A stretch of DNA of 64,000 nucleotides from the human T2T-CHM13v2.0 reference genome, Homo sapiens (GCF_009914755.1 NC_060931.1); one strand, 5' to 3'; counted from the first letter of the stretch, positions 1-64,000 are shown. Notes: a model not told the origin generated them from the letters alone. Numbers and translations: made by a program.

Positions 1-723
1 ACCTTGAACTCTGATCCCTTACAAGGCAATGCATATTTCTGACACTAGGCCACTGGGCTTTCTGTGTTCTTGTTAAATATACAATGTCATAATGTACATA
101 CTATTCTTTTGGCTAGTGTAATGACATTTCTACTTCTGCTTTTAATAAGGCTAACTCCCTTCTAAACACTGTCTTTAAAAATAGAATGGTTCTTCCATTA
201 GTAGCAGAAATTCTTTACTCTTGGTTGACACACAATTTTTTTTGTTCCCAAACCTAGGCCTCAGTCCTATCCTTCAAAAAAACAAGCCGAACTTTGTTTT
301 CTGTTTGCCAAGGAAAGGGATTAGTGTGTCTGCACAAAGAAAAGTAATTCTTTTCCATACAAAAAAGGATAGGTACTATATTCCAATCAAGGTAACAAAC
401 CAGTGGGCTAAAAAAGAATTGCCTTTTAATTGTGAAAACATTTCCTGATCTTTTAAAAAAAGAAATCTACGGGAAGTATAAAGGCAATCAGGTAATAAAC
501 TCATTGAAAATCAGTTATAGTATTAGCAAAAGTTTACAGTGGTTGGCTTTGTCACATAGTCATAGTTTGTGGGAGAATCTTGACCTTATTTGATGCTGTA
601 AATACTTGTGTTTTCTTAGCCTATTGATATGGTATGAAGGAGTCTCTTGGATGGGCCAAATTGCCTTTCAAAAAATTCATTGTTTTGTAAAATTGGGATT
701 ACCTTAAAAGAAAAAGTTAACCA

Positions 724-1103
<380 letters not shown>

Positions 1104-2701
1104 TTAAAATATATTTAAATGTATTTAAATAAATATATATATTGAAATTTGATATAAGAAAATTAGATGAAATTTTCTCATATGTTGATGTATTTATGGT
1201 ATTTTTTGGTTTTGCTAAACAGGTTGTGTATTATTAATCATTTGCTATAGCATAATTTAAGATTATTTGCAGTTTCTAATTTTTATTAACACTAAAGTTT
1301 TTTTGACATTCAGCATTTCTGCTCACATGAGCCATAATTATATCTACGAAGTGTTTTGAGCTTAAAGCAACTTTGAAAATGGAAGAAATGACTAACATTA
1401 AACATGTTTAGCTCCTCAAACACTACCTGCTGATTACTTAAATTTTATGTGGACTCCATATAATGTTCATAATACAAATACATTTCAATATTTTGATACA
1501 GAATAATGTTTATAATTCTCAGCATGCACATATATTCTAACCATGCTGAGATAACACTAGCGTTCAAACAACAGTAGCCAGTCTGATGTTTAAAAGAAAC
1601 ACTTGCTAGCCGAAGGACATTCCTCTTGAGGCATGGACTGGAAACCATGTTGAGTATGCTAAGTAATTCCATCTGACCTGCAGAAAATCACTATGGGTTA
1701 CATTTTCACTTTGCACATATGTCATCGACCAAGCCAACTGGCTGGAGTAAGCTTTTTGAAATGGACATTTCTGGCTGAGCTTTTGGAAGATTGCATTTTT
1801 AAAAATAAAGCATTAAAAAAACCATTATTCATTGGTTGTACATTAAAAGCAAATGGCGAAAGGAAATAAACAGAAGTATAAAAAGGTCATAGGATGAAAA
1901 CATTAAATTGTGTATACAATTTTAATTCTATTTGTAGTAGGTTTAAAAATAATTGTACTTAATATAGAGCCAACCTCCCTAAAAAAGCAAAATATTTAGA
2001 ATTAGACATTACAGAGAAGGATATATTGGTACAGATTAATAAAGAAAAGATTTGACATTTTTCCTTTTACAAGTGTTTAATTACAACTGTATATAGATTA
2101 CATACTTACTGAGTGAATATTTGGAAAATTGATGTAAATCATTGTACTTTTGTCCTTTGAGGAAATACATTCTGGGCTGGAAAAAAATTTCAAATTCAGG
2201 GAAAACTTTCTGAGTTTGAGTCCTTGCTTTACCATTTACTGACTTTGTTGGTATAAGGTCCATAGTCTTAGCCTTGGATTTCCCTGAAAATATGGTTGTA
2301 TATTTGCCTGACCCTGTCATTGTCAGTAATGAACTGTTGTTTAAAAGTGGCTTAAGCTCCTGGTAAGAAAGCCATTTTTGTAAATTTAGGGTATTATTTT
2401 TATAGTGTGTGGTAACTGAACTGGCCAAGCCAGAACTTATTAACCACATGTGGCATTGGGAGATAGGCGAGTATTCAGAAGTAGTTACAGAAGCCTTTTA
2501 GTTAGTTAGGATTTACCACGGGCTTCTTCTGTGAAACTCTTTGCTAGGTGAGTTACAAGATAATACATGCTAGTGTGCTAGCCCAAAGGAAGGAAAGAAA
2601 CCAATATAAGAAACCAACATCAGTTAAATGTCAATTTCTGTCACACATTGTGTTGGTGATTGACACATCTTATGTAATCAACTGTTATCAGTTGAAGGTT
2701 T

Positions 2702-4030
2702 TGAGAGGTGACAGCGTGCTGGCAGCCCTTGCAGCCCTCGCTCGCTCTCGGCACCTCCTCTGCCTGGGCTCCCACTTTGGCGGCACTTGAGGAGCCCTTC
2801 AGCCCACCACTGCACTGTGGGAGCCCCTTTCTGGGCTGGCCAAGGCCAGAGCTGGCTCCCTCAGCTTGCAGGGAGGTGTGGAGGGAGAGGCGCGAGCGGG
2901 AACCCGGGCTGCGGGCGGCGCTTGCGGGCCAGCTGGAGTTCCGGGTGGGTGTGGGCTTGGCGGGCCCCGCACTCGGAGCAGCCGGCCAGCCCTGCTGGCC
3001 CTGGGCAATGAGGGGCTTAGCACCCAGGCCAGCAGCTGCGGAGGGTATACTGGGTCCCCCAGCAGTGCCAGACCACTGGCGCTGCGCTCAATTTCTCACC
3101 GGGCCTTAGCTGCCTTCCCGTGGGGCAGGGCTCGCGACCTGCAGCCCGCCATGCCTGAGCCTCCCACCCCCTCCGTGGGCTCCTGTGCGGCCGAGCTTCC
3201 CCGGTGAGCGCCGCCCCGTGCTCCACCGCGGCCGGTCCCATCGACCACCCAAGGGCTGGGGAGTGCGGGCACAGGGCGCGGGACTGGCAGGCAGCTCCAC
3301 CTGCAGCCCCAGTGCAGGGTCCACTGGGTGAAGCCAGCTGGGCTCCTAAGTCTGGTGGGGATGTGGAGAACCTTTATGTCTAGCTCGGGGATTGTAAATA
3401 CACCAATCGGCACTCTGTATCTAGCTCAAGGTTTGTAAGCACACCAGTCAGCACCCTGTGTCTAGCTCAGGGTTTGTGAATGCACCAATTGACACTCTGT
3501 GTCTAGCTACTCTGGTGGGGCCTTGGAGAACCTTTGTGTGGACACTCCGTATCTAGCTAATCTGGTGGGGACATGGAGAACCTTTGTGTCTAGCTCAGGG
3601 ATTATAAACGCACCAATCAGCGCCCTGTCAAAACAGACCACTTGGCTCTACCAATCAATAGGATGTGGGTGGGGCCAGATAAGAGAATAAAAAGCAGGCT
3701 GCCTGAGTCAGCAGTGGCAACCCGCTGGGGTCCCCTTCCACACTGTGGAAATTTTGTTCTTTCGCTCTTTGCAATAAATCTTGCTACTGCTCACTCTTTG
3801 GGTCCACACTGCCTTTATGAGCTGTAACACTCACCGCGAAGTTCTGCAGCTTCACTCCTGAGCTAGCGAGACCATGAACCCACCAGAAGGAAGAAACTCC
3901 GAACACATCTGAACATCAGAAGGAACAAACTCCGGACACGCCGCCTTTAAGAACTGTAACACTCACCGCGAGGGTCCGTGGCTTCATTCTTGAAGTCAGT
4001 GAGACCAAGAACCCACCAATTCCGGACACA
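2702..4030 (+). mobile_element. Solo LTR12C (ERV9 LTR), full length
   Basis: Starts TGAGAGGTGACAGCGTGCTGGCAG and ends CCAATTCCGGACACA. 4-bp TSD GTTT (2698-2701 / 4031-4034). GC/CpG-rich U3 and tandem tctagctc...caccaat repeats. Confidence 0.93.
3403..3778 (+). promoter_or_regulatory. LTR12 enhancer/promoter core: CCAAT (NF-Y) boxes, GATA motif, AATAAA TATA-like box and poly(A) signal
   Basis: CCAAT at 3403, 3485, 3613 and 3651; AGATAA near 3677; AATAAA at 3686-3691 and 3773-3778. Function inferred from ERV9 LTR literature. Confidence 0.7.
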
Positions 4031-5732
4031 GTTTCACCCATTTCATGAGTGTTTACCATGTGCCAGGCATTTTTCTTAGAGTCTTATAATTGCAGTTTAT
4101 TTTGCAGATGAGGAAACTATTCACACTTATATTGCCTCACAGTTGGGAACAACTCTTCAGGGGAAATGATGAGAAGAGTTTGAAGGTTAAATATCATGGC
4201 ATAGTTAAAAAAAGGGAGGGGCATATTTCCATGTTGAGGGATGGTCAGGGCAGATGCTGCTGATTCTTTTTGACTTTGACCCCTTGTTGCTAAATGTGAG
4301 AAGCTCTCTGAGATTGCGATGTTGAGGTTATTTCCAGTCGACCCGCACCTGAGATTTGCTTTGATGTTTGCTGTGTCCTATTGTGGTCAGACTGTCTTCA
4401 CCATTGTGGTGATTGCTATGTATATAAAACTACTTTGTACCTAATGTGTGCATAAACATAAAGGCTACATTTAAGCAGTTTTGAGCACGCTTATGTTTAT
4501 GAAATGTGAAGATAATTCATTTTCTGGCATACATGCTGTGATTTTATTAGTAAAGAAATGAGTTCTATGTGATACATTCCTTTATACATATATTATTTGC
4601 CTATTGTACATTGTCCAATTCATGTGTTTACTTATTTACGTTTATTCTTATACAGACTAGTACCAAACAAATACTAGTGCCCTTTTTAATTCTCACATTT
4701 ACATGGAGTAATAATAACAAAAATGAAACACTCTGAGCCCACCTTTTAAATACAAGTTTAAAATTTCACTTGGCTAAGGATAAGGAGAAAGAAATCATGT
4801 TATATGGTTTTAATTTATACTAAGAAATTTGTTTTACAACTACAAAATTAAAGCCATGTACCTTCTCTAAAGTGTAAGAGAAAAATCTAAAGCGTTTGTT
4901 AGAGGTTTAGCCGTGCTTTTTTGCACATGCAGTTTCTCCTGCCTAGATTGTCTTTACAGACTGATGTCTTATCAACTGCGGCCAAAGCCTATTCTGAGGC
5001 CCAGCTCTGCTGGTGTCACTTTCTCTGTGAAGCTCTGCTGTGTTGGTTGTTTCTGCTTGTTTATACCTAGATAATTTGTTCATACCTTACCTTTAATTAT
5101 TGCATGTGTTATGTAATGCTTTATTTTAGTATTTCTTGACTTCAACATTTCTTTCTTGAGATCAGAGATCATATTTTATTCATGTTTTTAATCTCCAGTA
5201 CATAGTCCACTCTGTTCCAGTCTGTTCCAGACATAGAGCAAGTAGTCAATATCTGGAATAAATGAACGTGCTAATTATATTTTGATTTAAAAAAATTGCG
5301 TATGAGACTGAAATCATCAAGTACTGTGAACTCCATGGAAAAAGTATTTAAAGATATTTCAGTTCAGTATTAAAATATCTATCTTTGGTTATTTTATTCT
5401 AACAAGAAAAAAAAATTAGGGAAAACTGCTTTCTACTATGGGAGGTTATGTCCTTGATTAGAACAATTCCCTTGCTTTTAAGTTACTCATTTTGTTGCTA
5501 GGCAGAAATGATAAAGTGTTGTAATTCTGGAATAAATCTAGAGTACTTCAGGCAATTCATGTAACTAAAGATAAAGGTTTTATATTGTTCCTATACTAGA
5601 GTGAATTTTTAATTGTTTGTAAACTGTTTAAAAAATTTTCACAATCCTACAAGCCCTGCCAGAGTTGCTATTCTTCATTGAGGTATGTGGCAAGTTTGAA
5701 TTTGGAAGTGTGTTTGTGTTTACATTTTTAAA

Positions 5733-5851
5733 AAGTATTTCATGTCAAAAATATGATATGAAATACTTAAAAAATCATATATGTGATATGAAATGCTTAA
5801 AAATCATATATATATATACACACACACACACATATATGATATGAAATACTT
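5733..5851. repeat. Hairpin plus tandem repeat with (TA)n(CA)n microsatellite
   Basis: aagtatttcatgtca (5733-5747) pairs with tgatatgaaatactt (5754-5768); the latter unit recurs at 5784 and 5837. Confidence 0.85.
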
Positions 5852-6527
5852 TTGGCTAAAGACCAAATACAGTATAAGAACTTTAATCCTAAAAGGAAAA
5901 TACTGTTATATATACACACAGTGAAATAAGGGGGTCTTTGTAAATTAAAGGAAGCCAGTGTATAATTAGCAATAGCAGATACAATGATGTGTTTGAATAT
6001 TTTTTGGCTTCTTGTTTATTAGCATGAACTCTATGAAACTTTTAAATTTCATGTAGTGTGTGTGTGTGTCTGCCTAAGAAGTCAAAGTCTCAAGCATGTG
6101 ACTGTTGATAGAAATGATAGATGTTATATGCGGTTATACCTTTTTAGATTTTTTCATCTCTTATAACTAAGATATCAAATTGATTTTTTGGTTGGTTTAA
6201 GAGAAAAGTTTGAAGAATAGTCCCTAAGCTAGCAGAATGCATGGAATGGGTGACATTTTATTTATCCTGTGAGCAAAAGGGTAAGGATCGTTGGCCCTGA
6301 TTTCCTGTGGCTTTCAACAGGGAATTCTAATAACATAGGAAATGAAGGAAGAAGATGCTTCATCACCATTCCTACCATTATTGCCTGAATTTGAGCCTTC
6401 TCTGTTTCTCATGTGCATTACTGAAAGAGCATTCCTACTGGTCTGTATGCCTCATATCTTGTTCCAGGTCTCCCCCGGTTTCTTCTCCTTCTATTCTCCA
6501 TTTTTCTGCTTTAGAGTAATATTTTCA

Positions 6528-6902
<375 letters not shown>

Positions 6903-7074
6903 TCACTTGTAAGAAGAATAACAGGGTTTATATAAGGTTCTGGCCCTGCTAAGCCCCCTGATCTGATCTTACTTCAGGTCCCAACTTAACACAATACATT
7001 AAAAAATTAATTTTTTAATTATATATACATTTATTTTATATTTTTTATGGCAGTCAATATTTCTACCCCAAATT

Positions 7075-7325
7075 AATTTTTTAATTGACAAATAAAACTT
7101 TTATATATTTATTGTGTATAACAGGATGTATTGATATATGTATACATTGTGGTATGATTAATTCAAGCTAATTAACATATCTATCATCTTATATCCTTAT
7201 CACTCTTTAGTGATGAGTACATTTAAAATAGACTCTGTTTGCAATTTTCAAGTATATGGTACACTACTATTAACTCTTGTCACCATGCTGTACAGTATAT
7301 CTTCAGAACTTATTCCTTCTAACTG
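7075..7325 (-). mobile_element. L1MA-type 3' end fragment
   Basis: tttaattgacaaataaaa...caagctaattaacatatc...tcttcagaacttattcct motif. Confidence 0.7.
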
Positions 7326-8039
7326 GAACCTGAAAACAGTAGTTGTCTAACAACAACTTTCTCACCCTTCTGCCTATGCACAACACACTTTTCCTCATGT
7401 TTTTCATTTAGCCAACTCCTGCTCATTCAGGATTGAATTCATGCTTCACTTTTTGGGGAGAGGGCCTTGAAACCAATTACACCTACCTTCCTCTCACCCC
7501 CAAGACTTAGGAATGTCTTTTATGTGAAACTATAATACTCTGTATGTTCTTCTAAGCACTTACTGTGCTCTCTTACACTTTTAAAATTTGTCTTTTTTTT
7601 TTTCACTAGATTATGAGTTACTTGAGATCAAAGAAGACTTCCTTTATTTCTTCATCTGTGCCTGATAGAACTTGTGTTTGTTGAATGAATGGAATCCTAA
7701 AAGCTCAAGGGGCTATTTAATATTTATTATATTTGGGTCTATTTTACAGATAGCTTCCGCTCCAAGGCTAGTGCCACTTTGTAGTAATAATTGCTAATTT
7801 GATTTTCTAATCTCTTACTTTATAGTTGGTAAATGTTTGCTCTTATCAGTTAACATAGATTGAAAGTTGACTGAGTATATTTAAAATTACTTTTTTCCAT
7901 CTTCTGTGGTATTTCCTTAAATGGGTCTCAGTGTGTTTAAATGTGGTAAATATAATATTTACTTTTTGAGTGGGAATTTTGTGATTAGTCAGATTTGTAT
8001 TTTTAAAATTCTGATATGAAATATTTATTATTTATAATA

Positions 8040-8285
8040 CTACTAATAACTACATTCATTGGACATATTTGATGAATGACTATGCTAAATTATTTGTGTG
8101 TGCTATCTTATTTAATCGCCAAAACAATGTTGTCAGGTCAGTGCAATTAGCCTCATTTTGCAGATAAGGATACTGATGGTTATAGAAGTTAAATTAGTTA
8201 CTTGGGTTTACACAGCTACTAAGTCAGAGCTGAGATTTGGACCTGGTGGATCTGACCCTGTAGACTGAATTCTTAACTGTTCTAT
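8040..8285. mobile_element. MIR
   Basis: cctcattttgcagataaggatactga...cacagctactaagt MIR core. Confidence 0.7.
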
Positions 8286-9109
8286 ATCTGTCTGTTGTGT
8301 TTATATGACAGTAATTGCAAATAATAATTTGAAAGCAGTAACTTCATTTCAGGCTTTTAAAAGCATTCTTACAGCAAACATTTCAGTTAGGCTTAACTTG
8401 AGAGTACAGTGGCAAAATAATGTGTTAGTAACACCAAATTTTTCTGGCTTAAAAAATATGTTAATAGATTAACAATAGGTTCTCCCTCTTTTTTCCTTCT
8501 GTCTTCTCCCTCACCTCCCCACCGATCTTCTCCCTAACTTACTTGTCGAATAGGTTGGATTGTTTGTCCTGTTAACGTCCCACAGTCTGGATTTTGCTCA
8601 TTGCATCCCCACAGTGTCTTGTAAATGTGTTCCTCTGTCCACATTTACTGTAAATTTGTAGTTAGATGTAGAGGACTGGTCAGGTTCAGGTTTGATTTTT
8701 TTGGCAGTACAACTTTACAGCTAGTGTTTCATTCTTATGTGAGGAGGCACATGCTCCCTGGTTGTCTCTCTTTTTGAGGCAACAGTAGCCATTGATGATC
8801 TAGGCAGTGCTAGAGAGCTACTGATTTATTAGGGATTAAAATGGTTATATTATAATTTTTATTATGTAACGGAAATACATTTAAAGGAAGAAATCTCCCT
8901 TTATCAGCTAGTAGGTTACCCAGAGATATATTCTTAGGAGAAAGGCAGAATAAATGCTTTGTTGTTTCCCTGTTTTCAAAATTCAGGGTTGGTTCTCTAG
9001 CATCCTTTGAAGATGACAAATTAGTAGTTGTTGTTTTCATATTATAATAAACTAATGGATTTAAATATGTGATGCCTTTCAATTTATTGATATTATTGTT
9101 ATTATTTGT

Positions 9110-9405
9110 TTATATTTATTTTTTGAGACAAGGTCACACTCTTTTGCGCAGGCTTGAATACCGTGGCATAATCACAGCTCACTGTGGCCTTGACCTCCTG
9201 GGCTGAAGTGATCCTCCCGCCTCAGCCTCCCAAGTAGTTGGGACCACTGGTACCTGCTACCATGCCTAACTTTTTGAAATATTTTTTCATAGAGATGGGG
9301 TCTTGCTATGTTGCCCAGGCTGGTCTTGAACTCCTGGCCTCAAGCAGTCCTTCTACCTTGGCCTCCCAAAGTGCTGGGATTATGGACATGTGCCACTGCA
9401 CTCAT
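9110..9405 (-). mobile_element. AluJ
   Basis: Antisense Alu with cagctcactgtggccttgacctcctgggct J-type motif. Confidence 0.85.
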
Positions 9406-10419
9406 CTGAAGTTATTATTTTTGTTAATGTCAATATTGTACAATCTTTAGCCAAGGGAGCTTTTCCCAGTTGGTTCATCAACCCTTTTGACATAGCTTCA
9501 GTAGTCTTTGTTAGCTTTCTTGCTTCGTATTATGAGATGTTCCTGCCTCATCTTTTATATTTCCTCTCCCAGAACTGGAATCAGCCACTTCTTTAAGGAG
9601 CTTGGTTCTTTTTTTTTTTTTTTTTGTGGGAAATGGCATTTGAAGATCACAGTGTGGGTGCTGGTGGTGTTCAGTACTCCTGCTGGTTATTGCTTCTGCA
9701 CTGTTGTGGTGGATAGAGTTAGGAAATATACATACTTAGTATTTAAAGGTAAACTATATTATGGGTTCATATTGATACTCCCAATTATGATGCAGACCTA
9801 CAGACATTTTACTTATCCTCATTGATTTTACATACATATATGTACACATGTGTGTGCATATGCACACATTTGTATATATATTTGCTGGAAGATGTTTTTA
9901 GATAAGCACCTTCAGTGGTTTTGTCTTCCAACATAGCCAAAGGTACAGCACACTCCCTTTAGTAATAATGCCTTGGTGGCAATGATTCTCATTCTTAAGG
10001 GAAAAAAGATATAGAGGGGGAACCTATAGATTCTCACTGGTGAGTGATTGTCAGTGCAGTTTGAAAAGTGATCCTTACTCTTTCCCCTTGATAATTTGTG
10101 ACCCAGAAGAGGAAAATTTCTCATCTCTATAGTGGAGATTTTTTTTTTCCAGGAGAATTTTGTCTATTAACATTGGAGATGATTTTTAATGGCTTTTTGA
10201 TCATTAGATGATAATCTGCTTTAGAGTTTAAACAAATACACAGGTCTACTTTTGTTACACATTCTTGTGATTTTATATCTGATAGGTCTTTTATTGATAA
10301 GTGTTAGATAAGTGCTGCTGGATTATAGAAAACTCTTCTACTTTCAATGTTATATAGAACAAACAAAAGGATACAAAATATGGCTAGAATGGCTAGAATT
10401 AATACTCAAAACAATTAAA

Positions 10420-10970
10420 AAATTATGATCCAGCAACTCCACTCTGTGTATATGTCCAAAAGAAGTAAAAGCAGGGATTAGGAAAGATATTTATACATCC
10501 TTGTTCATTGCAGCATTATTCACAATAGCCAAAAGGTGGAAGCAACTCAAGTGTTCAATGGATAAGTGGATAAACAAAATATGGTGTATATGTACAATGG
10601 AATATTATTTGACCACAAAAAGAATGGAGTACTGATATATGCCATAACATGGATGAACCTTGGAGATATTATGTTAAGTGAAATAAGCCAGTCACAAAAA
10701 AGACAAATATTGTATGATTCTTTTTACATAAGGTTCTTAGAGTAGAGTAGTCAGATTTGTAGACCCAAAATTGAATGGTGGTTTCCAGGGGCTTGGGAAA
10801 GGATAATGGGGAGTAGTATTTGATAGATACAAACTTTTGCTTAGGAAAGATGAAAAAGTTATGGAGATGAATGGTGGTGGATTGCACAATGCACTTATGA
10901 ATGTACCTAATGCCACAGAACTGTACATTCTAAAATGGTTAAAATGGTATATTTTACCACAATTTTTAAA
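10420..10970 (+). mobile_element. L1MB-type 3' fragment
   Basis: ORF2 C-terminal/3'UTR motifs: cagcattattcacaatagccaaaaggtggaagcaa, atggatgaaccttgga, aatgccacagaactgtaca. Confidence 0.75.
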
Positions 10971-11072
10971 AACCACATAGCACCAAAAAAGAGTGAATGA
11001 GTAAATTTCAAAAAGCTGTGTCAAGAATGATAATATATTATGTAATTTGTTTAGGGACCTTACAGCCATCAA

Positions 11073-11355
11073 TTTTTTTTTTTTTTGAGACACAGTTTCA
11101 CTCTGTTGCCCAGGCTGGAGTTCTCAGCTCACTGCAACCTCCGCCTTCCAGGTTCAAGTGATTCTCGTGCTTCAGTCTCCTGAGTAGCTGGGATTACAGG
11201 CACACGCCACCATGCCTGGCTAATTTTTGTATTTTTAGTAGAGATGGGGTTTCACCATGTTGGCCAGGCTAGTCTCAAACTCTTGACCTCAAGTGATCCC
11301 CTGCCTTGATCCTCCAAAGTGCTGAGATTACAGGTGTGAGCCACTGCACCCGGCC
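11073..11355 (-). mobile_element. AluS
   Basis: T tract followed by antisense Alu ending cccggcc. Confidence 0.9.
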
Positions 11356-11382
11356 TAATCTTTTTTAAAAAATTAAAAAAAA

Positions 11383-12217
11383 GTTAATAGTTCTTTGGGA
11401 ATGGGTGGTTTTTGGTTACATAGATAAGTTCTTTAGTGGCAATTTCTGGGATTTTGGTGCACCTGTCAGCTGAGCAGTATACAGTGTACTCAATATGTGG
11501 TCTTTCATCCTTCACCCCATTCCCAACCTTCCCCCTACCCCCAAAGTCCTCTATATCATTCCTATGCTTTTGCATCCTCATAACTTAGCTCCCACTTATG
11601 AGTGACAACATACGATATTTGGTTTTCTATTTCTGAATTACTTCACTTAGAATAATGGCCTCCAGCTCCATCCAAGTTGCTGCAAAAGACATTATTTTGT
11701 TCCTTTTTATGGCTCAGTAGTACTCCATGGTGTATATATACCATATTTTCTTTATCTACTTGTTGGTTAATGGGCACTTAGGCTGATTCTATATCTTTGC
11801 AATTGTGAATTGCATTGCTGATATAAACACACATGTTTATGACCATGTGTGCACATGTGTCTTTTTCATATAATGACTTCTTTTCCTTTGGGTAGATATC
11901 CAGTAGTGGCATTACTGGATTGAATGGTAGTTCTACTTTTAGTTCTTTAAAGAATTTCCATACTGTTTTCCATAGTGGTTGTACTAATTTACATTCTCAC
12001 CAGCAGTGTAAAAGTGTTTCTTTTTCACCACATCCATGCCAATATCTATTATTTTTTGGCTTTTTAATTGTGGTCATTCTTGTAGAAATAAGGTGCTATA
12101 TCTCATTGTGGTTTTAATTTGCATTTCCCTGATAATCAGTGATGTTGAGCATTTTTTCATGTTTGTTGACTGTTTGTATATCCTTTTTTGAGAATTGTCT
12201 ATTCATGTCGTTTGCCC
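11383..12217 (-). mobile_element. L1PB-type 3' fragment
   Basis: tttttggttacatagataagttctttagtgg L1PB 3'UTR followed by antisense ORF2 C-terminal sequence. Confidence 0.8.
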
Positions 12218-12393
12218 TTAAATCCTTCAATATTTATTTAGTTGAAGCAATTAAAAATAAAATAAATATTAATTTGAAATAAAAATCCTTAACAGCTAGA
12301 TTATATTTTCTTTTATTCAAATTCAGAAACCTTTTCATTTTCTTTCTTCCAGAAGATTTAGTCACAAAAGGAAGAGGAATAACTTTCTCTATA

Positions 12394-12845
12394 CAGTTGA
12401 CCATTGAACAGTGTGGGGGTTAGGGATGCTGACCCCTCCTTTAAGTCAAATATCCACGTATAACTTTTGACTCCCCCGAAAATTAACTATTATTAGCCTA
12501 CTGTTGCCTTACTGATAACATAAACAGTTGATTAACACATATTTTCTATGTTATTTGTGTTTTATATGGTATTCTTACAGTAAAGTCAGCTATAGTAAAA
12601 AAGTTATTAAGAAAATCATAAGGAAGGGAAAATATATTTACAGTTCATTGAGTCTAAGTGGGTTATTATACAGGTCTTCATCTTTGTCATCTTCACGTTG
12701 AATAGGCTGGGGAGGAGGAGAAAGAGGAGGTGACCCCTCTTCAGGTAACCCCAATTTTGCTGTCTCAGGGGTGGCAGAGGTGGAAGAAACTCCACGTATA
12801 AGGGGACCCACACAGTTCAAACAGTTGTTGTTCAAGGGTCAGCTG
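12394..12845. mobile_element. Tigger2a (MER28)-like non-autonomous DNA transposon
   Basis: TIRs cagttgaccattgaaca ... tgttcaagggtcagctg, TA TSD on both sides. Confidence 0.85.
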
Positions 12846-14319
12846 TATTTTTATATCTCCTGACATGAAGTTATAATTTGTTTTTGAGATGTACAGAGGG
12901 AAATGAAAACAGAGAATTAAAATTGAGGATGAAGACTTAGGCTTTATTTATTTTAACTTTCAAAAGTAAATTTTATTATGTATATTTAAGGTATACAACA
13001 TGATTTATGAGTTACATATAGGTATTAAAAAGATTACTATAGTGAAACAAATTAACATATCCATCATCTCACTTAGTTACCCATTTTTCTTTCATTTCTG
13101 TGGCAAGAGCAGCTAAAATCTACTCATTTAGCATAAATCCCAAATACAATATAATTTTATTATCTATAGTCTTCATGTTTTACATTAGTTCTCTAGACCT
13201 GTTTATTGTACATATCTGCTACTTTTTATACTCTGACTTCATATCCTTGTATACTTCTAATTTCTAATTGTGTATTCTGTCTCCCCATTTTCTCCCCCTG
13301 CCATCTGCCCCTGGAAACCACTGTTTTGTTCTATGTATTGGAGTTTTGTTTTGTTTTGCTTTTTTTACATTCTGCATATAAGTGAGAACATGCAATGTAT
13401 TTTTTTCTGTGTCTGGCTTATTTCCTTTTGCATAATATCCTCCATGTTGATCCATGTTGTGGCAAATGGCAAGATCCCATTCTTTCTTAGATAACAAATA
13501 TTTATAGTAATACAATAATAATATTCCATTATAACTATATACCACAGTTTCTTTATCCATTTGTCCACTGATGCACACTTATGTTGTTTCCATATCATGG
13601 CTATTGTGAATAATGCCGCAATAAACATGGAAGTGCAAATGTCTTTGCAAGATGGTGATTTCATTTCATTTGGGTATATGCCCCGAAAAGGGATTTCTGG
13701 GTCATGTGATCATTCTATTTTTAATTTTTTTGGAAACCTCCATCCTATTTTCCATAATGGCTATATCAATTTACATTTCCACCAACGGTATACAAGAGTT
13801 CCCCTTTCTCTACACCACTGCCAACATTTGTTGTTTTTTGCCTTTTTGATAATAGCCATCTAACGGGTGTGAGGAACTATCTCATAGTGGTTTTGATTTG
13901 CAGTTCCCTGATGATTAATGATGTTGAGCACCTTATCATATACGTCTTGGCCATTTGTATGTCTTCTTTGGAGAAATGTCTATTTATGTCTTTTGCCCAT
14001 TTAAAAATCAGATTGTTTTGATACTATTGAATTGTATAAGTTCTTTATAAATTTTGGATATTCACTCCTTGTGAGATATATGGTTTGTAAATATTTTTCC
14101 CAGCCTGTAGGCTACCATTTCGTTGATTGTTTCCTTTGCTGTATAGAAGCTTTTTAGTTTGACTGTAGTCTGATTTATTTATTTTTGCTTTTGTGGCCTT
14201 CTCTTTTGGTGTGATTTCCAAGAAATCATTGCCAAGGCCAATGTCCAGGAGCTTTCCCACTGTGTTCTCTTAGAGAAGTTTTATAGTTCCTGGTCTTATA
14301 TTTAGGTCTTTTATCCATT

Positions 14320-14994
14320 ACATTTTTTAAAAAAAATTTTCAATAACTTTAGAGGTATAAGTGTTTTTGCTTACATGGATGAATTGTATAGCGAGTAGTG
14401 AAGTTTAGGATTTTAGTGTACCCTTTACCCAAATAGTGCACATTGCACCCAACAGGTAGTTTTTCATCCTTCACCTCCCTTCCGCCCTGCCTGCTTCTGA
14501 GTCTGCAATGTCTAGTGTACCACTCTGTACACCTTTGTGTTCCCGTGGGTTAACTCCCACTTATAAGTGAGAACTTGTGGTATTTGGTTTTCTGTTCCTG
14601 AGTTACTTCACTAAGGATAATGGCCTCCATTTCCAATGAAGTTGCTGCAAAAGACATTATTTTGTTCTTTATGACTGAGTAGTATTCTATGATGTATATA
14701 TAGCACATTTTCTTTATCCACTCATTAATTGATAGGGACTTAGGTTGATTCCATATCTTTACAACTGTGAATTGTGCTGCAATAAACATATGCATGCAGG
14801 TGTGTTTTTTATGTAATGACTTATTTTCCTTCGGGTAGATACCCAGGATAGTGGGATTGCTGGGTCTTATGGTATATCTGCTTTTAGTTCTTTGAGAGAT
14901 CTTCATATTGTTTTCCATAGAAGTCGTACTAATTTATATTCCCACCAGCAGAGTACAAGTGTTCCCTTTTCACCACATCTGTGCCGATATCTAT
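14320..14994 (-). mobile_element. Nested 5'-truncated L1PB-type element
   Basis: 13-bp TSD tcttttatccatt at 14307-14319 and 14995-15007; ORF 14550..14918 is the L1 ORF2 C-terminus. Confidence 0.85.
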
Positions 14995-15087
14995 TCTTTT
15001 ATCCATTTTGGATTGATTTTTGTGTATAGTGTAAGATGAACCCAATTTCCTTCTTTAGCTTGTGGGAATTCTGTTTTTCTGTCACCC

Positions 15088-15212
15088 TTTTTTTTTGAGA
15101 TGGGGTCTCACTATGTTGCCCAGGTTGGCCATGAACTCCTGAGGTCATGTGATCCTCCTTCCTCAGCCTCCTGAGTAGCTAGGACTACAGGCATGTGCCA
15201 CTGTGCCTGGCT
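15088..15212 (-). mobile_element. Alu monomer (FLAM-like)
   Basis: ttttgagatggggtctcactatgttgcccagg...gtgcctggc, about 125 bp. Confidence 0.8.
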
Positions 15213-15712
15213 CCAGCAACAGTTGTTGAAGAGACTGTTCTTTATTTACTTATTGTATCCTCTTGGTGCTGTTGGTAGACTGTATTAATTTGGGTTTATT
15301 TCTTAGCTCTTTATTCTGTTCCTCTGGCCTATGTGTCTTTTTTTTTTTTTTTTTGCCAGGACCATATTGTTTTGATTGCTATGGCTTTGTAATATAATTT
15401 TAAGTCAGAGAGTGTGGTGCCTCCAACTTTGTTTTTCATTCTCAGAATTTTTTTTAGCTATTTGGTTCCATATAAACTTTTATGGTTCCATATAAACTTT
15501 GGGATTTTTTTCCTATTTCTGTGAAGAGTGTCATTTGGATTTTGGACCCTTTATTTTTAAAACTATTTTAAAGAAGTAGGTAATTTAGATGCTTGGGAAA
15601 TCCGAATTAGAGTATCCTTCAAAAGAAATAGACAGGAATGACTTTTTGAATTAGAATTCTTTGTTTTCAGGGTTTGATTTATAATTGAAACATAAGAGTT
15701 TCTTTCTCTACA

Positions 15713-15900
15713 TCAGGGTTTTACTACCCTTGACGCTGTTGACATTTTGGTCTAGGTAATTCTTTGTTGTGGAGGATGTCCTATATGCCATTATGGGATA
15801 AATAGAAGCATCACTGGCCTCTACCCACTAGATGCCAGTAGTACCCCTCTGCTCCCCCATCCAGTGTGACAACCACTGGGGGACAAAATCACCCCTACTG
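15713..15900. mobile_element. MER20 (hAT-Charlie)
   Basis: ttgacattttgg...taattctttgttgtgg...ctggcctctacccactagatgccagtag...gggacaaaatcaccc. Confidence 0.8.
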
Positions 15901-17764
15901 CTCAACATTATAGGATGAATATTAACAAAAATTAAGGACTGCATTGCAAGTATAACTTATACTCCTCTTTTCTTCTCTTGTTACAACTGTTAGATCTGAA
16001 TTAGAATTTAATATATGTCCCTTTTGAACAAACCATGAGAAGTCATAAATTAATGGATTAGTTCTTTGGTACTATTATACATTTTATTTTGAGGAAGTGA
16101 CTATTATAGCAATACCAATCTTTCTGATTTAGTTATCATAGTCAGATGTTTTAATTCTTGCTCTAAAGTTATATCATTTTAAAAATTATACAGGTAATCT
16201 ATTAATAATTTTAAGAAAATTTGGAAAAATGCAGAAACTTATTAAGAAGAAAATTAAAATCACCTTTAATACTAAAGTTTAGATATAAATAGAAATACAT
16301 GTACTTTTAAGTCAAGTACTGTTGAAAAATGTAGTGTGGTTTTGGTGAACACTTAGAGACTTTGTAGATTGTAATTAAATCCTCCCTTCCTGGGTTAAAA
16401 TGGTAAACTGTGATTTTAAACAGTTCTTCATTTTTTTTAAGAAAATAAAGATGCTAGAGCTCATCATTATTTTTACTTCCTTAGGTTTGTCTGAATTGTA
16501 TAAATAATTGTGATAACATGTACAAGGATATCTCTGAGATAAAAAGGGTTGTTTATGAATGAATTATCCATTTGTGAGATTAATACTAACTTCCTCATAT
16601 GTGTGTAAAGTAACTTCTTACATAACACATTAAACCTTTCAACTGTTCATGTATAATATATGGCCTAGGTGTATGTGCTTGTATATGTGTGTGTATATAT
16701 CTATATGTATGTGTATCTGTTTCTAATTTTATAAACAATAAAATCTAGGTTTGAACAGAAGCCATAGTCTTTGCTATATAATTGAAACAACATGTGTTTT
16801 GGTGTAGGCAAATTTAAGGAAAGTCGTAACTCTCAAACAATTCATCTGTTTAGAAAATGGTTTCAGGACTTTATATGTTAAACCCATAATTCTATTACAA
16901 TTGTTGAGTTTTGTAACAAGAAGCATTTGTTCTTTGACTTAAGCCTTTAGCAGAGTTTAACAATTAGAAATTTCTCAGAATGATGCATGCTATCTATTGA
17001 AGAAATAGGGGGGGTTGAGAAATGAGCCATTCCTGGAAAGCTGAAGTAATCTTCAAGGTTAGATCTGAATCTTGGCACCCATTGTTTGGGTGGCTATTGG
17101 TGATGCGAAAGTGTTAATTTATTTTTGTTTTTATTCTCTCTTTTTGTTTTGTTTTTGTTTTTTCTCTTTTTGTTTGGTTTTTATTTTCTCTTAGAATGTA
17201 CCATTGCAATTTTGAATGATTTCAAGGAGTTAATAAAATGTCACAAGGTCACAAAAAGTTTTTTTATAAACTACAAATAATCTGTCTAGTATCATTTTAC
17301 CTAGAAGAGGGAAGCTTTTCATTATTAACTTTTTGCTGAGTTTATTTTTGGAATCATTAGAGGTTTATTGACAAATAGCTGATTTTATTTTGTGTGATAC
17401 TTATTAAAGGATATGAACTTTCTATAAGGAGGAAGGACATTGTATTTCATACACTATGTTTTCTGTCATATCAAGCATTTTTTTTCTTATAAAAGCTACT
17501 GGTATCGTATAACTGGCATCCCAAAATAAGAAGACAGTAATCAGCTGTTCAGCTATCATAGATGAAGAGTGTATTTGATTTAAGAAGGAAAAATCAAACA
17601 ACTGCTGATGCTATATCTTTTTGTTGTGTTAAAGATGTCTTTTGATAAAGGCTTTTAACTTTGAAATTTCTATTTCTTTCCAAAAGCTAAGAAAAACAAA
17701 CCTTTTTTTGACTATAGGTTATATGACTGGGACTGTGCCAGGTGCCAGCACGTGCTTCTATTTA

Positions 17765-18224
17765 CAGTAGTCCCCTCATATCCACAGTTTCACTTTCCGT
17801 GGTTTGAGTTACCTGAGGTCAGCTGTAGCCCAGAAATATTAAATTGAAAAATCCAGAAATAAACAATTCGTAAGTTTTAAATTGCTCTTCATTCTGGCTG
17901 ATGTCTGTCCCACCCAGGATGCAAACCATCTTTTTGTCCCACATATCCACCCTGTAGACACTAATCTCCTGTTTGTCACTTAGTAGCCTTCTCAATGATC
18001 ACATCGACTGTGGTGGTGATCACAGTGTTTGTGTTCAATTAACCCTAATTTTACTGAATAATGGCCCCAAAGTGCAAGATTACTATGTCTAATTTATAAA
18101 TTAATCTTTATCATATGTATGTATGTATAGGAAAAAACAGTGTGTGTATAGGGTTTGGTACTAAGGTTTCAGGCATCCACTGGGGGTCTTGGAATGTATT
18201 CTCTGTGGATAGGGGAGACTGCTA
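17765..18224. mobile_element. MER44 (Tigger7-derived) DNA transposon
   Basis: TA|cagtagtcccctcatatcc ... ggataggggagactgcta|TA terminal inverted repeats. Confidence 0.8.
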
Positions 18225-18229
18225 TAATT

Positions 18230-18530
18230 TTTTCCCCCAGCTATTGAGGTATAGTTGACAATTAAAAATTGTATATTTTTAAGGTTTACAACTTGATGAT
18301 TTGATATATGCATGCATTATAAAATATTCACCACAATCAAGCAATTAACGTTCCATTACCTCATATAGTTAGCATTTTTTCCTTCCCTTCCTATTTTTGT
18401 GAGAGTATTTAAGATTTACCCTCTTAGCAACTATGTACAATACAATATTTTTAAATATATTCACATTGTTTTACATTAGATCTTCAGAAGCTATTCATCT
18501 TGCATAGCTGAAACTTTGTCCCCCTTGAAA
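18230..18530 (-). mobile_element. L1MA 3' fragment
   Basis: tattgaggtatagttgacaattaaaaattgtata...gctgaaactttgtcccc. Confidence 0.7.
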
Positions 18531-18534
18531 TCTA

Positions 18535-18690
18535 TTTATCATCTATCATATATAGATATCTATCTATATATCTATATCTTTTTATCTATCTCCATCCCTC
18601 CATCTATCCACACACACACACACACATACATTTATATACATGCACATATATGTATATGTGTGTATATATGAATATTTGAATATATACAGA
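18535..18690. repeat. Compound (TCTA)/(CA)/(TA) simple repeat
   Basis: Seen directly in sequence. Confidence 0.8.
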
Positions 18691-19897
18691 CACGGGTAAA
18701 AACATCTGAACATTTTAAGGTTTGAATGGCATAATGGCAGTCTCAAGGGAATGGAGAAAAAGTTCTTGGGAAATACTGATTTTTTTCAACATTCATTGTT
18801 TCATCATAGAAATTTGTTTGAATGGAAGGTAGTAAAAGTAGTGGTTTTATAATATAATCATTTTTTCTCCTTTAATTTGGCATTGATGATATATTTTGGT
18901 TTTGAATTTAATATGTGACAAGTATATTTTAGCATTTTATTGGAGGAAGTGCTTACTGACTTTTAAATGTGAAAATGCCATTAAGTAAGGGATTCTATTG
19001 GTTATCTGAGGACATGGACCCAAAGAAAGAATATGTTTAATGATTTTTAGGAGTGAGAATTTTGCATTTGGTAGCATTGAATAGTTTAAGTGGCATCATT
19101 TATGTTTACACATGAAAATATATATTCTTCTATTCCCCTTCCTCTTTCTTTTTTTATGACAGGATTCAGATCTGAGGTCTTTTGAAAGTCCACCTGACAT
19201 AGGTCATGAAGGACTTGCCTTTTTCTTGAGCAGGAGGTGGCAATCTTAGCATATTTACTTCTAATTAAAACCAGAATCCAATGTTTTACTAGGGAATTTA
19301 TTACTACTTTTAAGCAATGAGAATTTTGAACTTGGGAGTAGAGTTTTCTTTTATAAACCTTATAGTACATTTGGGCCTCAGAATTAAAAAAAGCTGTTGA
19401 CTGCCCATTGTGCACTAAAAAGGCTAAAAGTCATCATGTTAGTAGTTTTGTGGCATTCTTTTTCATTATAGTGCTTGTTTTATGGGTTTTATAAAGATGC
19501 ATTAAAATGTAGCAGCTTCTGTTGGAATAACATTAAATTAAGTTTGTGCCTTTACTGGCCACTTTTTTGTCCTTGACAAAATCAACTGGACTTTTAAAGT
19601 GATCCACATGACTGAAGATGGAAATATGTATGCACTAAAGATTCAAAGTCACTGAGGTAGTGGATACATATACCAGAAGTGAAGGGGAAAAGTAGAGTTG
19701 ATTCCAGACTCTTAATCACCTTTACCAGAAATGCTTGTTTATTTTCTCCCAAATTTTATATATTTTTAAAATTATGTAAACAATCTTTTTACTTTTCACT
19801 TTGTCTGACAAGAAACTGGCTTAGCATTTATTTATTCTTGACTTTAGATATATAGCTCTTTTTGAGTAACGAAAATGAAAGTAATGAAACTACTTTA

Positions 19898-20273
<376 letters not shown>

Positions 20274-20549
20274 TTAAATGAATACAAAACAATTACGACT
20301 GTGGATGTTGTTAAATTTTATGACTAATTGTGATTGCTAATTCAGAATTTTATATATTTATTTATATACACATACATACTTTAAACAAAATGGGTTATAC
20401 TGTCCATTATAAGCTTTTCCCCTTACAATATACTATGCCTGTCTTTCTATGGCAATATATATAAATCTACCTCATCATTTAAAAAATACATAATTTATAA
20501 ATATTTATACAACACATTATAATATGTGCTAGTAGGATTGTTATTGTTT

Positions 20550-20817
20550 TTAATGTATTTTAATTGACAATTTTATATATTAATGGGGTACAATGTAATA
20601 TTTTGATCTATGTATACATTGTAGAAAGATTAAATGAAGCTAATTAACATATCCTTCACCTTATCAACTTATTTTTTTTGTGTGGTGAGAACATTAAAAA
20701 TCTGTTCTTTTAGCAATTTTGAAATATACATTACATTATTATTAACTGTGGTCACTGCGCAGTACAATAGATCATTAAAACTTACTCCTCCAGTCTAATT
20801 GAAACTTTGTACCCTTT
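20550..20817 (-). mobile_element. L1MA 3' fragment within older L1M sequence
   Basis: ttttaattgacaa...aagctaattaacatatcc...gaaactttgtaccc. Confidence 0.7.
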
Positions 20818-22104
20818 TACCTCATCATTTTTAATGACGTACAATTTGTGTTTTACACATGCATACACATTATAATTAATTTAATCAGTCATCTGTTGAT
20901 GTATATCTAATGCTTTCAATAGTTTTTATATTTATAAATCATTGAACTTATTTGTAATTCTTTATATATTAAAAATATAAAATGAATACATTTTTATTAA
21001 ACCAAAACTGAAAAGTTCCTTTTCATTTCCCTTCTGCAGATGAAATCTCACTCTTGTGCCAAGGTAAATAAAATAGTGAGCAACCTTGCAGTTGGATACA
21101 ATGTTCAATGCGTTTATAAACATATTTGGTTCTGTTTTATGTTGTTTTACATAAATGAGGTCACTCTGTATATTAGCTTGTAACTTCCTCATTTCAGTTA
21201 CACGGACATCTTTTCATGTCCAAACACACAGACTTTTGTTCTTCTTTGAGCTATGTACAATTCTATATTTGGATATTTCATTATTTAGTCATTGAGATTG
21301 CTTCTAAAATTTCAATTATGGACAGTGTGTTTTTGCAGTGGCTCACTCTGCCTTAGTATATGCCTTTACAGTAAAGCCCATGGGTGTGTATCCTCTTGAT
21401 CTGTCTGTGACATACATTTTAGCATTTACATTTAATTTCACTTAAGAGTAGTGGTATGTGTTGATCTTGTGGTGGAAAATAGAGGCAGTTGGCTAAATAT
21501 TCTAGAAAGTTTGCAGAGAGCTTGATCAAATAAGCTCAGAGGAAGAGGTTCCTCACTTCAGGATTACCACATTCATCTAGTACCTTCTTCAACAACCATT
21601 TAAATTAACCTTCTCACTGAAAGCCCATTTGGCTAATGGAAGATTTTCACTGACTTTTCACTCTATGAAAATAAATTGATAAAGATTCAGGAGTTATCAG
21701 CTCTAGGTATGCTTCTCAGTAATGGATGCTTATTCAAACTTTTACTCTTGTGACAATCAAGATCAGTAGAAGTCTGGTTTTTTGATGGTTCAGATGACAA
21801 ATTTCAGTGGATAGAAATTGTGTCAACTGCTTTCTGATGAGGTGAAAGCCTGCTCTTTCTGTCCTCTCTTCTCTTCCTCTCCTCCCTCATCCTCAAGAAT
21901 AGAGAGCCATTTCATATACAGTGGACATTGTTTGCTCCATTAAATAACAATAGTCTTTTCAGACTGACTGCTTATTATCTAAGTGCTTTTGGAAAGAGGG
22001 ATATAAATCCGCCAATATTTAGGTCACCATTTTTGCTAAAAGTCTTCTAACACATTTGCCTTCTTGCCAAGGTTCAATATACATGTTTGAACATGTGATT
22101 TTAA

Positions 22105-22503
<399 letters not shown>

Positions 22504-23327
22504 CTTGTTTTTATTTTAACTTAAGTAACATGCTCATTGTAGAAAACTTCATATGAAGTTTGCATTAAGAGGGAAAAAGTATTTTCTATTTTTGCCACTG
22601 AGAGCTTTAACCAAATGAGTATTTTAGGATTTTTTTTAGCCTTTTTACTGTGAATTTATATGCAGTAAAAGTGGATTCATATTGTATTTATTAATTTAAA
22701 GTCCTTTTCTCACTTAAAAATATTGTGAGCATTTCCCCAAGTCAATAATTATTCTATTGCAATATAAATCTAAATGGTCGTAAAGAATTCTGTGGTATAC
22801 CCCTATTAGTGGAATTGTTTCTAATATTTTGCTTAAAAAATACTGTGGTTATAAATTACCAGTATTTGAATCTCCATGAGTGTTCATTTCTGATATTTCT
22901 TTAGAATCAAATCCCAGGACTGGATAATTGGGACAAAAAGCTTTTGACGCATACTTTAAATTGTCTTATGTCACAGAGATGGGCTTAATTTATGTTTTCA
23001 TTAGCTGTGTGTAATATCTGTGCCAATACCAGGTAGTATCATTTTTTGAAAGTTTTTAAAAGTTCCTAATCTTCATCAGGCAAAAGTGACATCTTCTTAT
23101 ATTTGCATAATTTATAATAATAATAAAAAATATATTGGGGACTTACTTGGTGCTACTACCTACGACTACGCTAAGGATTTAAACTAAACTTTCTCATTTA
23201 ATCCTTAAAACAACCCTGTAAAATAGGTGATCATTCTCCTTTTAGGCATGAGAAAATTTAAGATTTGCAAGATTAAGCAATCTGCCCATGAACACACAGC
23301 CTATGAGTGGTGGGTTATCTTTTTAAC

Positions 23328-23490
<163 letters not shown>

Positions 23491-23636
23491 TAATCATACA
23501 GATGTTTTAATTTTTTATGATATCAAATATTTTAATCTTTTGTTATGGCTTCTGATCTTTGTATTCTCATTAAGACCTTTCCTATACTAACATTCTAAAA
23601 TATTTAATGTCTTTTCTTAAATTTATTTTTAGATAT

Positions 23637-23917
23637 GGACTAGGCATGGTGGCCCACATCTATAATCCCAGTGCTTTGGTTGTCTGAGGCAGGTGGATTG
23701 CTTGAGGCCAGGAATTCAAGACCAGCCTGAGCAATGTAGACCCCATCTCTAAAAAAATATAAAAAATTAGCCAGGCATGGTGGTGCTGCACACCTGTAGT
23801 CTCAGCTGCTTCAGAGGCTGAGGTAGGAGGATCCCATGAGTCCAGGAGTTTGAGGCTGCAGTGATTGTGCCACCGTACTCCAGTCTGGGTGACAGAGCAA
23901 GACCCTGTCTTAAAAAA
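23637..23917 (+). mobile_element. AluJ
   Basis: ggattgcttgaggccagga and caggagtttgaggctgcagtg J-type motifs. Confidence 0.85.
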
Positions 23918-24170
23918 GTATTTTTTAAAGATTTGGTTTACAGTAGGGCTCCAGTTTTCCCCCCAAACATTTATCCAGTTGTCCAGGCACCTTTTATGAA
24001 TATTCTTTTCTCATATGCTAAATTCCCATAGTCATTAATTTGTTTTTAGACTATTTATTTCCTTTGACTTATTTGTCTGTAGTTTATCTATAATGAATGC
24101 CATACCATATAAAAATATTAATGTACAGTATGTTTTGCTGTGTAGGAGGGCTAATCATTCTTCATTGTTC

Positions 24171-24460
24171 TTTTTTTTTTTTTTTGAGACAGGATCTTGC
24201 TATGTCACCCATAGTGGAGTGCAGTGCCATGATCATGGCTCACTGTAGTTTTGACGTCCTGGGCTCAACTGATCCTCGCACCTTAGCTTCCTGAGTAGCT
24301 GGGACAACAGGCAGGCGCCACCATGCCTGGCTAATTTTTTTATTTTGTAGAGATGAGGTCTTGCTGTGTTTCCCAGGATGGCCTTGAACTTGGCTCAAGC
24401 AATTCTCCCACCTTGACCTCCTAAAGTTCTGGGATTACAGGCGTGTGCCACTGGGCCCAC
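24171..24460 (-). mobile_element. AluJ
   Basis: gatcatggctcactgtag...cctgggctcaa. Confidence 0.85.
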
Positions 24461-25149
24461 CCATTGTTCTTCAAAAAATTTCTATGTTATTTTTGCTCCT
24501 TTTCACTTCCCCCTTGAACTTTAAAAGATAGTTTATTGAGTTCCATGAAAAAAATTGTTTTAGAATATTATTTGGCATTGCATTAAATCTATAAATTATT
24601 GTAATGCATAACTGGCATGTTTGTGATACAATTTTTCCCATCCAGGAACACAGTATATCTTATTTATTTAGATATTCTTTTATGTCTTTCAGTAAAAAAA
24701 TTTTACGTTTTACCTGTATTAGTTTTTTGGTTGGTTAGATCTTCTCTGTCTCTTTCCTTCCCACCCCACTTGCTCACTTCCTTCTTTTCTTCCATTTATG
24801 TGCCAGCACCCTGGTAGGCACTATGGATACAAAATCGAGGTCTGTGGCTTCTTTAAGTTTGGGGAGGGAGATAAACATTAAGTAGATAATGATTAAGTAG
24901 ATAGCAATAGGTGTCAAATCACAACCATTACGAGGGAAAAGATACCATGTTAATAAGGGTGTATCTTAGGGGTATATTACTTAATTTGACCTTACTTAAT
25001 GTAGCCTTCCTGAGCAAGTCAAGATCTCGAAGTTGACCTAGCGTTAGTGTGTTAGGAACCTAATTGCTTGGTGGCTATTGTGAATGAAATCTTTGTTTTA
25101 TTACTTTAAAACATTTTTTGGAGGGGAGGGCAAGGAGAAGACTAGGTAG

Positions 25150-26520
25150 GCAAAGCTATGTTGATAGTTATTTTTCCTACACAATATATAACATTCCACT
25201 CTACTCTGGCTTCCATTGATAGAAAGAAGTTAGGTTTCAGTCTTTTTCTATTTGCTTTTGAGACATTCTCTGTGCTTCTGCAGTTTCTTATCAGGTATCT
25301 AAGGGATGATTTATTTTTATTTATCCCACTTGGGATTTATTGGACTTAAAACTGGATTAGCATTGGTGACTTTCAACAGTTCTGGATAATTCTCAGCCAT
25401 TATTTCTTTGAATGTTGCTTTTTCCATATTTTCTCTATTATGTACCTGTGAAAATCCAGTTAGATATAAGTTAGACAATCTTATGCTATTCTTTATGTCT
25501 CTTAACTTCACATGTATTTTCCATTCATCTCTAGTATTTTGATGCATCTTGGATTTTTTTAGATTTATTTGTTTTGCTTTCTAAATCACTGCTATTTAGT
25601 TACAAATTCTTATTAAAACTGCTCTTAGAGTTTTGTTAACTTTGTTCACTCTTAATTATTATATTTTTTATTTCTCAAATTTCTGTTCTTTTAAAAATTT
25701 CGCTTGGTCATTGATAAGGTCTCTTAATCATTTTTAATACCTGCTTTTATTTCCTTAAACAGAAAGTGTAATATTTTTATATTTTCTGTCAATTTCAGTA
25801 CACGAAGTCTTTGCAGTTTTCATCTCATTCTCTATTATTTTTGCTGTTTCTTGGTCATGTTACCTTCAATTTTTTGTGTATTGTAACTTTGACTTTGAGG
25901 TCATATTCTTTTGAACATTATCAATGGGAATGATTGGTGTCTTTCTTCAAAGATTTGAGTAATCTTTTGTCAGATGTTTGGTGGTACTTCCAACCCAGTA
26001 TCACTTTATACTAAAATCACAGACTGAGGTTTCTTGGGTCGTCCAATAGAATGAATTTAGTCTGCAAACCCACATTAAAATCAGTTTGGGGTTTATGAAT
26101 TCCTAGGATAGATTTTTTTTTCCTTCATCTGGTTCCAGGTTTTGAGATGTGTACTTTATTTTGCTTTCTCCTGGGCTTGAGGGGGAATGCTATTTACAAG
26201 TTCTCCTTACAGTAGAGGTAGAGCTCTTTGTGGTCTTTGCTTTGTACTGGGGAGATAAAGTCAATATGAGGATCTACTAGATTCTCCACAAAAGGTGGTC
26301 CACAAGTTTTTTCTCCTTTACTGTATCTCATTTGAGAGCAGGAAAACTGAAGCTTATGGTTGTCTGATTTAGGAAAATGCCCAACAGCTCTTTTTACCTT
26401 TATGGGGTTCACACTTTTACTTAGTTTTTAGCTTCTAAATTTTATTTACTTTTTTTTTGCAGCATATTGATGTACTTAAAAGTACTGCTTTGAACAAACA
26501 TTTTATACAGTAATTTTAGT
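25150..26520 (-). mobile_element. Ancient L1M/HAL1-type fragment including an ORF1 relic
   Basis: Minus ORF 25317..25547 LRDIK..IRLSNLYLTG...FKEIMAENYPELLK matches the L1 ORF1p RRM motif; boundaries approximate. Confidence 0.65.
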
Positions 26521-26814
26521 CTGAGAATCAGGGTCTTATATGCTATTCTCCTCCTCTACTTGTCCCCTACTTATTGTTTGATTTTATTTACATTTGCAAG
26601 CAATTAACAAAGAATTCAGCATCAAGTTTTGTCTGCTAAAGTGAAATATTTAACATTTTATATTTAAATTAGATGTTACTTATAAGCATATAAAATGCTA
26701 TGGTAATGATAGACCATGTTAAATTTGGAATCAGAAAGGAATTTAGAAATTATGTCATTAGGTACCTACACTATGCATAACATTCAGTTGGAGAAACAGT
26801 AGGAAGGTTAGAAG

Positions 26815-27000
26815 ACGTAGTGTTGAGTTCTGGCCCTGCTACTTACCAGCTGTGTGTCCTTTAATAAATCATTTGAACTTTCTTGAGCCTTAGGTCTCTC
26901 CACAGTAAATGAGGACAATAATTCTTGACGTTCCCAAGTTATAGAATAGTTGGATGTGCTAATAATGTATGGACCACGTTGTAAATGGCTATTACTGTTA
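26815..27000. mobile_element. MIR
   Basis: ctggccctgctacttaccagctgtgtgtcc...gagccttaggtctctcc. Confidence 0.7.
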
Positions 27001-27851
27001 ATTCGGAAGTCTTTCATTTGGTTCTGTTAATTTCATTGGACTTCTGTTAGAAAAGGTCATCAATGTATTCATAGATTGCTACCGTTGTTCCTCAAACCCT
27101 CTTAAAACCTGTCTCAATTCTTTAGCCTTCCTTGTTTAATTTCCTCCTTGTATGACATTGGAGCTCAGTTAACTTTTAGAGCATAGAGCAGAAACCAAGA
27201 ATTTTGAAAGCTGATTTAGAAATATCTATTGGAATACACAAGGAGTGTTACATAGTTACACATGTCCTTCACATTCATATCTGATGCAGCTGAATTCCTG
27301 TTTTAAGGCATAAAATAAAGCCAGTCTTTGATAGAGAATAGTAAAAGCCTATGCAGTATCCAATTAATATTGGGAAGATTTTTAATGGGATCGTACTGCC
27401 TACTTGTCAGCAGAGGGAGCCTTTGTCTCACTTTTTGATTCCAGAACTCTTAGAGTAGTGAGATTTTAACAAGTCAGAATATTTATGGAAAATGTCTGTT
27501 TCCTCACCTAGGCCTGAATAGGAACCAGTTTTTCTTTTGTTCCTGGAAGAGAAAAACTTTTTGTGTTTGTTTTCTGAGTTCTTTATAATAGTTGTTCCCA
27601 AGTTCCTTAAAAATGGTTAATGCTGAGTTGTAACAGAGGTTCTCAATTACTATCCTATGTTAAAGTTTTGGATGGTCTTAAGATAATGGACGAAAAAGAG
27701 CTAATGTAAGTAAGTTAAAGCTAAAATTTATTCAGTTAGAGGACTACACTTAGTGATGACATTTTTTACTTCCTACTTATTTGTATTAGTATTGTCTTTT
27801 AAGAGAATATTGGTGATTATAATCTATTTCTTTAAAAAATTTCCTGACTGG

Positions 27852-28249
<398 letters not shown>

Positions 28250-31200
28250 TCATGAGCCTGGGAATCACTGTTTTACTGAGTACTTTAGCAAATAAAAATT
28301 GACATTTCTGAATTGAACCATTTCCAACTTCCTGGCACATTTTTTCCTAACCTTCCTCTGGGATCTTTTCTATCCTTTGGTATGTAAAGAGTGAGACTTA
28401 ATAACTAAATTATCTGATATCCAAGGTATAAATAAGTATGGGTGCTGGGGGAAGTTGGCTTGATACTTTTTTTAAAGCATGCTAAATTTTGGTTTAAGAT
28501 TGCCATACATTCCTACCATGTTCTATGTACTGTACCAGGTAGTTAATACAGGTTCCCTCCTCCCCTCCTTTAGTCTTTCTAGCAACCCATTGCGGTATAG
28601 AGGTTATAATAAGGCTTATTTTGCATTTGAAGATACCAACTGGATGAAATTAAACAAAGTACCCAAGTCACATATTTAGGATGTGTCTGTGAAAGCCAGA
28701 ATTCAAAACCTTATCATCTTGTGTTTCTGAATCAAAAATCACTGCCCTTTCCACTACTTATTGGTACTATATCTACATTTGATACTCTTTCCATATTTGT
28801 TCAATTTGTTGTTTTATGATATACCATCCTGCTTTGGAAACAGGGAACAGTCAGGGAGTATCCTAATTAGTGCCCCTTTTTGGTACTTTGCCTGCTGATA
28901 ATAATCTCTTGTTTTGTATTGAAAAGAAAAAGACTTTGTACCCAGGCTCTAATAATTACTAGAGCTTTAAGTTTAATCTGAGTATGCTTTTGAAGTCAGA
29001 GTTTTATGAAATACTAAGGGATCTAAGGATCATTCTGCTCCTTTGGTGTCCACTTTGGGCTTCCACAATTTATTCTTTGTGGTTGAATGATTTTTCTCCT
29101 AATTTGTATATTTTCCTTGTAGAGTTCTCAGCCATGCTTCCTTTATTTCCTATATTTTTTATATTGTCTTTCCAGTAGGCTTTATCTCTTTATTTTATTT
29201 TTTTAAGAGCAGATTTAACCTTAACCTTTCCCCTCTCTTCTTAACAGATCTTAGTGTTTCTAGTGTTAGGCATACAATGAGTACTTAGTCTTTTGACTTA
29301 GTTCTAACTCTGTAATACCAAGATGGATACTAAACTCTGTAATAATTTTGAATCACAGTCTCTTAAGTGTCACATACCAAAACTAATTATTTCAGGACTT
29401 TCACCTTATATTATTTTTACTTTGATGCTATTCATTCATTCAGTAAATACTTTTGGTTCTAGTGGATGCGAGGGACTATCAGGGATGGAGAGGCATGGTG
29501 AATAAAACATAATGGCAGTTCTTATGGAATTGTCATGTGAATATGGTGATACTTTCAAACATTTTGGTCCTCTTGATGGTAATTGACATATTGCTAATCT
29601 AGAACTACAGTTTAACATAGTTTCTTGCTTTTATGATGGTTCAGTTTAGTTAAACAGATATTTTTGGAGCACTAACATATAAGAGACTGTGCTCAATGCT
29701 ATGAGCTAGATAATGAAAAGAAAATAAACATCTTTAAGGACTTAAGATATAAGGACATTTAGGGCAGGGTTATTTTACTTGGAGTATTTGGCTGATGGGG
29801 CTGGGTGAGAGGGAGTACTATGTTCATTTAGCAGACATACACTGAGGAGTTCTTTTGGATATCTTGTTTATGAATTTATACTTAATTCTGGAGGTACTGG
29901 AGTATCTTGGAAGTTTTTGAGTGGGTTGATAACATGATTGCATTTGTATATTAAGATGAATATTTTGGTATATTTGTATGTATGACTTTTACTAAACGTG
30001 GTATTTTAACTACTTCCCTTAGAAGAAACCAAGGACATTTAAGAGATCAAACAATGGCTAAATGGCACATTGAAGTCTGTGATAGGAATGGACAGTTCAG
30101 GAAATTTAGTGTTGTAACTATCCCTAATTCATTTTGATTTGCCTTTTAAAACCATGTAAGTTTAAATCATGTTGAAACTCAGCTGATAATTTCCTGGCTT
30201 TAGTTGTTTTTTTTTTTTTCCACAACATTAATTAATTGGTCACAGTGAGTTCAGTGTAAACTAAGGTTTTTTTCTTGTTTCTTCTTTTGAGATGCTAATG
30301 ATTTAAGATTAAGAGAGTTGATAATATGTAAAAAGCAAATATTTAGCTTTTGAAGTTAACGCTTTATGGGACTGATATTATTGCAAGTGAGGAATATTTA
30401 TACAAAATAAAGTATTTAATTTTTTTTGTTTTTAAATATTTTTGGGAGTATTCTCTGGGGTCTTATCATGATTGGCTATTACCTTGAGTAGTTTACCTTA
30501 GTTTGAAACTGGTTATATTTTTAAAATTTATGCCTCAACGTTATACTCATTCTTTAATAATTTTTCTTTTGGATACAGGAGAAGAAAGGAATGCTAAAGT
30601 ACACGGGTTCTTCTGTATGATGTTGTCTGTCTTGTCTTTCTTAGGGAGTCATCCTGTAAGAAAATATCAATATTGGGGTGGGGGAAGGGAGAGAGAGAAT
30701 ACGAATGTGAATATGTGTGTGTGTTGGGGTGAGGGTGTGCAGACAGAGACAGCTCATTCCCCATTCCCAGATTCTGACACACTCACAATATTCTTCTTTA
30801 GAGAGTTCAATAGTTAGCATGTTAAGGAAATTGCTATTTTGAGGAAAGTTAACTTAAAATAGTCAGAAAATCATTTGAACAGCCAACAGTTCCCACAGAC
30901 CTAAGTTCCGAGAGACTTCTCATATTTTTTAAAGTCTTAAAACCCCCCCATTTTTGGCAAAAAAGATGAATTTCTGAGTGTATATGTATGTGTGTGTGTG
31001 TGCATGCAGTCTTTCTCATGTTAAATTTTATCCATTTTTCTCTGAAAGAATTTTTTCCCTTGATTTTTAAGTTTTTCAATTTTAAGTTTGGTCTATAAGG
31101 AATAGAATAACCCAGTAATATCAATTACTTAACATTTAGTGAATGCTTGCTAGGTACTAGGCAGTATGTATTTTAATTATATTTAATCCTTATTGCAGTA

Positions 31201-33136
31201 TCATGTAATATTCTCTTCTTACCATTACTTTACAGTTGAGGAAACTGATAGAGCTCCCAGGGGTCTGGGATAAGGATGCAGCAAACTTGTCCTCAAGTTG
31301 TGGCTCTGCCATCAGTTCTGATGAACATGTCATCTTCATCACCAGTGTCTCTCTGCACCCAGTCCCTCCCCTCCCAACACCTTCCACCCACCTCTTTTTA
31401 AATCCATGTCTCGATGCATGGTGTTCCATCTGCTTTTGCTTCTCTAATTGCTTGGGAAACTCTTTCTCAACCTGCAAGACCCAGTGTTCTGAAGCTTTTA
31501 ATCATCCTTCCATAGCCTTTTAAATTACTTTAATATATCTCTGTTCTTACATTGTTGTACTATTTAATTAACTCCCATGTTCACCCAACTTTCTGAGAGT
31601 AGCGACTGTGTCTCTCCTAGCACATACTAGGTGTACAATGAATGTGCATGGAATTTGTTGAATGAATATGAGTTATGGAAAATGTTATCAAAACTTTCAT
31701 GATCGTTCCATCTGACAAAATAATTCACCCAATATTTTGTGGATGCAAGCAATAATATAATGTTTAGGGCCTTCTTTTAAACTCTAAAATTGCATTCATA
31801 TTGAACCTATCACATATAATGCTAATTTAATCAATGGTTGTAATTTTCTTATATTATGTTATTAACCTTGTTCACAGTTTAGGGGAAAAGATTGTGATAA
31901 ATAGCTTGACAGAACACCTAGTAATGGTCTTTGTGAGGCAATTAAAATTTGCTATTAAAATTAGACACATTAAAATGTCAAAAGACAAGTTCATAGGAGA
32001 AGTTAATATGTAGACTTAAATTTTATTTTCTTGTATCTTAAAGCAATTAGTCTCATGAGGCTATTTATTGGAGTAACACTTGAATTATAGTTGAGAATTT
32101 GTGTAACTTTCCCTGGTACATCATTTAAAATATTAGCTATTCAGCTCAACATATGCATTCTATTTATTCATTTCTTCTGTTTACTTCAGGTTTTAAAATG
32201 TATTTATTTATGCCTAAGGTTTTAAACTTAGAATCTAATTGGATATTGCATTATTATTAGGCACTAATTATCTTTAGAATGTTCAAACAATAACAGAATA
32301 TGAGGGAGAGAGTAATAAGAAAGAAGCTAGCTATTCTTTCATCTAATTACCAATTATTAGTTACTAAGCATAGCCAAATAGTAGCATGATCTCAAAACTA
32401 TGATAGTAGTTTTATTTGCATGATGATATGAGTGAAAAGTACAAAAATGATATTTAATGGCAAATTTACAATCCAGCAACCTCTAGATATCCATCTGCTA
32501 TTTGTTTTTAAGGCAGTATCTGTTGGAATCCTACTCTGAATATTTTTATGTCTTTGTTCATAGCAAACATGTTGTATCATTTTTGAGGTAGGTTTGCAAT
32601 AAAGATTAATGTGTTAGTGTTTCAGTCTTTCTGTAACAATAACAAATTTTTTTTCCGTGCATGCGTAAAATGAACAAAATGAGCGGAAGTTCCACAGACT
32701 TTTGGACTCTTCTGTTCTTATGCATCAGTCTCTTGATGTTTCCTGTCTGCCTTTTTGACTACCTATACAGCTGTTTTTTGTGTGTTTTTCAGACTTGGAG
32801 AAAGACCAAATATTTTTGACAGCTGCATGCTGAACTGCATATATGCTTGGCCATAGGTCACGTTTGCATTTCTTCACTTGTATTTTTACTCAATGTGTAA
32901 AAGAAATATGAGCATAGAGAGATTCAAAAAACATGTAGCATGCTGAGTAATGGTAGTTTTCTTTCATGTTTGCTACACCACTTACTCTGCTGTATATATT
33001 CCACAGGAAGAGAAAGACAGAGAAATGGAGGACATGGCATTCAGGACTGCCCTCCATGAGGCCCTTGTTGCCATAATAATGAAGGATGGAACATGCTCTG
33101 GGTCATGCATGGTAGAAAGAACTTCTGGGCATGGGG

Positions 33137-33218
33137 ACACACACACACACACACACACACACGCGTACACTCCTACACTTCATGAATAGATTGTAATTTT
33201 CATGAATAGATTATAATT
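33137..33218. repeat. (CA)n microsatellite followed by a 20-bp tandem duplication
   Basis: (AC)n at 33137-33162; ttcatgaatagattRtaatt twice at 33179-33218. Confidence 0.85.
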
Positions 33219-34009
33219 TAATAGAGAAGACTGTTAAATTTAGCAGTATGATTAACATTTAGTTGATTACCAGTTTATGCATCATGTTAAAGCTTTGACT
33301 ATATGATATTTTAATGCCAGAAAATGAGACATACTATTGAATAAATGTTCATGACATGAAGCTGCCATAATGGAACTTTTCTGCCTCTACCCCCCATCCC
33401 CACAGGCATGAATTTTTTTTTTTGCCTTTGAAAATGAAAAATAATTGATTTTTAAAATCCTCTCAAATTGATCTTGGTCAGTTCTTTCTCAATTTGTTTC
33501 CAGATCTTACAAGTAATATTTCAAATCACAACAGTTGTTTTTCTCTTATTGTGCTCAAAATGACTAGAATAAAATCCAGATTTTAAATTCTGTTGAAATC
33601 TCCTAGTTTTTTTCCGATTTAAAAATTATTTTTTCCTGTATGGTTTAAGCATAATTTTTGAGGAGTCATTGTTAAGATATTGTCATCTTTTCAATTTGTG
33701 CTTTTATGTTTCATGCTCTGTTGGTGAAACATGATCCATTGCACTGTGGATCAAGTATAATTGCCTCTGCATCTTTTTCTGTGTTCCTTTTCTGTCCAAT
33801 AATTTCCCTCTACTTTTACCTTTGACTGCTATTCACTCTGCCAATCTTTTGCAGTCCAGGGTGCATCGTATCTGTCATGAAATCTTTCCTGGAAATTTTA
33901 TTGTAATGCAGTTCTTTGATTTTCTGCAGTGTTTAGTCTGTTTTACACCACTTAGATTTTGTATGTTAATGCATATTATTTTAATAAATGGATATAAATT
34001 TTCCTTCCC

Positions 34010-34260
34010 AGGGTTTCAGTGTGTTATAATGGAGCCAGATGGATTCCTATTTGAATATTTGTTGTCACTTTCTAATTCTTTGACATTAGACAAATTGTTT
34101 AAGTTCTGCAGGTTTCAGTCTTCTCGTGTATAAAATGGGACTATTGTCTCTTTTTTAGAGTTACTAAAAATTATAACTAATAATGCTGTTTAAATGTTTA
34201 ACAGAAGGCCAGAAATGTAACAGGTGCTCAGTAAATGGCTGTAGTAGTTAATATTGCTGT
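34010..34260. mobile_element. MIR
   Basis: tttcagtcttctcgtgtataaaatgggact...gtgctcagtaaatgg. Confidence 0.7.
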
Positions 34261-35832
34261 TGTTCCATATTTCTTACAGCTCCTGATATAATACTGAGCA
34301 TGTGGTAAAGACTCTTTGAGTATGGTTCATGGCAAGGTCATTTAAATAGCTTCTGAAATCCCATTGCTTTTGTGAAGGCTTCCTGTTGGCTCTGTTCTGT
34401 CAGAATGACAAAACTTTCATGGCTTTTTCTGGACTGTTCTTTCTATTCCCATTATCTGTAAGGGGAGCCTTTGGTATGTATTCTGAAGTGGTTTCCAAAA
34501 CAGTGATTTGAAGGATTTATTTATTTATTTTTGAGTAATGTTTTGGATCAATCTCTACATATTTCTAAACATCAGTAGCCAAGATTGTAATAAATAAAGC
34601 ATTTTTCACATACTTTGTATGCAGAGTGAAACACATGGAATAAAATCTCAGCCAATCTGAGGTACAGATGAATAAATTATTTTGCCTAGCTTACTTCAGC
34701 TCAACAGACATTTATTAATGTATCTCCTATGTGCCAGGCATTTTATAGTTGCTGGATTTACAAAGATGAGTAAGATATGGTTTCTGCCTTTGAGTTAGTC
34801 CAGGGCAAATGAGAGACACAAAAACAGATCATTTCAATAGATGACGTGTTCTAAGATGGAGGTGGGACAGGGGCTCTGTGGGATCTCAGATGGTGGGTGA
34901 TTGAAGCGGAATGAGAAGACTTATGGAAAGATGTGAGTCTTAGCTTGTGATGTCTCTCAGAGGAAAAATGCGCTGATCTACTTGATTCAGGGACAGAGAC
35001 CTGACTCAAAGTGACTTCAGTATCTACAGGAATGAATTGCCTGCAGAGTTCAGAGGAAGATTTGGCTCCAGGTGAGGCTTGATGCACTGGCTCAAACAGT
35101 GTCTACCATGGCTCTCTCTTAACTGCTTTTGGAAAAGCCAAATGGCCTCTGTGATTCCATACCGTATGCTCCTCACGCATTACTCACCAGGGAAGAGTAA
35201 CTTTTCCTCTAGTTCCAGCTCAAATTAGGGAGTTCATTTTTCTCTCATTGGCTGTAAATTATCCCTGAACCAATCACTGTGACTACTGGGGTACTAATTG
35301 GTTTACATAAGTCAGGGCCTTGCCTCAAGCTTAGAGTGAGGTCAGTCTCACCCAAACCTTATGGCTGAGCATGAGGAGAGGGGAATGGATAACTAGGGGG
35401 AAGCTAGCAAATGTTTGCTAGATGAGGGGGAGAAAAGTTAAAGGATCTTTGGAGGAAAGAAAATTGTGTAAACAAAAGCAAGGAAGCATGCATCATCATG
35501 ATGTGTGTGGGAAATAGCAAGCAGTTAAACATTAATACAACATGTAGTATAAGAGTTAGAAAATAATTATAGAAATAATAATGTGTTTGGGTATTTTCCA
35601 CTGCTAGGTCTAGTTTCCATACATTATTTTATTTAATTCTCACAAGTTACTGAAGTAGTTACTCCATCTTGCAGATAAGGAAACTTGAGTCTAAGCTCAC
35701 AGCTAATAATTGGTGGAGCTGGACTCAAACCTAGATTATTTGGCTTTAGAGGCAGCCACTTGGACTTGAATATATTAAGTGTTCTCCTCTATGTTGCTAG
35801 AGTTTCAGGAAATAGGACCTGTTCTACTATGC

Positions 35833-36245
35833 TATATTAGGCTGTTCTCGCATTGCTATAAAGAAATACCCATGACTGGTAATTTATAATTGGCTCACAG
35901 TTCTGCAGGCTGTACAGGAAGCATGATGCTGGCATCTGCTTGGCTTCTGGGGAGGCCTCAGGAAACTTACAATCACGGTGGAAGGCAAAGGAGGAGCACA
36001 CATGTCACATAGTGAGAGCAGGAGCAAGAGAGGGAGGGGGGAGGTGCTACACACTTTTAAACAACAAGATGTCGTGATAAATCACTCACTATCATAAGAA
36101 CAGTACCAAGGGGATGGTGCTAAGCCATTCATGAAGGACCACCCTCGTGATCCAATTACCTCCCTCCCTCCAGGCTCCACCTCCAACATTGGAGATTACA
36201 ATTTGACATGAGATTTGGACAGGGACACAGATCCAAACCATATCA
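35833..36245 (-). mobile_element. Solo MSTA-type MaLR LTR
   Basis: tatattaggctgttctcgcattgctataaag...gatccaaaccatatca; perfect 5-bp TSD tatgc (35828-35832 / 36246-36250). Confidence 0.9.
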
Positions 36246-36319
36246 TATGCTAACAGGCCAGGTTTTCTCTGGGGCTCAAGCTTTCTTCAGGCCTTACTTT
36301 TTCATCCTATCATGCTAAG

Positions 36320-36510
36320 GTAGTGGTTCTGAAACTTTAGCATGCACCGTAGTAGTCTCTAGGCTTGTTAAAACCTAGCATTTCTGGGCTCTGTGACCAG
36401 AGTTTCTCATATGGTAGGCCTAGATTGGTATCTTAGAATTGGCATTTCTGAGAAGTTCCTAGGTGATGCAAATGGTGCTGGTCTGGGGGCCACATTTTGA
36501 AGACCACTTC
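36320..36510. mobile_element. MER5A-like hAT element
   Basis: agtggttctgaaacttt...aagttcctaggtgatgc...ccacattttgaagaccact. Confidence 0.75.
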
Positions 36511-37240
36511 TTTGAGGTCTTTGGGAGACTGAAGATTTGTGGTTCGATGATACCACATATTGAAATGAACACAAATTTTATTGGTACTTCTGCTTGCAAG
36601 TACACATGTTCTGAGCTTACAGTCTTCAATAACACAGATATCAAGAGTATTATTTTGGTTACCATAATATCTTCCACCGCAGGTCAAGGTCATTGCATAA
36701 ATATTTCATATCTTAATAGAAAATATATCGACATTTGTATTTACATACAAAATGTATATATTTAGACTTAATTTTTTTATATTTTTGTTGTGAAAAAGTA
36801 TATAGAAAAAGTAAAATGAAAACCCATATTTCTACCACATCAAGTTGTAAATATATATGTATTTATACACTTTTTTTGATGAACCATTTGAAAGTGAGTT
36901 ACACATCTTGCACCACTTTACCATAAATACGTCAGCACACATCTCCCAATGAGAATATTCTCTTACATTTCACAACGCCATGATCACTTAAGAAAATTAG
37001 CAATAATTCCTTAATGTTATCTAACATGCAGTCATATTCAAATTCCCCCAATTGTCCCAATATCTTTCCTATACCTGTTATTTTTGGTACCAGGGTTCAG
37101 TTAAGTGAAACTAAATTTTAAGAGACAGCAATGCTGGATGGATCTTTAGGCTCAGATTAGGTTCTGTGTTATTTAAGATCTGGGTTTGGTTGCTTTAACA
37201 AAGACTAGACTTAATGATGGCTTAAATAAGAAAGATGTTT

Positions 37241-37623
<383 letters not shown>

Positions 37624-38269
37624 TCATCTCTGAGGCCAAGACAACTGCTCCAGCCTTACCATGATGCTACAAAGAGGGGAGGGAAGTGTATAGTTGGTCC
37701 ATGTAAGGGCATGTCTGCAAGTTGTATGTATAACCTCTGCTCCTATCTTGTTGAGAAGAACATAATAATATGATGCGTCTGTAAATAGAGGACTGTAAGT
37801 GGAAGCTTTATTTTGGATGGCCATGTGTCTAGTGATAATTCATGATTCTACTACTAAAGAAAGAATGGCTGTTGGGGGCAGCAGTTAGCATCTCTGCCAA
37901 AAGTTCTTTTTTGCAAAAAAAGAGCTATACCAAACTATATTAAATCCACTTAACAATGATATTTCTCTTTTTGAGATATATAGGGCTCATAATTGCTCCT
38001 ATGCTAACTGAGCCCAGACAGATGTTCTTTTTTGGATTATTTGATATGTGTTTTATAGATGTTCTCTTTTATTTTTGTTAGGGCATTAGCTGTCATTTCT
38101 CACAGCTGACAGTGTCTTCACCCCCTTTCTAATTTACCACTTTCTTTTTTTCTGGGCTAGGGAAGCAGGTAATAATAACCCTCTTAATAATGCTATAATT
38201 TATTCTGTGTCTTATGTGTGCTATACCATGTTAGGGACTTTGACATCTTTCCTCTAACTTTGGAACTCT

Positions 38270-39370
38270 TTTTCAGCATTATTGAGATATGATTGATAAA
38301 TAAAAATTATATATCTTCAAGGTGTGTACAATGTGATGTTCTGATATACATATACATTGTGTAATGATTACCAGAATCAAGCTAATTAATATTAGTATGG
38401 ATCACTTCTCATAATTATCTTCTTTTTTGTGATGAGAACAAAGATCTATTCTCTTAGCAAATTTCAAGTGTCCATTATTATTCACTGTAATCACTGTGCT
38501 GTGCATTAGGTCTCCAGAACTTACTCATATTATAACTGCAAGTGTATATCATTTGACCAATATTTCCTTGCTTTCCCCATCCCTGACCCCTGGTAAGCAC
38601 CCTGCTACTCTCTGTTTCTATGAATTTGACTTTTAAAAAATATTACACGTATGAGTGAGATCATGTAGTGTTTGTCTTTTGTTGTCTGGCTTATTTCATT
38701 TAGCATGATGTTCTCTAGGTTCATCCATGTTGTTGTAAATGGTAGGATTTCTTTCTTTTTTTCTAACATGTGAGGTGATATCTCATTGTGGTTTTGATTT
38801 ACATTTCCCTGATAATTAGCAATGTTGAGCACCTTTTCATATACCTGTTGGCGATTTGTATGTCTTATTTGGAAAAATGTCTATTTTAGTCCTTTGCCCA
38901 TTTTTGAATTGGTTTATTTGTTTTTTGTTATTGAGTTGTGTGAGCTTCTTATATCTTTTAGAGACTAATTGCTTATCAGATATATGATTTGCAAATATTT
39001 TCTCCCATTATGTGTTTTTTTGTTGATTGTTTTCTTTGCTGTGCAGAAAATTTTTAGTTTGATGTAGTCCTCCCCTCTATTTTTTGTTTTGTTGCTTGTG
39101 CTTTTTGTGTCCTATCCAAAAAATCATTGCCAATACCAATGCCATGAAGCTTTTTACCATATGTTTACCTTCTGGAAGTTTTACAGCTTCAGATCTTTGG
39201 TTTAAATCTTTAATCTACTTTGAGTGGATTTTGGTTGTATAGTGTAAGATAAGGATCTTTTTTTTTTTTTTTTTGCATGTGGATATCCAGTTTTCCCAGC
39301 ACCACTTATTGAAGAGACTGTTCTTTCACCATTGTGTATTCTTGGCGCCTTTGCTGAAGATTAGCTGATA
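38270..39370 (-). mobile_element. L1MA-type 3' fragment
   Basis: Antisense L1 3'UTR and ORF2 (ORF 38605..38832 ILPFTTTWMNLENIMLNEISQ). Confidence 0.8.
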
Positions 39371-39786
39371 ACCTTGGAGCTCTTATACAAATATACTCAT
39401 TTTACAAATGAGAAGGCTGAAGCTACAGGAATATCAGTAACTTGTTTATAAAAACGACAATTCTTAGAACCATAATTAAAATAAGAATTGATGCCCTTAG
39501 TGGGACCTGGGAATCCTACCTTTGAAAATTTGCATGATTTTTATTACAAAGACCTTGCAGCATTTATTTTAACTACTTAGAGGCATTTTTATACTTACTC
39601 ATTTTTGCTGATTGCAGACAGGTAGGTTTGCCAGATAGCTAGATGAGATTCTTTTTGTCTGATTGTGTCTCTGTGAATACATGTGTACAGCATGCATATA
39701 CATACAACATGCATATAAACTCACATCTTTTTTGGAAACTTTTAATAGCATAGTGGATAAGGATAACATTAAAAAAACAAAGCTTA

Positions 39787-40149
<363 letters not shown>

Positions 40150-40807
40150 TTATAAAAGAATCTGAGTATTGAGAGAATACTTTTCAAACAGCATTAATAT
40201 AAACAATTTTTATCTCTCTAAAAGAGATTCCTGAATGGTTCAGATGTATGTTTAGTGAACATTCATTCACAGACAATACTTATCCTAGAACATCTTTCAG
40301 GCTATTTAAGGTTGATAAATCTATTGTATCAGTTGAGGTGGGTTAGAGTATAATGCAGTAATAAGCACTCCAAAACTCAGTTTGTTCTCTCTCTTTTTTT
40401 CTTTTTTTTTAGCCTCTTTTGGTGATATGTTTTCTTTTTAAAAGTTGCTTAGCTGTATGATTGTCCTTAGTCAGATACAAGAAGAGTATCATCTATTTCT
40501 ATGCAATTTGATTTCTTTTTGAGCACTCTTTAAAATCTAAGTATGCTATTTAAGATTGTCACTGATATTCAAGGTAATAAAGAATAGTTACTATAGTACT
40601 TACTGTATATGGTGTATGAGCTAGAGATGACAAGGTACAAGATTGGCCTTTTATTTATTCCCTTAATGAGTAGCTTAATTTTCCTCTAACATAATTTTTC
40701 CCTATGTAATACATTATAGGATACACTAATCACACTAGCAGGACATGAAAGGTTATAGCCACTAGATCTTTCTCAGATTAGGGATACTAATGTATCTATG
40801 TTTTCTA

Positions 40808-40866
40808 TGTATCAGTTTTCTATGATAAACTGTATCAGTTTTCTATGATAAACTGTATCATAGAAA
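40808..40866. repeat. 23-bp tandem duplication ending in a perfect 11-bp hairpin
   Basis: tgtatcagttttctatgataaac twice; tttctatgata-aactg-tatcatagaaa. Confidence 0.85.
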
Positions 40867-41146
40867 TCATCATCATTACCATCATCTCAGTAAATTTTAA
40901 GAACTGTGAATATTGTGCTTAATACTGGTAGACTAATAGTAGAAGACACCTCAGAATTAGTTTATAGTTGAGGGCAATTAGGGATTGGTATTTTTCACTA
41001 TTAGTAATTTTCACACCGAATGCTGCTTAATGCTATGATTTATGTAAAATTGGTGCCTAAGACATACATGTTGTAGATAGTGATTAATAAAAATATTATA
41101 TTTATAAAAAGAATAGATTATCTAATTTTCTCTAATTCTTCTTTAG

Positions 41147-41321
41147 GTCGAGATTTAATTTGCATCCAGTCTATGGATGGGATGCTGATGGTATTTGAGC
41201 AGGAGAGCTATGCTTTTGGAAGATTTCTCCCTGGCTTTCTTCTGCCTGGTCCTCTTGCCTACAGTTCCCGTACAGATTCCTTCCTTACTGTCTCTTCCTG
41301 CCAACAAGTGGAAAGTTATAA
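41147..41321 (+). CDS. BBS9: BBS9/PTHB1 internal coding exon (probably exon 6), 175 nt, phase 1 to phase 2
   Basis: Acceptor ttctttag|GT at 41145-41146 and donor AA|gtaagt at 41322. Translates (G)RDLICIQSMDGMLMVFEQESYAFGRFLPGFLLPGPLAYSSRTDSFLTVSSCQQVESY(K), recognised as BBS9. Confidence 0.96.
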
Positions 41322-43227
41322 GTAAGTTTGGATGTTAAGTCTTCAGAATCATGATTTTTTGGTGCGTTTGTTGCTGACTAATTTTTGTCCACAAAGAGCT
41401 TCAATATCACAAATGAAAAAGAGATCGGTTTCTTTGAAAATATGTGATTGTGGTGACTTAGACTATATCATTTACTATTGTAAAATATTTGAAAGGCAAT
41501 ATAGTGCAGTGGTTTGGGAGGCAGACCTGGATTGGAATCCTGATTTTACCACTCCAGATGTTTGATGGTCCTTATCCTGGCTCTAAAGGAGGTAATATAG
41601 CTCATTTTGACAAGTTTATTATAAGGATTAAATGTATGTCCAGTTACTACCCTGTAGAAAATGCTCAATAATTATTGTGATTGTTCCTTGATATAATAAA
41701 TAATTAAATACGATGTTGAGTGAAAAAAGCCAAATTGAAGATTTAGCTGTGGAATTCTTTTATAAGAAAAAAGAATATGTGTGATATAGGAAAAATACTG
41801 GCATGAACTGTTAATATGAATGTCAATACTTTTTTAGAAGAACAATTCATAGTATAAGTGAAGTATGAAAATGACCCTAGGCAAATAGTTTATACTTATT
41901 CGCTAGAAATTCTTATTGGTCTTGGTAAATTGTGTATGAGAGAGACTGTTTTCTTCTCCACCAGCTAGATTTAAATAAAAGTCAAGGTTTTGAGTTTTTG
42001 GAGAGTATGTTTTTTATTGGCAGAGAGAATGGGGAAAAGAGTAGAAATTCATGCTGGGAAAAGAAATAGCCTTGGAGGTTTTCAGTGCCTTTAGTAACTT
42101 TATTGTGTTGTCTTACTGGTGGCAACATTTGGAAGTTTAAACATCTAAGCAACACATCATCATGGCTTTTCAACATTATTTTTGGCCACATCATTATTCC
42201 CAAGATGGGAAGAAGATATAAATTCATCAGGCAACAGATGTAAATTTTTGTCTTCATGTTTCAATGTTGTGTATATAACAAGTTAATGCAGCTTTCTCAT
42301 CATAAGTAGCCATTTGCTTTTTGTAAATCATTGTCAAGGCATCTAGGGTTAAAACTCTGAAAATAAGTGAATGTTTGTGAGTAAGCAGAATTTAACCGAT
42401 TTAGGAAGTGTATCATCATGTAATATTCCTTCTGTAATTCTTATGGCTCTTATCCAAAGGAGATGATTGAATGGTGGCATTGCTATTGGTAATAAATAAA
42501 ATATTATATTTATTTGGAGAGGTTGGGAAAAATATCTGTATAGTTTACTCAAGCCTGCCAAACTTGAGCAATATTAGGACATCTGCTTTTTAGCTTTCCA
42601 CCCAGCTCTGTGCCTCACCTCCTGCCAAGTAGTGCTATGCTAGAGCCACAGTACAAATATTTAAACACCCAGTTACTTACTCTTTGAAATATGTGCATAG
42701 GAATTAATTTGATAATAACTCTGGGAGTGATTGGATAGAGAAGTAATGTGTAGATTTCCTTAATGTGTGAGTTTAATCTAACAGAAGCTCACATTGTTTT
42801 AACTGTGGTAAGTCTCCAACATACCAATCTATTAAATTCATCTTTGTCTTAGACTAAAAAATGTACACGTTATGCATTATGTGGCTCATTTATAATGGTA
42901 AAAATGCATGAGATACGAGATTATTGTGAAATGATGACAATCAAGAAGGTTTACAACATTAAGTCGTATGTTGTACTTATATATGCTTTCAACTTTAATA
43001 GATTATATTAAATGATAATCACTGCTGCATTTTTGGATTTTGGAGAAAGCATGAAAACTATGTTTGTTCTTTTGAGGCTTTATTAAATCTGTCTATATTC
43101 AGTTAATATAATATAATCAATTAATAGAATAGGCTTTTAACACATAACTCATTTTCATTTTTGATATTGATACCTTTAGTTTCTTTAAACCCTGCTTAAT
43201 TATGTTTAAATAAAAACCAGTGAAGGC

Positions 43228-43415
43228 TAGGGATCTCAAACTTCAGTGTACGTAGGAGTCACCTGGACAGCCTGTTATAAAATGCACTTTTACAGATGCT
43301 AGTCCCCAGTCCCCTAGATTTCTTTTAATAGGTTAGGGGATAAGACCCAGAAATCATCATTGTAAATTTTTACTCCAGATCAATCTAATTCAGGGGCACA
43401 CTTTGAGCACCATTT
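43228..43415. mobile_element. MER5-like hAT fragment
   Basis: tctcaaacttcagtgtacgtaggagtcacctgg...cacactttgagcacca. Confidence 0.65.
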
Positions 43416-43452
43416 TTCTTTTTGAAGTAAGAGAATTGTTTGCCCTGAGACA

Positions 43453-43585
43453 TTTTTTTTTTTTTAATAGAGACGGGGTCTCACTATGTTGCCCAGACTT
43501 GTCTTGAGCTCTTGGGCTTAAGTGAACCTTCTGCCTTGGCTTCCCAAAGTGCTGGGATTACTGGCATTAGCCACCACTCCTGGTC
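43453..43585 (-). mobile_element. FLAM (Alu left monomer)
   Basis: About 130-bp monomer; TSD tgtttgccct (43437-43446 / 43586-43595). Confidence 0.85.
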
Positions 43586-43880
43586 TGTTTGCCCTTTACT
43601 GAGGGTAAGGGTAAGGGCTTTGGTACCACTGTTCTCTGGGCCATGTATGTCCAAACTTTGATCATCTTTTATTCTCTTTTCTTATCCTTTGCCTTGCAGA
43701 ATTATTTAGTCAGTAATCCCTGCCCTTAATACTTTCTCTTATTCAGCCTCTCCTTCCCATTCCCATTGGTTCAGGCCTATATTTTTTCACTTGGATTTCC
43801 GTTTTTTTTTTTTTCTCTCTAAACTTTGAAGGTTTCTTCTCATATCTTTTCTTTTAAAACACCTCCTTAAGCCAGAATAA

Positions 43881-44246
<366 letters not shown>

Positions 44247-47200
44247 TAATCCAGTCCCATTTTACCTCTATGATGTGGACTTTTGGACTTGGAAGTGACT
44301 TTTGAAGTTAACTGGTTCAACTGTCTTCCTTTTTTCACCTCCTAGATATATTACTGCCTAAAACACTGATTTTTGGCTAATGTCATGTATTGCCTTCTTG
44401 TACTGACATTTTCCAGAGTATCTTGCATTATCAGGTTCTTGAGAGAAGAATCTGTGTTAAACATCTCTTCACTGACTGAATAATTCAGTTTGTTTATTCA
44501 GTCATTCATTCAGCAAATATTTTTCAACAGGCTTGTGTGCCATACACTGTGCAAGGTACTGGAAATGTAGTCAAATAGACGTGCCTCTTATCCTCAAATA
44601 GTATTCAAGGAGGCAGGAAGTCAGTCAGCTACTTCAGTCCATTTGTCATACAGGCTATAGCAGAGCTTTGCATAGGATGCTGAGGAGGCCTCGAGGTGGG
44701 ACCTCTAAGAGTTGAATGTAGGGAGGCTCCCTAAAAGAGTATACCTGCCATGGGTGTTATTTCTCTCCTTCTGTCTGCTATACCCCTTCCCCAGCAACCC
44801 CTCAATAGCTCCTAATACATCACTAAGTAAATAATCAGCCTTAAATAAATATTTAAAAGTGTTTCTGTTGAATTTAATTGACTGTTTTAAAAAGAAGTAT
44901 TCTTCTCCAATCTTTGGCTCTGACCAAATGGAAATATTTGTAGTCTCCATATATGTTAAGGGTTTTTCTCTCTCTCCTTTTTTTTTTTTCCCACATACTG
45001 TCTATCTCCTATGTCTGAAGTGCTTTTCCTTCTTTCTCTGCACGTGGAAATTATGTCTAGAAGCCTCCCTGCTCCCCTTCAGTTCTTCCCTGACCTAGAT
45101 GTAACCAACATCTCCTTTTTCTCAATTTACATAGTAGTTTTTCAGTGCTTCCCTTAGGTATTACTTATGCTTTCACTGATAGTAAACATTTGTTTTTCTC
45201 CTTGACTAAGCTCAGTGCTCCTCGATGGCAGGAATTCTGTATCCCCTGAAGTGCCCAGCACTGTACCTTGGTGAAAGTGGGTGTTCAATGAGAACTGATA
45301 AAAGAGTGAAAAGTGTATAAAGAAAGCTTCTGTTTTGTTACTGGCATCTTTCAATGAAAAGGATTCTCCCCGGCATAGTCAAGAATGTTTTAGCTATAGT
45401 TGAAATCAACATAATAATGCTCTGTGTCTCGAGCTTCCATTTCTAGTAAAGTTCTCTGGGTTACATATCAAGGTTCCAAAACTTCCTGCCACTCACTGAG
45501 GTGACAGTTCTGTTTATTTTGAAAATAAATGATTTTGGAGGGTTTACTTTTGTGCTCTGTGATGCCTCAATCTATATTTTAGTTACCTGCTACTGTTTTT
45601 ACAAAGCAATTTGGAAGAGTATTAAATTATGTGGTTGAGTTTGTTATTGGTGCACTACAGGACCTGTGAAGCATTTGTGGTTAGTGAGTCAAAAAGCACC
45701 ACCGTTTAGCTGCACTTGGTGTAGTTGCGATTAGTGCCTTTCTGTTCTGAGAGACATGTATGGCACTCTTTCATAAGATCTTGTTACATTGGCCCTGATT
45801 ATTCTTTCAGCAATCTCGACAAGGGAACTTTTTTGTGTAGCTTATGTTACTGAACACTTGAGTGGTAAGAAAAAAGATCCAAATATTTTATTTCAGAATT
45901 TCCAAATCTGCTTGGAATTGTTTGGTTTTAGAAATAGATTTTTACATACTTTATTGGTCACAGTTAAGAGGAATTAAGGAAGAACCATAAAATAGATGCT
46001 CTTGTAAGTTTGTCATCATCTAATTTTACTGTCAAGTTTAAGTAATAAAATACTCTTCTGAGTTGTCTTTTAGGAAGAGAAATGGTTTGGATTTGGAAAT
46101 CAGTAGTCAATTTTGGCTGTGCCTCTGCCTGCTGTTTTAATGTTAATAAGGCCGCTTTAGGGGCTCACTTATTTCTTAGATAAAATAATGACCATAGTTA
46201 TATATATAAGCTTCAAACAGCTCAAAGAGTTTTGGACCTTTGTAACAATCTCATGAATATCTATATTATCCCTTGGCAGGTTGGTTTCTGTAGGAAATGA
46301 ACCACCTATGTAACTAATTGCCTAGGGTTAGATCCATAGCAGGACAAGCTTTGGGATGATGTTCTAGTCACCAGCGCATACTATTTCTGTTGCTATGAAT
46401 TGGGAATAGGAAAACAATCCTATTTGGAGTTCAGAATGTGAGGTCTAATTATTTTGCACTTTTAGAGACTTTGGGATTTTGAAGGTCAATCTCAGATGGT
46501 ATAGAGAGATTGGCTGCAGCTGACCGTGGGATTTTGTAGCATGGTCTTACAAGGCTGAGATCTTCTCCCTCTTACTTCATGCGCCCCATGACTCATTCCT
46601 CCCTGTCATGCATCTCTCCTAAACTCCTGTCATGGCCTTTCATGTCTCTTTTACTGCTGCATGCCTTTGCATTTGTTATTTGATTTGCCATAATGCCTTC
46701 TCCTTCTTTACCAGCGTGATAGAATTTTCACTCATCCTTTAAAACCTAGCTTTCTCTTCCTGAACCTATACCAAGAGCATATCTTTTCTCCCCCAATTAC
46801 TTGTTACTATTGGTACTACGTGCATACCTTCTGTTAATTAGCACAGGATACTCTGAGTTATACTTAGCTGTCTGTATATGAGTCTCTACAACTAGTGTGG
46901 GAGCACCTTATGAGTATAGATTATGTAGTAGTTTTTCCATTGTTAATGTTTGTATTGGATCCCTACTATATGTTTATAAAATGAATGAAATTTATATATA
47001 TTACGTTTTCATATTAATAAGATCTATTTTTTATAAGCTATTGTTAAGTTTGTCATCACCTTCTATGTCTTGGAAAATTTAAATCATAGTCATTCTGCAT
47101 TCAACTGAAGTTACAGGTTTTTTATAAGTGAATTATTCTTGATTGAGATAGGATGTTTTCAGAGTTGGTATATGACATTTGAAGACCATTGTACATTTCA

Positions 47201-48200
47201 GTGCTTGTTTAGATATGCCACATTGCCTTCATTCAGGTCCCTGATTTTTACACTCTCAGATATCTGTGTCTTAGAAAATGTGAGTTTTGATTCAATAGGA
47301 GGGAAAGGCATCTGTGAGTCTGTAGTTGCTTTATGTACAGTAGGATTATTCTTCTAAAAATATGCCATTAATTAATGAGAAATATAGAAATTTCAACTTT
47401 ATTAGATAAATTAATCATTTCTAGATTGAATAATATTTATAAATTGTTTTTAAGAATAATTTGAGCTAAATGCCACTATTGAAATAGAAGCTGTAAAATA
47501 CTTATAGATCATAATGTCGATTACTGAGAACTCACTACCTACCAGCTACAAACTACTATGTGATTGATCTCTATCTCTATATAAATCTGTCTCTTTGTCA
47601 ACCCATCAATCAATAATTGTATACCTACTATATACCAAATAGTAGGCACTTTATAATTTATTGTTTAATCCTTTTAACAATGATTGTGTTAGAGATTATT
47701 ATCTCTGTTTTATGGATGGGGAAGCCAGACACAGAGTGATTATTCACCAAAAATGTACTTACCTAGTTAAGTGGTTAAACTGGGGTTAAACTGAGTTCTT
47801 TTTGGTTCCATAGATTATGTATTGATAATTTCTACTCCATCTGACTGCTTTGCATATTTACATTTTTTTCTGTCTATTTGGTGTTTAGGTGCTAGATCTT
47901 TCTTGAGCATTGTTACTTGTCACATAAAATTCTAATGGAAGTGCTTTAATAGTTGGTAGAGCTGTTTTCCCAACACTGAATAATGGACATATGGTTATAA
48001 TTTCTTTATCATGACATTTTACACAGTTTTATGTCACAATATCACTCAATAAGAATTCAATCTTAAATTTTAGAGTTTTTAAAAACTAGGAAAAAGTGCT
48101 TTATAAAGTTTATAGATTATTGTGTACTTTTAAAGTTTAAAATAATTTATAATTTTTAATTATAAACTCATTTATAATTTTTTAAATTTCTTTCATACAG

Positions 48201-48285
48201 GTACCAGGTACTTGCTTTTGCAACAGATGCAGATAAAAGGCAGGAGACTGAACAGCAAAAACTTGGTTCTGGAAAAAGACTAGTT
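48201..48285 (+). CDS. BBS9: BBS9 internal coding exon (probably exon 7), 85 nt, phase 2 to phase 0
   Basis: Acceptor tttctttcatacag| and donor GTT|gtaagg. AA+G completes Lys from the previous exon, then YQVLAFATDADKRQETEQQKLGSGKRLV. Frame is consistent with both neighbours. Too short for the ORF track. Confidence 0.95.
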
Positions 48286-49473
48286 GTAAGGCCTTTTTTT
48301 AATATATAAAAATTTCAATAATGCTATATCTAATCACATATGTTTGTCAATAATAATTCATGGGAAGAAAATGTAAAAAAATATGTCAGCCATTCTCTTT
48401 CCTATATTATGGTTATATTAATGACCTAAGAATTGAGTTGGTTGTTGTTGAGCAATGGAAACACATGCCTGGTCATGGTCTTAATATAACAGATTGTAGA
48501 GTTGTACCACTAGAACTGTGGATATCCAGATGGAGTCACTTTTAACAAATAAAAATAGAAACATTAAAAAAATCTCTCCTTAATAGGCAAAATTTTGTAG
48601 ATTATATTCTATTGTTTGAAGTGTCTTTTTTCTCTAGCTGCTTTCCAGATTTTCTCTTATCACTTGTTTGGAGCAATGGGATTATAATGTGTACTTTTCT
48701 TTCTCTTTTTTTGAGCTTAAGATTTGTTAAGCTTCTTGCATCTATGAATATTTAGTTTGCATAAAATTTAGAAATGTTTTGGCCATTAATTCTTTAAATA
48801 TTTTGTAACTAGTAGGCATGCGACCGAATATATAAGTAAAAGATAAAAATTCACAGCTCACAAAGATAGAATTAGCTCAAAGACAAAGGTGAAGTTTGAT
48901 AATTTGAAAAGTAGTTTGAAGAAAAATTGTAAATGATGAATTCTCCATTTATTGTAAATTGGGGAATAGATGGTGATTATGAACTCTTCCTTATCTTGAG
49001 AACTTCCATAGACAGCAAGGCAAAAAATAGAAGGAACTAAAATTATGGTGGAAACAGTGAAATAAATCTGAGGATACACAAGAAGGAAGCTAAATGGAGA
49101 AATAATGTAGAATTTAGAATACTAACATAACAGTATTGGAGAAGACTATGCAGAATTTTCTGTATTAGGATACAGAAGTTCAGGAGATGGTAGAACAGAA
49201 GGGTAACTTGGAAAGAGTCAAGAATCAGATGAAGATATATTTTTTTTCATTGGTAGTAAAAAGTAAAAGAGCACAATGAATAAAAATATGATATAGTTTT
49301 GCACAGAATTTAGAAGCACCATAGTAATAATAGTTAAAGCACAGATTGAAGTCAAACAGGTCTTGAGAGCTTTACTTTTTTTTTGAGCAAGTTACAGCAA
49401 GTTTGTTAGCCTTACTAAATCTCAGTTTCCTCATTTGCAAAGTGATAATATCTATTTTAAAATGTTGTTATTA

Positions 49474-49765
49474 GGCTGGGCGCGGTGGCTCATGCCTGTA
49501 ATCCCAGCACTTTGGCAGGCTGAGGCAGGTGGATCACCCGAGTTCAGGAGTTCGAGAGCAGCCTGGCCAACATGGAGAAACCCCATCTCCACTAAAATAC
49601 AAAATTAGCTGGGCATGGTGGCCCATGCCTGTAGTTCTAGCTCCTTGGGAGGCTGAGGCAGGAGAATCGCTTGAACCTGGGGGGCAGAGATTGCAGTAAG
49701 CTGAGATCGTGCCACTGTACTCTAGCCTGGGTGACAGAGCAAGACTCCGTCTCAAAATAAAAAAA
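49474..49765 (+). mobile_element. AluS inserted in a MIR
   Basis: Dimeric Alu; near-TSD gttgttat; MIR core ctcagtttcctcatttgcaaa upstream. Confidence 0.9.
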
Positions 49766-50309
49766 GTTGTTATAAGATAAATTAGGTATTTATATATAAA
49801 TATATGTATTGTATATAATAAATATATAAAGCACATAGCAAAATGTCTGGATGAACTTACTGATAATGGTAATTAAATTGTCCTTTGACCTCCTCAATAG
49901 TGGTGTTCTTCCATTTGTTTCTTATAGTCTGCACTTCAGCCATATAGGGCCTCTCATTGTTCCAAATATTCCATGGCTCTTCTTCATTCTAGGCATATGG
50001 TTTTTCTTCTGTCTGGAATAGCCTTTCCTTATCATTTGCAGTTTTTATTGATTACTCCATGTCTCACACTGAGGATGTATTCTGAAGGCAATTGCAGTTG
50101 AGTGGTTTTTCCATTCGATTAGTGAATAGAGTAAGAAATAGCAGTAAAACTTCATTTTGTTACACGATAGTCACTTTGCAGGAATGTGATACCATGGAGC
50201 AATATCAAATCTATTGCAGAAGAAACAGAACTTACCCAATGGAGTGATTTTAATAAGATAGTTGTGGGAAGTCATTTAATAGCTTCCTGTGTTACTCACA
50301 GCTACCTTT

Positions 50310-52550
<2,241 letters not shown>

Positions 52551-53281
52551 ATTTTTTTTTTATTATTGTTCTTAGCAAATTTCTGTGTTTTATGAGACTC
52601 ATTAATTCAGAATGTAGTGTATTTCCCTAAGTGGAGGTCACAGAGTGGCATTCAGTACCTGGTAAATTGAAAGTATTTAGTGGCTGGATCTCAGACTGTG
52701 GCCTCAGAAACATGATTTGCCTGTTCACTTTGGATAAATCACCTCTCAGAGTGAGGCACACATCAGCCCGAGGTACAGACACTGACGTACAAAGCCAAAT
52801 GCTAGCCTGTTACAATATAATGAGAAATATAACTGTCATGGGACTGATATTCATGTCCTGTCCAGTGGAGTCATTTTATATAGGTAAGCAATACTTGAGC
52901 CAAATAGTAATCAAATAATTTCTTAGTGTTGAATTCTAGTTCAGCTTAAGATAGTCTGATGCACCTACCTATGTTCACTAGGCTGTCTCCCTTCTACAGA
53001 TTGATCTTATACATATACTGGCAATATTTGCCTTTCTGGCCAGCCCCATTTGGATTTTATACCTTCTTCAAATATTTTAATATCTAAAGTAGATGAATAC
53101 CTAAGATCATGTCTTGATGGCCAAAAATTCATCTTGTCTTTAATGTGACTTTTCATGATCTTTTCTTGGATCCATTGTTTGTTGATCATAGCCTAACTTT
53201 CACAGCAGCCCTATTTCCTGTTTATGCAGATTTTTCTCTGTGAAACCATCTCATTATTACTTTCATATACAATATATGCCT

Positions 53282-56282
<3,001 letters not shown>

Positions 56283-56922
56283 ACAGTATATGCCTTTCTG
56301 CCAATGTTTTTCAAAATGGTGTGTCTTTGCTCTTTTGCATTTTCCTGACTTAGAAATATTGTATGGAAGATGAATCCTGAAAAGCTCTCATTTTACATTC
56401 ATTCTTTCATTACTTTAAGAAGCATTTATTGAACATTAACTGTATCCCAGCAATATGGAGATATCCTGGAGTAGCTCTTATGTATAGAATATTCTGCTAT
56501 ACTCTCTAGTGGCTTGGTGACTACTCTGTATATGCATATTGATATATTTTTAGTTGCCCTATAAAAACACATGTACAATCATAATGATAGTTTTTATGGA
56601 TTATTAAATTTGATTTGCAAATTAAGCACAATATCATTTTCATGGAAGTTTTTTAGGGAAGCAGATAAGTGTTTTAGTGTTCTTGAATTGCAGAATAGTT
56701 AATATCATTTGGTAAGACATGGAACAAAACTTTGATTAGAGTCTTGTAAAATACCAGAAAAATGGTCATAGTGATAAAAAAAAGAATAAAGAAATGAAAG
56801 AGATTAGCCCATCTTTATATTTCTGCTTTGTTGTAAAGCAATTTCTTAATTTATATTGATATGAAAATAACTGAAATTTTCTGAGGTTAGCAACTAAATT
56901 GATATTGAGTTTTGCTTTGTAG

Positions 56923-57106
56923 GTGGATTGGACTCTAAATATTGGAGAGCAAGCCCTTGACATATGTATTGTCTCTTTCAATCAGTCGGCATCCTCTGTT
57001 TTTGTTCTTGGTGAGAGAAACTTTTTTTGCCTTAAGGATAATGGACAAATTCGATTCATGAAGAAGCTTGATTGGAGCCCAAGTTGTTTTCTGCCATATT
57101 GCTCAG
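56923..57106 (+). CDS. BBS9: BBS9 internal coding exon (probably exon 8), 184 nt, phase 0 to phase 1
   Basis: Acceptor tttgctttgtag| and donor CAG|gtgtgt. Translates VDWTLNIGEQALDICIVSFNQSASSVFVLGERNFFCLKDNGQIRFMKKLDWSPSCFLPYCS (ORF 56923..57114). Confidence 0.96.
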
Positions 57107-58586
57107 GTGTGTAGAAAGATTTTCTTTTATCTCTTCCATATGTCAAGGCTATGTGATATACACCAGAAAAAGCCACACTCATACACATATTGTAAACATA
57201 TATGAAAACAGTTTAATATTGAATATGTAATGGAAATTTTAACTTTCAAAGTTTGAATGGAAGTTTGATATAAAGCACACATTTGGTTTTGTCAGTCATT
57301 TTACTTTGTACAAAATGACTTGTAAAATTGGCCTCCGGCATACATTAATACTTTCCATAATGTGGCTATTCAAGATGCTTTCAAGAGAACATCAGACTCT
57401 TTTATAAGCACAATAGTAATGTCTAATAGAATGAATTATCTGTAGTGAATGCGTAGTAAATCATTAGCTTAAATGTGTTACATATTAATGAAATTCATGC
57501 TTTCTAGATGAAATGCAAAAATGTTGGTGATTATCTAGTTATAGCTTCCAAGACTGTAAAATGATTCCTTTCTTTTTTATACTGGTAAAGTTACAAAATA
57601 ATGTTTTATTATGTAAAATCTTTATGTATTAAAATCCAGGTGTTAGAATTAGTTTGTGCTATCAATTTCCTAAAAGAGATATACTTTTCCAAATGACTGT
57701 TTTCTTAGTGTCTCTTTTCTGTATTTTCAACTTACAGTTTCTGAAGGAACAATAAATACTTTGATTGGAAATCATAATAACATGCTGCATATTTATCAAG
57801 ATGTGACACTGAAGTGGGCCACCCAACTTCCCCACATTCCTGTAGCAGTAAGAGTGGGCTGTTTGCAGTAAGTGATTTAATTTAACACAGTTTTTAAAGA
57901 GGATGTTAGTCAAGAAATTTTCTAGAAGTTCTATGAAATAATGACAAGTGATTTTATTAAAAAATTACAGGTGACATTGTAGTATGAATGTCAATAATAA
58001 AAGTAATTTAAAATATAACTTTTATTGGAAAGGAAGGATAATTAGTGCTATTAATCATTTTCATTTAATATTTCTAGCAAGATATCCTTAGTAAATTAAA
58101 GGTAAAAACTGGTGAAGACATCAAGAAAATGGTTTACTTGATAGATTATTCTTCAGAATACAAAAATATTTCTTTTAGCATTTGATGAGTCCCTTTTAGA
58201 GAACATTTATTGATAGACTGTGACGATATTACACTGTTCATTATAATAAGTTCTCACCTTGTTTCAGACGTTTCATTAAGTCAAGTGATGCAGAATTGTT
58301 AATGATCATGTGTTTACACAGTTTAGATTTTAAGTGGGGCTACTTTGTATTTAAATTGAAAAACAGAATTCATACTTTAACATTAAGTTTACAAAATTTA
58401 TCAAAAATGACAGAAATGAGCCATCTAAGTGAGTAATTTTTCTAGGTCATCAGTATAAAAACTGAGATGCCGATGAACTTTTTAGCATCTTAGATTATGT
58501 TTAGGAATTGAAAATATCAGCAAACGTATAGAAATACAACTTTCCATAAAGCTTCATAGATTCTCAGATGTATTCAGTTCTACTTA

Positions 58587-58964
<378 letters not shown>

Positions 58965-60745
58965 TCATCAGGATGGAGTTGTTTTCTCCTATTAAGGGCT
59001 TGAGTGTAATATTATTGTTGAAGCTCAACGAAGGGTATTCATATTTGCATCAGTGTTTTATCTAAAGCCTGAATTTTAGAAAAATGGAAACGGTGTTTTG
59101 AAAACATTGAATATTTTAAAAAGAAGTTGCTTTCTTATGTTTTATGAGAAAAAACATATAATTCTAATTGCTATGCACTTAACACAAGTTATAGTTATTT
59201 TGTGTCTGAAAAATAATTTAAAAGTTTTGAGATTGGCTTTTGCAATGTCCATCACATGGTCTTTTTAAATTTAACAGAATATTCATACTCACCAGACATT
59301 TTGTATCAGATTTACTTAGAAGGATTTAGAACAGGAAAAACATCTTGCCAGCAGGGCAACATCAAGTATTTCACTTCTGGAAGAGTAATTCTTGCAGGAG
59401 TCTATATATCCATCCAAAGCTGTTCTCTTTGGTCTCTTAAGTGACAGTTCATTTGCAAAAAGACAGATCCACACTGGTGAGTATGGGTCTCATTTTGACT
59501 TATAATCTTCATGTCCTTCAGGAGCCAATATCTTGAAATACTTAAAAATTATTGGGGTTTTGGTGTGTATTTTGAGCACAGGAGAATGATGGGTAGAAAG
59601 ACCTTATTGAGAACATTTAGTTGAAATATATATATTTTTACACATACATTATATACAAGGGATGTACCCATTTCAGGAGTCACCATACTGAGAAAAGTGC
59701 AAAGGTATGGCTTCTCAGCAGATATTTATTGTTAATTTATAGTTTTTGGTCTAGGTGCAACTTATGAGTTAACAGTCAATAATAACTGAAATATTATGAG
59801 TAAAACACCAAATTTTCATATAGTGTGCATCATGATGCTTATGTTCAAAAGTAGCCTGTCATTTTATTTTCGGTACCTGTGAGTGAACCTTCCTATTTCT
59901 CATAGCTTTTGCAAGATGACAGTTATAAACAATTAAATCCAAATATTGCCATTAGTATTTTCCACAATTAATATATAAAAATAAATTCTAATTGTTGAAC
60001 TGAAGATTTTTCTTTTCTTACATATAATTTAACACAAAGTATAGGATTAGACTGTGTTTGAAAGAATTCCATTGTAATTTCTATTAGAGTTTTTTTCTTC
60101 TTCAGTAAACTATAATTAATGCATGAAAAAGAAAATAAAGATTGTAAAACACTAGACTCAATTAACATAAAGTTTAGGAAGGTTTTCTGCCCTCACCACA
60201 ATTGTAAGCTGTATGCTACAGTTATTTAAATACCTTTTATCATAGTCACATCTTAAATCTTATTACTTATCTAAACTGAGGCAGTAAATGGACAATTTCA
60301 AAAATGATCATAAGTACAGAACACCACAACTATATTTTAATCACTTGCAAAAAAGGCCGTGGACCATGGGGAGAGCACTCAGCTCTTAGCTCATGCTGCG
60401 GTTTAGGTTATTAACCACAAAAGGTAAGGGAGCTTCCAGTTTTGCTCTTTGGCTGTCAGATCATTTACAGGGGGGAAGTTGGAATAGTAGCTGGTGTTAC
60501 AGATACCCTACACAATGCAAAGCTAGTGAACACCAATATCTAGTCATCCGGCAAAAAAAGAAAAAAGAAAAAAACAGCATAAACTAGCAAGAGCATCTGC
60601 AGCCAACTGCAGGCTAATGCCACATCTTTTCTCAAGGCTCTATCCTGGGTATGTGAATGAAAAGCCCTGCTTTTGTCCTGATCAACAACAGCCTTCCTGT
60701 GAGGAAGATACTTCCTTGCCACGTGAGCGCTGGTGGGCTTCTCAC

Positions 60746-61001
60746 CTTTGCAAGCAGTCCATAGGTGTGGTGGTTCCCAAAATGTGGCTTTTGCCATTCA
60801 CCATGCTGCCCTCACTCCCTCACCTCATGGGCCACAAGAGGGTGGAAGAGCCAGGCAGATCTAAGCTGATGTCCCAGAAGGGGTCTGTGGTGGTGGAGAC
60901 TCCATGGCAGACTTGGCAGGTGATGTCCAACTGCAGCCCACCTGTGAAGATCTGTTCTATGATGTAGTTGTGGTAGTTGGCCTTCTTCCCATTGTCATCA
61001 C
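60746..61001 (-). pseudogene. USP22: Pseudogenic fragment derived from USP22 (parent gene; catalytic-domain segment), flanked by intact-looking splice sites
   Basis: Manual minus-strand translation: (G)[83 protein letters not shown](R). USP22 as recalled: [89 protein letters not shown]. In-frame TGA at 60822-60820, a 3-codon deletion and CpG-type substitutions. Confidence 0.9.
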
Positions 61002-61371
61002 CTGGGGACAGACTGTGGCTCTGGGATTAGTGTCTGTAAACCACAAAGACAGCGAATGTCTAAGGGAAGAGTATGTTTACCCTGCAGAGGCCTGAGGAAG
61101 CCAGCGCTGACACTTTACAAGGCCATGTGAGGATGCTCATCATTTCATTAGAGGGTCTTGCTGTTATTTAATGTGACGAGAAATCACAGCACTTGGATTT
61201 TCAATGCTCCTGTTTTTGTCATTCCCTAAGAAGAGCCCCATATTTTTTATCTTGCCAACAAAGCACATCTAATGCCCAATAGCTGAGTAGGTAGTTGGTT
61301 CCCTTTTTATATGAGGGACAATTGAATAAATATTTTCCTGCAGACAGCTGAAAATATTGTGGGCCAGATAC

Positions 61372-62897
61372 TGTAACCCCAGACAGGTTCTTTCTGCCTG
61401 TTGCACAAACAAAATCAATTCACTGTATTTCAGTAGAGAAAGAGTTTAATTGATGCAAGGCCAGCCACACCACACTGAAGAGGGACTTATTACTGAAATC
61501 AATCTCATTGAAGGCTCATAGGTTAGGGGTTTTTCAAAAGTTCTTTGGGGGAAGAGTTTGGGGTGGCTAGGCAATGGGTGCTTGCTGCTAATTGTTTGGA
61601 AGGTGCAATCATAGGGGTGTGGGAAATGATCCTGTTGCATGCTGAATCACTTCTGGGAGCAGTTGGTGGGTCCAGGTGGAACCATCATGGGTTTCAGAAA
61701 TGCAAAAAACCTGTAAAGATCTCTTACAAGACCACTGTTAGGTTCTACAATAGTGATGTTATCTGAAGGAGTATTGGGGAAGTTGCATATCTTGTGACCT
61801 CTGGAATAATGGCTGGCAATTGTTTTTGTCTACACCTTAGCAAAATTCAGGCTACTCTATCCTCCTAGCCTGGTGTTCTCTCATTAGCTTTACAAAGACA
61901 GTTGAGTTTTGGGGAAGGGCTATTTTTACTTAAACTATAGACTAAATGTCTCCCAAAGCTAGCCTAGCCTAAGCCTAGGAATAATTAAGGGAGCTTGAAG
62001 GTTAGAGGCTAGAGGGATGTAGGTTAGATCATGTCTCCCCCACTGCCATAATTTTCTCACTGTGACAATTTTTGCAAAGCCTGTTTCACTTTCGCCCTTT
62101 GAGTTTCAGCATGCCTCATTCCCGAGGTGTAAGCTATGATATGGGAAAAGGGTGAGGACTGCTCTAACTTCTTCCTACTGACAGGGGGCATAGTTGTGGT
62201 ATGGGTTGCCCCTAGGGTAAGAGGAGTGGAACTGCTTTGCATGTATTCATAGGTGCCTGATTGGGCTTCCAAGGCTTATATGACAAAGACGTTAATATTC
62301 TCACCCACAGTTTTAGCATAGCACTTAAGTGAACCACAGACTATAGGATAATGAGTAGATTGTTAGAAATACAGATTCACTAAATAGGAAATAGCAAATT
62401 TAAATATATCATCCCATATTTTTTTAATTTCCTAGTCCTGAGACTAGATGAGTTCAGCTGAACAGCTGTTTCCCATATCAGGAGGTGGCATTGCAGATGG
62501 GCTAGGCCTTTGTATTTGATGAAGGCAAACAGATTTTTTAATAAGAGGCATTTCAGACAGGTTCCAGGACTATTTCTTCACTGTAATTAGATCTCTGCCC
62601 TATGGGTCGACAGTGCCTCACCAGCAGGTACAGTGCCAAAGATGACCCTCAGTAGAAATAAGCAGTTGTAAGAGCTCACCTCTAGGTCTGTTATACTGGA
62701 GGAGGCTGATGAACCATGGGCAGATATTTGCAAGGGTGGATCCTGGATAAGCCCCCAAATTTGTAACTGTCTGACGAGTTCTTCCTGCTCACTGTACAAA
62801 CAAAATTAATTCATGACATTGCAGTCGAGAGAGCATTTAATTGACGCACATCTAGCCATACCATGTGGGAGAGAGAGTTATTACTCAAATCAATATC
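61372..62897 (-). mobile_element. Deleted ERV1 (MER4-group) provirus: LTR8A-like 3' LTR 61372-62088, short internal remnant, tRNA-Pro PBS, partial 5' LTR 62762-62897
   Basis: Two related copies of tgtaac...ttc(t/c)tgc...acaaacaaaat...tttaattga...ttattact.aaatcaat. First copy ends gcaaagcctgtttca. Minus strand 62757-62740 reads TGGGGGCTTATCCAGGAT versus Pro PBS TGGGGGCTCGTCCGGGAT. Confidence 0.82.
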
Positions 62898-62952
62898 ATA
62901 ATCTGTTAGAATTTTAAAGGTAATTATTACTAACTTAGCTATAGCTTATCTG

Positions 62953-63299
<347 letters not shown>

Positions 63300-64000
63300 T
63301 AGGAAGTTATTTGAAATTGACAGTACTGAAATAATTTTTCTCTTGCTTTTTATTACCTTTAGGGTTAAAGCTTTTTGATAGAAGCTTCCTTGGCTGAATG
63401 TGTTGATTTATGAAGGAAGTTGCTGCTTTTTAAATACGTTTCTTTTCAGTGAATAAGAAATGTTGGATTTAGATCAAGTTGATGCAATTATACTTAATAA
63501 CAGCATTTTGCTCAGAGTCTAAGATGTTTTTTTTCTTTCCACTCCCACCTACTTGGCAGCTTTAGTCCTCTCTACCTTGTTTATTACATACCAGTTCCAA
63601 TTCTGTCTGTGTTTTCTTCTTCCTTTTCAGATTAAATCTCATTCTCAATTAAATTGTTTTTTATTTAATTATTTTCAATTTTTGTAGGTCAGACTATGGG
63701 AAAATGAAATCAATACACAGGTTACAGAATCAGAAGAGCCCAGCATCTTACTTCTGCTGTGGTCAGTTTCTCAAGTGGCAAATAAAGATCATCATTTATC
63801 AGTAATGTTACTTTCTCTGGAGATATCAAATAAATATATCTACAAGTGTGGAAGTCCATTTGAATGAAACTTCACAAAGATGAGAACCATTCTAAACTTT
63901 GCTGGCAGCTCACAGCAAGCTTTAAAATCTTATTGCAGTACTTATTGCAGCTCATTTTTTAGTTTGAGCAATTTGGTCTAGTACTTCAATGTTTTTCTTC

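What the first reader, a model, noticed from the sequence alone, without database searches (positions are those of the whole stretch)
60350..61250. Hidden semi-processed USP22 copy: two exons apparently fused, outer splice sites retained, antisense within a BBS9 intron
Seen: a GC-richer island in AT-rich intron. Its minus strand 61001-60746 (256 nt) translates to a clear USP22 catalytic-domain segment with one stop and a 9-nt deletion. Homology begins exactly at ctgtccccag|GT, with a CTAAT branch-like motif at 61030-61026, and ends exactly at AG|gtgaga. The flanks do not continue the USP22 protein. Recalled knowledge, to verify: this 265-nt span equals USP22 exons 7+8 (c.839-1103), with an intron at CA|T of the His codon. 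That intron is absent here (junction 60905/60904). Inference: neither an ordinary processed pseudogene nor a DNA duplication, but a reverse-transcribed partially spliced pre-mRNA or an internally spliced exon-skipping lariat. It would record splicing order. I found no clear poly(A) tail or TSD, so the insertion mechanism is open.
Basis: partly seen in the sequence, partly recalled or inferred. Interest (0 to 1): 0.85.

Follow-up and report, generated by a model that had tools for sequence, protein, structure and literature searches.

The report
Fossil retrovirus–USP22 chimeric retrocopy in BBS9
An old, dead copy of two USP22 exons in a BBS9 intron is real and was made from RNA, but it is joined to a retrovirus-like element and most likely copies a hybrid transcript, so it is a neat relic and not a new mechanism.

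Summary
Window 61001-60746 (minus strand) is USP22 exons 7+8 joined exactly at the splice junction. The 1520-bp parental intron 7 is absent. There is one stop and a 9-nt deletion.

New points:
- Homology stops 14 nt after an ATTAAA hexamer in parental intron 8, and an A-run follows.
- The USP22 piece abuts, to the base, the terminal CA of a complete 717-bp LTR.
- Upstream lie the element's purine-rich tract, a junction matching the element's own GT...AG, a tRNA-Pro-type primer site, and only the tail of a 5' LTR.

Best reading (0.6): one L1-type retrocopy, about 2.9 kb, of a spliced hybrid transcript. A provirus once sitting in USP22 intron 6 was read through into exon 7, exon 8 and an intronic poly(A) site.

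Main rival (0.2): a semi-processed USP22 retrocopy later hit by the LTR element and a deletion.

The lariat idea is not supported. No target-site duplication is convincing. Interest is moderate.

The parts
63292..63312 (-). Candidate upstream target-site duplication (weak)
   Evidence: 17 matches over a 19-21 nt alignment to 60095-60077; local score 12; p about 0.05-0.11 against three nulls. It lies just 5' of a later Alu.
62953..63287 (-). Alu inserted later, between the candidate duplication and the 5' end of the insert
   Evidence: Many Alu-type matches to Alus of the USP22 locus. Ends read from the sequence.
62762..62925 (-). Tail of the 5' LTR: about the last 137-165 nt, ending ...TTACA. 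The rest of U3 is absent.
   Evidence: 75% identity to positions 581-702 of the 3' LTR. All 12 LTR copies tested align only from 62894-62899 downward. Weaker homology reaches about 62925, including the TATA-like box (p 0.002 and 0.006).
62740..62757 (-). Primer-binding-site-like 18-mer of tRNA-Pro type
   Evidence: Sits 4 nt after the LTR end. Matches 15 of 18 positions of the tRNA-Pro primer site printed in PMC1769482 (passage).
62554..62739 (-). Leader of the LTR element, ending at a splice-donor position
   Evidence: Aligns to the chrX copy at 1462-1774. The chrX/Y copy continues with GTGAAC right after the junction point.
62089..62553 (-). 3' internal segment of the LTR element, from a splice-acceptor position to a purine-rich tract
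   Evidence: Contiguous with the LTR in two other loci (L027, L029). In relatives the point is preceded by a roughly 20-nt pyrimidine tract, with AG kept in the chr1 copy. About 5.4 kb of the chrX copy is missing here.
61372..62088 (-). Complete 717-bp LTR (TG...CA) acting as a 3' LTR
   Evidence: Its ends were defined against 11 other copies with unrelated flanks. Those copies carry 4-nt duplications: 4 of 10 independent copies perfect and 4 of 10 with 3 of 4 bases. This LTR matches 0 of 4.
61002..61371 (-). Last ~370 nt of USP22 intron 6, including the 3' splice site
   Evidence: 81% identity, K2P 0.226, to chr17 20962143-20961777. Homology starts at the first base after the LTR.
60905..61001 (-). 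USP22 exon 7 copy (97 of 106 nt; 9-nt deletion)
60746..60904 (-). USP22 exon 8 copy (159 nt, one TGA), joined exactly to exon 7
60097..60745 (-). First part of USP22 intron 8, including the 5' splice site; homology runs to 60096
   Evidence: 75-77% identity, K2P 0.30 and 0.28. The parent has since gained an Alu (sense positions 35480-35774) that both this copy and the chr17 DNA duplicate lack.
60090..60096 (-). A-run (A7, of which 6 are untemplated) at the end of homology: likely poly(A) remnant
   Evidence: The parent and the chr17 DNA duplicate both keep ATTAAA and continue with GT-rich sequence. The copy stops 14 nt after the hexamer.
60077..60095 (-). Candidate downstream target-site duplication (weak; overlaps the A-run)

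Best explanation
Window ~62950 to 60090 (minus strand, about 2.9 kb without the later Alu) is a single retrocopy of one spliced, polyadenylated hybrid RNA, probably inserted by LINE-1 machinery. The inferred history has four steps. (1) A tRNA-Pro-primed LTR element integrated, in sense orientation, into USP22 intron 6, 367 nt upstream of exon 7. (2) An RNA running through it, either from the element or from the USP22 promoter, was spliced at the element's own donor and acceptor. It read through the ATTAAA signal of the 3' LTR into the rest of intron 6 and exon 7. Intron 7 was removed, and the RNA ended at an ATTAAA poly(A) site inside intron 8. (3) That RNA was reverse-transcribed and inserted antisense into a BBS9 intron, 5'-truncated within the 5' LTR. 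(4) The provirus allele in USP22 was never fixed, so only this copy records it. Shown: the two exact intron removals, the LTR/USP22 junction at the terminal CA, and the 3' end after ATTAAA followed by As. Inferred: the LINE-1 step, the place of integration, and the loss of the provirus. The copy is a dead relic; it carries a stop and a deletion.
For: Exon 7|exon 8 are joined to the base, and the 1520-bp GT...AG intron is absent. USP22 homology starts at the first base after a complete LTR whose ends were defined on 11 other copies. This LTR matches 0 of 4 bases of the family's usual 4-nt duplication. Among 10 independent copies, 4 match all 4 bases, 4 match 3 of 4, and 2 match 2 of 4. It is preceded by the element's internal 3' end, as in loci L027 and L029. 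The element part has one internal junction at 62554|62553. In relatives, the missing ~5.4 kb starts with GT (chrX/Y copy) and ends with a pyrimidine tract plus AG (chr1 copy). None of the 39 other scored copies spans that junction (40 of 81 candidates were scored). The 5' LTR lacks its first ~545-580 nt. No USP22 homology exists upstream as far as window position 72000. The element and USP22 have the same orientation. Homology ends 14 nt after ATTAAA, which the parent and the chr17 DNA duplicate conserve and then continue past; the copy instead has A6. A candidate duplication encloses the whole block. Ages agree: 5' versus 3' LTR 75% identity, and intron parts K2P 0.23-0.30.
Against: No LTR of this family lies in today's USP22 intron 6, so the source provirus is hypothetical. 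The poly(A) remnant is only 6-7 As. The candidate target-site duplication is not significant (p 0.05-0.11), and three other candidate junction pairs gave p 0.18, 0.37 and 0.98. The 5' end is not cleanly at the start of R, because homology extends ~25 nt further through the TATA-like box. The 5' boundary therefore cannot be told apart from a deletion breakpoint. The 5' LTR tail is no closer to its own 3' LTR (73%) than to other copies (68-74%). Only one copy each keeps the GT and the AG. The chrX relative's internal region gave no retroviral Pfam family in 19 open frames of 45 aa or more, so the element's coding nature is unverified.
Confidence: 0.6

Rival explanations
1. Semi-processed USP22 retrocopy that was later disrupted. 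A USP22 pre-mRNA kept intron 6, had intron 7 spliced out and ended at the intron 8 ATTAAA site, and was retrocopied into BBS9. An LTR element, in a spliced or deleted form, then integrated into its intron 6 part. A later deletion removed most of the 5' LTR and all upstream USP22 sequence.
For: Everything about the USP22 part fits equally well. No provirus is seen in today's USP22. The truncation of the 5' LTR is not at a clean transcript start. No significant duplication encloses the block. Partially processed retrocopies are a recognised class (PMC5470649, passage read).
Against: It needs three events, not two. The deletion must have removed every base of upstream USP22 sequence. The element must have been packaged and integrated in a form that none of 39 other scored copies shows. 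Same-sense orientation would be a coincidence.
Confidence: 0.2
2. Insertion independent of LINE-1. A cDNA or DNA fragment of the hybrid or partly spliced RNA was captured during double-strand-break repair, or an end of linear viral DNA was joined to a USP22 cDNA.
For: No convincing target-site duplication, only a 6-7 A tail, and the LTR ends at the CA expected of processed viral DNA.
Against: The 3' end lies at a proper poly(A) position. No filler or microhomology pattern was identified. The mechanism is rarer than LINE-1 retrocopying.
Confidence: 0.08
3. Gene capture mediated by an LTR retroelement through template switching of the element's own reverse transcriptase onto a co-packaged USP22 RNA.
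For: The USP22 piece touches an LTR. This mechanism is described in PMC5470649 (passage).
Against: Such copies lie between two LTRs. Here the piece lies outside a complete LTR, and no LTR follows it: 59300-60095 is unique in the genome. The junction is at the exact LTR terminus, not at an internal switch point.
Confidence: 0.04
4. Reverse-transcribed exon-skipping lariat, or DNA duplication followed by exact loss of intron 7.
For: Both outer splice sites are kept.
Against: A lariat would carry the 5' end of intron 6 or a branch junction. Only the last 370 nt are present, and they start at an LTR end. The end in intron 8 is a poly(A)-type site. A true DNA duplicate of this locus exists on chr17 and looks different: it is collinear over >10 kb and includes intergenic DNA.
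Confidence: 0.03

Closest known systems
Partially processed (semi-processed) retrocopies; the examples cited in PMC5470649 are Soares 1985, Baertsch 2008 and Zhang 2014
   Same: One parental intron is removed exactly, while other intron sequence and the outer splice sites remain.
   Different: The retained 'intron 6' starts at an LTR terminus, and the retained 'intron 8' ends at an intronic poly(A) site. The template may therefore have been a fully matured aberrant mRNA, not an unfinished pre-mRNA.
LINE-1-processed HERV-W pseudogenes (Pavlicek criteria, as quoted in PMC5016936)
   Same: A copy of a retroviral transcript with a truncated 5' LTR, colinear with an RNA, and with an A-tail.
   Different: A different and older LTR family. 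The 3' LTR is complete (U3-R-U5) and read through into host sequence; it does not end in R followed by poly(A). The 5' truncation is not cleanly at R. The duplication is unproven.
Retrocopies of read-through or fusion transcripts, and 3' transduction by L1 or SVA (recalled; not checked in a paper here)
   Same: Flanking host sequence downstream of a mobile element is carried along when the element's poly(A) signal is bypassed, and it can be spliced.
   Different: Here the upstream partner is an LTR element, which cannot mobilise such a read-through RNA by itself. Another machinery is therefore needed.
Duplicated (non-processed) USP22 fragment at chr17:16.865-16.874 Mb
   Same: Also contains USP22 exon 8 and the start of intron 8.
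   Different: It is collinear DNA-level patchwork at 74-88% identity (one short 35-nt piece is 100%). It keeps the last 23 nt of intron 7, runs past the poly(A) site, and includes sequence beyond the gene.

Membership tests
LINE-1-type processed retrocopy | Parental introns removed exactly | tested here: met
   USP22 intron 7 (1520 bp) is absent to the base. The element's junction lies at a GT...AG position.
LINE-1-type processed retrocopy | Poly(A) tail at the 3' end of the copied RNA | tested here: inconclusive
   Only A7 (6 untemplated), but it sits exactly where homology ends, 14 nt after a conserved ATTAAA.
LINE-1-type processed retrocopy | Target-site duplication flanking the insert | tested here: inconclusive
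   Best candidate scored 12, p 0.05-0.11. Other junction pairs gave p 0.18-0.98.
LINE-1-type processed retrocopy | TT/AAAA insertion motif at the empty site | not testable with these tools
   Needs an orthologous empty site from another species; none is held.
Partially processed retrocopy | Some parental introns retained and others removed | tested here: met
   Parts of introns 6 and 8 are retained and intron 7 is removed.
L1-processed ERV pseudogene (HERV-W type; criteria in PMC5016936) | 5' LTR reduced to R-U5 | tested here: inconclusive
   The first ~545-580 nt of 717 are absent, but ~25 nt upstream of the predicted start are still present.
L1-processed ERV pseudogene (HERV-W type) | 3' LTR reduced to U3-R, followed by poly(A) | tested here: not met
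   The 3' LTR is complete to its terminal CA and is followed by USP22 intron sequence.
Duplicated (non-processed) pseudogene | Intron-exon structure of the parent kept | tested here: not met
   Intron 7 is absent.
Copy of the USP27X/USP51 retrogenes | Best match to the intronless paralogue, with no intron flanks | tested here: not met
   The chrX paralogue matches only 61003-60744, at 77%. The chr17 locus matches the flanks too. USP51 did not appear among the 5 matches.
LTR retroelement (class I-like ERV) | TG...CA LTRs, a 4-nt duplication in the family, a primer site after the 5' LTR and a purine tract before the 3' LTR | tested here: met
LTR retroelement (class I-like ERV) | Recognisable gag/pol/env in the internal region | tested here: not met
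   None of 19 forward open frames (45 aa or more) of the chrX relative matched a retroviral Pfam family. The relative may be non-autonomous or too decayed.

The most novel reading that the evidence does not exclude
The locus is the only surviving record of a germline provirus that once sat in USP22 intron 6 and was never fixed. It would also show that, roughly 50-125 million years ago, LINE-1 machinery copied a transcript of an LTR family other than HERV-W, because that transcript borrowed a host intronic poly(A) site. Retrocopies could then be mined systematically as fossils of vanished proviral insertions and of ancient intronic polyadenylation.
Probability: 0.5. Interest if true: 0.5.

Novelty: new member of a known kind. 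Interest (0 to 1): 0.4.

Why it matters
The locus has no sign of function. Its value is as a record. If the hybrid-transcript reading is right, a single 2.9-kb relic preserves four things:
- an ancient provirus integration in an essential gene that selection or drift later erased;
- the element's own splice sites;
- read-through of an LTR poly(A) signal;
- use of an intronic poly(A) site in USP22 intron 8.

It is also a caution for retrocopy surveys. Apparent 'intron retention' in a retrocopy can come from an aberrant but fully processed mRNA and need not say anything about splicing order. The abstract of PMC5537654 (search listing) calls HERV-W the sole HERV group mobilised by LINE-1. This would be a one-off exception through a host poly(A) site.

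Tried and rejected
- The frame starting at 61001 is the wrong reading frame.
- I looked for more USP22 homology beyond the LTR element and below the A-run with sensitive blastn: nothing better than E 0.02, and nothing as far as window position 72000.
- I looked for the missing U3 upstream of the Alu with 12 LTR copies: none found.
- I first read the 5' end as a clean transcript start at R. I dropped this after one search showed homology running through the TATA-like box.
- Duplications at three junctions were tested and rejected. An early candidate at 62593-62580 turned out to lie inside the element's leader.
- I first took the second chr17 fragment for a sister retrocopy ending at the same site. 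It is a DNA-level duplicate that runs past the site.
- Pfam on the chrX relative gave no retroviral domain.
- A PDB sequence search with the exon 8 peptide found nothing.
- Literature: no paper in the library holds USP22, pseudogene and BBS9 together (12 of 158 two-term papers were listed, none relevant). Searches on semi-processed retrocopies, chimeric retrocopies and intronic polyadenylation gave no description of this locus.
- No other mammalian genome, RepeatMasker/Dfam names or GENCODE tracks were on hand, so the LTR family is unnamed and prior annotation outside RefSeq is unchecked.

Full report
**1.

The stretch is a GC-richer island: GC is 0.50-0.555 over 60600-61099, against 0.23-0.33 nearby. 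Read on the minus strand from 60999, it gives 84 residues of a deubiquitinase catalytic domain with one stop. The frame starting at 61001 is the wrong one.

A search of the window's own genome with 61150-60600 gave five places:
- the window itself;
- two pieces of one chr17 locus, at 81% and 77% identity, whose query ranges meet at window 60905|60904;
- the intronless chrX paralogue, 77%, coding part only;
- another chr17 fragment.

The 52-residue peptide read from the parental exon is called ubiquitin carboxyl-terminal hydrolase 22 by the sources of the best hits, at 92-100% identity. Using the open frame of the chrX paralogue as a probe, the chr17 locus shows 13 coding blocks. The two in question are the 7th and 8th.

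Base-level alignment shows:
- Parental exon 7 is 106 nt and exon 8 is 159 nt.
- They are separated by a 1520-bp GT...AG intron placed at CA|T.
- The copy has 97+159 nt, a 9-nt in-frame deletion, one TGA, and an exact exon-exon junction.
- The 3' splice site before exon 7 and the 5' splice site after exon 8 are both kept.

**2.

Window 61371-61002 aligns to the last ~370 nt of intron 6 (81% identity, K2P 0.226). Window 60745-60097 aligns to the start of intron 8 (75-77%, K2P 0.30 and 0.28). An Alu now present in parental intron 8 is absent from the copy, so it entered the parent later.

The fragment is therefore neither a copy of USP27X or USP51 nor a plain DNA duplicate. With recalled neutral rates of 1.2-2.2 x 10^-9 per site per year, the intron distances suggest roughly 50-125 million years.

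**3. The 3' end.**

Homology to intron 8 stops sharply. The parent has an ATTAAA hexamer, then 14 nt, then GT-rich sequence. A separate DNA-level duplicate of the locus on chr17 keeps the same hexamer and continues in step with the parent. The BBS9 copy follows both up to the 14th base after the hexamer and then reads six extra As, giving a run of seven at 60096-60090. After that comes unrelated sequence that is unique in the genome. This is the geometry of a cleavage and polyadenylation site, so the template probably ended at an intronic poly(A) site. The tail remnant is short, which is weak evidence on its own.

**4. The 5' side changes the picture.**

USP22 homology begins at 61371, the first base after a repeat. 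Aligning that repeat with 11 other genomic copies that have unrelated flanks shows it is a complete 717-bp LTR, running from TG to CA (62088-61372).

The family makes 4-nt target duplications. Of 10 independent copies, 4 have a perfect duplication and 4 match at 3 of 4 bases. The window's LTR matches at 0 of 4. It is therefore not a solo LTR sitting in its own target.

Moving upstream from this LTR, the window holds:
- A purine-rich tract and ~460 nt of sequence (62553-62089). The same sequence is contiguous with the same LTR at two other loci, and in other copies it continues more than 1 kb further upstream.
- The element's leader (62739-62554).
- An 18-mer matching 15 of 18 positions of the tRNA-Pro primer-binding site printed in PMC1769482 (passage read). 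It lies 4 nt after an LTR end.
- Only the last ~137-165 nt of a 5' LTR.

Compared with a longer relative on chrX, about 5.4 kb is missing between 62554 and 62553. In the chrX/Y copy the missing part starts with GT. In relatives it ends with a ~20-nt pyrimidine tract, and AG is still present in the chr1 copy. None of the 39 other copies scored spans this junction (40 of 81 candidates were scored). So the element part, like the USP22 part, looks spliced.

**5. What this implies.**

A complete U3-R-U5 LTR followed by host sequence exactly at its terminal CA is an integration junction. It cannot arise by template switching between RNAs. The element was therefore integrated into USP22 intron 6 sequence, either in the real gene or in the copy.

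*Simplest account (two events).* A provirus sat in USP22 intron 6 in sense orientation. One RNA was spliced at the element's donor and acceptor, read through the ATTAAA of the 3' LTR, ran on through 367 nt of intron 6 and exon 7, lost intron 7, and ended at the intron 8 poly(A) site. That RNA was retrocopied into BBS9 with 5' truncation inside the 5' LTR.

This account explains:
- why only the end of 'intron 6' is present;
- why no USP22 sequence lies upstream;
- why both partners have the same orientation;
- why both carry exact intron removals.

On this reading the template was a finished, aberrant three-exon mRNA, so the locus says nothing about the order in which USP22 introns are removed.

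*The cost.* Today's USP22 has no such LTR, so the provirus allele must have been lost. That is the usual fate of a new sense-oriented insertion in an essential gene, but here it is inferred and not shown.

**6. The main rival.**

It adds a later integration of the element into the copy, and then a deletion that took most of the 5' LTR and all upstream USP22 sequence. It needs three events and an unusual spliced-form provirus. I could not exclude it, for three reasons:
- The 5' boundary is not a clean transcript start. Homology runs ~25 nt further, through the TATA-like box (p 0.002 and 0.006).
- The 5' LTR tail is no closer to its own 3' LTR than to other copies.
- No target-site duplication is convincing.

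The best candidate duplication (63312-63292 against 60095-60077) encloses the whole block and lies just 5' of a later Alu. It scores only p 0.05-0.11. Other junction pairs gave p 0.18-0.98.

The lariat origin, LTR-mediated capture, and DNA duplication with exact intron loss all fit poorly (see the rival explanations).

**7. Comparison with what is known.**

- Partially processed retrocopies are a recognised class (PMC5470649, passage read).
- LINE-1-processed HERV-W pseudogenes are defined by an R-U5 5' LTR, a U3-R 3' LTR, a poly(A) tail, a TT/AAAA site and a 5-15 bp duplication (PMC5016936, passages read). This locus fails the 3' LTR criterion, because that LTR is complete and read through.
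- Retrocopies of read-through transcripts and 3' transduction are known to me from memory only.

I file the locus as a new member of the known kind 'retrocopy of an aberrant or chimeric transcript'. RefSeq lists nothing here (the hub's table). No paper in the library holds USP22, pseudogene and BBS9 together. GENCODE, retrocopy databases and repeat annotation could not be consulted.

**8. Verdict.**

- The mechanism is most likely a LINE-1-type retrocopy of a hybrid LTR-element/USP22 transcript (0.6).
- There is no sign of function.

Noticed in passing
L024/L025 = genome contig 17, 16,865,265-16,873,805: A collinear, DNA-level patchwork duplicate of the USP22 locus at 74-88% identity (one short 35-nt piece is 100%). 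It holds the end of exon 6 and the start of intron 6, then jumps to the last 23 nt of intron 7 plus exon 8 and the start of intron 8, then continues with several kb lying beyond the gene's last coding block. Exon 7 and most of intron 7 are deleted.
   Followed up: partly
L039 (contig 23, 91,039,001-91,048,500) and its contig 24 counterpart L033: A longer relative of the LTR element, with an X/Y pair of copies. None of its 19 forward open frames of 45 aa or more matched a retroviral Pfam family, so it may be non-autonomous or very decayed.
   Followed up: partly
window 62465-62554: The 90 nt just after the element's acceptor point are far better conserved among copies (up to 93% identity) than the LTR (77-82%) or the leader (68-81%).
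   Followed up: no
window 58623-58929 and 62946-63325; extended region 65275-66607: Alu copies flank the locus. Three more lie just beyond the window's end.
   Followed up: no
USP22 locus, sense positions 35480-35774 and about 35980 onward (L020): Alus entered parental intron 8 after both the BBS9 copy and the chr17 duplicate had split off. This gives a relative time marker.
   Followed up: partly
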